A stretch of DNA of 64,000 bases, taken from positions 11,470,001 to 11,534,000 of the forward strand of contig NC_043015.1 of the NCBI RefSeq assembly GCF_006345805.1. The letters run 5' to 3'. This document shows positions 1 through 64,000 of this stretch, one piece after another (within the stretch, counting starts at the first letter, position 1; each line of letters begins with the position of its first letter). The notes beneath the pieces are model-generated. The model had not been told where the DNA came from and did no database searches. It saw only the letters and a program-made list of their open reading frames with translations. The translations under genes and the position numbers were made by a program. Origin of the DNA: Octopus sinensis (Eukaryota).

Positions 1-24
1 GTTAGAAATGGTGTTCAGATATTA

Positions 25-223
25 AATATTCCTTTTAGTCTAGGCACAAGGCCCGAAATTTTAGGGAAGGGGCACTGTTGATAAGATCGATCTCAGTACT
101 GAACTGGTACTTAATTTATTGAAACCGAAAGGATGAAAAGCAAAGTCGAGCTCGGCGGAATTTGAACTCAGAACCGCTAGGCATTTCACACGGTATACTA
201 ACTTTTCTGCCTGCTCGCCGCCT
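25..223 (-). mobile_element. tRNA-headed SINE, family A (degraded)
   Basis: Reverse complement reads ggcggcgagcaggcag...gagttcaaattccgccgagctcgactttgcttttcatcctttcgg...aagtaccag. Same head, B-box-like GAGTTCAAATTCC and core as the copies at 4283-4697, 13628 and 26828. Confidence 0.85.
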
Positions 224-1084
224 TGTAGATATTGAATACTGACAAAAGAGGAGGTCACCAAACTTTTGGAAAAGTATTTTTTTTTTATTTATCCATTATT
301 ATAGCGCTTTCGTTCGTTTTTGAACTAGTCAAATACTTTTTTTGTGAATGTACAAACAGGTTATTTATTTATATAAAACATATTCTTTTGTTTTGTTGAT
401 AGATAGAGAGAGAGAGAGAGAGAAAGAGAAAGAGAGAGAGAGTGGGGGAGGAAGGGAGCCCCTTCAATTTTGACTTCTATTCATTTACTTAATCATTTAC
501 CATTCTATTGAAATGAGTTCAAGGATGGTGATCACCCCTAGGATGGGGTGCAGTCATCGCTGAAAGCATTTTTGTTTTTGCACAATTTTCTTTTTTACTG
601 CTTTTTCCTTTTTTCCTTTTTATCTTATGGTGCCAGAGGGAAGGTAAACTGTTCTATGAAAATTTAAATATATATGTATGTGTGTGTGAGTGTTTGCGTG
701 TGTATTTATGTGTTCCTGTGAGTTCTTGCGTTTGGAAAGATGTCTATGTATACACTGTAATTTCGATGTTTTGTATTGAAAATTAAAGTTAGTTTTCTTT
801 TAATTTCGTATTTTTGTATGAAAAAAACATCAGTATAATATTCACAAATTAGAAAAATAAATTCCCGTGTTATAGAGATGAGCATCATGCTATAAATATT
901 GGAGTAGAAACAACAGAAATAGTGTATTTTTTCTTTCCTTAAGGTGTTTTTCAATTTTTGGTTTTGCATGGACAAACGATGTTTACAAGTTAGAAACATA
1001 CGTAATGCTAGAGTATCACAATGCATATAATATATATATACATATATATATTATTATATTTTTTATCGTATTAATATTTGTGTA

Positions 1085-1366
1085 ACATTGTCCGTTTTTT
1101 TTTTTTCGTCCTCGTTTATGTATACATTCGATGCTTTCTTCAAAGGAATCTAATACTCTTAGCTTAGTTTTTCCTTGGGGCTAACCAGATTGGATCAATC
1201 TCAAGAATAATCAGCCGAAATTGCGAGGATAATCTGGTGCTTGACTGAAGAAAGAAAACTTCGAATGACCCGTACTTGTTTTCTTTGTATCGTTTATCTG
1301 GATGTTTTGCTGTTCCTTCTTGTATCACTTAACTGTCCGGATATTTTGCGTCCTTGTCACATTTTG

Positions 1367-1367
<1 letters not shown>
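1085..1367 (+). mobile_element. Repeat terminus ending in (TA)n, probably a PLE terminal (pLTR) fragment
   Basis: atcagccgaaattgcgaggat...cttgactgaaga...ttcgaatgacccgt...ttttgcgtccttgtcacattttgtatt(at)n is homologous to the reverse complement of 18608-18737. PLE assignment is inferred from adjacency to PLE sequence. Confidence 0.5.
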
Positions 1368-1400
<33 letters not shown>

Positions 1401-1559
1401 GCGTACGTACACTTTGTTCTCTCTCTATATATATATAGAGAGAGGTAGATAGATAGATTCGGATGAATATCGTACTTGAGGCACCAGAATTTAGTACGAT
1501 ATTATCCATACACTTTCAAAGTAAGGTTATTAAAATCAAATTAAACAACAAGGATATCC

Positions 1560-3110
1560 AGAGGTAATGCAGTACGATCGTTTCATGCAACAGGTGCATC
1601 TTGCCATGCTGTATGGGGTGTTTCTTTGTGTGATAGATGGCAAGTAGTAATTTAAATATTGGTGTATGTCATTTTTTTTGTTTTTTGTTTTTTGTAAAAT
1701 ATGTCTGTCGTGACTGTGGAGTTCTGTATTTTTATGTGGCTATCCAGGAATGGTTATTCATGGTAACTGGATTCTGTCGTGAATTTGATGGATGGGTGAT
1801 TGTGTTCAGTGTATTATTAAATATACTTAGGTCCTCATTTGTTCTCTCCTAAACATTGACGCAATCATCAAGGAAGCGTTTCCACTTTTTAATTGTATAT
1901 TTTTTATAATCCTGATCAAAAGTCTTCTCTACTTCCTCATAAGGTTTTTCTTCCAAGTAATCTATGACAAAGTTCGTATATGAGGGTGCAAACCGCGCTC
2001 CCATGGCCGTGCCTTTTGTGACGATATGACTTGTTATCGAATCTAAAGGTATTATTTCTAGTACCAGGCCTTGGTGATGAAGTCAGTCTTGAAGCATTCA
2101 TTTATCTGACCTCTATGTTTCTGTACCCAGATCTTGACTGCTTCCAGGACTAAAGTGTGAGGTATATTGATATAACGATTGGTTGACATTAAAATGTGTA
2201 AGTATAGTCCCTTCTGGGACAGTGGGTGGGAGGTGCAGGATGGAGTCTTTTCCATCCCGTATATAACTAGGTTTTGAAGGATACAAAGCTTTTAGGGGTA
2301 TATCTAAAAAGTGACTAAGTTGGTTTGTTGGTGCAGCACCAATATGGGTCTTAGTTTGAGGTCAGCAGGCCTTAATAGTTTTATGTATTTGTTCTTCTGC
2401 GTATGTATGGCATTTTGTATTTCGGAGCTTTTGTGTATTTTGAACAATCCGTAGAAATTGCGCTCTTTCATTACAGAGTTGCATATGTAATATTTCTCCT
2501 TGACTGTGAAGGAAACTTGGAATTCATTGATTAGTCTTCTGATTTTATTCATTATTGTTTTTTTCTGAGTGTCTTGGGTCTTCCTTATAATAAGTTTGGT
2601 TTGTTAACATTTCCCATATTTTATCTTTATAATACTCCTTCTCCATTATTACTCTCGCCCCTCCCTTATCGGCTTCTTTTAGGATGATTGATTTGTCATT
2701 CTTCATTGTTAGTAAGGTTTCCTGTTCTTCTTCACGAAGGTTTTGTTTGTATCTCTTGGTATTTAGGGGAAATTTGGGAATTGTATCTATATACGTGTCC
2801 AAATATTTGTCCTTTCCCTTGTAGGGGGTGAAGTGTGATTTGTTTCTGACTATTGATTCATCATGTATGTCCTTATTGCCGAAAACCTGTGTCAGAGGGG
2901 GTGGTTGAAGTGTTTAATTTTACATTTTAGTTTAATGGGATTAGGGGTGGGTGTCATGGTAAAGTCAAACCAGTCAATAGACTATATATTATTCATATAA
3001 ATACAGTGTACATTTCCCTTTAGAAATTACCCCTAATAGTGGTTTTGATTTTAACTACTCCTTCTAGCGGGTTAGATGTCCTATTATGACCATCTCTTAT
3101 TTGTTTAAAT
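1560..3110 (-). mobile_element. Degenerate Penelope-like retroelement, reverse transcriptase region (frameshifted, 3'-truncated)
   Basis: Minus-strand pieces carry PLE RT motifs: NLREEEQETLLTMKNDKSIILKEADKGG (2545-2802), YGLFKIHK...LRPIL (2304-2552), an HPSIKFT..PFLD-like segment near 1750-1800, and TDIHQYLNYY..RNTPYSMAR near 1600-1670. Confidence 0.85.
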
Positions 3111-3141
3111 GTACACTGTGTTTATATATATATATATATTC

Positions 3142-3308
3142 ATATGACGGGCTTCTTTCAGTTTCCGTCTTCCAAGTCCACTCATATGGCCTTGGTCAAC
3201 CTGAGGCTATAGTAGAAGACACTTACCCAAGGTGCCACGCAGGGTGATTGAACCTGAAACCATGTGGTTGGTAAGCAAGCTACTTACAACACGGCCAATT
3301 TTGCGCCT
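3142..3308 (-). mobile_element. tRNA-headed SINE, family B (5' half)
   Basis: Reverse complement ggcgcaaaattggccgtgttgtaagtagcttgcttaccaaccacatggtttcaggttcaatc...ggaaactgaaagaagcccgtc matches the 5' half of the copies at 37971 and 46554. Confidence 0.85.
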
Positions 3309-4282
3309 ATATATCTTTATATATTCGCATATACACACACAGAGGCATACTCCGACACACACATATATAAATGTATATATATATATATAGTGCAATATTT
3401 TGGAATAAATATTTGCACACGCAACCATTTTTTAATATATGTATGTATGTATGTATATATATATGTGTGTGTGTGTTTGTGTGTGTGTGTGAGTATGTGT
3501 GTATATGTGTGTGTGTGTGTATACACGTTCTTGCATACATATATGATACATTTATATATGTGCGTGTGTAAGTGTATTTGCACGTGTGTGTATGTCTATG
3601 TGTTTGTGTGAGTGTATGTGTTTATGTGTATGTGTTTGTGTATGTATTTCGTAGAAGGAAGTTGACAGAAGCCTATGGTAAGTATATGTGTGTGTATTGG
3701 TGTGGAGGTCTGTGTTTGTTTGTGAATGTGTGTGTGTATGTGTGTGTGTTTTTTTGTTTGCGTATGCGCGAGCCTACGAGTATAAATTAAACAAGAATGC
3801 AAGAAAACATATTTGTAGAGTGAAACGAAAAACTGTTGTTGTCAGGTTGTCTCCCCGTATTCAGTGAAAACGTAGGTTAGTGTCCGCTTCGAAGCACACA
3901 AAACCAAGTTATCAATTCATCATCATTTGAATGGGAACACATAAGAGTAACTCCAACGACCGCAGCAGCAACTGCAGCAACAACGGCAACAGCCACAGAT
4001 ACAGCAACATATTGCTCCCTCAGTATTAACATTTCAATGTTAAATATAAAAGCAACGATGGCAATACAATGCATTATCATGATAAAAATTTAAACGAAAG
4101 AGAGAATGTATAGTATTGCAGTTGTATCCTAGTATCTCCTGTATGACGCTATTTTCTATTTATAACAAACGCTTCGTTGTGTGTAATATAGAATACAGCG
4201 TGACTTTAAGGAATACCAAGGGTCCCCCACTCATGTTTTTGTAAAGTGTACAAATCAATTTTTTCTATTTACAATAATTTCT

Positions 4283-4697
4283 TATTTCTTTATTGCCCAC
4301 AAGGGGCTAAACATAGAGGGGACAAACAAGGACAGACAAAGGGATTAAGTCGATTACATTGACCCCAGTGCGCAACTGCTACTTATTTATCTACCCCGAA
4401 AGGATGAAAGGCATAGTCGACCTCGGCGGAATTTGAACTCAAAACGTAACAGCAGATGAAATACCTATTTCTTTACTACCCACAAGGGGCTAAACACAGA
4501 GAGAACAAATAAGGACAGACAAAGGGATTAAGTCGATTATATCGATCCCAGTGCGTAACTGGTACTTATTTTATCGACCCCGAAAGGATGAAAGCAAAGT
4601 CGACCTCGGCGGAATTTGAACTCAGAACGTAACGGCAGATGAAATACCGCTAAGCATTTCGCCCGGCGTGCTAACGTTTCTGCCAGTTCGCCGCCTT
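4283..4697 (-). mobile_element. Family A SINE tandem: full copy 4466-4697 plus headless copy 4283-4465
   Basis: Two consecutive near-identical units tatttcttta(c/t)t(a/g)cccacaaggggctaaaca...gtcgacctcggcggaatttgaactc. Only the right unit keeps the tRNA-like head. Confidence 0.92.
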
Positions 4698-7593
4698 ACA
4701 ATAAATTCTGATAAGTAACTATGCTACTTTTTTTATGAAATTTAGTAGTCTTTTGAGTTGCTTGTCTTCATTAGTATTTAATTTCACCTTGGGAGTGAAG
4801 ATTAAGATCTAAGTCGAGTGCTACGATATTTAGGATTCAGAATATAAAACGTCTATTTTATGGCTTAGAGGAGGAAGCACGTAAACCCATAATTAAATGT
4901 GAGACCTGTAAGATAGGTAGGAAAGGAAGGAACCAGCAGAACCCGCTTTAACTTTAAGGTTCGAATTCCTGACCTGCTGAGAGCATTGTAAATCTAGATT
5001 CCTCCACTGAGTTCTATCGGCTGTTAATTTTGCACAGCCATTCTACGTGATGTTAACTGTCTTCAGGTTATTTTCAATGACCGCCGCTATCGGATCGTCG
5101 GCTTGTTCCTCTTACACATACTGACAGCTATCACTGGTGAGTTCATATGTTGCTTCGTGTAGATGGAGAATGTGGCCAACCAAAGAAAGTCGGCACTCTT
5201 TTACAATCTTTCGCAATGCCTGTGAAAGATAGCGGTGCCAAACGCGGTGAAGAAGCATGATGTGCCAGGTTGCAATGGGGTCGCATAAAAACTCAGGAAT
5301 CCCTTAAGAAATGACCGGAGAAATTCATGAGAACACTCGAAATAAGTGGATAGAGGTGGAAAATCATCACAAATTTGGGCCCTTATGAAAGTGGGAAGTG
5401 TAATAAGACATTATATTATTTATTCTGAGACGAGACAACTATACGTGTAGAGAATGCTTTCTAAAGGCTGAATTCGACAAAGAAGACCAACATATCTAGT
5501 GGTGATATTGAAAGTCTATCCTAAGAAACATCTTGTGCGGTGCACTATTGATAATCACTATTTGCTAAGTTACATAATAAACAATTAGCAGGAAATATTT
5601 CGAATGAACAAACTAAATGAATTAAGGTTTCATTGTAGCCTGTGGTCAAATCCTGAAATCTAATGTGAATTTATGCAAACATGATTCTTTAATCTGCTGG
5701 TAATTTACTAAGAATCCATGATGCAAGTATACACATATCACCCGATTCATATTGGCTCAAGAGTAAATACTTGCAACCACAGAATAAATTTGATTGAATG
5801 CTGACTTCTATATGCCTGAGTGGCCATTCATTTGATCGAACGGAAATGGGAAAGGCAAAACGGCACTAGTGGGATTTTTATTCAAAGTTTTACGCAGCGG
5901 AAATAAATATTGCAAGGCGTTTGCTACTTCAAATAAAACACCATACTATATGAATAATAAATATTTATCTATGGGTGGATATATGTGCGTAAATCTGTAT
6001 ATGTATATGAAAAGATGTTCGTGTGTATGTGTTTGTGCATGTGTGTGTCTGTACGTGTATAAGCGTATTTAATATTCATTAATTTTGAAATATATTCTTA
6101 GCAAAACCAAATAATATTTAGAGCTAAACACCAATTTTTATTGGCAAATCATGACTAGTCATTCCATTATCCAGCTTCAAGTCTAATCGAATTTCCATCA
6201 TCGTTTTTAGGTAGAGCTAAACGCAAACAACACCCACCATAACCTCATGACGTAAAACTAGCAAATTCATATCCTTGAAAGTTTATCACCAACGCTACAG
6301 CGATTAGCAAACTATTGCCACATAACCACTAACTAAAAATTTATAAGATGAAGAAAATGGTATTACTTATCAGCGTAATATCTGAGAAACCTACGACATT
6401 AGAAAGTAGCTTATCTCACAGAAATTCCAGACGACTTCTATATTACTTTAATATCTGTCAAATGACAAAGTTCAATTTTTCTGAAAATAAACCGTATGTG
6501 GCATAGGCCTTTATTTTCCCACTGAACTTTCGTATCACACAGACCGGAGTTTCAATCTAATGAACAATGTTTTTCATTCACTGTATTTCGATTATTTTTT
6601 AGCTCTTTTTTTATATAGATAATGAATAATATCAGAGCTGCGGTTTGGTTACTATAAGAATGGACTTCCTGTTATTATAGTTGATATTTGATAGTGTTCG
6701 TCGTGTTCATGTTGGTGATAAGGCTGATTGTGAGAGATGATTTTTATTTTGTGAGCGAAGATTATATTTTTACATTTATTTTAAAATATATTTTTTCCTG
6801 TCATCTTAGTCTATTCAATTTATTTTAGAGGATAAATCATCTTTTCTCTTTATTTTTTCACACACATATAACCTATATACGTGAATCTCTGTCTGAGGGA
6901 GGGGAACTACACACATATATATATAGAGAGAGAGAGAAATTGTGCGGAGAAGAAAATAATGTTCATTATAACAGCATTAACCCCTTGACCTAAAAACAAT
7001 AAGTGAGGTTGAAGACGTCTCCGACTTAATATTGTCACTTTGCAAGATATAAAGTTAGAACACCGCACTTCAAATCATTAGAAATTCTGAAATATCTGTT
7101 GGGATTCAACGGTTGATATTTGTCCTGAGCTTTCATTATTTTTGTTGTTGTTTTTTTTTTGTCAGCAAATTCATTCCTAAATTTACGGTCATCTATACCA
7201 TTTACCTCCCTTTCCAGTACATCACCCGTTTACAACATCATTTTGTCCTTTATGCAATGGATCCATCTGTGTTTTGCGTAGACTGAACTTTAAATATCAA
7301 CCACATCAATTTACCCAGTAACATAGGATCATTATGGGCTTTAAGTCCCTGTTATTTTAACTTCTTTAAAGAGGGGCTTAATTATCTTGGCACAAGCTCA
7401 AAATCTAAGCCGATGATAAAGCCACAATTTCCAGTTCATTACATTTAGTCTACCTTAATATACTAAAAGTAGAAAAATACACGACAAAGAAAAACGTTTT
7501 GCAACATGCTTTATTTACAATTTTTGTTTTGTCTGATTCACTGAAATTACATTACGAGAGATTGTTTCAATGAAAATTCTACCCGCTAGTTAT

Positions 7594-7811
7594 CACCTTG
7601 ATCACCTTGACCGACCAGTCCGTCGAGCGTCCATTTGACACCGCTGGTCACAGCACGCTGTCCACTCCTCTCTGGATCGCGCCTTTCTTATCCACGTGAT
7701 CCCAATCGTCCTCCTGAAATCGTAACTCCACCGTCGTAGAGGCCTTCCGGGTGGTCGTTTGCGCTCGCGTGGATACCACTCGACAACTGCGCGGGGCCAC
7801 TGATTATTTGA
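7594..7811 (-). mobile_element. 5'-truncated RTE-clade LINE 3' end with 13-bp target-site duplication
   Basis: ACCCGCTAGTTAT at 7581-7593 and 7812-7824. Minus strand is open: QWPRAVVEWYPRERKRPPGRPLRRWSYDFRRTIGITWIRKARSREEWTACCDQRCQMDARRTGRSR*, an RTE C-terminus, followed by a (tcaaggtga)2 tail. Confidence 0.9.
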
Positions 7812-8789
7812 ACCCGCTAGTTATAGCGGATAAAATCTATCAAATTGAAAACGATCACTTAAAAATAATCCAAAACATTATGGGATGCATGAATTTTTTT
7901 CGCTAGAAAATATGATGGTATAGTTATATTAGAATGCATTTGATGCATAGGTCTGAGTTATTAGGGCTGAGTTTGGGCCGGTTGCAAAAACCAAGAGTAT
8001 GCCAGTCGAGAAAACGGCCAAGTATTGTAGATTACATGTTTTCTTGGTTGACGACAAAAGGCACACAACTCTTTCTCAAATCACCCCCAAGCAGATTAAA
8101 GTGTGATATACATTGGTTAATGTAGTCCCCTATGTTCATATCAGTAGCGTTGTTGATGTTAACAATCATTTCATTATGAATCAATTTCATTAGTTTTGAC
8201 AAGCTGCAAAAAAAAATTCCAAGAATACAGTTTACAATTTTAGAAGGTCTTTTTGTATCCCAATCACGGAAATCATCTATACCTGTTTAATCCTCCTTTT
8301 GTCATCAAAATAAGCAAGGTGTCTATTCTTTATGTCTTCATCGGCATATGCTAGTCATCGAGATGATTATCGTGATCAACATCATCATCATCATCATTAT
8401 TATAGTCTCTATGACTTAGAAAATTACATTACTCATATCTTCAGCAGCGCAACTTCGAGAGCCCTCAGCCTTCGTGTTTTTATCTACGTACGTATCCATG
8501 ATTACTCTCAAGTTTATTCCATGTTCATGCAGATCTGTTTATTTCTCGTATCTTCACGATATTCTGTCGAACTCCCTCTTTATCATATCTTCATAAACCT
8601 ATTGTTTGGAACTTTGTAAAATTCACATCTTCAAGAGGGAACAGAAACTGGCTTGCAGTTTCTCTCATCCTCGCTATATTTCGTTTCCTATTGTACACAT
8701 TCCTTTCACTAAAATCGTGAATTTATAGAAGATTACTTTTAGCCAACTGAATGTACCCACGAGATACCCAGTATCTGCTTTGAACATTC

Positions 8790-9100
8790 TCTTACCGATC
8801 CTGAAAAAGGAAAGATTAAACGGTCTGCTGCTGGACTTGAATTCAGAACGTGAAAAGCCCGAAATACGGCTAAGTATGTCTGCCTATGAGATAACGATTC
8901 TGCCAGCTCATCACCATTTTAATAATAATCCTTTCTAATATACACAAAAGGCCTGAAAATGTAAGGGCGGAAATACACGAATACCTTGACCCCAGTGCGC
9001 AAATGGTACTTATTTTATCGACCCCAAAGTTATGTAATGTAAAGTCGAACTGACGAAATGCCGCTAAGCATTTCCCAGCGTGCTAATGATTCTACGAATT
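8790..9100 (-). mobile_element. Two adjacent degraded family A SINE copies
   Basis: Core fragments gaattcagaacgtgaaaagcccgaaatacggctaag and gaccccagtgcgcaaatggtacttattttatcgacccc. Confidence 0.7.
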
Positions 9101-10212
9101 CATTCACTGCCTTTTTGATAATAAGAATGATAATAATAAAAGATATTTACTTTATTGGTCCTTGAGTGTTGAAAGGAAAGATTACCCATTCATGAATAGA
9201 ACAGAAAATTGAAACTGTTATAACTTAATACCACAAGAGATTTAACCCAACGCTCTACTGTGACATTAATTCTACTGGTTTACAAAAAAAAAGTATATTA
9301 GTATATTGCCTTAAACGTTGTTTAACTAAATGAAGAATGACGTTGACGACATTCCAGACATCTATTTATTTGTGGCTTCATGTTACGACTTCTCAAGATT
9401 AATTTTTGATGATTTAAAAGATGAAATTATAGCGACAGAGTATACACGATATATTCAGCTTTATCATTTACACAATCATTATTCGCCACCCAGTATTGAA
9501 TACTTTTTTTTTTATTATTGTTACCTATATATAAATTGTATAAACATTTGTGTTCATACATTGGCATGTATTTCCAAAAATTCTGTTGGAAAAATACTGT
9601 CGAATAAACCGTTCTAATGAATCACTAATATGTTTTTTAACTACGTTAAGATTTTAACCAGGTATATAAGGTGTCGGAAGTAAACATGTGAGGAAAATTT
9701 AATCAGACATATTGCTTTATCCAACATATTGCACAAAGAAATTTGTTGTTGTGAAAGTGTCTGGTTGCCGCGAGGAAAAAACAAATTCTGACGTTTCAAA
9801 TAAAAATGCTTCTACGACATATTGACACATACACACATCTCTTAGGTTTAATTAATATCGTTCATGGTATGTACTGTTACTAGTTTTCCTCTGATTCCGA
9901 ATTTTACCATCTCATTAAAGGCATAACGCTCATTAGCAGAATGATAGAATAAGTAGCGAATGAGATATATGATATATCTAAGGTAGTTAGAAGGTGAAGA
10001 GAGCTAGAAACGTAATAAAATGGAAATAGAGGGAAGGACAGTTTTTTACATTTTCATATACAACATCGATCTCATTAAAAGTAGCATCATCGCTACAATA
10101 ACGGATTTGCATCTAATTTGTGATAAGAATTCCACATATTTATTTACGGTTATGTTATTTTTTTTATTTACATATCTTAACCTCAGGGGTCCATTATTAT
10201 AGAATCAGTTTT

Positions 10213-10412
10213 ATGGCAACAGGCTGCCAGAATTGCTAGTACGCCGAGCAAAATGCTTTACGGCATTTCGTTTGTTTTTATGTTTTGAGTTCAAATTCTG
10301 CCGACGTCGAATTGTGTTTCATTCTTTGGGAATTGGTAAAATAAGAACCAGTTGAAACAGTAGATCAGTGTAAAAGACTAGCTCCCTTTAGACCTTGTGT
10401 CTATAGTAGAAA
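10213..10412 (+). mobile_element. Family A SINE, degraded
   Basis: tggcaacaggctgccagaattgctagtacgccgagcaaaatgc...gagttcaaattctgccgacgtcga...ggtaaaataagaaccag. Confidence 0.75.
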
Positions 10413-11169
10413 TAATTATAATATCAGAAGTTACTATCATACAAAGCATAACAATGAACGTGGCTAGACCATTTCATTGCAATAGTTATTACACGGATGT
10501 CTCTGCACATGTCGCTTCAGCTATTTTGCCCTGATAGCCTTCATAAAATTCTCTATCGTCCTGACGATTACAACTATTCTCTTCCGTTACCAACGAATCA
10601 GGGGCATAGACTGACATCTACTTTCCCTTTTTGCTAATAATTCTGTCCTACCTCGAAGCATTCGATCAGTAAATCGCAGCTTCTGAAATGAGTGTACTGT
10701 AGAAAGTGTCGGCTTCGGAGACGTCCCACAACTACAGACAAGCGGAGACGTGCGGAAAACATTTTTAATAAAAATAGAATTAAATGAAGTTTTTCACCAA
10801 ATTTTCAAGGATGGAGCAAATTAATGGAATTTGAAATTTTGATTTCAATAGATCTGCAAAAGCCAAACAATGTTTCGGTCCGTCTGGTTCGCTGCAATAT
10901 TACGATTTCAATTTCAATTATTACATTATACTATATATTCTCAATGGTTGGGTTTCATGGTAATGTTGTTCCGTATAATGTAAAAGAATCTCACTATATA
11001 TGCTTTTGTTTCGAAATATTTTTACGACGCATTCTAAATGTATTTCAATTGGAGTTGGGATTGGAAATTTCATATATTACCTGACAAATAGGTAGAACTC
11101 AAGCTTTAGATTAAGAATAAATTACTTTACACCCACGCATAAAATCATGTACCCACACACAATTCTAGC

Positions 11170-11569
11170 ATATACATATATACATAAATACATACATATA
11201 TATACATATATATATGCATATATATATATATATATATATGCATATGTTTTCTGTGTGTGTGTGTGTGTGTGTACGCATGTACATAGACACACCCACCCAT
11301 ATATATACATATATATATATATATATATTATATATAATATATATATTATATTGATAGATAAACAAATAGTTGTACAGAGTGTGCTTATAGAGACAACACA
11401 TTTGTATATACTAACAATTCATATGTGCACCTATATTCTATCGTTTTCTATGTCTTTACACTCAATACGCACACACTGTATTTTCATACAAACCTAATCC
11501 CTATCTCTCTCTTTTCCTCTCTCTTCTCTCTCTCTATATATGTGTTTGTGTGAGCCAAGGTACGTATGC

Positions 11570-11608
<39 letters not shown>

Positions 11609-11765
11609 TATTTATACATATATATATGTATGTTTATATACATATATATATGTATATATAAATATATATATATGTATATATACATAGATGTATATATATA
11701 TATAAACATATATATATATACATATATACACATCCAGCCATCCATCTATCCATACGTACATAGAT

Positions 11766-11796
<31 letters not shown>

Positions 11797-11870
11797 AATT
11801 GTTATACACAGTCACACACGAACACACACATACACACACCCTCACACTCATACACACACATACATATTCA
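11170..11870. repeat. Compound (TA)n/(CA)n/(GT)n/(CT)n microsatellite field
   Basis: Seen directly; it explains the YI/CV/HT-rich ORFs here. Confidence 0.95.
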
Positions 11871-12756
11871 TCTACACAAAATTTTTATATACGTCTCGCA
11901 CACTTTCTAATGTTTTTCCTGCATTCAATCCTAGAATAATCTAAATTGAACTAAATTTATATAATTTAATACATTAATTTGATTGTTTATCGATCGTGAG
12001 GAATTTATTTTTTACCAACTATCCATAATAAATAAACGGAGAGCATAGATCCGTTACTAGTGTACGAATTACCTTTGTATCTTTTATTCAGCGATCCGAA
12101 CAGGAAGTGCAGAGCCCATCACTTTTGTAGCCAGTGTTTTAACGATAATATACAGATTTTCTCTATAGAGGAATGTACGTGGGAAACAGTTACCAGATAT
12201 TGAGTCATAAAGAATCATCGTACTAGCACCAGAAGGGTGTGAGAGGAAAATTAACACATACAAAGGTTAGTAGTTACAGTTAGGTGCTATTTCATTCTCT
12301 GTTGAAAGGCCCCATGGGATGCGATCTAAAAAGAAGAAAAAAAGCATCAATAGCGCCTCTTTTGTATTGGAGGAAGTCTGAACAATAAAGGAGGTGGATC
12401 TCTAAGATGCACGAATTTCAAGTATCATAAAAAATCCACGTAAATTATGATGCTTAGATTCTGCCAGTATTTGGTTGTTAAACTGCTGAACAAGATATAA
12501 GAAGATTGCTGGACGGCAATTTTCTCAGTGACTTTGTATGAAAATGCTGTCACATTTCAGAAACGTAAGTCACAGAATATGATGAAGAGGGTTAAGGTGA
12601 ATTGAAAAAGTCTACGTATCGTACACATGACTCATTATTGGGCTGCAGGAGAAGATATATATTTATACACACACATACACACACATATGTATATATGTAT
12701 ACGTTTATTAAAGCTGTACTATTTTCTCCAACTTGTTTTGCGTTTATGTGCTTACT

Positions 12757-12797
<41 letters not shown>

Positions 12798-13627
12798 CAT
12801 AATATAATGGTAAGATCCAAGAACCATATGCACATATGGAAGACCTCATCACTTGCAGATGCTGTAATTAACCTGGGGGTCGCTGATATCTGCTGTCATT
12901 TCCTAGAATTGGTGCCTGCTACTAATGGCAAAAACCAATAATGAGGGGTGTTAGTTCCATCGAATCAGTTGGTAAATTATATAAACAGTGTCCAGAACAT
13001 GCTGATGCAACGCTATTCAGTTCATCCGAGTCCAAAAGCATGGCTTCAACTGATGTGAGACATAATAGGGCGCAATAAAAATAGATTCAAAACGATAATC
13101 TGGGTACTTCTAAGCAAATTATCCCACAAAAAACTGCTAAAAGCATATTGATGATAGCTGAATGCTTTCGAAACTTTGATGTTTGAGGGACTTCTCAGAC
13201 AGATGCAAGTAGTGGGAATCAAATGTCCATACGGTATAAAGCTGTAAAAACAATTTCAAATTTTTTGGAGTCGTCAATATGTTCATTTTGAGCATATGCC
13301 GAGAGACACATCTAGGAGGATCATATTACTACCGCAACTTTGCTTTGAAACATAGCGATAAGAAGATACTTCAAGCATTTCCCCAAATTGTTTTCAATAA
13401 TGTTATATATTTCTTATCCCTTAATTTCATATTTTATATATGCATTCATATATTTCTTGAGGCTGAGTTGCTGTGCAGAATCCGCTGAATGTGTATCTTG
13501 TGGAAGAAAATATTTTGTGGTTTAGGGTTTAGGAATCTTTATATCTTCAGTTCAGATAAAGGCTAGATCAACTTTATTATTCATTCTTTCCCAGTCTGCA
13601 ATACTGAGATCGATAAAGAAATACAAA

Positions 13628-13820
13628 TCGGCGAGCTGGCAGAATCGTTATCATGCAGCATTTCGTCCGTCCTTACTTTTTGAGTTCAAATTCAGCCGAG
13701 GTTGATTTCGCCTGTCGTCATTTCAGAGTTGATAAAATATGTACCAGTTAAGTACTGGGGTCGATGTACGAGTAATAGACTTTCTCCCTCCCCCGACGTT
13801 ACTGGCATTGGGCCAAAATT
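13628..13820 (+). mobile_element. Family A SINE
   Basis: ggcgagctggcagaatcgtt...gagttcaaattcagccgagg...gataaaatatgtaccagttaagtactggggtcgatgta. Confidence 0.8.
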
Positions 13821-14384
13821 TCAAATCGATCTCGGAAGAGCAGACACAGAAGGGTCACAGTTCAACGGCTGAAACTAGAATATTAGTATTTTACAATGTT
13901 ACACACCGGTGTTATCTTTATTTTTTCTTCTCTCTCAGAAAAAAGCCTTTTCTACATTTTATATTCTGACTTATTTTCTTCATTTTTCGTTTGTTTATAC
14001 TCATTTTATTCGCTTTATGTTTCTATTTTTTTCTGAGATTCTGTCTAATCACTATGCCACCGTCTTGAATTCCATTCTTTCTTCACTTTTCTGCGATATT
14101 TTCACTTTTTGGTCTTTTTCTTTCTATTGACCTGGTTTCATCGCGAAAAAAATCATTGTCCATCTTACATTCTCGTATTTTTTTCCCGTTTCTATTCACC
14201 ATATTTTTTCATTATTTTCTTCGCAATTTTAGTTTTCCTCATTGTTTTCATATTTTCCTTCATCTCACGTATGACTTTGTTTTCATTCATTCTTTCATTT
14301 TTTCATTTCTCAATATCTTCATTCTGTTGTCTACGTCTCTGCTTGCATTTTCATTTCGAATAACCCTTCCTCTATTTCATCTGC

Positions 14385-14750
14385 AACAACTTCTGCTTCT
14401 TCTTCTCTCTTCTTCTTCGACCCCCTCCTCTCCTTCCTCTTCTGCTTTTTCTTCTTCTTACTCTTCTTCTTCTTCTTCTTCCTCCTCCTCCTCCTCTCCT
14501 TTTCTTCTTCTTCTTCTTCCTCCTCCTACTCTTCTTTTTCCTCCTACTCTTCTTTTTCCTCCTACTCTTCTTCTTCCTCCTACTCTTCTTCTTTCTCCTC
14601 TTTTCCTCCTTCTCTTCCTCCTCCACTTCTTCTACTTCATCCTCCCCTCCTTCCTCTTCTTCTTTTTCTTCTTCGTCTTCTCCGCCTTTTTCTACTACTA
14701 CTACTACTACCAGTCTTTCTTTTCAGTTCCTACTTCTACACTTCTTCTTT
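14385..14750. repeat. Polypyrimidine (CTT/CCT)n tract with 18-bp sub-repeat and (CTA)n
   Basis: Almost pure C/T strand; about four tandem copies of tcctcctactcttcttt(t/c) at ~14520-14590. Confidence 0.9.
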
Positions 14751-16519
14751 CTCCAAATGTCAACAGCCCCTTCATCTCTTTGTCAAATTTCTCTTCAGTT
14801 CAAACATGCTCGCTGTTTTGCTCAGTCATTTGTGATCATATTCGTTGCTTTTTCTTGTTGTTATTGTTGTTGTTGTTGTTATTGTTGTTTTTTTGTCTTC
14901 TATCACATACATTTCCTTCAGCTTTATCTTAAGTCTTCCCTTACAACACTGTAATTATTTCTTCTATTAATATTGTCATAAATCAATGCTTATCTGTGAC
15001 ATTTAATTTCAAAGTTTTTTCTTTTGTTTCTTTTTTTCATTTCCTGTTTCTTGTACATTTGATTCACAAACTTTTGTTATATAAATCTTTTTATGTATTT
15101 ATTTTTGTTCATATAACTTACTCGAGCCTCCATTGCAGTCTCAATTAAACGTTGTTATTCTCATTTACATTCTAGTTTAAATAATTTTCTTTTAAATTTT
15201 AATTTTTTTTATCCATTTTCATCATCTGTGTCTTTTTATTTCTACCTATCAATCTATCTGGCTGTTTTTTTTTTCCATGAACGCAATAAATTTCCAATTG
15301 TCATTGCTTTCTAATTTCTTTACTAGTTACCAATCTATCAATATTTGCTATTAATTATTTACGGTATATATTATTCTTAGTCTCGCCTATGTTGGCGTTG
15401 GAGTTATTTGTTTAATTATTCTCAATTCTATATTTAACATTCTTCGCTTTTATAAGAACGTCAAGGAACGTTAGGTGCTAGCTTTTCTACTTGATGCAAT
15501 GGATGTTTCCCATTGTCTGTGCTGACTGCAGCTTGAAGAATGGTCACTTCTGTGAATGAAGACAGAGAAATTTCATTTATCGACTGAAGAAACGTACTTT
15601 TATTTTGCCTGAGGCCTAACATTTGATTGCTGCTGGCTTTGTTCTTTTACTTCTCTGCAGAATGCTTTTAGATTTTTATTCACATATGAAACGCCGAGGT
15701 CTTGGAAATTGGATGCTAAGATATACGGGTTTCTAATCAGCACTTAAAAGTCTTGGTATTTTAGTGGCTTTTGCGAGGTTATGAGACGTGTTATGGACAT
15801 AGAGATGCCAGTCGAAAGCATATCACCGTTTATAAGGATGGCGAACGGATGAATACCGATGTAATTAACAAAACGTTCAATAACAATGTACCGAAATAAA
15901 ACTCAACGGGTATAAAGCAAAAAGCTAAACACAGGATAGAGCACACTTCCTGTGAAAAATCCATTATTCCGAGCGAAGATTAATGAGATATTTATGAAAA
16001 TATTTATGAAAACGAGCAAATAAACTGCGGAATGTGACTAGCTCCCAATCTGAACCAAACATTTTCTACACATTATGCACAAAGAATATCCAAGCAGAAA
16101 GAAAATTGGACCACATTTCAATACCATCTATCTCAAGCATCTAAAATGTGTCCTCCCTCACAAGCACAACGTTACACAATAACTCCTCACACAAGATATT
16201 AGTAGAACCTCTAGCGCTAGACAACGTATGGCGCCAGTATTGTGGAGCATGGTTACGAATTCAGAGTGTCAAGGTTAAAGCAATTGCTGTTAACTGTTTA
16301 TATAAATGGCATTTTAATTTATTGTCATATCATACATTTCTTATTTCTGCTTAAACTTTTGTTGTACTTTACGTCAAATTATATATCATACAACCTCTTC
16401 CACTCCTCTAATCATACTTGCGTAACTCTTCTCAGTCTCAGCCGAAGTATTTTGCAATCCCCTTGTTTAATGTTTCTTTCTTCTTTTCTGAGCCAGTCTG
16501 AGACTTGGTGTGTGATAAA

Positions 16520-16810
16520 GAGAAAGTATTAAGATGTTTCATGCCTTTTTAGTGTATTCGTCTTTTCAAATCTTTAGGAACAGTTCCTAATGCACATATA
16601 ACTACAAGGATACATTTTACCCGCACTTTCCACAACGTCTGTAACTCAGTGGCTAAGTGCTGGTCCATCGTTATTTTCTTTATACATCTCCTATTGACTT
16701 CCCCATCATTCGGGACAGTAAAGTCAATTAGCTGACACTTTCTATTATCTTTGTCTCCAACTCCTAAAATAGGCCTGCTTAATCTACCTGGCACTTTTGC
16801 CGAACCGCGA
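16520..16810 (-). mobile_element. RLE-type (R4/Dong-like) non-LTR retrotransposon C-terminal fragment
   Basis: RPILGVGDKDNRKCQLIDFTVPND...LATELQTLWKVRVKCILVVICALGTVPK resembles the restriction-like endonuclease tail (RPD..ID..VP.D..K..L..E...LW...P.V.GALG). Confidence 0.75.
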
Positions 16811-18534
16811 AGTTATTACATGTACATAAAAGCATGATGTGTGTGCCTGTGTGTGTGTATTTGTGTATGTGGTGTGCGTGCGTGCATGTATGTGCCTCTC
16901 TGTGTGCATGTTTCACTCGACAATAGAAATGTAGATGCAAAGGATTATCTACAATGTGTCTTTTCGAAGTTTTACTAACGCTATATTCCCACGTAACCAA
17001 GCCTACATCAGTAAGTTGTCTTTTCATTTGTTTCTCGTCTTTTAAAAATCAGAACACCTTTTGTTCACTAACTTAATATAATTCTGACTGGATTTTAAAG
17101 AAATAGTACTAAGCTCATAGCAGTCTTTATTTACTATCAATGCTGACATTGAGAGCAAAAACATTAATATCGATATTTACAGTTCTGTTACGTCTCTAAG
17201 TTTTCTTCAAAAACGTTAGTAATCTCTTTTCATTTGATCTTTGAATTAAAATCAAGATTTTTCTCTGACGTTGTGAAAAAACTCATGAAGAACGTTCGAA
17301 CGCTATATGAAGGGGTGAACAAAATATTAGGACGAATCCCAACCAAACATAACACATTTTCACGACTAAATAGCTACGACAAGAGATATATGTCTCCGGT
17401 CGGAAAACCGTTGTCTCAGATATCAAACGTTATCTAAATAGTTGTGGGTTGCGCCTCTAAAAGGCATTCTGTCAAAAACTACTATAGAGACCGATAAACT
17501 TTTTTTAAAAGAGCGGCATTGCTATCACCACCACAGAACAACTTACATATATATCCGCATATCTCAAAAAAGGATGGCCGAAGAATACATACAGTTTTAA
17601 GACTATACGTATTCTTTTTTCTGGTACCTCCGAGCTTTCCATTATAACAGACTTTCCTTTGACGAGAATAGGGAAAATATCAATCACTCTGAATGTAAAA
17701 ATTATTGACGAAATCGCAAGAGACTATACCAAAAGGTTTGGCAACATGTAACTGAGTACAATACCAGTTTCTGAACGATTGTGCTTACTCAGAACACTGC
17801 CAACGCCATCCAGTTATATTACGTGAATTCAGAGAAACAAGAATTCTATGCTACCAAATTGGACAGTTAAATAAAATTACAAGGTGTATTTTTTTATTCT
17901 TTTACACGTTTCAGTCATTTAACTGCGACCATGCTGGAGCAACCAGCAACCACATGGTGAAAACGAACAAAAATATACGTAGTTTCTACTCTAAATTCTG
18001 TGAAGTAATTAAAAGTCCTGAAGCAGGAAGTCAAGACTCAGAATGAAAAATCTCTTATCGGTAATCATAATAGAACGAGTCAGCACGAGCCGCGTGTTTA
18101 CTTCTAATCAATTATCTCTAGAGAGGACGATGGAGAGATCGCTAAGATGGGCGATGGAGAGATCCCTAAGGAGATGACATATATTAAGTTCTTTATGGAA
18201 AGTTCATCCACCGGAAACCGAGTCTAAGATTTAAGAATTGTGTTATATTCTCCTTGAAGGCATGGAAAATATGGAAGGTCACTTGGAAAAGTGATTCTCG
18301 TCATCGCCATCTATAGAGAAAACCAGTAAATAAACGAGTGAGTATTTTCGAAAATTTCCGCATGTTTTCTTACAAAATTTAATCGAGATAATAGAAAAGG
18401 CATCGCTAGTGTAGTGAAAAGAGGAAGCAATTTCTTCGATATCGAAGGACGTGTATATTTGTCAAGAAATGGACTTATTAGTCACCAGCAGAGTTACAAG
18501 TGTTAAGGATGAATAATTTGTCAGAGTTCACAAT

Positions 18535-18596
<62 letters not shown>

Positions 18597-18607
18597 ATAT
18601 ATATATA

Positions 18608-18737
18608 TATAAAAATACAAAATAGGGCAAGAACGCAAAACATTCAAACAGACGACGCAAAAAATCGGACGGGTCATTCGAAGCCACTAATCTTCAGTCA
18701 AGAACCGGATCATCCTCGCAATTTCGGCTGATATATA
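18608..18737 (-). mobile_element. Short terminal fragment of the same family as 1085-1367, between (TA)n tracts
   Basis: Reverse complement atcagccgaaattgcgaggatgatccggttcttgactgaagattagtggcttcgaatgacccgtcc...ttttgcgttcttgccctattttgtattttt(at)n. Confidence 0.6.
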
Positions 18738-18880
18738 TACAGAGAGAGAGAGAGAGAGAGATAAACATCAAACAGACACTCACTCTGACGGAAATATGCC
18801 TTAGTAAAAAAGGAAAAAAATTCTTTCGTGCAAATCTGACCCTGATACACACGATACAGCTAAGGGTCAGACCCGATTCT

Positions 18881-19370
18881 GATTGGTCAACAAGTTGATG
18901 ACGTCTAGCTCTGCTAGAATGGACAGGATACAAACAGGGGACAGTCATTAGTCAGAATATTGATGACGTCCTTTTCTGCTTGAATAGTCACCTAACAAGT
19001 ACAGACAGGGGGCAGATCTAATGTAGCTATAAGTCGTGATTGGGCAGAATCTGGATGACGTCCCGCTCTGCATGACTAACGAAGCGACTGGTCAAAACAG
19101 GAAACAAACAAGAGGCAGATATAATGCAGCGATTGGTCAAAATAATGATGATGTCCCGTTCTACTTGACTAACGAAGCGACTGGTCAAAACAGGAAACAA
19201 ACAAGAGGGAGTTATAATGCAGCGATTGGTCAAAATAATGATGACGTCCCGTTCTACTTGATTAAAGCCACCTAACGAAACGATTGGTCAAAACATTGAT
19301 GACGTCACGCTACGCTAGATTGACCACCTAACAGGCATTATAAAACCGAGCATTTCACAAAAACTCACTA
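18881..19370 (+). promoter_or_regulatory. Six CCAAT(ATTGG)-N12-CRE(TGACGTC) modules, TATA box and Inr-like motif; probable retroelement pLTR/LTR promoter
   Basis: ATTGG at 18882, 18947 (ATTAG), 19039, 19132, 19225 and 19283, each followed after exactly 12 nt by TGACGTC (TGATGTC in module 4, full TGACGTCA in module 6). TATAAAA at 19339-19345; TCACT at 19365-19369 with its A 28 nt after the first T of TATA. Confidence 0.65.
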
Positions 19371-19862
19371 GAACCACCCAGCGAACTTCCACCATGGGTC
19401 ATCACAATTGCTTATGGTAAAAATGAATTCCTCGCTCTTTCGGAAACATCAATCTTCTGTATTGACCGCTTTCCACCACTTTGATCTGTTTTTTGTATTG
19501 AATACGTATCGCCACCGTGGGCCACTGCATCGAACACTTTGAACATATACTTCAAACTATATATCAACTATACATGAACTATATATCAACTATACATGAA
19601 CTCTAAGATGTCTGACTCCGTTGTGTATTATAAATGAATTTCTTGTGTTTGACGGCATGAGCTGTCTTTTTTTATATATAACTTTTTTTGATAAGGTTTA
19701 TTTCAGGAACTGAAACATGTTATAATGTATATATAAAAATTAAAAATTGTATAATACAGCAGCATTTTCGAACTTCATTTTTTACAAATATATATATATA
19801 TATATATATACATATACTTATATATATTTCTACGTATATATATACATATATATTTAAATGTG

Positions 19863-19927
<65 letters not shown>

Positions 19928-19928
19928 A

Positions 19929-19971
<43 letters not shown>

Positions 19972-19995
19972 TATATATATATACATACATACATA

Positions 19996-20614
19996 TACGA
20001 GATGGTATGAAATAAGTCCCGAATTCCCAGACTAATTGTAATGATTAAAAAAAAACAAATTTTTCGAAGTTTTAAGAGCATCTCTTCGTAAGCGAATCGA
20101 GGACCTTCTGCGATTCACCCTTGATGTCCACAACGGTGTTTAAATGTAGACCTTTGAGCTGTATTTTCATCTCGTGGAAAAGATGGAAGTCTGAAGGTGA
20201 CAAATCTGCTGGATAGAGGTGGGTGTTTGGCAAGAAACCCACGAGTGATAAGAGCTCGACAAGAGGGTGGATTGTCGTCGTGAACAGTCCACTCAAAACA
20301 TTTCGTACCACCCATTGCCTCATCGCCGTAAGCTTACCCAAACAAATTCAATCTCTCTGTAGCAAACTTCCCTAGTTTAGCGCAAAATTTTACGTTGGTT
20401 CTTTTTTCCTGTCTCTGACAAACATCGCAGACTACAGCGTACATGAGATCAAAAATAAAAAATTTTACTACTTGCAAAGTAAACACAGCGATGTCACTAG
20501 GTACACTACCTCATTATGGTCGCTGCAAGCACTTGTTGAGCACGCAATGGTGTACTACCATCTGTTGGTGCGCTACAGAACTACTCCGTGAACTTTTTTA
20601 TATCACCACTTGTA
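19996..20614 (-). mobile_element. Internally deleted mariner (Tc1/mariner) element
   Basis: WTVHDDNPPSCRALITRGFLAK and HLYPADLSPSDFHLFHEMKIQLKG correspond to mariner HDNA and YSPDL motifs. Imperfect TIRs tacgagatggtatgaaataagtcccg / ccgtgaacttttttatatcaccacttgta. Confidence 0.85.
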
Positions 20615-20694
20615 CATAAATTTTTGAGCGTGTGTGTGTGTATAGATAGACATAGATATATATATACACACGTGCATATATACATACATATATA

Positions 20695-20727
<33 letters not shown>

Positions 20728-20732
<5 letters not shown>

Positions 20733-21023
20733 CCTGATCACCGTGACCGACCAAGCTATCAGATGTTGCTACACATCGCTGGTCACAATGCACTTCGCAT
20801 TGTTTTAGCCTTCAAATGACGCCACCCCGCTGGCTAAGCCAGAGACCAACAGAAGAAAGAGTGAGAAAAATTTGTGGCGAAAGAGTACAGCTGGGATCGC
20901 CCTCTGCCGAAGCGTTTTGGTGTTTTCGCTCGATAAGTACTCACAACGCCCGGTCTAGGAATCGAAACCGCCTATCCTACAACTACGAGTCCGCTGCCCT
21001 AACCGCTGGGCCATTGCGCCTCC
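20728..21023 (-). mobile_element. tRNA-headed SINE, family C, with RTE-derived 3' tail
   Basis: Reverse complement has A-box TGGCCCAGCGG and B-box-like GGTTTCGATTCC. Tail tgtgaccagcgatgtgtagcaacatctgatagcttggtcggtcacggtgatcagggtgat matches the RTE 3' end at 7594-7645. Confidence 0.88.
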
Positions 21024-21153
21024 ACACACACACATATATATATATATAATGGAAATATGTTATAAAAAGAAAATAGAAACTACACGCGGTAATGTAAGGG
21101 GAAAGTAAGAAAAAAATAAACGAAAATGCACATTGGAAATCAAAAAGAGTATG

Positions 21154-21292
<139 letters not shown>

Positions 21293-21329
21293 TACGTTTG
21301 AGATCGTGCGCCGATAAAAAAAACTATTG

Positions 21330-21570
21330 CACCGTGCAAGGTGTTTAAAATACTCAATAAACTGTTAAATTCACTTCAACATTTAAATCTAATTTGTATC
21401 AGAAACGCAACCTGTTCACTGAAAAACGTCGTGTGTTGTCAGTAAACAGGTCATGGATTCTTCAAGGTGATGAGAATATTTTGACACAACTTAAATTTCT
21501 AAGTTGAAGTGTAGTGAACCTAACAGGATTTTGTGTGTTTTTAAATGGCTTATAAACACCTTCCACGCTG
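21330..21570. mobile_element. Palindromic MITE (diverged)
   Basis: Ends caccgtgcaaggtgtttaaaa / ttataaacaccttccacgctg are inverted, with internal inverted segments (ttcacttcaac / gttgaagtgtagtgaa; acctgttcactga / tcagtaaacaggt). Related copy at 37389. Confidence 0.75.
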
Positions 21571-21586
21571 AAATTGAATATATATA

Positions 21587-21984
21587 TCTTTATATATAAA
21601 AGTCAAGTTGTGTGTCTGTCTCCTACGATTTAGATTTCTAACTACTCCCACATTTTGCGGTGCAGTTTAACCAAAACCGGGTATCTTATAGTCGTGATTC
21701 ATATCGAGCCCTTCTGGGTATTAGCGCGCGTCTACGATGAGTCTACGATTTAAAAAAAATTTACCATCATTCTTTTCCATTTTAATGCATTTTTCGCTAT
21801 TATATAAGGGAAGTAACTCTCTAAAAATGTCTACGATGAGTCAACTATTTAAAAAAAAAATTACCATAATTTTTTTTTCCATTTTAATGCATTTTTTGCT
21901 GTTTTTTTTTGGCTATAACTCTCTAAAAAGGCTTATATAGTTATTTCCCTTACAAACCCGAGCAACGCCGGGCGATACTGCTAG
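21587..21984 (+). mobile_element. Non-autonomous Helitron (398 bp)
   Basis: A|TC 5' end, subterminal hairpin cccgagcaacgccggg, CTAG|T 3' end, no TSD. Internal ~98-bp tandem duplication at ~21731-21930. Confidence 0.88.
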
Positions 21985-22013
21985 TATATGTATAAATATA
22001 TACATTATATATT

Positions 22014-22848
22014 TATGAAGAGGTATTTAAAAGTAACTGGAGAGACACTTGATGTGACCTTGAGGCATCAGTCTACCGACCAGCGCTTTTCTAGTAGGTA
22101 GTACTGTCACGTGTTGCGTGTTTATTTTATAGTTCTCCTCCTCTGTTCATCGATTTTTGCGATAGCCGAAACGAAGGAACAGCGTGCTTTGGTGGAATTC
22201 TGTTTTCTGCTGGGGAAAAATGTAGCCGAAACAGTTGTCATGCTGCAAATAGCTTGCAAGAATGTTGCCATATGCACAACACATGTTTACGAGTGGATTT
22301 CCCGATTTAGGAATGATCACTTGTACTTCAATGTGACAGTCGACCTCCCGAACGAATGAAAACACGAAAATTCATGAACTGAAGGACAGTCACTGAATAA
22401 TTGAGGACATTGTTGATATGACTGACGTGTCCTGGAGCTCCTCCGAACGAATTTTGAACAAGGAATTGCGAATGAAAACAGTTACAGCTAAATTTGTACC
22501 TCGCTTTCTCACGGATGATCAAAAGCAGTCATGAATCTATGCGTGTCGTGAACTAAAAGAACAGTTGGAAGTTGATCTGAACCTCTTTTGAAGGTCATCA
22601 CTGGTGACGACAGGAGGTGCTACGGAATTTGCAGATGTGAAAGAGGTGAAGAAAAAAGCGACAGAGGTGTTCAAAGGCATCACATCACAAAAATCCCTGC
22701 ACCGCTTCCAACAGTGGAACATACGTCTGAACCGATGAATTGCTTCAAATAGAGAATAATCTGCAGGCAATGAAAGTGTCATATTGTAAAACTGATTGAA
22801 TAAAGCCATATTGTTAAATTCCGGTTTCTTATGGATACCCCACCTATA
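22014..22848 (+). mobile_element. Degenerate, internally deleted mariner element
   Basis: EQRALVEFCFLLGKNVAETVVMLQIACKNVAICTTHVYEWISRFRN is a mariner N-terminal HTH region; downstream residues resemble VTAKFVPR and ITGD; imperfect TIRs at both ends. Confidence 0.85.
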
Positions 22849-22921
22849 TATTATATACGTATATATACATATCTATAACAGACACATTATATATGTACTA
22901 TATACATTTATATACAAATAT

Positions 22922-22967
<46 letters not shown>

Positions 22968-23010
22968 TATATATATATATACATCATATATACATACATA
23001 TATATACATT

Positions 23011-23046
<36 letters not shown>

Positions 23047-23162
23047 GTTTATATTATATAGAGGGTACTATTATTCATAGGTACCGCACGCTAGGAGGGA
23101 GTCTTGCAGTCAAACCTACTAAAATAAACAAATTGTACCGAATCCATATATATGTATATATA

Positions 23163-23265
<103 letters not shown>

Positions 23266-23430
23266 ATACATATATACACACACGATTGATTTGTAAATAC
23301 ATATACATATGCGCATGTAAATATATACAGCAAGACAAGAAGCGGAGAAAAAGAAAGTGAAATAAATGGAGAGAAATGTGTACATAGAGAGAAAGAGCGA
23401 AAGAGAGAGAGAGTGAGAGATAGAGAGAGT

Positions 23431-23474
<44 letters not shown>

Positions 23475-25499
23475 AAGACAGAGACGGACAAACGAGAGGA
23501 AAATGTACGAACAGATAATTCGGCCTCCTTTCTATGTATGTAGTAAAACACCTGGGCCATGAAATAATTATTCAGCTTTCTTTTTTAACAAACGAGTTGA
23601 ATAACTTGAAGCTGCAATTATTCTAATATTGGTTTTTCTATTATAAACAGCTCCATGTGTCCACGACGGCACTAGCCGTCTATCTACTATACTGGCAGAC
23701 AGCGACACGCTTGAAGTTAGAATCTGTTTAAATCAACTCTTAAGCGATTCCTTGGCAGACATACTGACATGAACTGTCAACGTCTCAACATGGCGCCAGA
23801 AATTGCGATGCAATGGGCATCAAATTAGAGGTTTTTACGAAGCATATAGCAATGCGAAAACATCATCAAAATTCTGACTGGAATAATAATAGTGTTTTGA
23901 GACGAAACAGAAAAATAAAACAGAAGCGGTGACAAATAACATAAAAATAGAAGTAAAAATCTCCGACTGATAAGCATTTACATTACTTACTAAATAACCG
24001 TCTCTTTTGGACAGTTACAATAAGGTAGAAATAGTTATTTCTTCACTAATTACTCGTCGTAGAAACAGTACTGCTAAATTATATGTTCTTGAAATGTTAG
24101 TTTGAATAATTTTCTTGTCATTGCTATAGATTTTTCTCTCTATGTATCCTGTCTATTGATATTAACATGTACATGATATTTCACGCTGGTTCGTGGTGGG
24201 AACATCTCCAATGTAATAAGAGTACCACCAACTGGAAATAGTGTGGTTTCAATTGACCCACTTCTCTGTCCCATAGGTCAACAGCGATATTGCGAGTGGT
24301 TACTGTTCACTTTTAGAAGTCAGAAATAAAGCTTAAGTGAGATCGAATTCTAGTGCTCTTACTGCACAAAACACTATAATTTGCGGCAATATCAGCACTT
24401 TTGTCGTTAGCCATCGAAAACGGTTCGATGTGAAAGGTCGTTCGTTAATATTTTGTTCAGGGATTTTTGTGATTTTCTTAATTCTGTTCTCTGACATTTT
24501 ATTTCAAATTTAATTAGGGTTGATCTTAAATGCTTTTACAGTCACAGTAATACGCGATTTTAATTTAATTCTCAGTGATTATATACTAACTAGTAACAAA
24601 ATTTTAGAGTTTCGTAGCCTAAATCGTAACCCACAAGAGGGCTATGGAGCCTAGTATAATGTCAAGCGAAGTTTTTCAAAAATTTGAACCATTTAATTTT
24701 GGAGCAATATTTTTGTGAAAGAGCTATTTTATGTATTATTGTTATGCTTTTAATCTACAAACAGACAATGCAAGAAAATTATAAATAAAATTGACTAGAC
24801 CTTATAAATAAAATTGGCAGCACGTCCAATGACAATAACCAGCATACGCCACTGCTGCCGTATAGATGCTATACAGACTCTGAAAACTATAAGGAAACTC
24901 GTTATGTTGAAGGCAACAGCGATCTACCGAGATTCATTTAACTCAAACGAAATCTTTGGATTGCTACAAATCAGGATGCCCGCCCCACCCCCGTCCCAAA
25001 GAGAGTGGTTTAATATCCACGCTCTAGGATTTAACAGATAATGTACACGTTGTCTTGAATACAGTTCGTAAAGACCTGTACACTCTAGAACAGGATACCT
25101 TGACAAACTTCATAAGGTCTGCGTTCACCTCTGATATACGGTGGAAACTGTCGCTGATATCATATTTGTTTGAATCGTCCCTTAGCGGCGCTAACACTTT
25201 CTGGTCAACGCAGCTAGGATATGTTCACTTTGTTGTCATTGTCTTACAAAAGAGTAAAGGGAAAATCTGACATATACTTATTATACAATTTAGGTGAGCT
25301 TCTCTTCACTCGATTGCTCATAGCCGACCGTTGTTGCTGTTGCATCCTCCTCCTCTTTCTTCTTCTTCCAGTCAGAACTCACGCCATTAGCCACAAAGAG
25401 TAATCTCTAATTCGAGCCTACTCTAAGCTACTAAGAATGCATGTAGCAACTTGAAGATCCACCCACAACACTCGATAGACTGCCGGATGCACTGGCGCG

Positions 25500-25839
25500 A
25501 AAGCTACGTTGTTATCTTCATTCCGTAAACGGTGGCTTTTAACGGGTGGAGGGCTGAACCATCATGGAGTACAGAGGATTCGCAATCTAGACTAGGGTCT
25601 GAAAGTTTACCACAACATAGCGGGTTACACCATGGTTCTTCTGCTTTGTGGCAGAAGTAGGAAAAAATAGTGGAAGAAGAGTGGTGAAACAGTACAGCGG
25701 GGTTCACCACCCACGCCGGAGCCTCGTGGAGCTTAAGTGTTTCTGCTCAATAAAGACTCACAATGCCCGGTCTGGGAATCGAAACCGCGTTCTTACGACC
25801 GCGAGTCCGCTGCCCTAACCACTGGGCCATTGCGCCACC
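25500..25839 (-). mobile_element. tRNA-headed SINE, family C head with a different 3' tail
   Basis: Head ggtggcgcaatggcccagtggttagggcagcggactcgcggtcgtaagaacgcggtttcgattcccagaccgggc is nearly identical to the 20728 copy; the 3' half is unrelated. Confidence 0.8.
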
Positions 25840-26577
25840 ACTGTTGCTGTTGTTGTCGTTACTGCCGCTGCTGCTCTACAGTGCAAACAGCTACTACTTC
25901 TACTATAGCTGCTACCGCTGCTGCAGCTCCTACTGCTGTTATCGCTGCAGCAATACCCAAAACTGACGATAGTGGAGATGCTTCATTTGTAGTTGTCAAC
26001 ATTTTCCAGCATTAACTTGAATAGGAATCTCACATTTGTAACAATGATGTGGCGTTTCATTTCCCTTCCAAGATTTCGTTTCATCGTCTTAAAATTTCTC
26101 TTCTTATCACTTCTTCTTTACACAAATGTCATTAATAAATAGCATAATGCTTTAATCTAATTTGCCAATAAATATACTCATTGGCATGGTCGTTCCCAAG
26201 ACTGGCAAAAACGAAACAAATTAGCCGAAGTCTAATTCTAAATTGATTTGCATTACATAGATTTGAAACAAAAAACACTTTAATGAGTCAACTATCAAAC
26301 AATGTTTTCAATCATTACAAAGCGATAGATATTCGAATCACACATTCCAGAAACAACAGCAACAACCCCAACAACGACAACAATAGAACTTGTTTCTAAT
26401 TTTGGTAAAAGAAGGTGAATGACAAATACATATTTGAAGAACGTCTCCATAAAAACTGATTATACTATTGAAGTAAGGGGATACATATAATCGCAGAAAG
26501 CACAAAAACAAAGGCGAAAGAAAAATGTAGAAGTCATTAACTTTCCAAAAATAAAAAATAAATGCGCACTTTTAAAG

Positions 26578-26803
26578 CATAGCGAGGATCATGGGCCCGG
26601 TTTCCCGGTTTCAATGGCGTATGTGTTGCCCTGCTGGACGGGACACCAGTCCATCGCAGCGTTACTCATTTTTACCAGCTGAGTGGACTGGAGCAACGTG
26701 AAATGAAGTGTTTTACTCAAGAACACAACGCGTTGCCCGGTCCAGGAATCGAAACCACAATCTTACGATCATGATGCTGACACCCTAACCCACGCACCTC
26801 CAC
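26578..26803 (-). mobile_element. tRNA-headed SINE, family D
   Basis: Reverse complement ggaggtgcgtgggttagggtgtcagcatc...gtggtttcgattcctggaccgggcaacgcgttgtgttcttgagtaaaacacttcatttcacgttgctccagtccactcagctg. Relatives at 33385 and 50975. Confidence 0.8.
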
Positions 26804-26827
26804 AAACTTTGCAATCCTCCTTGATAT

Positions 26828-27030
26828 TGGTTTCTAATTTTGGCATTAATGCAGCAAGTTCGGAGGAGGCAGTGAGTTGATTACATCGACTCGAATACTC
26901 AGCTGTTACTTATTTTATCGATTTCGAAAGGATGAAAGGCAAAGTCGATCTCGGCGGAATTTGAACTCACAACGTAAACACGGGCGAAATGCCGCTTGGC
27001 ATTTTCACCACCTTGCTAACCATTTTGCTA
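26828..27030 (-). mobile_element. Family A SINE
   Basis: tacttattttatcgatttcgaaaggatgaaaggcaaagtcgatctcggcggaatttgaactcacaacgtaa. Confidence 0.8.
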
Positions 27031-27289
27031 GCTCACTACCTTCGAATCGTGTATATTAGAGTAGATACCTAGGAAACTTGTAAAATTCATAAATCTCAAG
27101 ACTTGGCTGGAGAGAGATTTAGATTGCTGAACCACAGGTGAAAGTTGCTTCTGTTGCACAAAGACAAAACTGCTACCCAAGAGTTCGAAATATACTGGAA
27201 TTGAGACCCGTTTTATGAATCAATAATAAAAAGAAAAAGGAGGAACAACAGAACAAAACAAATGGATAGAAAAGGAACAACCAGACCAA

Positions 27290-27945
27290 ATCATACAACA
27301 AACTGAGAATGTTTAGAAGTAAAGATCGCTGATCCTGATTGACAGACGGAAATTGGGAACGAGAGAGAGAAACAATAATTATAGTAGCTCAGAAAGAAGC
27401 TCTTACAACAAGCCTGAAGGCAAATATAGAGAGAACTCAGACAGCAAATGTAGACAGCAAACGTAGAACGAGTGCAGAGTAAACGCAAGCGTGACTGTGT
27501 AGGCAGAGGCGTGCATTGGGATATCAGCCGGGTGCATGGATTTAAAACAATAGAAAATTGGTACGGACACGAAAAAATGAATTACCAGATCATGTGGAAT
27601 TTCCCCATAGAGACTGACCATACTGCCGAATTAGAGCAGATATGATGATATAGGGCAAAAGAAACAATATATGATAGCAGATTCGATACCAAAGAAATTG
27701 AAAACATTGAAAAATATTAGAAACTAACCAGAGAGTTGAGGAGAATGTGGAAGTTGAAGACAACAATTATGCCTGTAATAGTTTGCGCAGTTAACAAACT
27801 CCATAAAAATCTGAAATAGATTAAAGCTCGCATTGAAACTGCAGAAATATACTATCCTGTATTCTGAAAGAATCCTAAGGAAGATGCTTCAGATTCGAAG
27901 CAGTTAAGCCAAAATAACTGTGACCTAAACCAACATGTACTAGCG
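27290..27945 (+). mobile_element. Heavily decayed R4/Dong-like RLE LINE 3' region ending in (TAA)n
   Basis: Residual WYGH, IMWNFPIETDH, ELRRMWKLKTTIMPVIVCA and RILRKML pieces, followed directly by (TAA)n at 27950-28070. Confidence 0.7.
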
Positions 27946-27947
27946 TG

Positions 27948-28290
<343 letters not shown>

Positions 28291-28297
28291 TATTTAA

Positions 28298-28863
28298 ATG
28301 ACCTGATTCCAGTACAAGACACTGGTTCTCATGTCGTCTGGTCTTAACCAATACGAAATGTTATCGTGTACATTGCTTTGTCTTGATATAAAATATGTGC
28401 TTCATCAAATATTCTGCTTAATACCACAGATTTGCTTTTCAGTTGTTTGACCTTAACCAATTGAGCATCTCACTTAGTGGCTGAAGATATGTGCATCTCT
28501 TATCACATGATTACGAGCAGAAGTAGTGGGGTAGCATCATAGCTATGTGTTAAGAGGAATTCTTTGGAGTTTGTATAATTCAACTTTGGAAACATGTTTA
28601 TTTTGTTCATCATTCTTAAAACAAACCTTATTTAGGGAACTTTATTTGAGTAGGACGGGCTACTAGACCTGAAGAAAATCTAACTGGATCCCACATGCAA
28701 GTTTATGCGCTGTTTATCATGGTATGATATCATTATGACGCGCACATGTGGTTGTGTTGCATATGCGTCGTATACCCTTATCAGACATGTAGCCATGATG
28801 AGTATCCTGGGCTTCGTATATTTGTAACCCAGAGTCAATTTGATGAGATGCACTGCTCTCTCA
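28298..28863. mobile_element. ~560-bp non-coding dispersed repeat embedded in (TAA)n, copy 1 (diverged)
   Basis: Colinear with 47605-48161 along its whole length (for example aataccacagatttgctt.tcagttgtttgaccttaacca.ttgagcat); TAA repeats on both sides. Confidence 0.85.
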
Positions 28864-28865
28864 AT

Positions 28866-29185
28866 AATAACAGTAGTAGTAGCAGTTGTTGTTGTTTTTG
28901 TTGTAGCAGTAGTAGTAGTAGTTATTGCTGTTGTAGCAGTAGTGGTAGTAGTGGTCGTAGTAGTAGTAGTAATAGTAGTAGTAGTAGTAGTTGTTGTTGT
29001 TGTTGTTGTAGCAGCAGCAGTAGTAGTAATAGTAGTAGTAGTAGTAGTAGTAGTAGTATCAGCAGTAGTAGTAGTAGTAGTTGTAGAAGTAGTAGTAGTG
29101 GTTGTAGAAGTATTAGTAGTAGTAGCAGCAGCAGTAGTAGTAGAAATTATAGTAGAAGTAGAAATTATAGTAGTAGTAGAAATTA

Positions 29186-29264
<79 letters not shown>

Positions 29265-29265
29265 T
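28866..29265. repeat. (AGT)n microsatellite with AGC/TGT variants
   Basis: Seen directly; source of the poly-T/S/V/Y ORFs. Confidence 0.95.
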
Positions 29266-29272
29266 GTGCTGA

Positions 29273-30118
29273 AGTAGACCAAGCAACAACCCACCAGTTG
29301 CTAAGAAGATACTGAAGATTTCATATTGGTGGCACAAGATGAAAACTTGTTTACCAGAAACTACCAATCTAATTTTTTTCAAAACGGTACTGTCCCTAAA
29401 TGCAGATTCTGTGACACAATTGACGATGCAATAGGCCATTTAGTTTCGAGATGTCTAGTACTGATACCAAACGAGTGCTTATATCCTCACGATAGGGTAG
29501 GACAATATTTACATTGCAAAATATGTAAACACTACAAAATCAGCACGTCTACTTAATGGTATGAACATTAACCTGAGCCAGTCGTTGAAGGTAAAAATGT
29601 CACTATCCTCTGGGATTTCCAGTCAACAATGGACGAGGCATAATTATTAAAGACAGAAAAGAAAATACTTGTAGACTAGTAGATGTAAGTGTTCCCACTG
29701 ATAAAAATATATCTAAAAGGAATTTTGACAAATTAAGTAAATAAAAGGACCTCGAAATTGAAATACAAAAGATGTGGCATCTTAAAGCAAGAACTGTTCC
29801 TGTTATTGTAAATGACCTACGTATGATAAAAAAAAGACGTCAGAAATAACTAGACAACATCCCAGGAGAACCATGTCTCAGAGAAATCCAAAAGATTGTA
29901 CTGAGAAATACTGCCCACATCCTTAGAAAAACCCTATCATTTTAAATGTCTGTGTTGCATTACATGGAGATATTTCCGCTACTACCCCTACAACTTCCTC
30001 CCCCCGTCCCAAGCTTTCAATCATACTGTAACATCTGTTATCCTTCACTAGCACCCTAGAGCAAGTGCTAGGTGTTCCTCGGCAAGTGATTTGCAAAAAA
30101 AACATGCAGATTAAAAAG
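29273..30118 (+). mobile_element. 5'-truncated R4/Dong-like RLE LINE (CCHC knuckle, RLE domain, 3' UTR)
   Basis: KCRFCDTIDDAIGHLVSRC...HDRVGQYLHCKIC (CCHC region), then ILWDF, DVSVPTDKNI, DLEIEIQKMWHLK and EIQKIVLRNTAHILRKTLS in shifting frames. Confidence 0.88.
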
Positions 30119-30135
30119 TAAACAACAGCAAAAAC

Positions 30136-30208
<73 letters not shown>

Positions 30209-30259
30209 ATGGCAGCACCAGCAGCAGCGGCAGCAGCAGCAGCGGCAGCAGCAGCAGCG

Positions 30260-30315
<56 letters not shown>

Positions 30316-30320
30316 TGCAG
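30136..30320. repeat. (AGT)n/(AGC)n microsatellite
   Basis: Seen directly. Confidence 0.95.
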
Positions 30321-30344
30321 TAGAATGTTGATATCTAAAACTAT

Positions 30345-30612
30345 TAATTTCAAGGGAGGGCGTAAGTCGATGACATCGACACCAGTGTCTAACTGGTACT
30401 TATTTTATCGTCCCCGAAGGATGACAGTTAAAGTCGACCTTGACTGAATTGGACTCCATAATATAACTATAAGCATGTTATCCGGTGTGTTAACAATTCT
30501 GTCGCCTCGCTGCTTTAATAATCTTTCCTACTCTGAGAGCAGAACCGAAAATTTTGGGTGAGGGGCTTGTCGATTACATCGAACTCTGTGCCAAATGGCT
30601 CGCCGCCTTGGT
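30345..30612 (-). mobile_element. Two degraded family A SINE remnants
   Basis: aactggtacttattttatcgtccccgaagg...aaagtcgacc and gtcgattacatcgaactc...gctcgccgcc. Confidence 0.65.
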
Positions 30613-31568
30613 AATAATAACAATTTCTCCTTAGACAAAAGTGCATTAATTGTGTAGGGGGAAGTTACATTTATTTCACCGAATTCTACTCATCGCCCCC
30701 ACATAGAAAGAAAGACGATGGAGTCTCATCAACATCAGCACTCAGAAATTAATGAACGGCCATGAAATACTACATTTCTTTCTAACATCTGATTATAACT
30801 GTATTAAAATAAGCCATTGTTATTGCTTCTAGAAGAGGTGTGAGAGGAAAATTATGATAATGATTATGATGATACAGTTAATTATGAGTACGATGGTGGT
30901 AATCTTGAACAGAAGAAATAAACTATGTAGCTGAAGAAAAGATTGGGGAAATTAGATTTAATTGGCCAAACAATATCATTAGTAATTATTCACCGACATT
31001 TATGGAAAAGAGGATGATTACGGCACGAGGTTATCAACTGTAAACATATTAGTCTAGCACAATACCCTCTGCCCACACATACACAGCGAGGCGCATTTGT
31101 ACACTTGTTCACGCAAACACACAGCCCCATCTTCTCCTTCCCTTCTCTGTATCTCACTATATATATATTATATATACATATATATATATATATCAACATA
31201 AATGCATATATAATTCTTATTTGTATATATTGCCTTTGCCAATCACAATGCACATGTAGGCGCATGTTTTGAAGTTAGTTAGCTTCAAACATGTATCAAA
31301 GGTAAGTCAAACAATTAGCTCAAGGGCATAAGTTGCAATGAAGGAATCTAAACTATATATATACGTGCATGCCTGTGTGCATATATATATAAGCATGAAA
31401 TAGTTATATGTAATTATATTGATTTGTACATGTTTACAAACGTTTCTATGTATATAAATATATGCAAGGAACATTTACATATATCGTTAGAATGGGAATA
31501 TCCTTTTCTACACACCAACACAAATATATGCACAGCATATACGGTAGAGAGTGTTTGTGTGTGTGTGT

Positions 31569-31608
<40 letters not shown>

Positions 31609-33384
31609 GTGGCGTTTATATCTCTGTTTGTGCTTCTGTGTGTCTGTGTGTGATTGTATGGTATGTGAATATCTGTACGTGTGGGTGTATGAGTATTTTT
31701 ATATGTATAATTGCGCTTATATATCTTAGTGTATCTGCGCATGTGTCTATTCATAACCATAATAATAATACTATGCCTATATACATATACACATTCGAAT
31801 AGACGATTACACTCAAGCACAGAAGCACATTCTCACATATTATTATTCTATATATATATATATATATATGTATCTGTGTGCGTTTATCTTTATACGTTTA
31901 TGTGTGAGCGTGCCTATGTGTATATGAATGCATATGTGTTTACATGTATGCAGGTACATATCTAATCATCCTTCCACTAGTTGTCAAGCAAGTTGTAATT
32001 GATTTATTCCATAGTGATAGGCAACAAATATGTGACTCCATAAACTTTCACCTTTATTTCTTACATGCAATATTGAGATTCTGGCGTGTTTTCAGCATTT
32101 TCTGATAACAATGAACCATTTGTACTAAGAGTATTATTATCTGAAAGAATAGAATGCTTTATAGTCTTAGCTCAGGGTCAAAAGACCTTGGTTGTCCAAG
32201 AAAGAAACTCTCTTCCAAAATCTTCTCTTCAAGAGGAAAATAGATAACATAGAAATTCCGAGATATCTCACAAAAGAATGTTTCCTTCTTTTGTCATTGT
32301 TTGTATAGTAAACTATCTATCATTTTTTTTTTAAATCCTGAGTTGGTGTAACGTTTATTGGCGGATTTCTGTTTTCTCATCTGTTTCTTTGCAATAATAT
32401 CACTATCATAGTTAGGTTTAAAATTACTGTTTCAACTACAAAAGTTTGATCTGCAGTCTTAGTTAATATACAACGTGTTGATCGACTTTTTGCTTTTCGT
32501 TCAAACTTTTTGTTTGCACGATACAATACATGCAATGAATGAATAACCGGCTTTGTAAGCTTTGTAAAAGCAGCGAGCAGCATTCACTTAAGTCTGCTTC
32601 ACAATGTTGGCTTCATATCTATACAGAATAAATGCAGGAAGACAGGTATATTCCAATTATTCTTCATTTGACAAATTTCTTTATTTCATTCCAACCTATC
32701 TTTTTTACACGCCAACAGCCCAATGAGTTTGTAAGAGCCCAATATGTACAGAAATATAAAAGATAAAATCCATCATCGGTAACTAATTTTAAAGAGCCTA
32801 ACTGAAATTGCATGGTAGTTCTGAAGAAGTATTTATGAAACTTCTCCATGGTGGTAAGATGCATCGTTATTATGCCTTCAAAAATATACCTTGATCGTCG
32901 AAAGTTTTATACAGAATTGATCGTATCTGAAACGAAGCAAGTCGTGCATCAAATGTCTGTATACCGGAACGAGGTAATAGTCGTTCAAAAATGAAATCCA
33001 TTCATTGTGTAAATTGAAAGTAAGCAATATCACTAAGTACTAGTGCTTCTCTCCAATTTATCAAAACAGGGATCATTACAGCGAGGTGAAAATCAACCAT
33101 TCGCATCTTGTGGGGCGCACCAACAAAATGTGGATAACAATCGGCTATACATGATTATGTTGATAAGCTCTCCGCTTCGTTTAGAGCATAGGCTATCGAC
33201 AAATTTTCCCCACTGCCCTCGATTCTAAGCTGTTTTTATTCTTATTTTTCTGCAGGGCAGAAGGTCTTCGGATCTTGTTCGATTTGTATTCTCAGCAACG
33301 CTTCAGAAACTTTACCTTTTATTCAAGGTAGGGGTGTTAGTATACGTAAAGCCATTTCTACTACTGGAAATACAAGGGTTGCAG

Positions 33385-33658
33385 TTGATCCGATCAACAG
33401 AACAGCCTGCTCATGAAATTAACGTGCAAGTAGCTGAGTAGTCCTTAATGTAGTTTTCATGGAGATTCAGAGTGACACAGAATGTGACAAGCCTGACCAT
33501 TTAAAATACAGGTACAAGTCATTTTTTCCAGCTGGATGGACTGGAGCAATGTGAAATGAAGTACCTTGCTCAAGAACAAAACGCATCACCGGGAATTGAA
33601 CTCGCGACCTTACGACTGTGAGCCGAATGCCCTAATCAATGAGCCACGCACCTTCACT
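33385..33658 (-). mobile_element. Family D-related SINE
   Basis: ggactggagcaatgtgaaatgaagtaccttgctcaagaac...gaattgaactcgcgaccttacga...gagccacgcaccttcac. Confidence 0.75.
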
Positions 33659-33881
33659 GTACTACTGGAAATAGGTCGCCAATATTTTACTGGCTTCTAT
33701 CCTTCGCCCTGTCCAGTTTAGGAGGCTCTAGTTGGAGCTCATGATCTGCTGCCATAGCTCTCATGGTCACTGAGGCACACAAGTTCTGTATCTTGTAGTA
33801 GCTATACATATTCAGATCTAAAGATGAGGGAGTAATTTCACACATATTTAAAAGTATACTCGATATTATTACACATATAGA

Positions 33882-34020
33882 AGGCAGCGCGATGGTAGAA
33901 TCGTTATCACGCCGGAGAAAATGTTTAGCAGTATTTCGTCTGTCTTTACGATCTGATTTCAAATTGCGCCGTGGTCAACTTTGCCTCTCAACCTCTCAGA
34001 GTCGGTGAAATTATTACCAT
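33882..34020 (+). mobile_element. Family A SINE, 5' part
   Basis: ggcagcgcgatggtagaatcgttatcacgccggagaaaatgtttagcagtatttcgtctg...ttcaaattgcgccgtggtcaactttgcc. Confidence 0.75.
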
Positions 34021-34507
34021 TTACGCACCGGAGTCTATATAATCGACTAGCCCTTTCCTCAACGTTTCAGGACTTCTGCTTTTAGTAGAAAGGACATTAT
34101 TCCATATATGTGCGTAGTACAGTCTGCCAATGTTGCTATCCAAATGATCCCTGAACAAACACATTGCATTGTATTTGGAAAAACAAAATTTAGTTTATTT
34201 TCAATGATTTTGTAACCTTGTAGATAATATGCACATAGAATGGAATCAATAACTAGAGAAACAAAATAATTTCGCTCGATATCGTGGCCTCTAGAGTGTA
34301 CTAGCAGAATAATTCCAATAGAGAGTATTGAGAACAAAACTCGGTCATTGGAAAAATACTTGTGTAGAAAGATATTCACGAATCTGACACCAGATTAATT
34401 TTCTACGTTCACTACAAGTTTCAGATAACAGGCTATTGGTTACATTGGAACTAGTTAGATTACTTTAAATGTGGAATAGTTCACGTTGGCGAATGAACAA
34501 CGCGACC

Positions 34508-34632
34508 GTTCACAAACCATCTGCTTGTTCACAACTATCTACTGGTTCACAACTATCTGCTGGTTCCCAACTATCTGCTTGTTCACAACTATCTGCTGGT
34601 TCAAAACTATCCGCTGGTTTACAAACTATCAA
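34508..34632. repeat. 18-bp minisatellite (caactatctgctggttca), about 6-7 units
   Basis: Tandem units seen directly, with single-base variants. Confidence 0.9.
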
Positions 34633-37038
34633 CTAGAATACTAGGTTCTTAACACTTCACCACATTTTTATTTTAAGTTCCAGTCCCACAATACTTTTTA
34701 TACGGATCTAAAATGACCCACCGTGGCTTTAGGCGAAATTGCATACAACTTCTTTCTATGTCTTGAAGGACCACTGTTTGAGAGTACGCTTTGATGATGA
34801 AAATAGATTGAATTCCTCCAACTGTATGATCAAGGGTTTCTCGGTTTAGCATTCTCTGTGGTTTATGAATTTCTTTCCCTCTCATTCTCTCTCTGTCTCT
34901 CTCACTCACTCTCTCTCAGACACTCTTCCTCTCCTCCTCTCTCCCTCATTCTTTGTTGATTAAAATGCTTTATCAAGATATCTCTCTTTCACTCTCACTC
35001 TCTCCTTCTCTCTCTCAGTTGATTAACATGCCTTGTCCAGATTTGATTAGCCATTTCAATTTCATTAACTTTTCCTTATAGTTTTTAAGTATTCCAGGCA
35101 ACCTCTGTAAGCCTCCCTATTTTATTTGACGTCCCAATACTATTTGTTCATGCTGTAACTATTTCTTGTATTTTTAGTACTGGGCATTAAAATATATTTT
35201 TATTTCTTTTCTTTTCTATATTTATGTGGCAGAAATAAATAGTAGTCAAACGTAAAATAAAACGTTAACATTCGCTTTTGCAGTTAACAGATTTCAAAAC
35301 ACGGTGAATGAAAGATCTTTGTGTTACATTCATCGACTAGAAACGCCTTCTGTCCATTCTTGTATCGAAGAAAGACATTCCAGTTTACACTTCAATTCAC
35401 TTTCAAAGCAGGGCAACAATACAACTGGATTATAAATTACAAGTTATATGCAAGTCATCGAGTGAATCGAGCCAGAAATTGTGGCTTGAGAAATCGTAGA
35501 AATTCTCTTACAACCATTTCTGAGTCCTTCCGTAAGTGTTGCAAAAGGCCGAGTCCTACTGCCACACGTATGGCATCCAAGCCGCAACTTTCTTCAACAA
35601 GAGTTTGACCAATCTCTAGCAGCTTCGCATAATTGTCTAAATTGAGTCTAAGACCCTGTTCATTAGTTCCTGGGTGAAGCCTGACACACACTCGTTAGTC
35701 AAAAGCTACACCCCTTCTGGCTGGCCACGAATTCACAGTCTCCCTGGCAGCTATTAATGTCATGTCTTCCAAACTTTGCAGTGTACTCTGAATATTGATC
35801 AGAATTCGGTGTCAGTAATTGATAACTTGCGCGGATCATCATAGTACACTTCTCCAATATTCAGATGCTTTCCATTCCTCCATATCAACTAACATTCACT
35901 CAACTGCAATTTCAATCTCTATGCCATTGACTGTACAACTACACAGCAAGCTGTTTCTGAAAAAGGAGGCATAAAATAATCGGGAAATTTAACCCGAAAA
36001 CTCAGTAGTTTAAGTATTATCGTCGAAAGAGATGACCGAACCATGCAACTATAGGAGGAAGTCTTTCTGTTTAAAACGACTAGATCAAGAAATTTGACTT
36101 GATGTGTTATAAGTGTGATAGGTTGGAAGCGAAGATATTTGAAAAGCTGTGCAATGTCTGTTTCAAGAGACTTTCTGTTGTTAATCTAACATGGCATGAG
36201 GCAGGCATTGTATTTGTTTACCAGACCACTTCTGCCAATGGCAGAAGCATTTCTTGTGACAGTAATTTGATTTCTGCAGAATGTTAACGCTTCTGTTCAG
36301 TCCTATTATTGTTTTGTTGAACAAAAACAAAGAAAGCAGTTGTCAACTTCCCAACTCAGTACTATAAAGCGTTGTAGACGAAATATATGTATATACATGT
36401 AAATTTGAGCAAAGTTGTTAAAGAATTCTGTGAGTTAGAGTGATGTGAAAGAATAATTTAATGAAAATTTTACAATATATTCGTATGAGGTGCGTTTGAA
36501 ATATGTGGAAACTTAGAAACGAAGTATGTAAGAAAAATTAGAATAACAGATTTGTTCCTACGCTTCCAGTATTTTTTAGTATTTTTCTGGTGTCAGTTAT
36601 CGGATCGCAACCATGTTACGGCATCGCCTTCAGGAAATTTTAGCTGATCATATGGAATACAGTAGCTTAATCCGTAGATAACCGTTTTTGTGTAAACATC
36701 CTTTTTATTTCGGTGAACAGAGACATGGACGTGCTGATAGATTCACACTCATGTCTCTTTCTCTCTATCTTTCTCCCCTCCCTGTATATATATGTGTCGG
36801 TTTGTGTGTGTGCGTGCGCGCGCGTGCATATCTGTGTGTACATGTGTGTGTGTGTGTGTGTGCATATATATATTTTTTATTAAAACCTCAAGATTATCTC
36901 AAAACAGAGTTTCACGTTCCCGTTCGTCGAACAGTTAATTTTGCAGCTTCAATGAAAATTATATCATAATGTCTTTGGTATTCGAGTACTATATGTTCCA
37001 TTTTGCTTTGCACCTATGTGTTCACCTGCATATATATA

Positions 37039-37078
<40 letters not shown>

Positions 37079-37142
37079 CGTTTTGTTTACAATCTTATAA
37101 TAGTATAAGATAATATAATACAATGAAATGATAGATTCTGAT

Positions 37143-37186
37143 TAAAATAACACTTTCATGCATTAACTATGCAATCTTCAGGTTCA
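37143..37186 (-). ncRNA. Degenerate mirror copy of the hammerhead-like motif
   Basis: Reverse complement TGAAC-CTGAAGA-T-TGCAT-agtta-ATGCA-T-GAAA-G-TG-T-T-A-TTTTA: core intact, stem I 3' strand decayed. Confidence 0.35.
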
Positions 37187-37267
37187 TGTAGTAGTGGTTA
37201 CAGTAATGTTTTACAATTTACAACTGAGAGTTGTAAATTGTAAAACATAACTGTAACCACTACTACA

Positions 37268-37312
37268 TGAACCTGAAGATTGCATAGTTTAATGCATGAA
37301 AGTGCTAGTTCA
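37268..37312 (+). ncRNA. Minimal type I hammerhead-like ribozyme motif
   Basis: TGAAC-CTGAAGA-T-TGCAT-agttta-ATGCA-T-GAAA-G-TG-C-T-A-GTTCA: 5-bp stem I, CUGANGA and GAAA cores, CUA triplet, self-complementary stem III AGUGCU. The stem II closing pair is a non-canonical U.U. Confidence 0.6.
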
Positions 37313-37388
37313 ATCAGAATGGACATTTAATATTCTAGCATTTCCTTGTATTATATTATCTAATATTATATTATTATAAGAACAATTA

Positions 37389-37580
37389 CTGTGTGGAAGG
37401 TGTTTATAAGTCATGTAAAAACAAGCAAAAACCGTTAGATTCACTTCAACATTTACATTTAATTTCCCGAAATATTTTAGTCGCTTTGAGATCGCGACCT
37501 GATCACTGACAAAATTCCATGCTAAGTGAATCTAACGATTTTTGTGTGATTTAAATGGCCGATCAACACCTTCCGCGCTG
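37389..37580. mobile_element. Internally deleted palindromic MITE (family of 21330-21570)
   Basis: Inverted termini ctgtgtggaaggtgttt...ccgttagattcactt / aagtgaatctaacga...acaccttccgcgctg. Confidence 0.75.
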
Positions 37581-37970
37581 CATTTGTGTTGGTTTCAACA
37601 CACGATCCCAAATCAGGCCACTTGCTATGCAAGTACATCTCCGTAATTATAATAAGATGTGAAAATAAATAAATATATATATAAATGTGAAACAAAGTGG
37701 GGGGAAAATATTACTCGACGAATACCGGAAGTAAAGTAATATGCTTTATTATGAAATCTGCAAAAACATTAAAAAAGTATCACAAACACAACTACTCAGA
37801 GATCACGTTCCCGTTCATGGGGCTGTTGTTATAAATGTTTCACATTTATCTACTTACTCGGGCGTACCCCGCTCCTTTAAGAAAGTTCGAGTGACTCTCC
37901 ACAAGTAGGAAGAAGAAGCAGCTGAGAAAATGGAACTATATAAAAAACTATATATAGAATAGGAAAAACA

Positions 37971-38382
37971 GGCGTAGGAGTGGCTGTGTGGTAAGTAGCT
38001 TGCTTACAAACCACATGGCCCGGGGTTCAGTCCCACCACGTGGCACCTTGAGCAAGTGTCTTCCACAATAGCCTCGGGCCGCCCAATGCCTTGTGAGTGG
38101 ATTTAGTAGACGGAAACTGAAAGAAGCCCGTCGTATATATGTGTATATATATAAATATATATATATATGTTTTCGGGTATATGTTTGTGTGTCTGTATTT
38201 GTCCCCACAACATCGCTTGACAACCGATGCTGGTGTGTTTACGTTCCCGTAACCTAGCGGTTCGGCAAAAGAAACAGATGGAATAATTACTAGGCTTGCA
38301 TAGAATAAGTCCTGGGGTCGATTTGCTCGACGAAAGGTGGTGCTCCAGCATGGCCACAGTCAAATGACTGAAACACGTAAAA
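37971..38382 (+). mobile_element. tRNA-headed SINE, family B, full length
   Basis: Head ggcgtaggagtggctgtgtggtaagtagcttgc...ggttcagtccc, internal (TA/GT)n, tail ggtggtgctccagcatggccacagtcaaatgactgaaac. Confidence 0.92.
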
Positions 38383-38383
38383 A

Positions 38384-38391
<8 letters not shown>

Positions 38392-38419
<28 letters not shown>

Positions 38420-38493
38420 TGTATGTATGTATGGTGTGTGCGTGTGTGTATGTGTGTATGTGTGAAAGAAAGAAAGAAAGAAAGAAAGAATGA

Positions 38494-38525
<32 letters not shown>

Positions 38526-38545
38526 CAGAAAGACAGAAAGATAAA
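38392..38545. repeat. (TATG)n and (GAAA)n microsatellites
   Basis: Seen directly. Confidence 0.95.
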
Positions 38546-39133
38546 AAGAATTCTGCACGTTTTCGGTCTACCACTGAGGTAGGTACTGGTCAATCTCATG
38601 CTACAGTACAAAATACAGTCGATCAAACCTCGGAAGTATGTGGTTGCAAAACGAACGTATGCAGCTCACAGCTATATTTTATAATAGAGCAAAATAAAAG
38701 GATCTGATATTACATAGGTTATTCTATGACGATTAAGAAGAATTTTAAAAATATCTAAACGCTATAAAGACAGCTGAACTAGTTTTTCATCGCTAGAAGG
38801 AACTGTACACTCGAGAAGAAAAGAAAAGTAAAAAAAAAAAATATCTATCACACTAATTTTTTAAATGTAGCTTTCTTATATATTTTTTTATTTGTGCATT
38901 TGGTAAAAACACGTTTAAAAGAGTGTGATGTGTAATTTGAGAATTGCGATTTAGAAAGGAAACTATGGAAGCCAAACGACATCAAAGTATTTGGAAAAAG
39001 CCGAAACCCGCATGAAAAAAATATCCACACATGCAAAGTGAATTGATATTCAAAAGAATTATATCAGGAGAATTCTAATATACTTTCCTGAATGGTTAAC
39101 TTCTATCGATTCGGTAAGAATATTTACTACTGC

Positions 39134-39177
<44 letters not shown>

Positions 39178-40251
39178 TTATCTATTTATCTCTTTTGTCT
39201 CTGTGTGTGTGTGTCTGTGTGTGTCTCTCTGTGTGTGTCTGTGCATGTGTGAGTGTCAGTTTCAAATCTGATTAAACTGCCGCTCATTTTAAAACTATAA
39301 CTTGCAACCAAGGTACGTTGAATGGCATTCACTCTCTCCCTAACATTCCGAACGGGTCCCTTCCCACTTGCCCTAATGTTTGCTTGGACTTATTGCTCTT
39401 ATTTCTGTAACGAAACTATTAAAAAACATAAGTACATTATTTTTAAATAATTTAGTCTGCAGAACATTTCTATTCATCTTATCCCTGACTTTTACCAAAT
39501 GTTTTATTCCTTGTATGTACACACATTGCCAGATTAGATTTGAACTAAGAACCTTAATTTATGCACATATGCAAGTGGTATATATTTAGTTTGGTCTTAA
39601 TAAATATGATATCTCCCTGACGTTTCCCTTCTTTCAGACACCTGTGAAGTCGAAACACTTCTTGGACAGGTGGAAGATGACGAATGAAGAAAAGCCGGGA
39701 CATGCAACGATTTCCAGAAGACTGTGGTTTGTGTGAGGCTTGGGTGTTAGACACAGCATATTTAAGTGAAGTGATAAATACGAGTTAATCAGATGAGAGT
39801 GCGTGCAAGTAATATGAGGGTGCTCAGCAAGAAGGCATGTGTCTGCTATACGTGAAGTCCATATGATGTGTATATATGTTCACTTTCAGAGAAAAAAATA
39901 TCCCGGTCGGATCGGGGGGTCCTCTTTGAATTGTTACCCAAGTATCATTCCCCTTGATAGCAAAGAGTCATTTCTTGTTTGTGTTTATCAAAAATTCTCG
40001 CGAGATTTTAATCAGACTACCTGTGACTTTTCGTGTTTTAATCCACAATAGGGACAAAAACCAATTTTACTATGTGATCAGCTTGAAGTTAGCCTTAATA
40101 TACAAATAAAAAAATCATTTCATGCAGGTTTGGGCGTTTATTACTATATTTTTGTAAACTATGTTAGGTCATTTGCATGGTTTCGAAGATTACTAATATA
40201 TATGCATTATTTACATTTGACGGATATTTTCCATCATCTTGTTTGATGTTA

Positions 40252-40295
40252 ACACAGCGTTTCGGCTGATGTACTCTCCAGCATTCATCAGGTGT
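40252..40295 (-). ncRNA. PLE minimal hammerhead motif, U16.1 mutated to C
   Basis: Reverse complement ACAC-CTGATGA-a-tGCTG-gagagtacat-CAGCc-GAAA-CG-C-T-GTGT: stems I and II present, but the cleavage-triplet U is replaced by C. Confidence 0.6.
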
Positions 40296-42941
40296 CCTGG
40301 GGGAATTTCGAACCTGGGTTCCCATCCCTAAGATATTTTCCCGATGTCTGCTTAGGAGGTTATTATATCCTAGCATATGTGCTGCCTCTTTATTTTTCGT
40401 ATTTTTCAGTGGTGTTCTCTGTCTATTATTTTAACTTCATCCCCAGAACAACTGATGAAGGCTGGAGAGTATATCTGCCGACAACAAACAAGATGAGGAC
40501 AAATATCCGTGAAACATCCTCATCTCTGAAATAGAGAACTGTATTGTCTAATTGGTACGGAGCCGAAATTAGACTTCAGTGGAGACATACAGAGAAACTC
40601 CATCAGAAACTAGCTCGTCTTTCAAACCATCTAGCTTTCCTGTGTAATTGTAGAGACTCGAAGCTAATACCACCTGACTTGAATGTAATGACACCAGTGG
40701 ATTCATATAAAGCTCGAAGAGTTGCGGAAAGGGCAGGACATGCCCTCGTCCGTGAGAGGATCCATTGTAAGTAAACGACGAACTCTGAGAGAGGTTTTCT
40801 TCGTTACATAGGAGAATAACTAGAGATGATGATAGAAGGAGAATCCAAAAAGATCAGGAAAAGTCGTACGAGAAAGAATTTGAAAAGGTGAAGTCGCGCC
40901 TCATTAAGAAGTTTATGAAGCTCAAAGTTCAGAGACTGAAGTCCGTCACCCACCCGTGAAAGGAATAATTAACGTAAGTAGACGACATCTAGAAAGCTCT
41001 GAAGAAGCAATGCTAAAGAAAGGTCTCAACTTTGCGACAACCATCAAACGCATTCCATACTTGGACATAATAGACCATATTGAAGAGATAGCCATAAGGA
41101 TACCAAAAGCTCAGGGAGAAAGTTAAGGTAGAAAGTAAGACAGGTCCTAGAAAAAGCGAAACTTCCCAAACCAAACATCAATAAGGAAGAAAAGTTCGCT
41201 ATCAAAACACTACAGAGTGACAATTTCATCATAATACTTCCAGCGGACATGGGAAATGCTACAGTGGTGATGAACAAGTCTGGCCCCTCTGAAAAATTGG
41301 CAAGTCACATAAGTGATGGTAGCTACAACAAAGTAAAGAAGGACCTAACTCTGAAAACAGAGAGGAAGCTGTCACAGATCGTGATCAAGAGCAAGGATCA
41401 CTTTATACCAATGAAGTACAGAAAACTGACTCGACACTGAAGTAAGCTGCCACACATGTACGGTCTCCCTAAGATTCACAAGGATAGTATTCCATTAAGA
41501 CCTATAGTGAGCTGTAGAGGTTCAGCATGTCATCCACTGAGCCGCTTCCTTGTGGATATAATCAGTCCATTAGTAGGAAAGTCAACATCATACGTGAAGA
41601 ATTCCACCCACTTCACAGAAATGATCAAGAATACCCCCCCCCCCCATTGAATCCAAACAGATGGTGAGTCTAGATGTGATAAGTCTGTTCACCAAAGTCC
41701 CAACTTGTGAAGCACTATCGGCGATTCAAGAAAAACTGGTGACAGACACCTATCTAAAAGAACGCACTAGTATACCAATAGGAAACTTGATGGAAATTTT
41801 GACCTTCTGTGTAGAAACTACCTACTTCATAATGGATACTGATATATATCGACAATGGGAGGGTTAAACTATGGATTCGCCATTATCACCGATAATAGCC
41901 AATATTTACATGGAATACATTGAGAATTTGGCTTTAGTATCAACGCCACAAAAACTAACCCTATGGCTGCGATGCTCTGGTCCTATCAGGAAGATGTCCA
42001 AATACTGTTAGATCATGTGAACTCAATAAAGCCATCCATACAGTTTAGAATGGGAAAGGAAAAAGACAATCAGCTAGCATTCCTGGACGTATTAATAACA
42101 AGCACCAAGAATAGATCCAGGATATCCGTATACCGCACTCCGACCTTCACTGGACGATACCTCAACTACAATTCCCACCATCCATACAGTTTAAAGAGAG
42201 GGATTGCTCAGTGCATAAAACGTCGAGTAAAGAATATAAGTAGCGATCCTGATATACACCACGAAGAAATGATCAAATTAAATAACAATCTATTAAGCAA
42301 CAACTACCCCCAAAACATACTATCCACTCCAAATATGAAGAGAAGAGAGGATGAAATCAATAAACTGACCACAGTCTGTCCACCCTATGTGAAAGCCCTC
42401 TCCTAAAAGATAAAAAAGATATGCAGACCATATAACATCAGGACAGTATTCAATAGTAATACAACACTTCGCAAATAGCCCTTTCGAATAGAACCACCAA
42501 TAGAAGAGAAAATGCCCAAAGACTGCGTGTATTCCATCCCATGCAGCTCTGGTAGGTTATACAAAGGCGAACATTACCACCCCCTCAAAATAATGCTAGA
42601 GGAATATCGCAAAGCACCTGCACGAGAAAATATTAATAAATCAAGTATAGCGGATCATGTATGCAAAAACGGAGACCACCTCCCCCTGTGGGATGAAGTT
42701 AAAATAATAGACAAAGAAAACCACTGGAAAATACGAAAACAAAAAGAGGCAGCACATATACTAGGACATAATAACCTCCTAAGAAAACATATGAGTAGCG
42801 TATGGGAACCAGTATTAAGGAAAGATAGGAAAATATTAGATTTATAAGCCCTAAAATTCACTCCATAATTGCTCACGTGCATATGGCGTAGTGGTTAGGA
42901 GCTCTGGCTACTGAACCTATGCTTCCGAGTTCAGGCAGTGA

Positions 42942-42988
<47 letters not shown>

Positions 42989-43053
42989 TAATAATAATAA
43001 TAATAACAACAGCAACACATCGGGAAAATACCCAGGTTCGCAATTTCCCCAGG

Positions 43054-43097
43054 AGACTTCATGAAGGCTGGAGAGTACATCAGCCGAAACGTCGTGT
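43054..43097 (+). ncRNA. PLE minimal hammerhead motif, CUGA core mutated
   Basis: AGAC-TTCATGA-a-GGCTG-gagagtacat-CAGCC-GAAA-CG-T-C-GTGT: intact GUC triplet and palindromic stem III ACGU, but CUGAUGA has become UUCAUGA. Confidence 0.6.
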
Positions 43098-44199
43098 CAA
43101 CATCATACAAAATGAGGACAAATATCTGTCAAATGTAAATAACGTAAATAATGTACATAATTCCCCATCTCTTAAATATAGAGCTGTACTAATATGTACA
43201 TACAATTGCAAATTTAACTGTTAATTTCATTTCTCTCCATGTGAAACCCACATAATACACGAAATCCGCCTTTTATATAATTGGATGAAGAAAAGTCTAT
43301 TCTACGTTTGTTTTGTTAACAGCTATTGGAGTAATATATCTATGTGAGTGTGTATGTACATATATGTATATAGACGAATGTATACATGTGGATGTATGTA
43401 TGTATGCAATATGTTTCATAGATTTAATAAAATTTTTCCGTAAACGAGTAAACTTATGGTAAATATATTTTGTGTCGGAGGCACATTAAATTGTAAACAT
43501 GTTATATGGAATAAAATACTTTTCCTGTGCAAATACGTACTGTCTGCATTCACATTTATCTGTAACTCGTGGCTACTACATATTAATGCAATACAGCAGC
43601 TGTTACAAAAGTTTTAATGAAAATTGTCAACTAAAGAACAGCTTTCAAAACAATTACTGCTATCAAATTGGCTGTGAATCACAATTCCACATGGTTTTTC
43701 CTCTTGCTAATCCTATTATATTTTCTATTTTTGTATGCAATATGCAACAATGTGTGTAAAGCAAGTGGGCGTTGTATCACAATTGAATATTTTATCTTTA
43801 TAACAATGCCTAGGGTAAATATATTCAAGGGAGGCGGGGCTCTGCATATTCTCTCGACTTGTTTAAAATAACATCTACGTCCAATCGCATCCTAATTTCT
43901 TCAACAAAAGGACTTAGATAGGAATGTATTCTAAGTTATACTATACCTAGAACATACCGATTATCACTGAAATGGCTTTGTTCATACATCTGTTCGATCA
44001 TGGTTGGCTCAAGGAAAGAACAACAAAAGAATAACGAAAGACAGTAAGTTTGCCAAGCGATTGACATCTATCTCTTAGATTGTTCTACATGAAATCTCGT
44101 ATTTGAAAGGTAACAATAAAATGTTTCAGAAGTGCTTGAGAACTGATATATTTAATCAAAGTATGATCCATGTTCATTTATGACCTTTACCCAGCGTTT

Positions 44200-45050
44200 C
44201 TCTATGTTACATATTCCATCTTAAAAAGAAAAAACATCATCTTTTGCTGTGATAAACTGTCCGAATGCTTTAGTTACCTCTTCTTTATTTAAGAATGTTT
44301 TATTGCTTATGAAAAACTCAAAATGTTTAAACAAGTGATGATCAGTAGGAGAGATATCAGGGAAATAGAGAGGATGTTGAAAAATCTCATAATTCAGGCT
44401 TTGCAACTTTTGGACCATAGATTGAGGAGTGTGAGGACGTGCAATTTCATGTAGTAAAATTGGGCCATCTTTATTCACTACTCTGGGTTGCTTACTTTTT
44501 AAATTCTCATGCATACAATCAATTTCCTAACACTACGATGCTGCCGCAACCGTTTTCCTCGTTGCAAAAATGAATAATGAATACCTTCCTTCGCAGACCA
44601 TTATACAGTGACCACTAACTTTCTAGGGTGTAATGGTGACTGCATCTAATTCCCGTCCTTCTCTCCTGCTGTTGTCAAAGAGTATCTATTTCTCATCACA
44701 AGTAATGATTTGATACAAAAATGGTTCAGTTGATGTAGAACATACCTATATATTCTCTTGAATTTTCCAATTTTTTATAGGTTTTCTAAAGCAGTTGTGC
44801 GAGATGCTTGGATTTCCGATGAAAGTTTTCGAACCTTTGTTCTCCGACTATGTGCAACCAATGTATTTAAACCATCATGCCGAATAACTGATTTTGGCCT
44901 ATCATCTCCTGAACGAGAGCTTTGCAACCATCTCTAAACAGTTCTGATGTCAATAATACAATTACCAAAGGTCCGCTTGATATTCCGTAGAGCATACTAT
45001 AAAATCACTCGACATAGTTTGGTTGTTATCATTTTCGTTAATGTCGGTGG
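44200..45050 (-). mobile_element. Degenerate mariner transposase relic
   Basis: GPILLHEIARPHT..QKLQSLNYEIFQHPLYFPDISPTDHHLFKH (HDNARPH and YSPDL-like), IITCDEK near 44690 and decayed N-terminal HTH sequence near 44900-45000. Confidence 0.85.
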
Positions 45051-45322
45051 GTACGAATTTTGTATACCAATATTGTTAGGAAGGAAAACGCGTCAAGATT
45101 AAATGCAAGGTATACATAATTGAGTTTTTAAATGACTAAAATAACAAGTAATTAAAAATGCGATATTTCATGTGAAACAACGTAATATGTACTCGTACTA
45201 ATGCTCACTACACTGTAGAAGATAAATACGTCAGCAATTAACATGAAAATGAGATTTCAAATATAATTCGAGTTTTCTCTTTTTCTATGTTATATATGCC
45301 TATGTGCGCGTGTCTATGTGTC

Positions 45323-45422
<100 letters not shown>

Positions 45423-45726
45423 TAATAATGTGAGGGAGTATGGCTCCAAACTTACAGGGAAAAATTAGATTTAGTATTAAATCAAATTTCACAGTATAAA
45501 TATTAATTGTAATTCGAATTTAATTATAGCCATGGAATGTACGTGGTATTTTTACTTATTATATTATATATATCATTCTTTTTATACTTTTTGGAGAAAA
45601 AATAAATAAATAAATGCAGTACCGCTAGCACCAGCAACAGCAACTGCATTGTGCAACTGCAACAATAGCGATTGCAGCACGAAATGGAATGGAAGATTCA
45701 CCTATAAAAACAACACCAATAAAGTA

Positions 45727-45840
45727 TGTATGTATACTTGTATACATACATACATACATACATACATACATACATACATACATACATACATACATACATA
45801 CATACATACATACATACATACATACATGCATGCACACATA
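45727..45840. repeat. (CATA)n microsatellite
   Basis: Seen directly. Confidence 0.95.
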
Positions 45841-46553
45841 CATATATTAGAATTATCAAACCAACTTCCACCTTCGGTCTTTTCCGCAAGGCTGGTCAGG
45901 AAGAGTAGAGTGTTTGCAGATAATTCTGAAGAGGAGAACTATCGTTTCTAGTCAAATTCTCACCACACAGTAGCCAACTCAAAGACCACAAGTAGCTGCA
46001 ACAATATTAGTAGCACAGAAACAAGAATAGTAACAGAACAATAGCTACTGCAACGAAAAAATATAGGATAAAAATGAGTCGAGTAATAAAGCAAACATCA
46101 GGAGGTAATCCGTCACCATCACCCACAAAAATGTCGGGGAGAAAGAAATTCAGACCCACAGTTACCGGCCCACTTGCAACAGACTAGTGTACTACCTTGA
46201 ATAGAGCTCATATCGCCACACCATGATAGCAGCACCAAGAAGAACACGGAATGGAAATAGGGCTGGCGTTGCAAAAGCATTTGATTTACGACCATGGGAC
46301 AAAGAAATTAATACATAAAAATCAAAGCCAGTCGTCAGTAGACTTGGAGAAGGAAAGGTTACAGTCACGTTACTGAGCTGAACTGAGCTTGAAATTACCT
46401 AGGAAGGTATAGACGTTTGTCAAACGTTCCAGGAAATACTTTTGCACGCGGAGAAATATTCATTCAAAGACCCTGGTCCAAAAGTTCGTACTAGTGAGGA
46501 ATTAACATTGATACCAATTTTTCTAGAATGAAAAGTTTACGGGGTAAAATTTA

Positions 46554-46744
46554 GGCGCAGGAGTGGAAGTGTGGTAAGTAGATTGCTTACAAACCACATG
46601 GTTCCAGATTCAGTCCCACTGCGTGGCACCTTGGGTAAGTGTCTTCTACTATAGCCTCCGGCCGACCAAAGAATTGTGAGTGGATTTGGTAGACAGAAAC
46701 TGAAAGAAGTCCGTCATAAATATTATGTATATATATGTGTGTGT

Positions 46745-46775
<31 letters not shown>

Positions 46776-46990
46776 AGCGTGTGTATGTTTGTGTGTCTGT
46801 GTTTGTCCCCTCAACATCGCTTGACAACCGATGCTGGTGTGTTTACGTACCCGTCACTTAGTGGTTCGGCAACAGAGACCGATAGAATAAGTACTAGGCT
46901 TACAAAGAATGAGTCCTGTGGTCGATTTGCTCGACTAAAGGCGGTGCCCAAGCATGGTCGCTGTCAAATGACTGAAATAAAAGAATAAAG
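46554..46990 (+). mobile_element. tRNA-headed SINE, family B, full length
   Basis: Colinear with 37971-38382, including the internal (GT)n and the aaggcggtgcccaagcatggtcgctgtcaaatgactgaaat tail. Confidence 0.92.
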
Positions 46991-47604
46991 AATATACCAC
47001 AAGAATAATTCTTCTGGTAGGCGGTGTTGCTGGCACTTTGATAGAGATATAAAGATCCGGAAAGAATAATTTGGTTGGGATATGAGGGGCCACTTGATTC
47101 AGGTGAAACTTTAGACTCTGCAAGTTTCCTCAGTCCAATAGAGATACCATGAGGGCGGCAACTTCAGATAGAATTATTAAACATCTCAGATGTCGCAACA
47201 CCAATCGCCTGGAAAAAATTCTACCTTCATCAACAGGAAGTGACAGATGGAAGAATGTATCCACTACTGACAACATCAAATCAATATCGACTACAAGGTA
47301 GCAATAAATGCAGTACCGTTAGCACCAGCAACAGCAACTGCATTGTGCAACCGCAACAATAGCGATTGCAGCACCAAATGGAATGGAAGAATCACCTATA
47401 AAAACAGCTCCAACAAAGTTCAGATAGCCAACTAACTTCAGAAGATGTTGTCTGGCTTTGTAATAAAGTGATGCAACAAAAAGCAAAATTATCTTCTTCA
47501 AAACAACAAAATTCATGAACTACTTGGGAGTTCCAAAACGACGTCGCTTTTGCTAATACATCATCATCACAATCAACAACAACAACAATAATAATAATAA
47601 TAAT

Positions 47605-48161
47605 ATGCCCTGATGCAGTACCAGGCAGTGGCTCTCATGGCTTTTGATCTTAACTGATTGGAAGTGTTATCATGTACATTGTTTTGTCTTGGTATAAAAG
47701 ATGGGCTACAGCAAATATTCTGCTCAATACCACAGATTTGCTTATCAGTTGTTTGACCTTAACCAGTTGAGCATGTCCCTTAGAGGCTGACCATATGTGC
47801 ATCTCTGATCACGAGCAGAAGTTGTGGGGGGGCATCATAGCCATGTGTTGAGAGGGATTCTTTGGGGTTTGAATAGTTCACCTCTGGAAACATGGGTGGT
47901 TTTTTCAACATCCTTAAACAATCCTTATTCAGGGACCTTTTGAGCGGGATGGGCTACTCAACCTGAAGAAAATTCTAACTGGGCCCCACCTGCAAGGTCA
48001 TGTGCTGTTTATCTTGATATGAGATCACCATGTCGCGCACATATGGTTGTGATGCATGTGCCTGGTGTACCCTTATCAGACGGGTAGTCATGATGGGTAT
48101 ATTGGGCTTCGTATATTTTACCCCAGTGTCACTTTGATGGCATGAACTGCTCTCTCACTCA
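47605..48161. mobile_element. ~560-bp non-coding dispersed repeat embedded in (TAA)n, copy 2
   Basis: Flanked by (AAT)n on both sides; colinear with 28298-28863. Confidence 0.88.
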
Positions 48162-48310
48162 ATAATAATAATAATGATAATAATAATAATACTAATTATA
48201 ATACTGATGATAATAATAACAATACTACTTCTACTACTACTATTACTAATGATAATAATAATAATAATCATAATAATAATAACAATATAATAATGACAAT
48301 AATAATAATT

Positions 48311-48675
48311 GTGGTGATGCAATGCCAGGTAGTGGCACTCATGGCTTCTGATCTTAATTGATTGGAATTTTTAACAGGTACGTGTTTTGTCTTGGTGTAA
48401 AAGATAGGCTACAGCAAATACTCTGCTCAATACAGCAGGCTCGCTTGTCACTTGGTTGGCTTTAATCAGTTGAGCATTCACTTAGTGGCTACAGATATAT
48501 ATGCATCTGTGATCGATCTGCAAGGGCAGAGGTGAAGCATCATAGCCAAGTGTTTAGAAGGGTTCTTTGGGGGTTTGAAAAATTTACCCCTGGAAATAAG
48601 CCTTATTCGGGGACCATTTGGGCGGGATGGGCTCCTCGATTCTGAAAGAAATACTAACTGGGCCCCACCAGCAAC
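48311..48675. mobile_element. Partial copy 3 of the (TAA)n-embedded repeat
   Basis: gatgcaatgccaggtagtggcactcatggcttctgatcttaa...ctaactgggccccacc matches the left two-thirds of copy 2. Confidence 0.85.
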
Positions 48676-48820
48676 ATCGTGCTGGTGGGGGCCAAGGTAG
48701 AATTTACCTTTCATTCTTTGAGGGTCAATAAAGTACCAGTGAAATTTTAGGCCTCGTGCGTAAAGGATTACTATTATCATTATTATCGTTATTATCATTA
48801 TTATTATTATTATTATTATT

Positions 48821-49211
<391 letters not shown>

Positions 49212-49385
49212 TAAGGCGGTGAGCAGGCAGAATTGTTAACACATTGGACTAAATGCTTAGCGATATTTCGCCCGCCTTTCATCCTTTTGGTGTCGATAAA
49301 TAAGTATCAGTTTGACACTGGGATCGATGGAATCGACTCATCCCCTTCCCCAAAATTACTGCCCTTGTGGCATAATTTGTAACCA
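49212..49385 (+). mobile_element. Family A SINE with internal deletion
   Basis: ggcggtgagcaggcagaattgttaac...gcctttcatccttttggtgtcgataaataagtatcag. Confidence 0.8.
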
Positions 49386-49559
49386 TTATTATTGTTCTTA
49401 TATTAAAACTCACATCTTATTTTGTTGGATATGATGGAATGTGTCAGCTGTCCACAGCCAACAGACTATGGTGACACTTGTTTACTTGTCCTGATTCAAG
49501 AATACTGCGAATAATTCTCGCAGTTCCAAGTAAATGCTCATTTTTGCAAGTGTTCTACC

Positions 49560-50330
49560 TTCACACTTGCAGCCATGTTCGTAGTTGAATGCTGATACTT
49601 CCGAATGCACCAATTATTATTGGTATCATGTCTGCTTTTTTATTGACCACAACCTTCGTATATCCCACTTTAAATTGTGGTAGTAGTTTATTTTTTCGTA
49701 TACTTTCACATTGATCCTGTTGTCACCGAGATATGCTACGTTGATTATCATACATGTTCTTTCATTTTTATTCACCACAACAACATCCGGCTTCCTATGT
49801 CTGGTCAGGTGATCGCACAGGATCATTATATCCCACATTTTTTGCACTTCTCCTTTTCGGTGATTCGTTCCGGGGTTTGTTCACACCACGCCTTTGCCTT
49901 TTATAGGCCGTGGTTTACTCACAGCTCCGAATGGATCGTTCTTGCCACATTGTCGTTCGTCTTCGCTTTGTGCCAATTTCAGGCATTCACTAACGATGTG
50001 CCAGACTGTTTCACCCCTCTCACCACACATTATGCATCTGTCGCTATCGGTAGTGCTATCAATTCTGCACTTCTTATAATTGGCCCTTAACGCTTCTTCA
50101 TCTGCTTCGCATATGAATGCTTCTATCTTCAAGTCACTTCTCGCCATCCATAGCCCAACAGTCTCCTCCATATGTCTTGGTGTTTACATCTCTTGCAAAC
50201 TGACAATACATTTTTTCCTTCAATGCTTTTTTTTCTTTTGTTTTTGTTCATTTCTTGTTTAAATTTTTCTTTAATTACATAATTTTCAGTCTTGAATATA
50301 CCAACTTTCATCATGTGTTTCAACATTTAC
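49560..50330 (-). mobile_element. Degenerate R4/Dong-like RLE LINE fragment
   Basis: SDRCIMCGERGETVWHIVSECLKLAQ (CCHC) and WDIMILCDHLTRHRKPDVVVVNKNERTCMIINVAYLGD (PD..D/E RLE). Confidence 0.85.
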
Positions 50331-50974
50331 ACAATTTTCAGTTTTGATGATGCTGGCCTATTTCATTATTATTATTACATATTGCATTTCAATAAAATGA
50401 TTATTTAGGTTTTTTCTCACCTGCGCTGTTTTACTAGATTTAATCAATTAGCTAATAGTATGCTCTAGTAGAGCTGTAATTTCAACGTATTACAATTTAT
50501 TGAATAACTGTAACAGTTATGTAGAGACGATAACCTGCAGTATGGTCGTTTATTATTTATATGATTACAATAATCAGGAATGTGAGGTAATTTAAATGTA
50601 TTTATATCATAATATATGAAGTGTACGTTACATTACCGTTCAGGAAAGGAAACTGAATACCCAGGGGTGGTTTATCAAAACAGACTATATGGAGGATAAC
50701 AATCTTAGGTGTTGTTGTCTAACTGCAGGTGGAACCTCACTGAAAAATATGTAATAAAACGCATACACAAAATTAACCATGCGTGTCATATTAGAGAATA
50801 TCAAGCAGTACCTAATCCAATATGTGCTACACAGTGGCATTCTGACGACTCCCTGTTGATTTAAAGAGATACTTACGATTGGAATGCCTTTGAACAGAAA
50901 TATTTGATGAACTAGGGGTAACCAACAACTAGACATATTTCTATCATTCATCTTGCAAGTTTATAAAGGCTAAA

Positions 50975-51258
50975 ATTAAAGACCGCCTTCGGTCATGAAT
51001 GACCATGGGATTGCACCTAGAAAGTTACCCTCCACTGCGTAAGTCCGGGCAAAGTTGTTTACGGAAGACCAGCAGCCGCCCATGCAGACCAGTCTCCCAT
51101 CTCCACGCCACCGATGTCATCCCAGGGATAGGCAAAGGCCGATACAGCTTGGCACCGGTGACATCGCAACTCATTCCTACTGCTGAGGGAAGTGGAGCAA
51201 CGTGAAATAAAGAATTCTGTGAACCCGATGCTCTAACAACAGAGCCATGCGCCTTCAC
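50975..51258 (-). mobile_element. Family D-related SINE with a different 3' tail
   Basis: Head remnant gtgaaggcgcatggctctgttgttagagcatcgg and core tttatttcacgttgctccac; the tail differs from the 26578 copy. Confidence 0.65.
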
Positions 51259-51998
51259 TGCAAATTTTATCTCCAGTTATACAATGTAAACACGGTACGT
51301 TGTTACATATTTTGGTACATCCAATCAAATATTTGAGAGAAGATAGTATCGTGATCGCAAATTATTCTAAGCTGTATTTCTCGTAAATAATGAATTTTTT
51401 ACTATCTTACTTTCGAAATTTCGACTCGTGGTTCCTACGTATTTAATTAACTATATGGGGAAAAGCATCACAAAGAGCTGCTGAAATTCACCTTTATCTC
51501 ATCGGGGAATCAACTCCATGAACTTATTGAATTTGGACATGAGTTTGAAGAATCTCTATAAACTTCTGCTCTACGCATTATACTGGTTTTCTATTAGATC
51601 TATATAGTCTTGTATTCTTGGAAGTATTGAATACTATATAAATATTTTATAAATTGTCTGATACCAAACAACTAACTGTCCATCTGTTAAAGATATGTGT
51701 CTGCGCGCGCACATGCGTATTTGTGTGTATGCATGTATGTATGTATGTATGTATGTATGTATATATGTATGCAGTTACCGAGGAGAAATGTGTAAATACA
51801 GCGTCTGAAAATCGAACAGGGGGAAGGAGTGCACATATATGGTGTTTTACCTCATTTTAACATAAGACGGAAATATATATATATTTAGATAGAAAGATAG
51901 ATATATAGATAGATAATACATATTTATAACGTATGTAGGTATGTATGAATGTAAATATATGTGTGTGTATATATATATATATTATATATATATATGTT

Positions 51999-52049
<51 letters not shown>

Positions 52050-53261
52050 CATACATTCATATATATATATGTGTGTGTGTGCATCTATGTTTCCCACCGA
52101 ATTCCACTCACGTGATGTTAGTCATCACTAAAGAATAATGTGGTTAAGAAACGAACTTCCTTACCACTCTCTGCTATCAATGTTATCACACCTCCCATTC
52201 ACTCACTCTGCACAACACAATCACGCCCAGTGGCAAGACTCTCATCCGCTATTTTAATTTTTTTTTTTTTTTACAATCCTTGAAATGTAGCAGTGTGAAT
52301 ATCGAAGCGTCAATCTTGGACAAGCAGACAGCATTTTCATATTTCATTTTGAATTTCATTATCATAGATGCCTGATTTTCACTCGCTTCAATTGATAACT
52401 CCTAAAGAAGATTTCTTACTGTCTTTGAATCCTATTGTTCGTCGTACAATGCACGTCAATCCTTTAACAATATGTATTTATTTTAAGTGACCGAAGTCCC
52501 CCTGTTCATGTTGTTTTGAGGAAATTACATACCCAATGTCATTCTATTCTGGCGTTTCTTTCTCTTTCTTTATCCATTTCAATTCAGTCCCTGTTATTTC
52601 CATCTGTCTCGTATCTTGTCATCCAACGCCTAAGGCATCGCATTATAATACGTTCTAATAATCTCGGTGATAGTCATTTTCAGATTCGCCTTTATATTTT
52701 TTCTTACATCGTTGATATTTCAGCTACGTAATTTGTTTCTTTCAGTATAATATTTAATCTATGTACACATTTCTATTAGTGTCGTTATGTAAATGGTTTT
52801 TTTTTTATTATCATCACGTAAGTTAATATCACGACAATTTTGCTTTTTATGCAGGTGTGGCAGGTTTTCATGGAATTGTGCTATGTCGTTGATCATTAGT
52901 GTTTTCGCGAGAACAGAACAACTTCATTTACTCTCTACTGTTAACAAAAACTCCTAAAGATATTTTACGACTTTACCATGAAATATCTCGTTATTTTTTG
53001 ATCTACTAGAAAGAACAACCATATCTTTTTCACATTACACCCGCTTCTAGAAAACAAAAAAAAGAAAGAGATAATATAGTTCTAGACACGCTTAAAATGA
53101 TGCGGTGTTCTCCTCTGGATTACCTTTCTACATATGTCTTCTTAATCCAAGAGAATTCCTGTTTCACCTCTTTGTTTACAATAAGAAATATCACCCAATA
53201 ATCCTTTGAATCTATGCCTATATATGTATGTGTATGTATGCATGCATGCATGTGTATATAT

Positions 53262-53548
53262 ATATATATCACAAAACAGGACCAGATACTGCAACAGCTT
53301 GGGTTTCAGAGGACCACAGCTCTTCAATATCCTTTCTAAATGCCTGAGAGACCTGCATGGTGTGGACGTGGTTTTCTTTAAAACTAAACTGGATTTCTTC
53401 TTGTCAGGGGTCCCAGATGAACCTACCTCTCGGCAGGAAAACAGACGCGGACAGCGATATCGAACTCCCTTGTTGATCAAGTGCCACGTATCAGAGGTGG
53501 TTTCACGTATTAGTGTAGCTCATTCAACGGTGGTGCTCCAGCATGGCA
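53262..53548 (+). mobile_element. CR1/L2-group LINE 3' end
   Basis: RYCNSLGFRGPQLFNILSKCLRDLHGVDVVFFKTKLDFFLSGVPDEP matches the NS...GP.LFN.L...FK..LD.FL..VPD.P C-terminus; tail ggtggtgctccagcatggcagcagcc. Confidence 0.8.
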
Positions 53549-54101
53549 GCAGCCTTCGGGCTTAAACATTTTTAAGGATGTAAGGATTTATATATATATC
53601 CGTATTTATATATACGGATATATGTGATACCCTCGTCTTTTTTTTTAATTTGCCTTGCTAGGAATACCTCGACCTATACTTTTTATTCATTTATTTATTA
53701 TCACTATTATTTTTCTTTATACTTTATCTATCTATATATACAGGATGTATCTTATGATTTCAACGATGGAAGTTTTATAAACCTTATGTCTATTTTTCAT
53801 TTTATAAATCCCTGATTGAAATTTTATATATTTCTCCATTCTATTTTTTAGTGGTTTTATTTGTTTTATATTACATTTTGTATTTTGTATACATAAATAC
53901 ACTCGTATATGCTGGTGTAACATTCTATGATTTGCGAAAGAGTTCTAACTTCTCTCTAGACTTAATCATGTTAAAATAAAATGCAATATGTTTTTTTATA
54001 TTTATACTTTTTAGTTATTTGTAATTTAATAATTATAATATATTCTTTATATATATATATATATATATATATGATATTTATGTGTATATATATAATATTT
54101 G

Positions 54102-54150
<49 letters not shown>

Positions 54151-54469
54151 ATATATATATATATATATATACGTTGGACATTTTGTATATAATTACATCT
54201 TCCCAAGGTTTCTTAAATAAGTTTATCTATTTTTTTGTCTTCAATCCCTGATTTTCATTCACAAGAGTACGTGTACCTCTTTCTCGGATGAAATATGAAT
54301 TTAATTATAGGTTGATTGTTAAATGCTTTTATCATGACCACCTTAATAATTTTCTAGGATGCGGCATTATGAGGCTTCTATTTTATATTAAAATGTACTC
54401 AAAATTTTTAAATTGGTTTTATATAAATATTTCTGCATTATATTGTTTGAGTTTTTATACTGATACATA

Positions 54470-54512
<43 letters not shown>

Positions 54513-54588
54513 GTATGCATGTATGTATATATGTAGGTATGTATGCATGTACGTATATATTTACATAAGAGATATATATATATATATA

Positions 54589-56057
54589 TCTTATTATAAA
54601 AGGCAGATTTTATCTGCCTCCCTTTGTAAGTTATAGAAATCTACAATATAGAATTTCTTCAATTACAATTTACCTAGCATTTTTAAGAGTAGAATGCATC
54701 GGGTCATGCCAGGTCCAGCTTTTAAAATTTAAGCTCCAATTAAGCAAAATTTACAGAAAACTCACATTCTGGTGTGTATGTCAAATGCTTTTCTTAGTCT
54801 GGTTTACAGCACACGCAAACGCACACACACAGTGTGCAACGAATAAAATGAAAGTAAATAGCGACAGAGTGATTTGAGGAAGACTAAACTGAAAGTATTT
54901 AAACCACTACTCAAAAAATAAAAAAACACAGCAAACAGAAACAAATAAATACATAACGATTTACTCCTCGCACAATTTCTTCAATTAGAGTGTACCCATG
55001 ATTTTTCAGAGTACTTCAGTGGGTGATGCCATAAAAAATTTCTTTCATTTTACCACCAATTAAGACAAAATTCGAGAAAACTCAATATTTTAGCATTTCA
55101 CTCCGAAAGCATTGATGTACATGTGTGCGTGCGTGAGTGTGTGTGTGTGGTGTGTGTGTGTTGTGTGTGTGTGTGTGTGTTTGATGGGTTGTGCGACACA
55201 GAAAGTGTGGTGTGTAAGTGAAGTGCTTTTGTTAGTGTGTGTAAAGAGACAGACAGAGTGAAAGACAGAAATAAGCGCGCGTAATTGAAAGTTTTCACTA
55301 TGATATCATCACGTGCGAAAAAATTCGAAGGGTTTTGAACAATTGAGATACAGATGTCACGCCTGTATTGAAACCATTGCTAAGCTGCCGTAATTGCTTA
55401 ATAAGACTTTGTTTAAATTTAAAGGGGCAAATATGTGACGAGGTTGAAAAAAAATACCCCAGAAAAAAAATATACTGCTGGTATTATATAATTCACTACT
55501 ATTTTGCTACAATGTCATGAAAAAGAAAAAAATAGGTATGTAAATCGAATTCGCCACCCCCTTTTCCCCGTTCGCGTGTTGTGTAAAGAAAATTATTATT
55601 TAAGTTTTAAAAATTATTTACTTTGTTCAAAAATATTAATATTAATTAATTTTCAAGAATTATTTAATTTTATTCTGTAAAATAGTAATTAATTCATTTA
55701 TCTGTAAATCCGCGAGGTTGTTACTCAGGCACCTAGAATGGTAACCTTCAACTAACACTATCTCCTCTGAGACCCTGCGGCGCAAGTTGACCAAAATTGA
55801 GAGTATGGTAGAAGAAGGGTTGCTCTTCCTTCCGTAGAACATAAAATTCAAATTGGACCATGTTAACACCAAAAATTATTTACATCAAAAAGATGCTTTT
55901 TTCTATGAAAATCCCTATTTTTTACGATTTTTTCACTGCTGTGTCGCCACTTTTCGGTGTATTTCGACCAGAAAAATGTTCACAAAATTTTTACTTTTCA
56001 AAATTACAATTCCAGCGGGGCGAAACAAACCCGAGCAACGCCGGGCGATACTACTAG
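54589..56057 (+). mobile_element. Non-autonomous Helitron (1469 bp)
   Basis: A|TC start inside (TA)n; ends acaaacccgagcaacgccgggcgatactaCTAG|T, the same hairpin end as the 21587 and 59704 copies; body unrelated to them. Confidence 0.85.
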
Positions 56058-56106
56058 TATATATATATATATATACGCGAGAAAGAAGCAACAAGAATGG
56101 ATAGGT

Positions 56107-56197
56107 TTTTAGTACAATCGTTTCATACAAGGACAGGCTTTATTAAAAGTTGTAAAAATTACAGCATATAAACGTGTCCCGTACTCATCAGCTAAAA
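56107..56197 (-). ncRNA. Type I hammerhead ribozyme, left-arm copy
   Basis: Exact reverse complement of 57616-57706; the predicted cleavage nucleotide A17 is at 56113. Confidence 0.8.
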
Positions 56198-57615
56198 TAC
56201 ATGTGAGTTCTCTAGACATCCTAGTGGTTGAGGCTATACTCATGAAGTAATGTAGATAATTAAGTAACATAAACAGATTTCCAAAGTTCATTAAAGTTCT
56301 TTAAAGATGATGTACAGTCTTATCACAGAATTTTAAAAAAGTTTTAATAGCATCACAGAGAAGGTGACCTAATCCATAGAGCACATATGAATTTCCAGAG
56401 ATATGATGAGGGATTATATACTCACAGAAGACAAATTTATCCATTGTTAATCACAACGAGGTGGGTCTCAATTCCTGCTTATTAGCATTACAGAGAGGGT
56501 GAATTAATCCTTTGTATAGATGCACAATTTCCAATGGTGTAGATGTAAGTTTCCAGAGAAATGAAGAGGAATTTCATATTCACAGGCGATAAATTTATCA
56601 ATGGTTGAACACAATGAGGTAGGTATCAATTCTTGTTATATGATTAGGTATTTGCCACATTAATCACATTACTGCTATTTACAAGAGGCTGTAGCTATTT
56701 AACTTTTAAAGGCTGAAGGGCTTTCTAGAGAGGCAAAGAATAGAAAGGGAAGGGAATAGAAGAAAAGAGAGGAAATAAAGGATGAGGGAGCAAAAAGGGG
56801 GGGGAAGGGGACTAAAAGAGAAGAGAAAAGGAAAAAGAGAATAAGAAGAAGAAAAAGAAAAAAGAGGAAAGAGAAAGAAATAGGGAAAGAAGGGAAAAAA
56901 GAAAAAAAGAGGGTTCTAGTTATACAGAAGAATTAGTAGACGGCAAGTCTGGTTTTAATTTACAGGCATCTAGGAACTAGAGGAGAATATTATTCTTTGG
57001 CCAGTAAAACAGCTAATTTTTGCTCCCTCCTACTTTATTTTCTCTCTTTTCTTCTATTCCCTTCCCTTTCTATTCTTTGCCTCTCTAGAAAGCCCTTCAG
57101 CCTTTAAAAGTTAAATAGCTACAGCCTCTTGTAAATAGCAGTAATGTGATTAATGTGGCAAATACCTAATCATATAACAAGAATTGATACCTACCTCATT
57201 GTGTTCAACCATTGATAAATTTATCGCCTGTGAATATGAAATTCCTCTTCATTTCTCTGGAAACTTACATCTACACCATTGGAAATTGTGCATCTATACA
57301 AAGGATTAATTCACCCTCTCTGTAATGCTAATAAGCAGGAATTGAGACCCACCTCATTGTGATTAACAATGGATAAATTTGTCTTCTGTGAGTATATAAT
57401 CCCTCATCATATCTCTGGAAATTCATATGTGCTCTATGGATTAGGTCACCTTCTCTGTGATGCTATTAAAACTTTTTTAAAATTCTGTGATAAGACTGTA
57501 CATCATCTTTAAAGAACTTTAATGAACTTTGGAAATCTGTTTATGTTACTTAATTATCTACATTACTTCATGAGTATAGCCTCAACCACTAGGATGTCTA
57601 GAGAACTCACATGTA

Positions 57616-57706
57616 TTTTAGCTGATGAGTACGGGACACGTTTATATGCTGTAATTTTTACAACTTTTAATAAAGCCTGTCCTTGTATGAAACGATTGTA
57701 CTAAAA
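57616..57706 (+). ncRNA. Type I hammerhead ribozyme, right-arm copy
   Basis: Stem I TTTTAG(57616-21)/CTAAAA(57701-06); CTGATGA 57622-28; long stem II GTACG-GGACA.../...TGTCC-TT-GTAT with inner TTTAT/ATAAA and TGTAA/TTACA helices; GAAA 57689-92; stem III AC-gatt-GT; GUA triplet, predicted cut after 57700. Confidence 0.8.
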
Positions 57707-59703
57707 ACCTATCCATTCTTGTTGCTTCTTTCTCGCTTATAATCACCCCACATTACTGTATTGTTAAAACAGTATAGTTTTTTTTTGGTGCATTTAAGTT
57801 AGGTACCATATTCAAGTAAATTCATTTAAATTAACTTGAATCTTTATTGCTTTTTATATATATATATATATATACACGCATATATATATATATATATATA
57901 TAATATATATATATATATATTATATATATATATATATATAATATACATATATATATATATATATATATAGATACATATATATATATATAATATGTATATG
58001 ATATATATTGTAGTAAAAATTTTCTAAAATCTTTTTTACCCATATATGATTAATTATTGAACATTTTTTCTGGATAATTTTCGAAATAACGCTGGTAATA
58101 ATATTTGGTTGATAACTAATAACGATTTAGGGACGTTCTATGTCTCTGTCCTGTCCGGTTGTACACTCAGTATACGATTTTTTACCTGTTGTTCTTTATT
58201 TCCAATGCATTTTTTCGTTTAAGTTTCGCATCATTAATAGCTGCAGTGAAAGCAACTAAAGCAGCACAGAGTGAACATACGAAAGTAAAAAAAAATAATA
58301 TAATTTACGACGATGGACAAAGACGAAATGGTTAAGAAACGGGGAAAATACAGGGTTAGGGCAAAAAAGACAATAAAGGTTAGTAACGCTTAGAAAACAT
58401 CGTAAAGGATATAGAAAACAGCAAATGGCAAGACATAGACATTTTTTTACGACCGGTCAGCTAGGCATCTGGCGTGAGAAAGGGAGAGAATGAAAGGATG
58501 AAATGAAAGCTGGCCACGGGTCATGTGTCAGCAGCAGGTAGAGGAGGAAGAGGGCAAGAGAGAGAGAAAAGAGGATATATATATAAAGAGAGAGAGCGGC
58601 AGAGAGAAAACGAGGGAAATTTTCCTTTACCAACGGAATTTTGCACTAAGGAAATATAACGTAACATCCTAGTTGTTGTTTTGTCTTTCTTACATCTAGA
58701 TTCATTTCTTTCTTTTCAAAATCGCACAGTATTGGCAAATTTTAACATAAAATGTCACGCAAGGCTTCCCGCAAACTCCTCCACGGTAATACAGTTGCGA
58801 CAAAATATCTCTTCGCAACTAGTATGTGTACCGATGGAAAGCATTTTAGGAACTGAAAGCAAACAATAAAATTATTAACCATACCAAGACGCTATTATCA
58901 GTTACGGTGTATCAGTGCTAAGCATTTATGTGCATAAATACAAACTTCTTACCAGTTCAAATATGTTTGGGGAAAATAATGGAACGAAATGTTGAATATA
59001 TTTTTGAGATAGACAGTGACACTTAAAATGACGAGTTGATTACGGATAGACCGTATGTTATTATAAGTCTGTTCAATCAGGCGTGGCAAGATCATAAGCA
59101 ACAAAAATGAATAATATTTGCATTTTGTATGAACTACAGTTAGTACCGCATTTTTCTAAAGAGAAGGCTGTGTCTATAAGTCGTGTCTTAAAATACAAAT
59201 CGTGTTGTATGGCAAAATGGATACTATTTAGTTTCAACCAATTTATATTCCGTGGTCAAATGTTATCGAGGTAATTTTGACTTTCGTCATTCATTCATAG
59301 ACGCTCAATAAAAATCTGTGAAATATTGAAATCGAATAAAATCCCCCGTTACCAAAATATGTAACTTGTGATTACCATATATAAAGCAGCTACTGTTTTA
59401 AATCTCTTAAGGTTTCATTCAGGAGAACATTCCGCCCCACGTCTATAATTGAGTCTCCACCTTTTCCCTTTCTATGCTACTATACTGGATTCATTTCTTT
59501 CTTTCAAAATTGCATAGTCTTGGCAAAGCTTAACATGAAAAATAGTTTCAGCTCCTAAAATAGGTTCCATCGGAAAGAAATGAATCCTTTCTATACTTTT
59601 CCGTTCCTATCCTACCATGGCGGCCTCTGCTTTTGGGAGATGATTGAATTCGAGGAGGCCCGTTCACAACTACTCCATTCATCTCTTCTCATTTTCTAAT
59701 CCA

Positions 59704-60211
59704 CTAGCAGTATCGCCCGGCGTTGCTCGGGTTTGTAAGGGAAATAACTATATAAGCATTTTTAGAGAGTTACTCCCCTTACAGATGCCAATTCGGGCTT
59801 TCTTAACCATTTCTGTTTTGGTGTCAAGCCATGAAGTCGTTGTTCTAAAAGAACGCTGGTCTCCTTGACAACGCTTTACGATGTTGATTTCCTTACACTC
59901 CCTTCCCCACAGCTTCACGAGGGAGGGAAGAAGGGAGAAGCAAACAGGTGCAGGTGTGACCATGGACACCAACTCCGCCGCCTTCGACACACGAAAAATT
60001 ATGCATTAAAATGGAATAAAAAATGATGTTAAATTATTTTTAAAATCGTAGGCTCATTGTAGACGCGCGCTAATACGTAGACGGGCTCGATATGAATCAC
60101 GACTATAAGATACCCGAATTTGGTTAAACTGCACCGCAAAATGTGGGAGTAGTTAGGAATCTAAATCGAAGGGGACAGACACTCACACAACTACAGTTTT
60201 ATATATATAGA
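59704..60211 (-). mobile_element. Non-autonomous Helitron (508 bp), same family as 21587-21984
   Basis: Reverse complement has A|TC...hairpin cccgagcaacgccggg...CTAG|T. The 5' ~200 bp and the 3' end match the 21587 copy; it has an extra ~200-bp GC-richer interior. Confidence 0.88.
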
Positions 60212-61329
60212 TATTCATGTGTATCTGAATCACTTCTACTTGCATTATAATATATACATTCTCCTCAGTACCTTCTCTCCAGAATACCATATAATTGGAA
60301 TTCACTTCCTTGGCATTCTCCTTTTGTTGCTGTTGTTGTTGTGTTTCAAACCGCCATATTCTAACAGTATATGAACCACGACGTTCTCATAGATATCAGA
60401 GCGTTCCTGAAGGTCTTGGGTTATGACCTCTTCCTCTAAACTAAATGAACTGCTAAAGGTGATTTATAACAAAACACAGGAAACACACCTCGATGAATGC
60501 AATGCTAATGAGAAGGTCAAAAATTTATCAATGGTTCCCTTAGTTTATTCGATTGATATTCGTACAAAACGGAAACATATTCTCTCATTTCCATCGGGTA
60601 TGTTAAGGGCGACGGTATGGATCTTTTCATTTTCTTCCAGCGACTTGGGGGTTTTTCAATTCTCAAGGGAATTTTTTTCAGATTTTCAATACTGATGAAA
60701 TTTTGCATGCTAAGAAATATCGCGTTCATTTTTTCACAAAGTTAATAATAAACAAAATAGAAGCATTTAAAATTATATAGCTTTAGCCAATAAAATGAGT
60801 CCAGTGTCGTTACAAACGAAAGTCGAAACTGGGTTGTCATGACAACGGAGAATCGTTGTAAATGAAGACAAGAAGGCATCTTGAAAATTGAATTCATTTT
60901 CATGAAAAAGAATCTACTGAAAGCATACAAACACAAACGGAGGCCTTTTTTAAAAAGATAGCTTAATGAATGAGAACAAAACAAACGAAGAGGAGGGTTG
61001 TTTTCTTTAAAGAATTTAATGAAACAAAATATTGATGAAATAATGAATAGTTTCTTTTTTTATACAACATCTTTCATTGTTTTCTGCAAACCACTTGAAG
61101 CTTTATACAATTAGATAATTAATAATATTTTTGACATACGCACAGGTCTTGCTTCCGAGCTGCTGCTAGAAATAATAGCCGAAATGGAACGACAAAAACA
61201 TTGCACAACACTGCACTGTAAATAAAACAAAATGTTTATGGAATTTAGCAATATAGCGAAATGTTATGAATTTAACGAAATTGAGCTATGAATTCCAGTA
61301 TCTTTTCAAACAAATTATATTTTTCATAC

Positions 61330-61387
61330 CTGCGGCGTTACATAATATCGCAGACAGGTGTGTCCATTGTAAAACGATGAGTGCCAT
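61330..61387 (-). CDS. Candidate first coding exon (MALIVLQWTHLSAILCNAA-G), unverified
   Basis: gcaATGG context, 19 mostly hydrophobic codons, then a phase-1 donor CAG|GTATGA, in non-repetitive CpG-containing sequence. No downstream exon could be linked. Confidence 0.22.
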
Positions 61388-62959
61388 TGCACCGATCTTT
61401 CTACTTGTGAGTTTACAAACTCAAAACTGTGGTTCGCCGTTGTATGGTGAAATTGGTTCTCTGGTATTTCATGAATATGCGAGTATGCGCTCCACCGGCC
61501 AATGTAAATACGTGTTCTCGGTAGAACTGATTGATGAATGCAATCTTCAAACGTATTGCGATCTTGCGAAAGTAATTTCTCTAATTTTGCGTCTCACCAC
61601 CAATAACCCACTGTTTGTGTAGTATTACTCGACCTCGTCTGTACTTTCTTCTCCTAAAACTGTTTCTTTTATTTCAACAATTCTGCTGGAGCAATTAATC
61701 TTCATTGGATTGCGCAGGCCTTCTGCAAATAATTTTTATAACCTACTGCTGCAGTCATACTGATCCCCAGCCCATCCAGACAAAACCTAGTGGTTTTCAA
61801 CACAGCAGTAGATAAATATAATTAAACTTCTAAGTGGAAGGGTTCCTCGCTTCCAACCACGGGTTTCTTCTAATAGACACAGACGTCCGACGTTCTCCGC
61901 TACCACATCCCTGACATACGCATTCATGAAATGGTTAAAAATAAAATACGAAATGAAGCAAATTTGCCATAACAACAAACAGTGAGGACAGTGGCATAAA
62001 ATAGACTGATAAAACTACGTAAATGTAAGTGCTTCTAACGTCTTTATTATAAATATTCCAAAAGAATGAAGGCAATATTTGTCAAAAGCCGGCAAAACCA
62101 TACCATATTTATATAATTTGAAAATTTTCAGATTAATGTTTGAGGTTGGAAAAACGACAAATGACCAATGATAGTTTTAAAGAGATTTGAACCCATGATA
62201 ATGCTGGCTGAATTTAAATTATGTTAAGTGTTTACTACAACTAAATAACAGAAAGCAATTTTGATCAGTCACTGTAGTCAGTTATTAAATTATCAAAAAA
62301 TTATTTTAGAATGAAGGCATAACAAATTTGTGATAGTCATTCTTCCCTCGGGAAGAGGAGAGTTTTCAAACTGACAAAAATAAAGAGAAGAAAAAAAAAG
62401 ACAAGAAAAACAAACGGAGAATGACATCTCAGTCGCTGGTTCAATTCACCCAGCAGCCCTATCTCGATTCGACACTGCTGTCAGAATCGACGTAAAAAAT
62501 ATTTTCTATACAAAAGGATGATCACGGAAAACGGAAACCAGTTTCTTTGAAATATTTTATAATACAAAGGAAGAGGTAAAAAACGTGAACATAAGACAGG
62601 AAATTAAATGGTATCAACTTAAGTTATATATCTTCTACAGAAGTAGGGTTTCTTTACTATTATTTTCACATAATTTTTCTACTTTCGCTATATATTTTTA
62701 ATTTTGATTTCTTTTTCTTGTTCATATTTGACATTCAACTTTCATCGTTCTTTTGATTTATATTTTTATTCTTAGTCTTCATTTCATGTGTAAACCCTTT
62801 CAGATTTTCTGTATTATAACTTTTGTCCTTTTCCACTAACCTATCATTCTCGTCACCGTTTATTAACTTGTTTCTATCTTTCATTCCATGACATCCTGTG
62901 TGTTACCCCTTCTGATGTTAACCCATACAATGTCATGTATTGTTTTCTATTTGAAATTC

Positions 62960-63067
62960 TTTTATCTTTTTCTCATTTTCTTTCGTCCTCTCTCACTCTA
63001 TCTCTCTCTCCTTCCTTCAATATAAATATGTGTGTGCGTGCGCGCGCGTTTGAGCGTGTGTGCATAT

Positions 63068-63115
<48 letters not shown>

Positions 63116-63216
63116 ATATACATACATGCATATAAATATATTTATATATATATATATTATATATATATATATATATATGCACACACGCTCAAACGCACGC
63201 ACGCACACGCACACAC

Positions 63217-63253
<37 letters not shown>

Positions 63254-63368
63254 CATATTGTATATGCTCTGAATGAGCGTATGTATGAATATACCTATAC
63301 ATATATACATGTACATGTATATACATACCTACATCTATATATGTATTTCATCATATATGCATAAATGC

Positions 63369-63421
<53 letters not shown>

Positions 63422-63619
63422 AATGCACACATATTTTCACTCAGGATTCACTGTTTCCAACTCACTAGTTTCCTCACCACTCTTCATTTTCTTGTTCTTT
63501 TGTTCAATGTTTCTTTCTACGCTGCGTTTCATGCATTCACATGCACGTATGTGTGTATGCATGTATTTATTTACGTATGTATGTATGCATATATATTTGT
63601 CTATATATGTTTGTGTGTG

Positions 63620-63666
<47 letters not shown>

Positions 63667-63740
63667 GAGTCTTAGTCTTTTGTCTTTTTGTAAATTCCAA
63701 CTATACATATGTGTGTGTGTGTGTGTGTGTACATACACAC
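62960..63740. repeat. Compound (TA)n/(CA)n/(GT)n microsatellite field
   Basis: Seen directly. Confidence 0.95.
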
Positions 63741-63742
63741 AA

Positions 63743-64000
63743 ATACGCGGTAATATCAAAGAGTTCCGGGACTAGTTATGTTTAATGAAAACCAACATAT
63801 TTACCTCGGTTTTCACATCCTCGCTTCGAAATAGTCACCTTCCACAGCAATAAACCCGTCCCAGCGTCCCTGCCACTTTTGGAATCCGGCCTGGATGTCC
63901 TTCTCCGTAAGCAAGTCGAAGACCTTCTGCCATTCGCTCTTGATCCCGGCAACAGCGTTAAAACAATAGCATTTGAGCATCTGAGAAATAGGATGCGATA
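63743..64000 (-). mobile_element. Mariner element 3' end (continues beyond the window)
   Basis: Reverse complement HPISQMLKCYCFNAVAGIKSEWQKVFDLLTEKDIQAGFQKWQGRWDGFIAVEGDYFE; TIR-like tacgcggtaatatcaaagagttccgggac resembles the termini at 19996 and 20614. Confidence 0.82.

What the first reader, a model, noticed from the sequence alone, without database searches (positions are those of the whole stretch)
56077..57736. 1.66-kb ORF-less foldback with an intact hammerhead ribozyme in each 720-bp arm
Seen: the arms differ at only 4 positions (three within 26 bp of the spacer, one at a CpG). Each arm carries, ~30 nt from its outer end, a full type I HHR: 6-bp stem I, CUGAUGA, 60-nt branched stem II, GAAA, stem III ACGAUUGU (self-complementary with G.U pairs, so dimer-competent) and a GUA cleavage site. 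Both copies share G10.1.U11.1, plausibly a CpG decay that predates the duplication (inference). The left end abuts the (TA)n next to a Helitron end. No RT, transposase or canonical TIR-TSD is evident. This is the best candidate for an undescribed element in the window.
Basis: partly seen in the sequence, partly recalled or inferred. Interest (0 to 1): 0.9.

Follow-up and report, generated by a model that had tools for sequence, protein, structure and literature searches.

The report
Head-to-head Penelope-like retroelement tails
The 1.66-kb palindrome is real, but it has the known insertion scar of a Penelope-like retrotransposon: two truncated copies of the element's hammerhead-bearing 3' end, joined head to head in a (TA)n microsatellite, so it is ordinary and not a new kind of element.

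Summary
Arms 56077-56796 and 57017-57736 are 720 nt each and differ at 4 positions, around a 220-nt asymmetric spacer. There is no ORF over 60 aa. Each arm carries a sequence-complete type I hammerhead (HHR) that ends 30 nt from the arm's outer end. The 'undescribed element' reading does not hold. The HHR is the minimal, dimer-dependent type published for Penelope-like elements (PLEs). Both HHRs point outward and sit near the copy's 3' end, and the left end abuts (TA)9. The literature describes PLE insertions as 5'-truncated, often with an adjacent inverted truncated copy, with the HHR near the 3' end and a preference for (TA)n. One is followed on the same strand by a third copy of the same HHR 3' half (18/20 identical, 0.02 expected). 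Related PLEs fetched from other genomes show the same architecture: three foldbacks with arms of 3573, about 2385 and 249 nt, the last ORF-less. Still open: whether the arms come from an autonomous PLE or a PLE-dependent non-coding element, whether the ribozyme cleaves, and read-level confirmation. No other copy of the arm was found anywhere I could search. It is a new member of a known kind, of low interest.

The parts
56077..56796 (-). Left arm: a truncated copy of the HHR-bearing retroelement 3' region. The element's sense strand is the - strand, so its 3' end is at 56077.
   Evidence: 99.4% reverse-complementary to 57017-57736. No coding similarity.
57017..57736 (+). Right arm: the same 3' region, with sense on the + strand and its 3' end at 57736.
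56797..57016 (.). Asymmetric 220-nt spacer. 56797-56910 continues the purine-rich tract of the left arm, and 56911-57016 is unique. It is read as the extra 5' sequence of the longer (left) copy, which is an inference.
   Evidence: The L005 spacer (222 nt) is visibly the upstream ORF continuation of one copy.
57616..57706 (+). Type I minimal hammerhead. Stem I is 57616-21/57701-06, CUGAUGA is 57622-28, helix II is 57629-88, GAA (G12-A14) is 57689-91, stem III ACGAUUGU (A15.1-U16.1) is 57692-99, A17 is at 57700, and the cut falls after A57700.
56107..56197 (-). Mirror copy of the hammerhead, identical in sequence, with the cut after A56113 on the - strand.
57701..57736 (+). 36-nt 3' terminal segment downstream of the cut. 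It is mirrored at 56077-56112 and corresponds in position to the stretch between the HHR and the reverse-transcription start in PLEs.
   Evidence: Position only. Relatives have 44-78 nt here. Sequence similarity to fragment A is not significant.
57178..57437 (+). Internal direct repeat inside the arm: two 102-nt units, 77% identical, 158 nt apart. It is mirrored at 56376-56635.
   Evidence: (D4, D5).
56058..56075 (.). (TA)9 target microsatellite abutting the left end. The right flank starts TTATAAT.
   Evidence: (TA)n is a published preferred PLE target and flanks the analogues.
1571..1606 (-). Third, deleted copy of the same hammerhead: AUGCAC-CUG-[AUGA + helix II missing]-UUGCAU-GAAA-CGAUCG-UA-CUGCAU. 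It lies directly downstream of PLE fragment A.
   Evidence: The 3' half is 18/20 identical to the arm, against 0.02 expected.
1619..2963 (-). PLE gene remnant A, covering about aa 6-460 of a roughly 740-aa RT-GIY-YIG protein. It carries the motifs KEADKGGARVIM, FYGLFKIHK and WKRFLDD and is frameshifted.
   Evidence: tblastn E=2e-54.
40962..42846 (+). PLE gene remnant B, from about aa 66 to the stop, including the GIY-YIG motif VYSIPCSSGRLYKGE. It is a more distant family and no HHR was recognised downstream.

Best explanation
The foldback is one insertion of a Penelope-like (PLE-type) retroelement. It consists of two 5'-truncated cDNA copies of the element's non-coding 3' region, joined head to head.

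Mechanism (inferred from published biochemistry):
- The PLE GIY-YIG endonuclease cut both strands of an AT-rich target, here the (TA)n next to a Helitron-like end.
- Each 3'-OH primed reverse transcription at the element RNA's internal start site, just downstream of the hammerhead.
- The two cDNAs grew toward each other and stopped early, after 720 nt and up to about 940 nt.
- They were then joined, which left the 220-nt excess of the longer copy as the 'spacer'.

This is why both outer ends are the same nucleotide of the element, both hammerheads point outward about 30 nt from the ends, and the arms are nearly identical.

The hammerhead is the minimal type I PLE variant. Its stem III is too short to fold as a monomer, so it could only cleave as a dimer of two sense RNAs and probably needs protein help. 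In this dead, ORF-less copy it has no role of its own.

It is not decided whether the source was an autonomous PLE with a long 3' UTR/pLTR or a non-coding element mobilised by PLE enzymes.
For: Shown in this window:
- The anatomy is as described.
- Stem III is an 8-nt palindrome: +1.4 kcal/mol as a monomer, -7.8 as a self-duplex.
- The host genome carries PLEs: two RT/GIY-YIG remnants lie in this window.
- The same HHR 3' half (18/20, 0.02 expected) sits within 30-80 nt downstream of remnant A on the same strand. There stem I has a different sequence that still pairs at 5 of 6 positions.

Shown in relatives:
- L003: arms 3573 nt, 100% identical, 171-nt spacer, ORFs pointing outward, HHR about 78 nt from each end, (TA)n on both sides.
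- L005: arms about 2385 nt, 222-nt spacer that continues one copy's ORF, HHR 44 nt from the end, (TA)n flanks, G10.1.U11.1.
- L009 7525-8176: ORF-less arms of 249 nt, 155-nt spacer, outward HHRs 45 nt from the ends, (TA)n.

Published:
- PLE insertions are 5'-truncated, often have an inverted truncated copy alongside, carry the HHR near the 3' end and prefer (TA)n (PMC8557442).
- Minimal HHRs with a short palindromic helix III work as dimers, and pairs of HHRs 100-700 bp apart on opposite strands have been seen (PMC4209133).
- A purified PLE protein cuts and extends both DNA strands and starts reverse transcription internally, downstream of the HHR (PMC11167929).
Against: - No second copy of the arm was found. 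It is absent from the rest of the window, the protein collection, viral contigs, two metagenome scans and prokaryotic genomes. So multi-copy status and a physical link to an RT gene of the same family are not shown.
- About 600 nt (arm) to 820 nt (with the spacer) upstream of the HHR carries no coding similarity. Relatives L003 and L005 have only about 85-95 nt between the stop codon and the HHR. The arms may therefore not come from an autonomous PLE.
- Similarity to fragment A is limited to the HHR. The tail is not significantly similar (p 0.13-0.33).
- The target-site duplication cannot be read in the TA-rich flanks.
- Rfam gives no hammerhead hit. It also misses the PLE HHRs of L003, L005, L007 and L009, so this weighs little.
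- Cleavage activity is untested.
Confidence: 0.8

Rival explanations
1. A single solo PLE tail inserted first and was later duplicated in inverted orientation by a replication or repair fold-back event. That would be palindrome formation unrelated to retrotransposition.
For: The three mismatches clustered next to the spacer resemble the more diverged inner boundaries of palindromes that are homogenised by arm-to-arm gene conversion. The spacer has no recognisable element features.
Against: A fold-back would have to copy exactly to the element's 3' terminus on both sides and place it against TA-rich flank. The same structure recurs in three independent PLE loci with different arm lengths and is described as typical of PLE insertion.
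Confidence: 0.07
2. Assembly artefact: a chimeric fold-back read or a mis-join created an inverted duplicate of a single copy.
For: PLE inverted structures are known to trouble assemblies (PMC8557442). No reads are available here.
Against: The arms differ at 4 positions and are separated by a 220-nt asymmetric, partly unique spacer. That is not the perfect, spacer-less palindrome typical of read chimeras. The architecture is biologically expected.
Confidence: 0.05
3. A DNA transposon of the foldback or long-TIR type, or a MITE-like element, whose terminal repeats happen to contain a captured hammerhead.
For: It has long, near-identical terminal inverted repeats, no ORF and TA-rich flanks.
Against: There is no transposase remnant nearby and no definable target-site duplication. 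No other copy exists in 64 kb. The repeat's terminal module is a PLE-type HHR that is also found downstream of a PLE RT in this window. The outward HHR orientation and the distance to the ends match PLE 3' ends.
Confidence: 0.04
4. A non-LTR retrozyme locus that produces circular RNA by double hammerhead cleavage.
For: It has a type I HHR, low GC and no ORF, and it co-occurs with PLEs. Retrozymes are thought to derive from PLE pLTRs (PMC7229834; bioRxiv 10.64898/2026.07.22.740005).
Against: The defining head-to-tail tandem arrangement is absent. The two HHRs lie on opposite strands, so no transcript contains two sense ribozymes and no unit-length RNA can be excised. The 720-nt arm exceeds the 170-400 nt monomer range.
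Confidence: 0.04

Closest known systems
Penelope-like element (PLE) insertions with an adjacent inverted 5'-truncated copy (Evgen'ev & Arkhipova 2005; Arkhipova 2006; Craig et al. 2021, PMC8557442). This is the canonical EN+ group with a C-terminal GIY-YIG and a CxxC-type linker, as in the homologues of window fragment A.
   Same: Head-to-head copies with their 3' ends outward, 5' truncation, the HHR a few tens of nt from the 3' end, and (TA)n at the junction. There are PLE genes in the same window, one of them followed by the same HHR 3' half.
   Different: No RT/EN coding sequence lies inside or next to the arms. The non-coding stretch upstream of the HHR is 600-820 nt, against about 90 nt in L003 and L005. 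The one-sided 30-40-bp 'tail' extension is not recognisable.
Minimal type I hammerheads of PLEs (Cervera & de la Pena 2014, PMC4209133)
   Same: The full catalytic core, a short stem III of 2 bp with a palindromic sequence that allows an 8-bp dimer helix, an open 6-bp stem I, and a helix II longer than the canonical one.
   Different: Helix II is 60 nt, far above the 6-8 bp described. The closing pair is G10.1.U11.1 instead of the usually conserved G-C, although L005 shares this. There is no separate unpaired nucleotide between A9 and 10.1.
ORF-less HHR mini-foldback in L009 (ENA ERZ25069866, ctg5091, locus 7525-8176), found here
   Same: Two near-identical ORF-less arms, a short spacer (155 nt), an outward HHR 45 nt from each outer end, and a (TA)n flank. 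A further solo copy lies nearby.
   Different: It is a different sequence family and host. The arms are 249 nt against 720 nt, and helix II is short (GGC-GAAA-GCC).
Metazoan non-LTR retrozymes (Cervera & de la Pena 2020, PMC7229834)
   Same: A non-coding, AT-rich sequence with a type I HHR, probably dependent on PLE enzymes.
   Different: The arrangement is inverted rather than tandem, no circRNA unit is possible, and the unit is longer.
L1 'twin priming' inversions (from my own knowledge, not checked here)
   Same: The second DNA strand also primes reverse transcription, which gives an inverted, truncated structure in a single event.
   Different: Twin priming gives an inversion within one copy, with no duplicated sequence. 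Here the same 720 nt are present twice.

Membership tests
Penelope-like element insertion | Reverse transcriptase of the PLE/TERT-like clade with a GIY-YIG endonuclease, in the element or in a full-length copy of the same family | tested here: inconclusive
   No coding sequence lies in the arms or spacer. PLE RT/EN remnants lie elsewhere in the window at 1619-2963(-) and 40962-42846(+). Remnant A is followed by the same HHR 3' half. Full-length copies of this exact family could not be retrieved.
Penelope-like element insertion | Hammerhead motif in the terminal repeat, near the 3' end of inserted copies | tested here: met
   The HHR ends 30 nt from each outer end. Relatives have 44-78 nt from the cut to the end. 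Fig. 1 legend of PMC8557442.
Penelope-like element insertion | 5' truncation with partial tandem and/or adjacent inverted truncated copy | tested here: met
   Two copies of 720 nt and up to 940 nt lie in inverted orientation with their 3' ends outward. The same is seen in L003, L005 and L009.
Penelope-like element insertion | AT-rich or (TA)n target preference | tested here: met
   (TA)9 abuts the left end and TTATAAT the right end.
Penelope-like element insertion | Multiple dispersed copies sharing the same 3' terminus | not testable with these tools
   The host genome is not available. There is no other copy in the window or in any searchable collection.
Hammerhead ribozyme, type I minimal (PLE) variant | Conserved core: C3 U4 G5 A6 N7 G8 A9, G12 A13 A14, A15.1-U16.1, H17 | tested here: met
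   CUGAUGA, GAAA, A57692-U57699 and A57700 are read directly and by descriptor.
Hammerhead ribozyme, type I minimal (PLE) variant | Three helices around the core, with helix III short and palindromic | tested here: met
   Stem I is 6 bp. Helix II is 5 bp + bulge + 5 bp, then an extension. Stem III is 2 bp and unstable as a monomer (+1.4 kcal/mol), or an 8-bp self-duplex at -7.8 kcal/mol.
Hammerhead ribozyme, type I minimal (PLE) variant | G10.1-C11.1 closing pair | tested here: not met
   The pair is G.U in both arms. U11.1 is also present in the fragment A copy, and G.U also occurs in the L005 HHR.
Hammerhead ribozyme, type I minimal (PLE) variant | Covariation supporting the helices | tested here: inconclusive
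   Only one diverged relative exists (fragment A). Its stem I differs at every position yet pairs at 5 of 6 (p about 0.03), and helix II is deleted there.
Hammerhead ribozyme, type I minimal (PLE) variant | Self-cleavage at the predicted site | not testable with these tools
   This needs an in vitro assay. Published PLE minimal HHRs cleave poorly and as dimers or with protein help.
Hammerhead ribozyme, type I minimal (PLE) variant | Match to Rfam hammerhead models | tested here: not met
   There is no hit even at E<=10. As a control, Rfam also misses the HHRs of L003, L005, L007 and L009.
Non-LTR retrozyme | Head-to-tail tandem repeats of 170-400 nt, each with a sense HHR, giving circRNA | tested here: not met
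   The copies are inverted, 720 nt long, and their HHRs lie on opposite strands.
TIR DNA transposon / foldback element | Terminal inverted repeats flanked by a fixed-length target-site duplication, with a transposase in autonomous copies | tested here: inconclusive
   Inverted repeats are present. No target-site duplication can be defined in the TA-rich flanks. No transposase lies nearby.

The most novel reading that the evidence does not exclude
The arm belongs to an undescribed non-coding, hammerhead-bearing family that PLE enzymes preferentially insert as hairpin-forming head-to-head pairs. The ORF-less mini-foldback in L009 would be a second example. Such loci would then act as a source of long double-stranded RNA and small RNAs directed against PLEs, or the unusually long 60-nt helix II would carry a function such as protein binding or regulation of the ribozyme.
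Probability: 0.07. Interest if true: 0.55.

Novelty: new member of a known kind. Interest (0 to 1): 0.2.

Why it matters
The main value is to annotation. ORF-less palindromes with an outward hammerhead at each end, sitting in (TA)n, should be read as Penelope-like insertion scars and not as new elements or assembly errors. The locus also fits the biochemical finding that a PLE enzyme primes reverse transcription on both DNA strands. The structure predicted by that model is seen here and in three loci from other genomes. Two minor points may interest ribozyme specialists. One is a natural PLE hammerhead with a 60-nt helix II. The other is a G10.1.U11.1 closing pair that recurs in an apparently young PLE.

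Tried and rejected
- Rfam at gathering and at E<=10 gave no hammerhead. It also fails on clear PLE HHRs, so I did not use it as evidence either way.
- The MFE fold of 57605-57720 does not give the HHR fold and has z=-0.34. Folding energy is not informative for this motif.
- I looked for relatives of the arm in several ways, and all failed:
  - exact look-up and homologue search with the 60-aa arm ORF;
  - two viral-contig scans, which gave one chance hit, L001, in GC-rich coding DNA;
  - two metagenome scans;
  - one prokaryote-genome scan, which gave 4 chance hits with no CUGAUGA;
  - a full-text search for the ribozyme sequence.
- A word-indexed protein search with PLE fragment A found nothing. 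Only the exhaustive HMMER search did.
- Pfam on 100 window ORFs did not flag the PLE RT. It was found by grepping for motifs.
- The spacer was compared with the flanks and arm ends for an internal 'tail' copy like that in L003. There is none.
- Tail homology between the arm and fragment A downstream of the cut is not significant, so I dropped it as evidence.
- No tRNA or SINE head was found.
- The host species was not identified. The best PLE protein matches are bivalves (Mytilus, Solemya) at 38-59% identity, which is too distant to name the host. My early guess of a penaeid shrimp rests only on microsatellite density and is unsupported.
Full report
THE OBSERVATION

The window contains a 1660-bp inverted repeat. 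The arms are 56077-56796 and 57017-57736, 720 nt each, separated by 220 nt. The alignment shows exactly four differences. One is a C/T at a CpG (56457 versus 57356). The other three lie within 25 nt of the spacer (56772, 56781, 56783). No ORF exceeds 60 aa, and the arm occurs nowhere else in the 64 kb.

Each arm holds a hammerhead motif. On the + strand at 57616-57706 it reads UUUUAG-CUGAUGA-(60-nt helix II)-GAAA-CGAUUG-UA|CUAAAA, with the cut after A57700. An identical mirror copy lies at 56107-56197 on the - strand. A descriptor I wrote requires the core, at least 5 bp in stem I, at least 4 bp closing helix II and a stem III. It finds only these two sites in the window, and one hit in 300 composition-preserving shuffles of the window. 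So the motif is real at the sequence level.

Three qualifications apply:
- Helix II folds as one long imperfect hairpin (5 bp, a one-nt bulge, 5 bp, then internal loops), not a branched structure. The hammerhead fold lies 2 kcal/mol above the MFE of the 91-mer.
- Stem III is only 2 bp as a monomer (+1.4 kcal/mol). It is an 8-nt palindrome that gives a -7.8 kcal/mol intermolecular helix.
- Rfam reports no hammerhead, even at E<=10. This last point carries little weight, because Rfam also misses four unambiguous PLE hammerheads that I fetched later.

WHAT THE SURROUNDINGS SHOW

The window is repeat-rich, microsatellite-dense eukaryotic DNA with about 35% GC. Pfam scans of its ORFs found only faint transposon debris.

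A motif grep then picked up KEADKGGARVIM, FYGLFKIHK and WKRFLDD on the - strand at 1.8-2.9 kb. These are signature motifs of Penelope-like element (PLE) reverse transcriptases. An exhaustive HMMER search with one 122-aa piece returned 1048 relatives. [quoted passage not shown] Their alignment consensus carries the same motifs.

tblastn with these proteins maps two PLE gene remnants in the window:
- Fragment A, 1619-2963 on the - strand, covers about aa 6-460 (E=2e-54).
- Fragment B, 40962-42846 on the + strand, runs through the GIY-YIG motif to its stop codon.

Nothing maps to the foldback itself. The nearest named relatives are from bivalves at only 38-59% identity, so the host genome is not in the protein collection and the host stays unidentified.

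THE LINK BETWEEN THE ARMS AND PLEs

Within 30-80 nt downstream of the last coding match of fragment A, on the same strand, lies TTGCATGAAACGATCGTACT (1571-1590). It is 18/20 identical to the arm's TTGTATGAAACGATTGTACT. A search allowing up to 3 mismatches finds only these three sites in the window, against 0.02 expected.

Read in context, this third copy is AUGCAC-CUG-[deletion]-UUGCAU-GAAA-CGAUCG-UA|CUGCAU. Four things follow:
- It keeps the first three core nucleotides, the 3' strand of helix II, the GAAA box, a perfectly palindromic stem III and the GUA cut site.
- It has lost AUGA and most of helix II.
- Its stem I differs from the arm's at every position yet still pairs at 5 of 6 positions. 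That is modest covariation, about 0.03 by chance.
- It shares U11.1 with the arms. The G.U closing pair is therefore a family trait and not decay in this particular copy.

Similarity downstream of the cut is not significant (p 0.13-0.33), and I do not rely on it.

COMPARISON WITH THE LITERATURE

- Craig et al. 2021 (PMC8557442) describe PLE insertions as highly 5'-truncated. An inverted 5'-truncated copy often lies immediately adjacent and forms inverted repeats. An optional 30-40-bp tail may be present, the hammerhead lies near the 3' end, and (TA)n is a preferred target.
- Cervera and de la Pena 2014 (PMC4209133) describe the PLE hammerheads. They are minimal type I motifs with a long helix II and a 1-2-bp helix III with a palindromic loop. 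They work as dimers and cleave poorly in vitro. The authors also saw pairs of such motifs 100-700 bp apart on opposite strands.
- Frangieh et al. 2024 (PMC11167929) worked with a purified PLE protein. It cleaves and extends both DNA strands at AT-rich sites. Reverse transcription starts internally, a few tens of nt downstream of the hammerhead. Ribozyme activity is protein-assisted and dispensable for insertion in vitro.

The window's structure fits all of this: two copies with outward 3' ends that stop at the same nucleotide, an HHR 30 nt from each end, and (TA)9 on the left with TTATAAT on the right.

INDEPENDENT ANALOGUES

From the PLE relatives I fetched genomic loci.
- L003 is a perfect foldback with arms 1066-4638 and 4810-8382 and a 171-nt spacer. 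The 731-aa ORFs point outward. The hammerhead is CUGACGA-GCUCAGC-GAAA-CGCG-UU, about 78 nt from each end, and (TA)n lies on both sides.
- L005 has arms of about 2385 nt and a 222-nt spacer. That spacer is visibly the upstream ORF continuation of one copy. Its hammerhead is closed by G10.1.U11.1 and lies 44 nt from the end, next to (TA)n.
- L009 has a single PLE ending in (TA)n. Beside it lies an ORF-less mini-foldback at 7525-8176, with 249-nt arms, a 155-nt spacer and outward hammerheads 45 nt from the ends, again at (TA)n. A further solo copy lies 1.5 kb away.

Of the six loci taken from long contigs, two hold a head-to-head pair of ORF-bearing copies. A third holds the ORF-less mini-foldback beside a single PLE.

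MECHANISM AND WHAT REMAINS OPEN

The best reading is a single dual-strand target-primed insertion. It produced two truncated cDNAs of the same RNA, and the 220-nt spacer is the excess of the longer (left) copy. The purine tract of the left arm runs on into the spacer, as the ORF does in L005. The three mismatches beside the junction may come from the joining step, or from escape from arm-to-arm conversion. I cannot tell which.

Not shown:
- that the arm is multi-copy;
- that a full-length copy of this family encodes RT-EN. The 600-820 nt of non-coding sequence upstream of the HHR is far longer than the roughly 90 nt in L003 and L005. The source may therefore be a non-autonomous, PLE-dependent element, as recently argued for animal retrozymes;
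- that the ribozyme cleaves;
- that reads support the assembly.

It is not a retrozyme locus in the strict sense. The two ribozymes are on opposite strands, so no unit-length RNA can be released.

VERDICT

This is a new family member of a known kind of structure and not an undescribed element, and its interest is low. The most novel surviving reading has about 7% probability. It is that PLE-made hairpin loci of a non-coding HHR family have a function of their own, for example as small-RNA sources.

Noticed in passing
window 1571-2963 (- strand): A decayed Penelope-like element. The RT remnant (about aa 6-460) is frameshifted. It joins, after an A-rich stretch, to a hammerhead that has lost AUGA and helix II. 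At least about 0.9 kb (the rest of RT, EN and UTR) is missing between them.
   Followed up: yes
window 40962-42846 (+ strand), downstream to 43100: A second, more divergent PLE remnant that includes the GIY-YIG domain and its stop codon, followed by (AAT)n at 42946-43006. No hammerhead was recognised downstream by either descriptor.
   Followed up: partly
window 56020-56057 (+), 21947-21984 (+), 59704-59741 (-): Three copies of a 38-nt terminus, ACAAACCCGAGCAACGCCGGGCGATACT(A/G)CTAG, each followed by T and then by unrelated sequence. The two other copies also share about 40 nt upstream of it. This is consistent with Helitron 3' ends, and two of the three are followed by TA-rich sequence.
   Followed up: partly
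L009 7525-8176 and 9642-10033: An ORF-less head-to-head pair (249-nt arms, 98.8% identical, 155-nt spacer) with outward minimal hammerheads, CUGAAGA-A-GGCGAAAGCC-GAAA-GCGC-UC, next to (TA)n. There is also a solo copy at 89% identity. This small HHR-bearing family lies beside a full PLE in another genome.
   Followed up: partly
L003 1046-1115 and 4641-4710: The spacer of this PLE foldback contains an inverted copy of the element's last ~45 nt plus ~25 nt of the left target flank. The joining step can therefore copy tail and target sequence into the centre. Nothing comparable is seen in the window's spacer.
   Followed up: partly
L005 8267-8297: The hammerhead of a PLE with intact ORFs and near-identical arms has helix II GCCGC-AACA-GCGGU, which gives G10.1.U11.1. 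This suggests the wobble pair is tolerated in apparently young PLE copies.
   Followed up: no
window 57737-58008: The right arm is followed by 118 nt of unique sequence and then a long imperfect (TA)n at 57855-58008. I could not decide whether the 118 nt is ordinary flank or belongs to the insertion as an extension.
   Followed up: no
window 4283-4648, 19054-19265 and 21730-21929: Tandem duplications with periods of 183, 93 and 102 nt. Microsatellites are very dense throughout the window, including (TA)n, (AGT)n, (CTT)n and (ATA)n. The host species was not identified.
   Followed up: no
P0221, P0191, P0199, P0236: Several PLE proteins are deposited under bacterial symbiont names (Solemya velum gill symbiont, Candidatus Thiodiazotropha endolucinida). 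These are almost certainly host-derived contigs inside symbiont assemblies.
   Followed up: no
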